The translations under genes and the position numbers were made by a program. A DNA stretch of 64,000 nt from Eledone cirrhosa (lineage: Eukaryota): contig OZ024740.1 in the NCBI GenBank assembly GCA_964016885.1, forward strand, positions 227,044,001-227,108,000. The letters run 5' to 3'. Each line of letters begins with the position of its first letter. The stretch's first letter is position 1. Below are positions 1 through 64,000 of the stretch, piece by piece. The notes under the pieces were generated by a model. The model saw nothing but the letters and a program-made list of their open reading frames with translations, was not told where the DNA came from and did not search any database.

Positions 1-53
<53 letters not shown>

Positions 54-104
54 TATATACATATATATATATATGTATATATACATATATATAACATATA
101 TATA

Positions 105-152
<48 letters not shown>

Positions 153-168
153 CATATATATATATATG

Positions 169-264
<96 letters not shown>

Positions 265-535
265 GATATATATATATATATATATGTAAATGTATGTGTG
301 TATATATATTATATATATATATATATGTAAATGTATGTATATATATATATATATATATATATGTAAATGTATGTGTATATATATATAATATGTATATATA
401 TATATATAATATATATATATATATTTATGTATATACATATATATATATATGTATATAATATATAATATATATGTATATTAATATAATATATATATGTATA
501 TATATATATGTATGTATATATGTATATATAGATAT
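1..535. repeat. (TA)n/(TATG) microsatellite; representative of dozens of such tracts across the window
   Basis: Directly visible dinucleotide repeat; source of the spurious YIYI ORFs. Confidence 0.98.
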
Positions 536-580
536 ACCGTCTAACCCATGCTAGCGTGGAAAACGGACGTTAAACGAAGA

Positions 581-624
<44 letters not shown>

Positions 625-658
625 AAATGTATGTATATATACATATATACATACATTT

Positions 659-706
<48 letters not shown>

Positions 707-710
<4 letters not shown>

Positions 711-1004
711 AACGTTGGAATATGTATAATAAAGCCAAAACAATGCAGGTATGGACATAGCAAAAATAATGCAATTGCAAAAGATATTGTTGACAAATCG
801 TCTTTTACCTTAGATTTATTTAAATGTCCTTAATTTTCGAGATAGTATCTCTTCTTCAGAGGGAAATAAAGGTCTAAACCAGCGTTCTAAATATCTTACC
901 AAGCCATGCTGACATGAAATAGTATAGAGTATCGCTTTATTATACATATTCAAACGTTTATACCTCATTACACAATGCTTCAAGTGAACTATAACCTCCT
1001 CCAC
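707..1004 (-). mobile_element. PLE-like non-coding insert in (TA)n with ~29-bp inverted repeat and hammerhead
   Basis: IR arms ~707-735 (aacgttggaatatgtataataaagc) and ~934-962; TA tracts on both sides; HHR inside. Confidence 0.65.
810..877 (-). ncRNA. Minimal type I hammerhead ribozyme
   Basis: Minus strand: cct CTGAAGA a gagat-act-atctc GAAA att A agg; palindromic AATT stem III; distal stem I helices tttattt/aaataaa and ttaga/tctaa. Confidence 0.7.
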
Positions 1005-1023
1005 ATATATATATATATATATA

Positions 1024-1105
<82 letters not shown>

Positions 1106-1229
1106 TAATAAAAATAATGAAATAAAAACAAAGAAACAGTTCCTTATATTAAAAAATTCATCATTTTACGATCGTTCTCTAAGATATATATGTTTGTGTT
1201 GGTATGTATATCATATAGATCTATGTAAA

Positions 1230-1365
1230 ATTTTTACAAACTATCAGAGGGAATATACATACCTACACATATATATGCTGTCTTCAGAAATAATATATAG
1301 ATTATTTCTGAAGACAGCATATATATGTGTAGGTATGTGTATTCCCTCTGATAGTTTGTAAAAAT
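1230..1365. repeat. 65-bp fold-back inverted repeat with 6-nt spacer
   Basis: 1230-1294 is the reverse complement of 1301-1365 with one mismatch; contains CTGAAGA. Confidence 0.9.
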
Positions 1366-1465
1366 GTTTATATATAAATGTGTGCATGTATGTTATATAT
1401 ATACATACTACTGTACGTCTGTATACATATATGTATGTACGTATACATAAATACATACTTACATT

Positions 1466-1512
<47 letters not shown>

Positions 1513-1542
1513 CATACATTTACACATATATATATGTAAATG

Positions 1543-1582
<40 letters not shown>

Positions 1583-1725
1583 CATTTACACATATATATA
1601 TATGTAAATGTATGTATATATATATATATATATATATACACATACATTTACACATATATATATATGTAAATGTATGTATATATATATATATGTAAATGTA
1701 TGTATATATATATATATACACATAT

Positions 1726-2219
1726 AAAACATGGGACGAGCTGATAAATTCCGACCTCACACGCTTACACCGCTCCAAGACAATGTCACTGGACCGAGAC
1801 CTTTGGCGGTACTCAGTAATAGAGAAGACCCGCCTTACCTAAATACAAAGTAAAAACCTACTACAGTCAGTAGGCATCTCTAACAAAATACACCCCCACC
1901 CCATCCACACCGCCCCTTTCAATGTAAAGTTATGTTGGTGCCACAACATCCAGGCCGAAACAAATGAGATCGTGTAGGTGTCACGACAAAAAAACACACA
2001 GTCCACGCTGTAATGTGGCCGTGTAGGCAACACGGTAAAAACCTCCCAGCCCCACACTGTAAATGTGGTTGGTGTTAGGAAGGGCATCCAGCTGTAGAAA
2101 ACCCGCCAGACAGTCCTATGCGAGCAAGACAACCACTCTTGCCTCAAGTGGGAAAACCCCCGTCCAAACCCATGCAAGCGTGGAACACGGACGCTAAACC
2201 TGATGATGATGATGATGAT
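1726..2219 (+). mobile_element. 5'-truncated RTE LINE copy (ORF end, 3' UTR, (GAT)n tail)
   Basis: Encodes [11 protein letters not shown]...; closely matches the 3' end of the element at 9453-9960. Confidence 0.9.
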
Positions 2220-2344
2220 ACACACACAACGCTGACAAACATCACACACAGAGGCTTATATACATTCATCAAATATATTATCATCATCATCGTCATTTTA
2301 ATGTCCACTTTCCCTGTACCACACACAACTTCTATCATTCTTTT

Positions 2345-3074
<730 letters not shown>

Positions 3075-3109
3075 TATATATATATATCAGACCCTCCATC
3101 TCAACTCTA

Positions 3110-3145
3110 CTTTTGAAAAGCAGAAGAACTGCGAAACCGGTAAAG
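3110..3145 (+). ncRNA. Minimal type I hammerhead, U3-A8 core variant
   Basis: ctt TTGAAAA gcag-aagaa-ctgc GAAA ccgg T A aag; palindromic ACCGGT stem III, GUA triplet; identical copy at 27044-27079. Confidence 0.65.
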
Positions 3146-3290
3146 GAACCAAATAAATATATATATTTTTTTTAAAATAAGACTCCAGTTGCATTTTCAA
3201 TTTCATCTTTTTTTCTTTATACTTTCACTCGTGTAGAACACCTCAGTTATTTTTAATTTTGTAAAATACCTCACTTTCTAATATATATAT

Positions 3291-3632
3291 GCAGGCACAT
3301 GGCTTAGTGGTTAGAGCATTGGCCTTGCAATCGAAAGGTTGTGAGTTCAATTCTCAGACCAGGTGATGTGTTGTTTCCTTGAGCAAGACACTTTATTTCA
3401 CATTGGTCCAGTTAACTCAGCTGTAGAAATGAAATGATACGGACTGGGGTCCCTATCATTCCACTGTAAAGTGGTAATGGAGGTGCCATGGCCAAAAAGC
3501 ACCCAGCACTCTCTCTAAATGAGGTTGGTGTTAGGAAGGGCATCCAGCTGTAGAAATCAAGCCAGAATCAGTTCCCGTCCCACCCTTCCAAGCAGGGAAA
3601 AGCAGACATAAGATGATGATGATGATGATGAT
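3291..3632 (+). mobile_element. tRNA-derived SINE with CORE-like body and RTE-derived tail (family A)
   Basis: A box TGGCTTAGTGG, B box GAGTTCAATTC, ccttgagcaagacactt core, RTE 3' UTR tail, (GAT)n; other copies at 9147 and 56899. Confidence 0.9.
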
Positions 3633-4055
3633 ATATATATATGTGTGTGTGTGTGTCTGCGTGTGTGTGTTTGTGTGTGTATAAATATATGTGTATATTC
3701 TTATCAAAAACCCTCCGTCTGATCTCTCTCATTCTTTCTTTCATTCTATCACTCTCTTTCTCCCTTCTTCTTTCTCGTCTCTCATTCAAAAAATTGTAAC
3801 TCTTCCTTATACAACTCCAAATACATTCACCTATATTTACTTGGAATTCCATTCACCGTCACCTCCGCAATTACTACCAACAATTTTTTTTTAATTGCAT
3901 TTTCTTGTTTCATTTTAGTAGGAGGATGGAGGTAAATTCTTTTGTAAATTAAATTAAGTTTTTTTAACTCCTGTTTCCATCCCATTGTTTCCTTTTCTGT
4001 TTCTTTCTCTTTCCTTCTTCAACCTCTATCTTATCTTTCTCTCTGACTTTCTCTC

Positions 4056-4125
<70 letters not shown>

Positions 4126-6258
4126 ATATGCATATATGTATGTATATATATGTATATATATATGTATATATATGTGTATATATATATGTATATATATGTG
4201 TGTGTGTGTGTGATTGCAGTAAAGGAATTTATATTAACAAAATCGTCTTTAATAAAACTAGAATAATTTATGTATACATACATATATTTAACGTTTAGTT
4301 AGGGAGAGAACGGAAATGCTTAGAACCCATACAGACATATTCATATTGTCAATGTGTAGATTAATAAATCTTTACTTATAGTTTAATAACTGAGTAATAA
4401 TAACCTAAACAATCTCCATATTGTATAAGAGCTACAGTTTCTACAAAAATATATTTAAGTACAAAAAAAGTTGTTGAATTTCTAATGAGCTTCCAGTCAT
4501 GTGCATTGCTTCAGGGATGTTGTAAGGCATGAAACCCTTTTTAAATCCTTATGGTAAAGCTTGGCTGCTTCTATTGGATTGTCTTTTGACTAAGAGTTTA
4601 TGTATGTGATAGAAAATTATGTGGAATGATTGAGGGGAAAAGATATATGAGGTCCACAATTTTAATTAATAAAATGTTTTAAGAAGGTTATAGATTTAAT
4701 CTGTAAAATATATTGTGTGTGATATTGTAGAAACAATCATCATCATTCCATCACTATTTAATATCCATTTTTCCACACTAGCATGAGTAAACTGTAAAAC
4801 AAAAGAAAAGTTTAAATTAGAACAAATTGTTTTGCCATTTAATTAGGGGAAGGAAGAGTATTGTTCATGGCCCATAAATTGGTAAGAGGAAAGGACAAAG
4901 TTATCTCCAGTTTGGAAACCTGGTTTGTATGCTTACAACAGAGTGAACTCTGCTAAAGGCACCTAGGATCATAGGCTAATGTTAAACTGAGTTTCAGATT
5001 AAGTCTACCATGCAAGAACTCAGAGCACAAAGCTTCGAAACAAATACACAAATATCTTCCCAATTCAATATGCTGGATTGGATTGAATTGGTACTTTATT
5101 TTATCAATCTAAAAAAGAATGAAAGACAAAAAGAAATTCATGGATATTTATACTCAGAATATAGAGATGGAACAAATACTCCACTGCATTTATCAAACAC
5201 TCTTTCAGACACACCAAGTTTCTGCCTTGCGTTATAAAAAGAGTGTATACTAATGTTATAGTAGTCTATTTAATCGAGTAACAGTTTACATTTCTAACAT
5301 TTTAGTACTACTTATTGAAATAGCAGCACTTAGTTAAGAGTTCTGATCTAGTATTTAGATTATTCATGAAATGATATTATTCAATATAGACCTCTTTTTC
5401 AGAGGTACATAAGTTATATTTTTTGTTCCACTGATATAGGGTCTGTATCACTGTAGGATTTTTCACTTGATGTTGAGAACATTATTATGCTCTTTTAAAT
5501 GACATGTAATTTGATAATGTTGATATATTCATCTTTTCTAAACTGAAGAGTGATATATGATTGAAACAGCATTGTTTAAACCGACTTCCCACTATGCCAA
5601 TGTAATGTTTACACTTTATAGTGGGTCTCTGTTTAGCAAAACTACTTCATATATTATCACTTCTGTATTGCAAGACTTATTCAGTATAATTACAATGGAG
5701 TTTCTGCTTAAGTAGTTAGTTTCTATTTATTTTGTTGGCATATATTCCTAATTCGTATTAGGATATAACTAAAGACACAGTGCATATCCTATTGGGGCTC
5801 TTAAAACTTCATTAAGATTTGAGGACTGAAGGAAGAATCGTTGAGAAAATTATGATGGTTATTGCTTTTACAAGAAAATTACTGATGCAAAAATTAAGTA
5901 AAATTATTTTAATATTTACAGCCAATGAATCAAAAGGTTCAGAAGAGCATCCAACATTGCTTTATAGAATTCAGTTATATTACTTTATATTCTGAATTCA
6001 AATTCTACTTTGATACACTTTGCATTTCATCTTACCAGTGGTTGAGAAAAAAGTACCAGTCAAGTTCTTATGAGCAGTCAACGGGATAAGCACTAGTGAA
6101 GCACCTGGGTGGGTGTAATTGGTTGTTTTTCCCACAATTCCCCATGAAAATACCACCCTTATACCTACGTCAGAATTCGTTATTAACATCACAAACTATA
6201 ACATCCATAGCAACTGAAAAAAAGCAATAACAATAAGAATATAACATAGTAATCCTAG

Positions 6259-6321
<63 letters not shown>

Positions 6322-6757
6322 CAGCAGCAGCAGCAGCAACATAGCACGAAGAAAATAATATTAAAATCGATATCGGTAACAAGAAAGAATATCAAGAACA
6401 ACAATATCAACATCAATGACAACAACAACAACAACAACAACAACAGCAATAACAAAATCTTCTATAGCATTGATATCAAACCCAATAACAAAAGTATGAA
6501 ATATATAATGCCAGCTAAAATCTAAGTAATATCTACAATATCAATAATATACCACAAAAAAACCCCACTAACATCAACAACAACATTGATAGCTATAATA
6601 ACAACTGTTACACACCCCAGCAATCATATCACATCTGTTTATATCTCTTCTTCCACCAGATAATTTACTTTCTCTTTATTTATGATACCTATAAATGTTG
6701 ATTGTATATCCTTGATATCATCACAAGTGTATATATATATATATATATATATACATT

Positions 6758-6788
<31 letters not shown>

Positions 6789-6858
6789 TTAAGTTCTTCT
6801 ATAAGTTTTTCGCTATTTTTGTCTCACCATACATACATACTCATACATGTGTATATAT

Positions 6859-6935
<77 letters not shown>

Positions 6936-7160
6936 CGTATATATATGTATATATACATATATAGATATGTTTATATGTGGGTGGGGTGTACATATATAAA
7001 TGCATATATATATGTATATATATGATGTATATATATATATATAAGATGTATATATATGATGGATATATATATGTATATGCATATATATATATGATGTATG
7101 TATATGATGCATATATGTATATATAATATATATGTATATATATATATAAGAATATATATA

Positions 7161-7211
<51 letters not shown>

Positions 7212-8792
7212 CATACATATATGTATATATATATATATATCATCATCATCATCATCATTTTACGTCCGCTTTTTTCTGCTGTATATAAACATATATGTGT
7301 ATATATATATAATATATATGTATATATACACATATATGTGTATATAGATATATAATATATATATATGTATGTATGTATATATTATTTGTATCAGGTCTAT
7401 AATTCTTCTTATGCACAATCATATCTCTCCATTCTGTACAACCGTTCCTTTTTTCCCCACACTCCTTCCCTCTACTGCCACCACAGGTATCTTTTTCCCC
7501 ACACCCATACCATTATTCGACCTTATCATTTCCCTAATGGTGAGAGAGTAATAAAAAGATGAGATAAAAAAAAAACTGGTTAAAAACAACTTTACTTTTA
7601 GCTTTCATTTGATCCCTCCTCGGAATCCTGTTTATCTCCTATGTATATGATAAATATAAAAACATAGAAAAACATAGAAAAGATGGAACTTTATATTTAC
7701 AGATAATTCTATATGAAAACTATAATACTTTACGCTGCAACCTCTATACTCAATTTCAGTTTTTGTGAGAAGAAAAATCTATCTTAGCTATATTAAAGTA
7801 TTTATGACAAATCTGTTGGATCTTTTTTGTGTTTTTTTTTAAATTCTTTTAAAGAATTTTAGCGCTACAGTCTAGGTGATTTGTCCTACAGTAGTAGCTT
7901 TGTAATATTTAACCCTTTAAAAGTAGACTTGGTAGAGCATAGGGCAACATCCCCTGCAGTATTTGTTTTGGTTTTCTGTGTTCTAAGTTCAAATTCTGTC
8001 AAATATTTCATAAAATGTATCTTCATAGTAAAAATGTGGTAAAATGTATTTAGAATTAAATTTCTATTTAAAGTTTCAAATATTTCCCTTTTCCGTATTA
8101 ATACTATTTGGGAATATCATGATTGTCACACATTCTCATTTCTCCTCCCAGGACACATCTGAGTTATTGCATATCTACATACATCAAATAATACTATTTC
8201 ATAATTATTTCAATCAGTGTCCCAGTATGGCCATAGTCTAATGACTGAAATTTATAAAAATGTAAAAGAATAATATTTTGTCCAGAAATTCTTTCTTCTA
8301 AAAGACTTTAGGGAAAAGTTGATAAATTCAAGGAACCTGAAATATTTTGTAAATACATTCTGTTGTATGTAAGCCATTGTAAGTTCGGATGTATCACATG
8401 TTCGTGGTTTCCAACAAATATGCCAATGAAAAATAATGACAGTAAATAACAGATAATAATGGTATTGCTGTGAAGAAAACCCTGGATAATCACTGGAAGC
8501 AAGCCAGTATTGCTGTTGGCTGTAATTTTCATCTTTAGCAAGGATGCATAAACATCTGATTCAAATGTCAGATAAGGCTTTCTCCAAGAAGTAACCTTTT
8601 CACCAGAATATATTCACAGTACAGTCACTTATATATCTACATTTTAATTTTATTGTATGTTCTTTGGGAGCATAGAATTTGGGGGAATAGAGTTGTCCAC
8701 AACAACAGGAGACATAAAGTATGTGATTACGTTAATGCATCCCAAGAAAACACAACTTGCATTACTATGAATATTTATATATATATATATAT

Positions 8793-9017
8793 TTATTAAA
8801 CTAACAGATTAAAGTTTAAGCAAAGAATCGCTGTTTTCACCCTTAACAGGATCTTCTGAAGATCCCGTTAAGGGTGAAAGCAGCGATTCTTTGCTTAAAC
8901 TTTAATCTGTTATTTTATTAAATCTTTGCTCTACAGTTCATATATATATTTGATATATATTTATATATATTTATTCTTATCGAGCCCTCTTTGGATTTTA
9001 GTCTTCCAATTTATTAT

Positions 9018-9022
<5 letters not shown>
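8793..9022 (+). mobile_element. PLE-like fold-back insert (55-bp arms centred at 8857), same family as 14421-14885
   Basis: Near-perfect palindrome 8802-8912; shared right end gagccctctttggattttagtct; TA flanks. Confidence 0.75.
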
Positions 9023-9109
<87 letters not shown>

Positions 9110-9111
9110 AA

Positions 9112-9146
<35 letters not shown>

Positions 9147-9149
<3 letters not shown>

Positions 9150-9409
9150 TCCTTGAGCAAGACACTTTATTTCACATTGCTTCAGTTTACTCAGCTGTAG
9201 AAATGAGATGATAGGGATTGGGTCCCTATCATTCCACTGCAAAGTGGTCATGGAGGTGCCACGGCAAAAAAGCACCCAGCACTCACTGTAAATGAGGTTG
9301 GTGTTAGGAAGGGCATCCAGCTGTAGAAATCAAGCCAGAATCAGTTCCCGACCCACCCTTGCAAGCAGGGAAAAGCGGACGTGAAATGATGATGATGATG
9401 ATGATGATG

Positions 9410-9410
<1 letters not shown>
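9147..9410 (+). mobile_element. 5'-truncated SINE family A
   Basis: Near-identical to 3372-3632. Confidence 0.9.
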
Positions 9411-9442
<32 letters not shown>

Positions 9443-9452
9443 AATATATACA

Positions 9453-12400
9453 TATCATCAACATCATCATCGTTTAACGTCCATCTTCCACGCTTGCATG
9501 GGTTTCGACGGGAATTTTCCCACTTGAGGCAAGATTGGTTGTCTTGCTCGTATAGGACTGTCTAGCGGGTTTTCTATGGCTGGATGCCCTTCCTAACACC
9601 AACCACATTTACAGTGTGGGGCTGGAAGGTTTTTACCGTGTTACCTACACGGCTATATTACAGCGTGGACTGTGTGTTTTTTTGTCGTGACACCTACACA
9701 ACGTCATTTATTTCGGACAGGATGTTGTGGTACCAACATAACTTTACATCGAAAGGGGATGTGTGGATGGAGTAGGGGTAGTGGGACGGGGGTGTATTTT
9801 TGTTAAGAGGTGCCTACTGACTGTAGGTTTCACTTTGTACTTAGGCAAGGCGGGTCTTCTGTATTACTGTGTAGCGCCAAAGATCTCGGTCCAGTGACAT
9901 TGTCTTAGAGAGGTGTAAGTGTGTGAGGTCGGAATTTATCAAGTCGTCCCAGGTTTTTCTGGGTCTGCCTACTCCGTGGCTACCGTCTATTTTTATCGCC
10001 CTGCACTTTGTTATACAGCTGTCGTCTTTCATGCGCATCACGTGACCATACCAACGTAGCCTTCTCTCGAGTAAACAACATCTGATCCCTCTTATTCCTA
10101 ATTTCTCCCTTAGTTCATTTATTCTTTGCCGTTCACGTATATTACTATTACACATCCAACGGAGCATGCAAGCTTCGTTCCTCTCCAGTCTGCGTATATC
10201 CTCTGCACACAATGCCCAAGTCTCACTGCCATGTAACATTGCTGTTTGTATGCAGGCATCATACAGTCGGCCTTTCATTTTTAGAGAGAAACTTTTAGCG
10301 GCCAATAGTGGTATAAGCTCTCTGAACTTTTTCCATCCCGTTCTGACTCTAGCTACTGTATTTTCAGAGCACCCTCCACCACTGCTGATTTTGTCACCCA
10401 GGTAATGGAAGGTGTCCACTATTTCTATAGATCCATCTGTGGTCACTTGCTGCTACTTATTGCACCTGAGCACCGGCCACATATAAAATCTATATTCTTA
10501 GTTAGCTTACCTGTGATTCCACTACATCTTTTATGCACCCATACATTGCATTTGGGACATAAAATGGAGTTTTTGCCTACTCCTTTCCTACACACTGAGC
10601 ATGGCCATTTCCCAGATGGGACCAGTGCCATTTTCTTTCCTACAAACTAGAACTTTAGTCTTAGACAGGTTAATTTTAAGGCCTTTTGATTCTAGGCCAT
10701 GCTTCCATGTTTGGAATTTCTTCTCTAGTTCAGCCATTGATTCAGCTATGAGCGTTAGATCATCTGCATATAGGAGTTCCCATGGGCAGCCGGTCTTGAA
10801 CTCCTCTGTTATAGCCTGAAGGGCAATAATAAATAGACGGGGCTAAGGACGGAGCCCTGATGAACGCCAAATTTTACGCTAAACTCTTCACTATATTTGT
10901 TGTTAATTCTAACCTTGCTGACTGTTTCTTTATACATGGCTTGTATAGCTCTCACATGCCATTCATCAACACCTAGTTTGGGTGTGGGACTCTGTCAAAG
11001 GCTTTCTCCAAGTCTACAAAAGCTAAGTATAGGGGTTTACTTTTAGCTAGGTACTTCTCCTGTAGTTGTCATACAATGAAAAGAGCGTCTGTGGTACTTT
11101 TACCTGACACAAACCCGAACTGCATTTCATCTAGATGAATTCACTCTCTGATTAGTTGCGCTATTACTTTTTCTGTGACCTTCATGACCTGGTCAATTAA
11201 TTTAATGCCTCTATAGTTTCCCCTGTCTAGGGCATCTCCTTTACCCTTGTAGCAGTTAATGATGATGCTGCTATGCCAGTCCTTCGGAACGACCCCATTC
11301 TGTATGACTTGGTTTACTATCCGGGTGACCATAGTGTGTCCCACCGTTCCAGATGCTTTCAGCATTTCAGCAACTATCTCCGAAGGCCCAGCTGCCTTGC
11401 CTGTCTTCATATCTTTGATCGCCTTACTTATTATACTACCTTCAACTTGCACTGCTGGTCCCTCTATTGGATCGATGTGGGTGAGACTGTCTTTCTCCCA
11501 TTTATTCTCCTCATTTAGTAGCCTTTCGTAGTGACACTTCCAAACTACCTTCTTATCAGCGTCAGTGATGGCAAGTACACCATCATCATTAAGGACACAC
11601 TTGTCCCTGACAATATCACAGTTTTCCTTGACACATTGCCTAGTAATCCTGAACACCTCACGTTTTTGGTCCTCGCGTTGTAGAACATGCTTGAACTTTC
11701 TTTCCTCTGCTTCCCTTCTTGCAAAGTACACTTGTCTTCTAGCTTCCCTCCTGGCTACTTGATAGTCTTCTCTACTTCCCCCATCCCGCCATACTTTTCA
11801 AGCCTGCTTTTTGGCTTTGATTGACTCCTCCACCTTACTGTTCCACCACCAAGCTACTCTCCTCCTGTCTATAGGTCTGCTCCAGCCACAGATTTCATCT
11901 GTCGCCTTCAGCAGGTTAGCTTTCAGGAATTCCCACTGTTCCTCTATATTGCTCTTCCTTACTATCAAAAGCATCAAGTAATATGCTTTTAAATTTATTA
12001 CTGGCTGTGGGGTCCTTTAGCTTCCATATTTTTCTCCTGAGGATAGTCCTCCTCTATTGTCAAGTACGTCTCGTCCTGACTATTAGGTCGCTAATCATGA
12101 GTCTATGTTGAGAGGTGCATTCTTCATGGGGGAGGGATTTAGTGTTTACAACAGACACTCTGTCACGTCTTCTGGTAAGGATATAATCTATCTGGCTGGT
12201 GTGTTCCCCTGATCTATAGGTGATCAAGTGATTGTCTCATTGTTTGAAGTTAGTGTTACAGATAGTTAGGTTATTTGTGTCACAGAATTCCAGGATTCTG
12301 GAGCCTTCCTCATTTCTAGTACCAAACCCATAGCCTCCATGGATTCCGTCATAGCCATCACAATGTTGTCCAATGTGACCATTTAGGTTGCCAGCGATAA

Positions 12401-13407
12401 TTATGTAGTCACTGTTGGTTATTTGGGAGGTAGTGAGCATTAACGACTCATAGAATCTGTCTTTTATAACGCCAGGCAGTCCGGATTGGGGTGCATATGC
12501 AGATATTATTGTCACAGTAGTTCTATTGAGGACATGTCTTATCTTAATTATTCTGTCGTTCACTCTATTTACGTCTATTATCTTATCTGCCCACTTTTCT
12601 GCTACCATGAATCCTACTCCACCCAGCCCATTGTCATTTCCCACCCAGAAAAGCTTATAGCATCGTTTTTTACCCACAATGAATCTAGCAGACCCACCCC
12701 TCCACCTGGTCTCTTGAATACAACAAACATCGACCTCCTTACGTTCAAGCATTTCTACAACCTCGTTAGAGCGACCATTCATGGTACCAACTCTGAAGTT
12801 TTGGATTGCGTTTGGAGGGTGGGAACGGTGGGGTGCGGGGGGGGGGGGGGTTATGTTAGCCATCCGCGGACGAAATAAAGAGGAGGACTCCTTGCATTCT
12901 CGTCCGGCAGCATGAGGTGAATTTGTCTTTATCTTCGGCATTGTCACTGAGTGTCCAGATTTTTTCTTTACAAACTCTCCAGAATTCCGTAGTCCATCCA
13001 TCATATCGAAAGGCAACCAGGTCTAAACTTAAGAAGTGATAGCATAGGCTGCTGACTTATGATTGGTCCACGTAATAATGGTGGTGAGTTAGAGGCGGGT
13101 GGGAGGGATATGGGGTAGTTAGCGAGAAGGTTTAAATAAAATCCTCGAATTTTGGGCATAATTGAACAAGCATATATAACAGTAATAAGACAAGAATTAT
13201 GGGATTTTAAAAAATACATGAAGATTGTTTTGAACAATCAGACAGAATTATCGAATAGCATTGAAAAAGCAAAGATTGGATTCGGGATGAAATGATACAG
13301 ATAGATGAATGGACCGGGTAAAAAATGGAGAGAAGAGTAAAGAAAAGAGCATTTGTATGTTACATTTCGCCGAGCGAGCGAGCAGCCTAGCCAGGAATAG
13401 GGATTGA
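9453..13407 (-). mobile_element. Near-full-length degenerate RTE-clade LINE
   Basis: APE endonuclease, RT with LYADDL (~10757-10774), C-terminal RRLRWYGHV and GRPRKTW motifs, 3' UTR, (GAT)n tail; 5' end abuts (TA)n and is inferred. Confidence 0.93.
9841..13016 (-). pseudogene. RTE ORF (APE endonuclease, reverse transcriptase, PHD-like finger), broken by stops and frameshifts
   Basis: ORF fragments 12237-13016 (CIQETRW, SAYAPQ, GNLNGH), 11141-11731 (KGKGDALDRGNYRGIKL), 10443-10631 (C4HC3), 9841-10446. Confidence 0.92.
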
Positions 13408-13482
13408 TATATATATATATATATACATAGATATATATATATATATATACATATATACATATATACATACATATATACATCT

Positions 13483-13972
13483 GCATAAAAAGGTGCAGAG
13501 CACTAGAAGTCGATGGAAACCGCGGAGTGGGGAGACCCAAGATGACCTGGGATGAGGTGATAAAAGCCGACCTTACCCAATTACACCTCGCAAAGGCAAT
13601 GACACACGACCGTGACCTCTGGCGTCATGCAGTAATACAGAGTACCCGACCTCCCATGGGTACAAGCTGAAGCATATAGACAATATGCCCCCACACCCCC
13701 CACCGCAAGGTGGTCGTGGAGGTGCCATCGCAAAAAAGCACCCAGCCCACACTGTAAAGTGGATGTGTAGGCGCCACGAAAAAGCACCCAGCACTCACTG
13801 TAAATGAGGTTGGTGTTAGGAAGGGCATCCAGCTGTAGAAATCAAGCCAAATCAGTTCCTGTATGAGCAAGGCATGGTCAGCCGACCAGACACTGCCCAC
13901 AACAGGACAACCCGTCTAACCCATGCTAGCGTGGAAGAACAGACGTAAAACGGTGATGATGATGATGATGAT
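13483..13972 (+). mobile_element. 3' end of a second RTE subfamily
   Basis: Encodes GRPKMTWDEVIKADL...DRDLWR; its 3' UTR is shared with SINE family A; (GAT)n tail. Confidence 0.88.
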
Positions 13973-13986
13973 ATCCATATATATAC

Positions 13987-14041
<55 letters not shown>

Positions 14042-14056
14042 TACATATATATATAC

Positions 14057-14101
<45 letters not shown>

Positions 14102-14200
14102 CATATATATACATATATATACACACATATATATATATAATATATATATATATACATATATATATTTACATATATATACATATATATACACACATATATG

Positions 14201-14244
<44 letters not shown>

Positions 14245-14320
14245 TGTATATATACTATATATATATATATATACTGTATATATACTATATTTATATATAT
14301 ATACTGTATATATGTGTGTG

Positions 14321-14921
<601 letters not shown>

Positions 14922-15243
14922 ATATATATTTATCCTTATCGAGCCCTCTTTGGATTTTAGTCTTCAAATTTATTATTATTACTATATATATATATATATA
15001 TATATATTATGCAAAAGGCAAACAGAAATAGCAAAGCAAATGACAGTACAATGAAATGAAGAAATATATTATTAGTTTTATGCTTGATATAGTATATTCA
15101 TGTATATATATATATATAAATATATACATATATGGATATCGATATAGATAGAGATAGAGATATATAGATAGATAAATGGATAGTCAGATAAGAGACAAAA
15201 AAACGAGGAACTTCCGTTTACATATAAAAGATATTTATTCTGT

Positions 15244-15336
15244 ATTGACCTGCTATGCATGTTTCACAGAGCATTGGCTCAAGGTAACCCATAGCAGTTA
15301 TGGACCTGTCTCCCCTATTGATCTGCTCCTCAGACT
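15244..15336 (-). ncRNA. Degenerate type I hammerhead with long stem II insertion
   Basis: CTGAGGA gcaga...tctgt GAAAC atgc-ata-gcag GTC; stem I imperfect (agt/aat). Confidence 0.45.
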
Positions 15337-15364
15337 GGTGATAGATAGTCAGTTAGATAGATAT

Positions 15365-16309
15365 CTTTCTTTATTTGCCACAGGGGCGTACAAAAATGGG
15401 ACATTACAAGACGTGACGGCAGGGGTTTTACATAAAAATAACTTTAACATTAATAAATAACAATAAACTATATATAATAAAATAAGAATTGAAATCCCCA
15501 ATAGGGGGGGGGGTGTTACTGCAGGGTTGTTTTACACCCTGTGGATAGAACAACCCTCAACACCAGGAACACTCTTTGTAGGTGTTCCTGTCTTCCCTCT
15601 GTTTATCTTCCTCAACCTACAGGTTTATATACAGAAAAGGCCCATTCACTCGGGCTATTTTCGCCACATTCACCCACCTTTCAGCGAATTTACTGGGGTG
15701 TAGCTCCTCTCTCTACACTCTCACCTTTCTTCTGAAGTGATACTTAAAGAAGGGGATAAGTTGTTGTCCGGAGAGAAAGGTGCTTGCTCTCAGTCCTTTT
15801 AACCTTGTCCACCATATTACCTCTTTCGCCATAGCCACCAGACAGAGGAAAACCGCCTCTCCTTCGTTCTTAAATGAAGGCGGCGGGGTGATCCTCACGA
15901 TGAACTCGGCTGACAACTGGATGCGTCCCACACGTGGCAGCAGCTGTTCGACATAATTCCACAGGTCGGTCACCCCTGGACACTGAATAATTGCGTGCAG
16001 AACGGTTTCAATGTCCTGCTCGCATCTTGGACAGGTCCTTTTGGCAGGATCTCTACCAGGGCGTCCATGCCTGTGGATTTTGTTTCGAACTAGTAGAGCT
16101 CCTCGGTAGCACTGCCAGGCCAGAGACCCCTGGAAGTTATCCATAGGCCCTGGACGGAAAGTCCTCCCGAACAGACTGCTCAGTTCGTCCTCCTCAATGC
16201 CTAGAGTTTCCCCGAGAACGTCATCGCACTTATCCTCCACTAATCCCTTATAGAATGTCGAAGTGAAGTCTCCGCTGATTGCCGTTTCCGCTTGGTAGAG
16301 GGCTGTGAG
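15365..16309 (-). mobile_element. 5'-truncated Tx1/L1-clade LINE (ORF2 C-terminus with CCHC zinc finger, 3' UTR)
   Basis: ORF 15713-16342 (SLAWQCYRGAL, CPRCEQDIETVLHAIIQC) is homologous to 42087-42770; AATAAA then GATA-type repeats. Confidence 0.9.
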
Positions 16310-16639
16310 TTTATATTTACTTGTGTTTAGAATTTGATTCAAAATTGTATGACTAAAAATTCCTCAGGAGTGGAAAGATGCACTCCTGGTTCTTCAAATG
16401 TGTTATTCTAAATGAGAAGGTTTTGCCAGATTCTAAATAAGGCTGATTCACCTTGAATGTTGAGAAAGGGTCTTTCTTATTGGTTAATCTATATCATTTA
16501 GTAGGATTGGTGGCTACAGACTGCCATTAAGGACTGTTACTGACTACTACTGAATAAATTGATGGTTGCTGACTGCTATTAAACAAAAGCTTTGGTACAA
16601 TGTACAGCAGTACCTTTCCACCTACACATATGGAATTCT

Positions 16640-16766
16640 ATTATTGAGTTCAAATCCTGCTGATGTTAACTTTGCCTTTCATCCCTACGGGGTCGATAAA
16701 ATAAAGTATTAGTAATGCACTGGGATAATTGCTGGCCTTGTGCCAAAAATAGAAACAATTATTATT
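16640..16766 (+). mobile_element. SINE family B fragment
   Basis: gagttcaaatcc B box, ctttgcctttcatccctacggggtcgataaaataaagta, ggccttgtgccaaaa tail. Confidence 0.75.
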
Positions 16767-17734
16767 AGAAGTTTGAGTATTGTATATGAAAGAAGGTTAC
16801 AATAAAGATAAAAATATATTTTTGTTAGAGATATGATCACAAAGTGCTTAAAAGTATTTCTTTTATAAAACATTGTTCAAGTGTTCAAGTTTACCTTACA
16901 GTGTCCACAACATGAATTTAATAAAAAAAAATAATGTAATATACTTTAAGCGAAACAACTGGGAACTGATGCGGTCAATTGGTGCAAAAATGTTCATGCA
17001 TGCACAGGAATAGTGATGTCACTTCCCATCCAAATGATTTTGCTCACACAGCATTAGTTTTGGCTGGAAGAAATAAACCCAGATACTTTTTAATGTATTT
17101 GTGCCTTAAATCATACGATGATATTTTTACATTAAATATCAGAAGACAATTCATAGATATGTAAATGAACACCTTTTTTTCTATATGTTTCTTCTATATA
17201 GTTGGCCAATGCTTTTGACTATAAAGGCTTTATATGTAGAGCAAAAAACACCACCTACTAACTATATCTTTCTACAGCATCCTGCAACTTCAGGTTTTCC
17301 TTACATCATCATCATTATAATCATCATCACCATTTAACATCGGTTTTCCACATTAGCATGGGTTACACAAGCTGTCCGATTTGAGACAACTCAAGTCAGG
17401 TGACTGTGGCCTGCTCATACTGAAACTATTTCTAGCTTGGTTTCTACAGTTGGATGCCCTTCATATATTCACAATATCTTTTCATCAAGCCAATGAGGAA
17501 GCTGCTATGCAATCACTCCATCTGCCAGAAATAGCAGCTAAATTCCTTTCAATTTATACCCTCCTACTTTTTTTAAGGGGGACACATTAGATAATGTAAC
17601 TCCAAGGTACACTGTCTGAATAGATGATAAGATGGTCATGACTGGAATGTCTTTGATCAAAGGTCTGTCTGCTTGATCAAGGATATTTTGGAGCTAAACA
17701 ATAACAGTAGTATCTATACCTTTATTGTACCTTC

Positions 17735-18300
17735 TTCTCTTTCCACTTATTCCTGGGAGGGTCATGGGGAAAGAGTCCTCAAACACTCCTTCTAGCAGGT
17801 CCTGTCAGAAGCAACCATCCACATCTGATCCAGCTGGATCTCCAAGCGAGATCAGCCAAGCTCATGGATGTTATTCAACTATCTTGCCCTGGATCTCCCG
17901 CTGGTTGGTTTTGCCCATAAAATCTGTCAAGCAATTCTCTCCTGAGACATTCTAACTCCATCTCCATAATATTGGAATTGTGGTCTCTCATTTCAGAGAA
18001 GTAGCGACTCTACCTGAAGAGCTTCTTTGATCTCTGAGCTATGTAATCTATTGAGTAACACTACTCGAAAGACCCTTCGTAGGAACCCCATTTTGGCTGT
18101 TTGTATTCGTGATTGTATTCTTTTGGTCATTACCCAAGATTCTTGACCATAGGTAAGGGTTGTCATGAATACCAAATTGAAGATGGCAAGTTTGGCTTTT
18201 ACACCTACCTACCTTCTGATTACCAAATGCTGAAGCTGGTGCATCTCTGTGCATTACTATTTGAGAAAATGTACATGACATTCTCATCCTGACATTTTCA
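17735..18300 (-). mobile_element. Degenerate RTE (Expander-like) LINE 3' fragment
   Basis: TLTYGQESWVMTKRIQSRIQTAKMGFLRRV; 3' end ccacttattcctgggagg shared with 60120. Confidence 0.75.
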
Positions 18301-18846
18301 TTCAGTTATTCACATTCTGCTATTCTCATTCTGATATCTATTCTGTAGTCAGGTATGATGAGTGCTGCCTTAATATAGTATATTGCCCAGGGCAGGGTGA
18401 AGCACAACATAATATGCCAGTGATCAGAAATAATCCCTTGACACTTCCCTACCACACAATCATTGCAGTACTACACAATGCTTACACACAAACACACACA
18501 CACACACATATATATATATACATGCACACACACACCCACATACATACCTATATATGCACATACACACATAAACACACTCTCTCTCATACACGCATGTACA
18601 CGCACACACACATACGCATATATATATGTACACACACACACACACCCATATAAATGCACATACACACATACACACACATAGATGCACACATATATGCACA
18701 CACACTCATATATATGGACATACACCCATACACACTCACACACACAAGCAATAATCAGGAAAATCAGTGCTGATTAAATAAACAACAATCCAATGATGCT
18801 TTCATCTTTTTCCCCCAGTCTCCTTAACAACAACAGCAACAACAAC

Positions 18847-18878
<32 letters not shown>

Positions 18879-19289
18879 TAACAACAATAACAACAGCAAT
18901 GACAGAAGCGGCTGCTGCAACAACAACAACAACAACAACAACAAAAGCAGCAGCAACAGCAACAACAACAACAGCAACAAACGCAACAGCAACTGCAACA
19001 ACAAAAACAACCACATCAAAAACAACCACATCAACAACAACCACATCAACAACAACCACAACAACTACAACAACAATAATAATTTAATTTTCCAGCCACA
19101 ATTAGGAATGGCATTGTCTCCAATACCAGAAAGAAGAGGAAAAGACCAAAGAGCTGTATAGATCAAATAAATTTAAGGAGAATTGAATACCCTCCTATTC
19201 CATAATGGTTGTTGGTGAGATTTTTGACAAGGAATGAAACCTTCCATTTTACCATTTATACATCACTAAACCAAGATGGAAATCTTGCC

Positions 19290-19520
19290 ACACTGGATGG
19301 AGGAATACTAAATGATGTTTATCATTTACTATATTTGGTCAGCTGGATGAGTTCATCAAAAAAGGACATTGACATTAGAATTTCCTAAGAAGTCTGGGCT
19401 GCAATGAATGAAACGGAAAGAATATGGAAATCAGGTCTTCCCAGAAAAACCAAAATATCATTCTTCAGAACATCTGATGAGTCAGTGATGTTGTATGGAT
19501 CAGGTACATGGACCCTGATA
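19290..19520 (+). mobile_element. Degenerate RTE-like LINE ORF fragment
   Basis: Manual translation: RIWKSGLPRKTKISFFRTSDESVMLYGSGTWTL. Confidence 0.7.
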
Positions 19521-19692
19521 CAAGTACTTGGGTTATTGTTGTTGTGAACACCCCTTTCGGATTAAAGAAATGGACTCAATGGACTCAATGGACTATTATA
19601 AATAAGCAATATTGTCTCATTGTCAACAGTTTGGTTTGAGTCTTGTTTGAAAGTCTCACGTTTTGTAGTCAGAAGCTACACCTGAGATAAAA

Positions 19693-20045
19693 TTGTTAGT
19701 ACCCCAACATCGTAGAAAATATGGTGTATCTCTTGAAATGATAGGTGTCTCCATTGAATTGGTGTGCCCTGAGTGTGGAAAGATTTGCTTGAGCAAATCT
19801 GCTCTCAGGAACCAGAGTCGCAGCCATGTTCAGAGAGAACCACAGACTTCTGATCTCCACTGTACTGTGAAGGTTCACAGGCAGCCTCATGCAAGACCTC
19901 AGACCAGGGCGATCCATAGTTGTCATCAATGTGTGAAGGAGTGCAAGTCTCTAGCAGGCTTGAAAAGCCATATCCGAGCATGACACATGTGGATCTAAAA
20001 AGTGATTGCAAAACTCTTAGCATGAGTTTGCAGCCATCATATATG
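19693..20045 (+). mobile_element. RTE/BovB-like LINE 3' end with degenerate C2H2 fingers
   Basis: CPECGKICLSK..., CHQCVKECKSLAGLKSH; 3' end gcagccatcatat resembles the 27657 element. Confidence 0.65.
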
Positions 20046-20586
20046 TATAACAAATGAACTATTCTTGTATTCAACAAAGAGTGTTCTAGTTATTCAGTCA
20101 ATGGAATTGCTACTCCTTAAAATAAAATATAAATGGCTGAATATTCCACAAATACGTGTATCTTTAACATAATTCTCAGAAAGATTGTGTGACAAAATAT
20201 GTGACAAGGCTGCTTCTTATTAATTATGAGTGCAGTCAACCAGTCAGTCTTCCAAACAGTTTCTATCTACTCAATTTAATCACAGGGCTAGAGTAAAGAC
20301 TCTTGCTCAAGATTCTATGCAGTGTGATCAAACCAGGAACCTCATGATTATGGGCTAAACTTTTTAACCATTCAGCCAATACATATTCTGAAATGTTTGT
20401 TCACATAGAGTAAAGCTGGAACAATTGCCCTCTTCAAAATCTGGATATATTCCCAACTATTGTTATAGACACAATTGTAGACCAACATACACACATATTT
20501 ATATCTACATATACTCATACATGCACTCAATTATGGAAATTATATCTACCTCTGTAATCTCCTATGTAATCTTTCTCTCTCTATAT

Positions 20587-20639
<53 letters not shown>

Positions 20640-21078
20640 ATGTGTGTGTGCGTGTGCATATTTCAGCTTCATTCTCTAATGTATATACACATGAATATAT
20701 ATTTTAAACATGCCTGCATCAAAATCTGGATATCTTCCCAAGAATTGATAGATTCCAACACACACAAACACACACACACTTTCACACACATACACACAAA
20801 CAAAGACACACACATACATCTATACACATATATACATGTGTATACACATACATCTATACACATATATATATTGTGTGCACACATAAACAGTGGAAAAAGT
20901 TACCTTTATAGAAAACATGAATGTCCTGTAAAGATTGTTTGTGCCACTAACCATCCATCTGCACACATACATATTCACATACACAAATACTTATATATAT
21001 ATATACACATTACCTATATATATATATATATATATAAATGTACGTCTGTATACATATATGTATGTACGTATACATACT

Positions 21079-21165
<87 letters not shown>

Positions 21166-21170
21166 CTATA

Positions 21171-21217
<47 letters not shown>

Positions 21218-21224
21218 CTATACC

Positions 21225-21270
<46 letters not shown>

Positions 21271-21371
21271 CATATATATATACACACATATACATGCACT
21301 TATATATTTAAACGCACTGATATACCTATATATATGTATATTCATATTTATATATATATATACACACACAC

Positions 21372-21403
<32 letters not shown>

Positions 21404-21729
21404 ACATACATTTCTATATTTAAATGCACTTATATACCTATATATATGTATATCTATCTATACACATATATATATATGAGTGTGTGTGTGTATATATATA
21501 TATATGGAAACACAACAAATGCTCTCATTATAGTATGTGTATCAAGACATGCAACAGAAGTACATACACACAAATAAACAGATACTAATACACAAACACA
21601 CACACACACACACACATATGCAACAAATAAGCATATACACTCTCGAATAGACACTCTCTCTCACATACATACATACATACATACATACATACATACAAAT
21701 GAGCATACACACACACACACACACATATA

Positions 21730-21766
21730 TTTACTTCTATGCAGAGACACAAACACACATTCATAT

Positions 21767-21827
<61 letters not shown>

Positions 21828-21867
21828 TCATCATCATCTTCGTTTAACGTCCATCTTCCACACTAGC

Positions 21868-21907
<40 letters not shown>

Positions 21908-22140
21908 TTCTACACACAGACACAAAAACACATTCATATATATTTATATATATATATATATATATATCATCATCATCATCATCTTCGTTTAACGTCCATC
22001 TTCCATGCTAGCATATATATATATATATATGTATATATATACTTCTACACACAGACACAAACACACATTCATATATATACATATATATATATCATCATCA
22101 TCATCATCATCTTCGTTTAACGTCCATCTTCCACGCTACC

Positions 22141-22180
<40 letters not shown>

Positions 22181-22215
22181 TTCTACACACAGACACAAAC
22201 ACACATTCATATATA
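21730..22215. repeat. Tandem triplication of a ~130-170-bp unit containing (TA)n and a short RTE tail
   Basis: catcatcttcgtttaacgtccatcttcca occurs three times, alternating with acttctacacacagacacaaa. Confidence 0.85.
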
Positions 22216-22411
22216 TATATATATATATATATATACAACACACACACATTCTCTGAACTGTTAATAGTTGTCCTCTCCAGAGGAACTGGACATCTTCCAA
22301 AGACTTAATGAGGCAACTCCCTGAAACCAGTGTAGAAGACACTGTCTATAGACCACAGCTACACACACACACATACAGACACCCACACACCCACATACAC
22401 ACACACACATG

Positions 22412-22492
<81 letters not shown>

Positions 22493-22567
22493 GTGTATAT
22501 ATATCTATCTATATATATGTATATATATATATGTATATATGTGTATATATATATATATGTATAAATG

Positions 22568-22602
<35 letters not shown>

Positions 22603-22605
22603 GTA

Positions 22606-22703
<98 letters not shown>

Positions 22704-22750
22704 TATATATGTGTATATATATATATATATGTATATATGTGTATATATAT

Positions 22751-22824
<74 letters not shown>

Positions 22825-22937
22825 ATGTGTGGGTGTGTTTGTGTATGATCATCACCGTAATTATCATTTTCACCATCCTTGTTATCAATATATCTGTCTA
22901 GCTACACGTCTTTTAAGCATGTGTCTGTCTGTCTATC

Positions 22938-22980
<43 letters not shown>

Positions 22981-23585
22981 TGTGTGTATATATATATATA
23001 TATATAGTGTGTATATATGTATATATGTATATATATATATCCAGTTTCTTAGTCATAATACTTATCTTTCTTTTGTTTTCATCACTTGCATCATTTTGTT
23101 CTTTTTGTTATTTTATTATCATTTTTTTCTTCTCAAAACACTGTCCAGCATTATTTTCCTAATTGCTACATAGACTCATACACACTCACACTTGCATACA
23201 CACACACACACAATTACAGACAGACACACATGCTGACATAAACACATGTACACACACACGCCTACACACACGCAATCACACTCACATACACACCTACACA
23301 CACACATATAGACACACACAATCACACTCACACACATCATACATTGACACAAACACATACTCACTTACATACACATTGACACAGACACATGAACACATAC
23401 ACACATACCCCCCCCCCACACACACACACACATACATACTCTCACACACACACACACTCACATACATTCACACTCACATACACACACATACACACAAAAA
23501 ATACTTCCTAATGATGCATATATATGTGTGTGTGATATGATTGTGTATATGTACATATAAATATATGTATGTCACAATGTACACA

Positions 23586-23656
<71 letters not shown>

Positions 23657-23658
<2 letters not shown>

Positions 23659-24025
23659 TGTTATACTGTGGGAGGGTGATGCTGCCATTGAAAATACATG
23701 CGCCTGTGTATTTTCACTTTGTTCTGTCCTACACCAAAAAACAAGATGGCATAGGACTGAACACAGAAGAGGCACAAATTAAAAACCCAGTCACTGAGGA
23801 GGTCACAGAATGTGTGACGAAAGAGCTTTGACAATATATAAACAACCATCTGGTTATCAAACTACCCAACCAACCAACTGGAAATTTATTTATAATAAAT
23901 TGAAGTGAAAACCAACAGGTGCATGTGTTTTTATTGGCAGCATGACCCTCCCAAAGTATAACAATATCTGTTTCAACACACGTTTTCAGATAAGAAAGCT
24001 TGCAAAACAACTTCAAAAACGAAGT
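23657..24025 (+). mobile_element. PLE-like insert with diverged ~63-bp inverted repeat and hammerhead
   Basis: Arms ~23657-23719 and ~23903-23965; related fragment at 56136-56180; TA flanks. Confidence 0.7.
23790..23832 (+). ncRNA. Minimal type I hammerhead ribozyme
   Basis: gtca CTGAGGA g gtcaca-gaatg-tgtgac GAAA gagc T T tgac. Confidence 0.8.
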
Positions 24026-24101
24026 ATATATATATATATATACATATGTCCCAAGGCTCTGATACCATTAACACAGAGCTGGCATATCTAAGAACTGACT
24101 A

Positions 24102-24157
24102 ACTGCCTGATGAGGTCATAGCCATTCAATGGCTATCATCAAAATATATATAGCAGT
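24102..24157 (+). ncRNA. Minimal type I hammerhead, G12A (probably inactive)
   Basis: actgc CTGATGA ggtc atagcca-ttcaa-tggctat catc AAAA tatata T A gcagt. Confidence 0.7.
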
Positions 24158-24198
24158 AAATAAAGGATTATGAGTTCATGCAATTGACTTATGTTTCG

Positions 24199-24247
<49 letters not shown>

Positions 24248-24409
24248 TTATTAAATTGTTCTACAGTTCTTATATATTTGATATATATTTATCCCTATCG
24301 AGCCCTCTTTAGATTTTAGTCCTCAAATTTATTATTATTACTATATATATTTATATATATTTATATTTACATTGATATATATTTATATATATTTATATTT
24401 ATATATATA

Positions 24410-24914
<505 letters not shown>

Positions 24915-25041
24915 GATAGATTGAATAAATTGATCAATAGATATAAATATATAAATACACACACACACACGCAGATTCGGGTGAGTATACATATACACAT
25001 ATATATATATACTCACACATACATATGCACACACACATACA

Positions 25042-25086
<45 letters not shown>

Positions 25087-25089
25087 ATG

Positions 25090-25183
<94 letters not shown>

Positions 25184-25699
25184 CACTTTGGCATACATAC
25201 ATACACAGATGTACACATGAATGCAGATCAGACTTAACAACTCTTTAGCACGAAAGGGAAGCCGTGCGTCCATAGAACCATGAAGCAACAAAGGTCCAAG
25301 CTGCTTCCCCTCCCTCCCTATTCATACACATAAACTCACATGCACACGTGCAGTCATATACATGCATACAAACACATACACACATGCAGTAACACACATA
25401 TACAAGCATATCCACATACATGCGCACATAGTCACATATACATATACAAACATATGCAAACATGCTGTAACACACATATAGACGTATACATGCACATGCA
25501 CTCCCACATATTTTTATACGTACACACACATACATACTGCACTCATACATATAGACACGTGCACAGATGCAGTCACACACGCATATACATACACATACAT
25601 GCACGTATACACACACATACATGCAGCCATGCACACACACTTATACATGTATACATATACACAATCTTCTGCATAGGAAAGAGAAAGTAAAAGAGAGGT

Positions 25700-25752
<53 letters not shown>

Positions 25753-25869
25753 GTGTGTGTGTGTGCGTGCGTGTGTGTGTGTGTGTGTGCGTGTCTGTGT
25801 ATGTGTGTGTGTGTGTGTGTGTGTATATAGATATATATACATATATGTATTAATATATCTATATATGCG

Positions 25870-25952
<83 letters not shown>

Positions 25953-26232
25953 ATGTATATATATATATATATATATATCAATTCTATTGAAAACATTCAT
26001 ACAGAATTATTGTCTGCAAAGTTGCTTTGCTGTTTTACCATGGCAACCAGCTTGTACTCTTCCCCACTACCACCATTACCACCACAACCCCTACACCACT
26101 ACCAACACCAACACTACCTCCTCACCAACACTACCACCACTACCATCAACAACAACAACAACACTTCTATCTTTAGATCAGCTAAGATTAGAACCCTGCC
26201 CTAATACCAATTTACAGGTAGGTATCATAAAC

Positions 26233-26392
26233 ACAGACGTGGCTATATAGTTAAAGGGTTTTCTTTGCAACCACATAGTTTGGGGTTCAGTCCTATAGTG
26301 GGAAGCTTGGGCAAGTGCCTTCTACTATAATTTCAGATTGATCAATGCATTGTGAGTGAACTTTGGAAGACAGACGCTGTCCTGAAGTCTTT
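26233..26392 (+). mobile_element. Degenerate tRNA-derived SINE (CORE-like)
   Basis: gtggctatatagttaa A-box-like, ggttcagtcc B-box-like, cttgggcaagtgccttctactata core. Confidence 0.65.
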
Positions 26393-26707
26393 CAATATTG
26401 TATGAGTTCATTCTGAAGTAAAAGATATATTTCTTGCATCATTGAGTGTATAGGGAGTAAATCAAATATTTTGACATGTTGCCTCTTTGCAAAAGATGCA
26501 ACTTCAATAAACTACTTTATTTATATATCATCATCAGCATCATCATCATTTATGTCTGCTGTTTGTTGCTTACATGCATTGGAAAGGTAATTTTCAGTAC
26601 AGTACTTTTCCACTTGTCATGTTCCTATGTCATCTCTTCAGTGTTTGAACAATTTGAGATCAACTCTCACCATTGTCTTGCTCTACTGTAGCTCCCTCCA
26701 CTGCAAT

Positions 26708-26777
<70 letters not shown>

Positions 26778-26859
26778 GGAGGTGAGTTTTATTGTACAAT
26801 AAAGCAATGCAGATATCGGATAAGAAGAACTCTACAGTTTGTAGGACTGGAGTATACAT

Positions 26860-26960
26860 AATATATAAGATCAAAAGATGGTTAAAAGAGTTCCATGTAT
26901 TTTTTGAAATGCGCATAATAAAATACATGGAACTCTTTTAACCATCTTTTGATCTTATAT

Positions 26961-26963
<3 letters not shown>
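26860..26963. repeat. Perfect 44-bp fold-back hairpin in a TA-flanked insert
   Basis: 26860-26903 is the reverse complement of 26920-26963; loop contains GAAATGCGCATA (HHR right half). Confidence 0.9.
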
Positions 26964-27004
<41 letters not shown>

Positions 27005-27043
27005 AGATGTGAGAAAGACCACAGACCCTCCATCTCAACTCTA

Positions 27044-27079
27044 CTTTTGAAAAGCAGAAGAACTGCGAAACCGGTAAAG
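27044..27079 (+). ncRNA. Minimal hammerhead, U3-A8 variant (second copy)
   Basis: Identical to 3110-3145 within a ~130-bp shared repeat. Confidence 0.65.
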
Positions 27080-27147
27080 GAACCAAATAAATATATATTT
27101 TTTTTTGAAATAAGACTCCAGTTGCATTTTCGATTTCATCTATTTTT

Positions 27148-27226
<79 letters not shown>

Positions 27227-27232
27227 CATACA

Positions 27233-27300
<68 letters not shown>

Positions 27301-27306
27301 CATACA

Positions 27307-27357
<51 letters not shown>

Positions 27358-27409
27358 AACAAGGGGAGAGGAATACTGCGTGGTTGCACATGGATTACAT
27401 ATAAAATTA

Positions 27410-27512
27410 GTCCCTCATCAGTGATTTGCCAACCATCATTGGTATTTCATCGCATTAAAAATCAGATACCTCAGGTTGGTGCGAGCAATAACTAAAATAA
27501 GCTATTGGGACA
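27410..27512 (-). ncRNA. Candidate non-circularly permuted hammerhead (copy 2)
   Basis: Minus: gtcc caatagc..gttattg c tcgca ccaacCTGA ggtAT-C tgattt ttaa tgcga t GAAA tacc aATGATGgttgg c aaatca CTGATGA g ggac. Confidence 0.75.
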
Positions 27513-27656
27513 AGTGAACGCGTAAAGCGAGTGAGACAAGTAAACAACAGAAGGAAAAGCAAACCGAAGGTTGATATATTATGGAATACTGTTAGCTTCT
27601 CGCTACAACAATTTCTATACTTTTCATTTATATCTATATATATATATATATATATA

Positions 27657-28112
27657 TATGGTGGCTGCCAACTCGTTTTCGAGTACGGCCACTACTTTAT
27701 ATCCATGTAGGAGAACCCCTACCGATGCGCTGAACGAGTGTGACTTTTTAGTCCAGCCAGCGACTTGAAAACTCTGGTACAAACACTACACTTGTGACAA
27801 TTATTGACTCATAGTGGGCCCATGGTACCATGTGACAACAAGTACAGAGAGATCTCCAGATATAAAGCAATGCCTGTGCTGTGAAGCTTTTATAGTGAGC
27901 AAAGGCACTGCACAAAGCCAGTCCCACTCTCTTAACCAAGATGATATTTACCAAAAAGAAGAACAAGTCAACATCATTGGATACCATCAGGGTTGCAGGT
28001 GTTATATCAGAGTTTTCCTTCTCCTAGAATTCTGCCTTGACAAAGGCTAAGGGGTCATCTCTCCCGGTGATTTTGGATGGCCATTGACTCTTAAGAGCTC
28101 CTTTGCTCTTTG
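27657..28112 (-). mobile_element. Internally deleted (bipartite) RTE/BovB-like non-autonomous element
   Basis: RTE 5'-UTR-like ctaggagaaggaaaactctga joined within ~300 bp to a C2H2 finger (CSVCTRVFKSLAGLKSHTRSAH*) and a 3' hairpin. Confidence 0.6.
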
Positions 28113-28116
28113 ACAC

Positions 28117-28147
<31 letters not shown>

Positions 28148-28382
28148 TATATATATATACACACACATATACATATACACACACATACATATATATACAT
28201 ATATACACATACACATATATATATATATACACACACATATATATCCACACACACACACATATATATATACACACATATACATATACACACATATATATAT
28301 ATATACATATACATATACACACATATATATATATACACACACACACATATATATATACATATATATATATACACACACACAC

Positions 28383-28433
<51 letters not shown>

Positions 28434-28690
28434 CATGCATATATATAGAGAGAGATATATATATAGTTTACAAAACAAATTAGAGAGAATTGGTGAGGCT
28501 TTGGCTGGCTCTTACTTAATAATAGAATACAAACCCTTTAGTATATTATATATACCCAGAAGGATCGTTAGTTTCTTTGCTCTAGGCTGTGAACAATAAT
28601 TCCACTATTCACAGTAGTTAGGTAATATCAACAAACATTACGTAATTTGGCAGGGATGCATTTCTTCAGCAGTTAGTCGACTTCAATATA

Positions 28691-28741
<51 letters not shown>

Positions 28742-28742
<1 letters not shown>

Positions 28743-28830
28743 TTTCATTTATTAGCCACAAGGGCCGACATGTAGGGGACAATACAAAGACAGGGACAGT
28801 GGGGGTTTACAATAAGGTCGAGTAAAAGTG
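28742..28830 (-). mobile_element. Very short Tx1-like 3' end next to (AAT)n
   Basis: tttattagccacaaggg matches the 3' termini at 41845 and 36269. Confidence 0.6.

Positions 28831-64000: not shown

Follow-up and report, generated by a model that had tools for sequence, protein, structure and literature searches.

The window analyzed here is a 64,000-nt stretch of the AT-rich, 3.0-Gb genome of Eledone cirrhosa (contig OZ024740.1, positions 227,044,001 to 227,108,000), and it contains two copies of a repeat that carries a candidate permuted hammerhead ribozyme. One of them, at 27354..27573 on the minus strand, is a 5'-truncated copy of subfamily A (about 220 nt; 536-nt monomer) whose end is a (TA)n run located 61 nt past CUGAUGA; its putative ribozyme spans 27410..27511 (-). 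The other, at 24493..24769 (+), is a 5'-truncated copy of subfamily B (617-nt monomer) flanked by (TA)n runs. Its ribozyme region occupies 24615..24718 (+), with the predicted cut at 24663/24664, GAAA at 24680 and CTGATGA at 24707, and has a private 2-nt insertion ahead of the hairpin described below. The full descriptor matched the window at these two sites only, 24707(+) and 27421(-), and matched none of 50 shuffles; bare CTGATGA occurred at chance level (13 against 10.2 expected). No Rfam model matched in the window, as expected from the pseudoknotted block order, and the nested minimum free energy fold was unremarkable (z of -1.56 and -1.02 for the two copies).

Repeat-finder output for the window was dominated by (TA)n. 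The segment 27575-27640, which abuts the 5' end of the minus-strand copy, also abuts a subfamily A copy at another locus (L024) and probably represents the terminus of a different element that went into (TA)n. Long LINE-type ORFs, with endonuclease and reverse transcriptase (RT) recognized by eye, lie at 42087-47106 (-) and 15713-16363 (-), the second being a fragment; we take both to be Tx1/L1-like. Broken LINE-type endonuclease and reverse transcriptase frames at 9841-13022 (-) are presumably RTE-like. Long tandem arrays with higher-order units, GGT-rich and CAT/CAC-rich, occupy 29830-35200 and 58600-60200.

In both copies the core elements follow the order cleavage site, GAAA, CUGAnGA (blocks S, G and C, 5' to 3'), which is the non-circular permutation known as type SGC. 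The minus-strand copy begins with GTCC (27508..27511), the 5' strand of a closing helix whose partner GGAC lies at 27413-27410, followed by a junction hairpin, CAATA/TATTG, of 7 bp here (27486..27507). Next come TCGC (27481..27484), the 5' strand of a helix that stands in for stem II (partner GCGA, 27453-27450), and CCAACC (27474..27479), which pairs with GGTTGG at 27434-27429. Block S (27459..27470) comprises the stem III strand GGTAT (27470-27466), C17 at 27465 and the stem I strand TGATTT (27464-27459). After GCGA, block G (27441..27449) consists of U11.1, GAAA (27448-27445) and the other stem III strand, TACC (27444-27441). Block C (27410..27427), which follows GGTTGG, holds the stem I strand AAATCA (27427-27422), CTGATGA (27421-27415), G10.1 (27414) and the final GGAC. 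Because of the S-G-C order, stems I and III cross. With three further helices present, stem II is reduced to one pair, which is predicted to open into a four-way junction. The 6-bp helix CCAACC/GGTTGG would bridge the stem I and stem II sides, a tertiary contact whose three-dimensional role we infer and whose pairs show double changes among copies.

The core itself is that of a hammerhead, with CUGAnGA, GAAA and an NUH with A15.1-U16.1. NUH was AUA or AUC in 148 of 150 copies, and pair 15.1-16.1 was present in all 148, partly by ascertainment; the invariance of the core among copies is no evidence, because the search patterns required it. A canonical stem II, in which the strand following CUGAnGA would form at least two pairs with the one preceding GAAA, is absent: there is 1 bp here (G-U in the minus-strand copy). 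Block C is likewise interrupted, at most the first stem II pair following CUGAnGA. We considered pairing of 11.1 with the base before TCGC, which fits 16 of 150 copies; the canonical partner fits 136 of 150, and the canonical single pair was therefore retained for the Eledone family. In subfamilies A-C another register, one that invades the hairpin, is also possible.

A first-pass annotation, based on the two window copies, had proposed that the minus-strand copy is widely diverged in its flanks and preserves every helix. Each base it quoted was confirmed: CTGATGA, GAAA and an NUH are kept in the minus-strand copy, and the two copies differ in NUH (AUC versus AUA), in stem I (T-A to C-G and A-T to G-T), in stem III (T-A to T-G), at two compensated pairs of the 5' hairpin and at pair 10.1/11.1 (G-U versus A-U). 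The cut that it placed between 27465 and 27464 of the minus strand is the position also predicted here, by analogy with hammerheads (PMC10085705). The flanks are homologous instead, identity amounting to 77% between the copies (163 nt) and 72% between the monomer bodies (312 nt); by sequence the two copies are members of sister subfamilies. The helices it listed are real, and three were missed: GTCC/GGAC, TCGC/GCGA and CCAACC/GGTTGG. These are identical in both window copies, and two of the three covary in other subfamilies. Its weakest claim is pair 10.1/11.1, since 13 of 148 copies mismatch there and Naiads elsewhere make the pair with a different strand.

The same annotation had concluded that selection acted on RNA structure during amplification, which two copies alone are insufficient to demonstrate. 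Larger sets support it, and further copies did not break the pairs as often as they kept them. When 85 distinct copies were aligned (12 of 97 being truncated and left out), 91.6% of cells were paired, with double changes at 18 of 33 pairs (255 cells). This level was reached by 0 of 500 shuffles, tests which kinship among copies inflates, and slid controls did not exceed 47.5%. The closing helix was paired in only 72.9% of this alignment because subfamily C is one base shorter after CUGAnGA. A pair-type census of 148 parsed copies (20 of 168 were left out as truncated or unparsable) found 4,481 of 4,588 pair cells paired and all 31 pairs intact in 86 copies. Since relatedness inflates shuffle tests, variants were split by frequency. 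Pair types shared by at least three copies kept pairing 26 times (17 by double change) and broke it 9 times; rare types kept pairing 20 times and broke it 46 times (Fisher p 5e-5, the types being not fully independent). That shared variants mostly keep pairing and rare ones mostly break it indicates structural selection on the source elements that founded subfamilies, with inserted copies decaying neutrally.

Individual helices contributed differently to this pattern. Stem I and the bridging helix each showed double changes at 5 of 6 pairs, and whole helices have been exchanged between subfamilies, for example CCAACC/GGTTGG for CTGATT/AATCAG. In the closing helix, 12 of 148 copies have A-U in place of G-C, a double change, and two hairpin pairs show double changes in 58-60 of 148. 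Stem III has mostly one-sided changes within the family and is fully different in Naiad loci. TCGC/GCGA is nearly invariant, each pair being kept in 142-146 of 148 copies, with almost no covariation within the family.

Genome-wide, we counted at least 15,083 intact GAAA-to-CUGAnGA blocks (11,142 + 2,799 + 1,142) and none in reversed controls. The units, about 470-800 nt long, are 5'-truncated, tandem or inverted, and lie in (TA)n; measured lengths were 470-641 nt and 630-806 nt, with up to 9 units in a row. In one nine-unit array (L194, units of 721-806 nt), length varies by an internal TTC microsatellite. Among 100 insertions, 18 were tandem, 15 had an inverted head-to-head partner and 69 were solo, and 87 were terminated by a simple repeat within 130 nt. 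Where both ends of an inverted pair were measured, they differed by 38-46 nt in 12 of 13 cases, close to the one-sided tail of Penelope-like element (PLE) insertions (30-40 bp, PMC8557442). Partial tandems, an inverted 5'-truncated copy, a one-sided tail and a microsatellite target are the features of a non-autonomous PLE, and this insertion structure matches that described for PLEs by Craig et al. (PMC8557442). The tandem units are non-coding, as in retrozymes, with one hammerhead each and no protein-like ORF seen by eye; the type I hammerhead of animal retrozymes is absent, the order being S-G-C. Most copies run intact through the predicted cut site. Over 119 nt, copies of subfamily A show 100% identity, and by this measure the subfamily is young.

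Among the copies examined, including diverged copies extended upstream (16 + 8 loci), no ORF was found upstream of the ribozyme, and hence no N-terminal GIY-YIG with C-terminal RT as in an autonomous Naiad. A PLE ORF beside the copy at L079 was rejected as the body of the repeat; it lies past a (TA)n run and belongs to a distinct element of RT-then-endonuclease layout. A nearly intact PLE with RT and then GIY-YIG, an Asn/Thr-rich N-terminal insertion and inverted ends lies beside (TA)n at L121:3406-6629 and L124.

Several other repeats came up in the same searches. A related non-coding family (L125-L154, e.g. L135 and L131) shows the same fold by eye; its helix beside GAAA is GGCGC/GCGCC, made with a 5' strand, and canonical stem II has 0 bp, as in Naiads. 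Its pattern had 571 matches against 11 in the control, and 12 of 30 loci passed the descriptor. An older family (L183, L161, L162, L156) is apparently devoid of the junction hairpin, and its stem III and linkers are more like the published octopus Naiad ribozyme. A different repeat (L081:1960-2085(-), L081:2100-2225(+), L040:908-1031(-)) has a possible type II order (GAAA, cut site, CUGAnGA) with a 3-bp stem I. In a third repeat family (L021:802-927, L027:882-1009(-), L054:968-1095), GAAA and CUGAnGA are 26-28 nt apart.

Naiads have been reported to be without canonical hammerheads, although 17 were flagged as having unexplained cores (9 HHR_core and 8 HHR_half_core; Craig et al. 2021, PMC8557442), and their describers took this absence to suggest that hammerheads may only parasitize PLEs. 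We read by eye the published Naiad consensus ends in part of the supplement of that paper. Nine of these ends show the S-G-C order (Naiad_Obim, Naiad_Ovul, Naiad_Smim, Naiad-1_Dst, three coral records and two others), covering octopus, spider, ostracod and coral. Six records of the nematode section have a clean C-S-G order with a canonical stem II; by the same reading, Naiad_Omin and the record preceding Naiad_Smim have no such motif, and the ends of Naiad_Esco and of a ctenophore record are ambiguous. In Naiad_Obim and Naiad_Ovul the SGC fold lies about 74 nt from the 3' end (52-68 nt in most Eledone copies). Every helix of these octopus Naiads is changed yet paired, and their hairpin loop is identical to that of the Eledone family.

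The fold also occurs in some Naiad loci of other organisms. A natural 233-residue open stretch from remnants in the Eledone genome served as query and fetched 8 proteins, two of which have N-terminal GIY-YIG plus RT (matches below Pfam cut-offs); with Naiad proteins, 84 loci from other organisms were fetched. When the 51 loci with at least 250 nt behind the ORF were searched for every one of the six block orders, 7 sense and 0 antisense matches resulted, with 8 in 510 shuffles; six of the seven were SGC and one was scored GSC but is SGC by eye. A junction descriptor, written after these matches had been seen, gave 8 sense matches, 0 antisense matches and 0 in 1,680 shuffles over the 84 loci. 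Seven of the eight lie behind the Naiad ORF, and the eighth 840 nt ahead of it, where an upstream pseudo-LTR would be. The seven 3' matches represent about four sequence types, unrelated in sequence to the Eledone family. In all seven, canonical stem II has 0 bp, the helix beside GAAA is a G-C-closed 6-bp helix made with a 5' strand, and CUGAnGA runs directly into a closing helix of 4-8 bp. With this geometry G10.1 is supplied by a separate strand, and the canonical single pair of the Eledone family likely corresponds to the Naiad junction shifted by one step.

The remaining 76 of the 84 loci had no junction-descriptor match; many of their contigs end early, and several loci with more than 1.3 kb behind the ORF contained no CUGAnGA. 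Rfam models, including the hammerhead model, had no match in 20 Naiad loci, and the fold was found in 0 of 120 viral loci holding the bare motif. Naiad ORFs at L331-L334 were on contigs filed in bacterial genome bins, which are probably host animal DNA. Within the Eledone genome, a decayed Naiad family (L188-L250; 140 candidates, 72-85% identical to the query copy) ends at (TA)n. No ribozyme was recognized downstream of these decayed elements in 30 loci, 20 of them extended. The fold of the Eledone repeat recurs in some Naiads of other organisms; none was recognized at the decayed Naiads of the Eledone genome. The Eledone Naiads are full of stops and look dead, while subfamily A is young. A short motif modelled on the published octopus Naiad ribozyme gave 9 matches against 8 in the control, with no ORF.

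We looked for a footprint of cleavage among the genomic copies. A homology break just 5' of the predicted cut was seen in 292 copies, against 91 in a window further upstream, many of the latter looking like point mutants; the window just 3' of the cut gave 290 matches that mix truncations with 1-nt deletions. Of 30 inspected breaks at the cut, 26 were true truncations: 8 lay no more than one base from the cut, 2 no more than three, and 16 joined through TATA microhomology, which leaves them ambiguous. The pile-up is suggestive of cleavage and confounded, as TATA microhomology alone could produce it. With regard to activity, one natural hammerhead whose single-pair stem II is accompanied by a pseudoknot has a cleavage rate of more than 1.2 per minute (Perreault et al. 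2011, PMC3088659); by analogy, a stem II of one pair is compatible with fast cleavage given support from a pseudoknot.

We favor, with a probability of roughly 0.8, the reading that this is a non-coding Penelope-type repeat with a hammerhead core near its 3' end in S-G-C order, pseudoknotted and with a four-way junction, which is predicted to cut its own RNA at 27465/27464; cleavage of the minus-strand RNA at this position by a pseudoknotted ribozyme is likely judging from sequence. The repeat is likely a Naiad-derived retrozyme. Inheritance of the ribozyme module from a Naiad 3' end is probable, while for the idea that a Naiad enzyme moves the young subfamilies the chances are about even. In the proposed mechanism, transcription through tandem units would yield multimers, which the ribozyme would cut to unit length. 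The cut RNA might then be re-joined or circularized, as shown in other animal retrozymes (PMC7229834). Re-joined, circularized or uncut RNA would be copied in trans by a Penelope-like reverse transcriptase and GIY-YIG endonuclease, with nicked (TA)n priming synthesis on CAUAU tracts located 14-16 or 54-68 nt past the core. Such copying could generate fixed 3' ends, partial tandems and copies extending across the cut site; those that stop at it could stem from the copying of linear cut RNA.

The strongest competitor keeps the active ribozyme and changes the mover: a canonical PLE family with a C-terminal endonuclease, also targeting (TA)n, would mobilize the repeat, and the likeness to Naiad ends would reflect old capture or convergence. 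We rate this somewhat below even odds. It fits the contrast between stop-ridden Eledone Naiads and identical subfamily A copies, and the nearly intact RT-then-GIY-YIG element does adjoin ribozyme copies in two loci; however, that element has no such ribozyme, adjacency is expected from the common (TA)n target, and the fold sits at Naiad ends across several phyla. A different possibility is that the structure is selected but non-catalytic, a signal that binds reverse transcriptase and positions priming, with the core kept for its shape. Copies intact through the cut site, the fixed distance of the module from the 3' end and the minimal stem II would all suit such a role. Yet all subfamilies, and also Naiad sequences unrelated to them, retain NUH, A15.1-U16.1 and the geometry of the stems, and truncations accumulate at the cut, which makes a purely structural role unlikely.

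Blocks of adjacent tandem units, or two RNAs, might alternatively assemble into a hammerhead of conventional or dimeric type, as minimal PLE hammerheads do; dimeric cleavage is known among PLE hammerheads, and arrays of up to 9 units would offer the material. This is quite improbable: every helix forms inside a stretch of about 100 nt, the covariation is intramolecular, stem III is non-palindromic, and the cyclic order S-G-C stays the same however often the unit is repeated in tandem. Least credible, with hardly any weight in our assessment, is a chance motif in an amplified repeat with covariation only apparent from shared ancestry. The copies are indeed related and the MFE z-scores are weak, but whole helices have been replaced with pairing kept, the architecture recurs in unrelated sequence at Naiad ends, and both the 148-copy census and the Naiad-locus descriptor result contradict it.

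The favored reading, self-cleavage by an SGC hammerhead, extends to Naiads: the same predicted fold sits at their ends, so the ribozyme likely cuts Naiad RNA. We also lean, a little less firmly than for inheritance of the module, toward a broader view in which Naiads kept the Penelope hammerhead, many in non-circularly permuted form (SGC in cephalopods, arthropods and cnidarians, CSG in nematodes). Here SGC would be a new four-strand topology, the chain being opened between A9 and G10.1 and stem II coming from a 5' strand via a four-way junction, and it would have given rise to its own retrozyme class of more than 15,000 copies.

If true, non-circularly permuted hammerheads would be abundant residents of animal genomes and would belong to a defined clade of retrotransposons, and there would be a directly testable answer to why Naiads seemed to be without hammerheads. 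The three-block assumption behind the six possible permutations would be broken, and a path between forms is suggested, as SGC-with-junction and nematode CSG have one ring order. The whole class would escape the type I descriptors of retrozyme surveys. The literature covered, which lay outside subscription papers, contained no account of hammerheads in permuted order from Naiads, cephalopods or retrotransposons. A 2023 study described non-circular permutations from metatranscriptomes, metagenomes and one weak bacterial candidate (PMC10085705). Hammerhead variants with additional helices have been mentioned (PMC13725137); the portions consulted of one source cited there and of a related preprint describe no such junction.

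Compared with known systems, the repeat resembles Naiad PLEs (PMC8557442) in (TA)n targets, partial tandems, an inverted truncated copy and a one-sided tail, and in two octopus Naiads the ribozyme fold, judged by eye, is the same and equally far from the 3' end; the repeat differs in having no ORF and units of about 470-800 nt. With animal non-LTR retrozymes (PMC7229834; 10.64898/2026.07.22.740005) it shares non-coding tandem units with one hammerhead each, low GC and probable movement by PLEs. In contrast, those retrozymes carry type I hammerheads, were found with type I descriptors (the 2026 preprint of Li et al., 10.64898/2026.07.22.740005, uses type I models only, in the part consulted) and have expressed units of about 170-400 nt. 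Circular RNA was shown for them (Cervera and de la Pena 2020, PMC7229834). The hammerhead with a one-bp stem II (PMC3088659) is similar in having a single-pair stem II backed by a base-paired tertiary helix, but it is circularly permuted and, as far as its account was consulted, no extra junction is described for it. Closest are HRIMA-1 and its variants, the type SGC hammerheads shown to cleave and found in metatranscriptomes only (Eckert et al. 2023, PMC10085705), which agree in S-G-C order, conserved core, crossing stems I and III, a short stem I-to-GAAA linker and a helix bridging stems I and II. Their stem II is formed directly by the strand after CUGAnGA, whereas this strand contributes one pair in Eledone and 0 in Naiads; the comparison follows main-text descriptions, and the supplementary alignments of that paper may hold junction variants. 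The Eledone form has in addition the closing helix, the hairpin and the 5'-strand helix, that is, the predicted four-way junction, and its host is an animal genome and a retrotransposon. A repeat that would work like a hammerhead, shares the type SGC block order and departs from it in stem II appears to be a hammerhead variant not described before.
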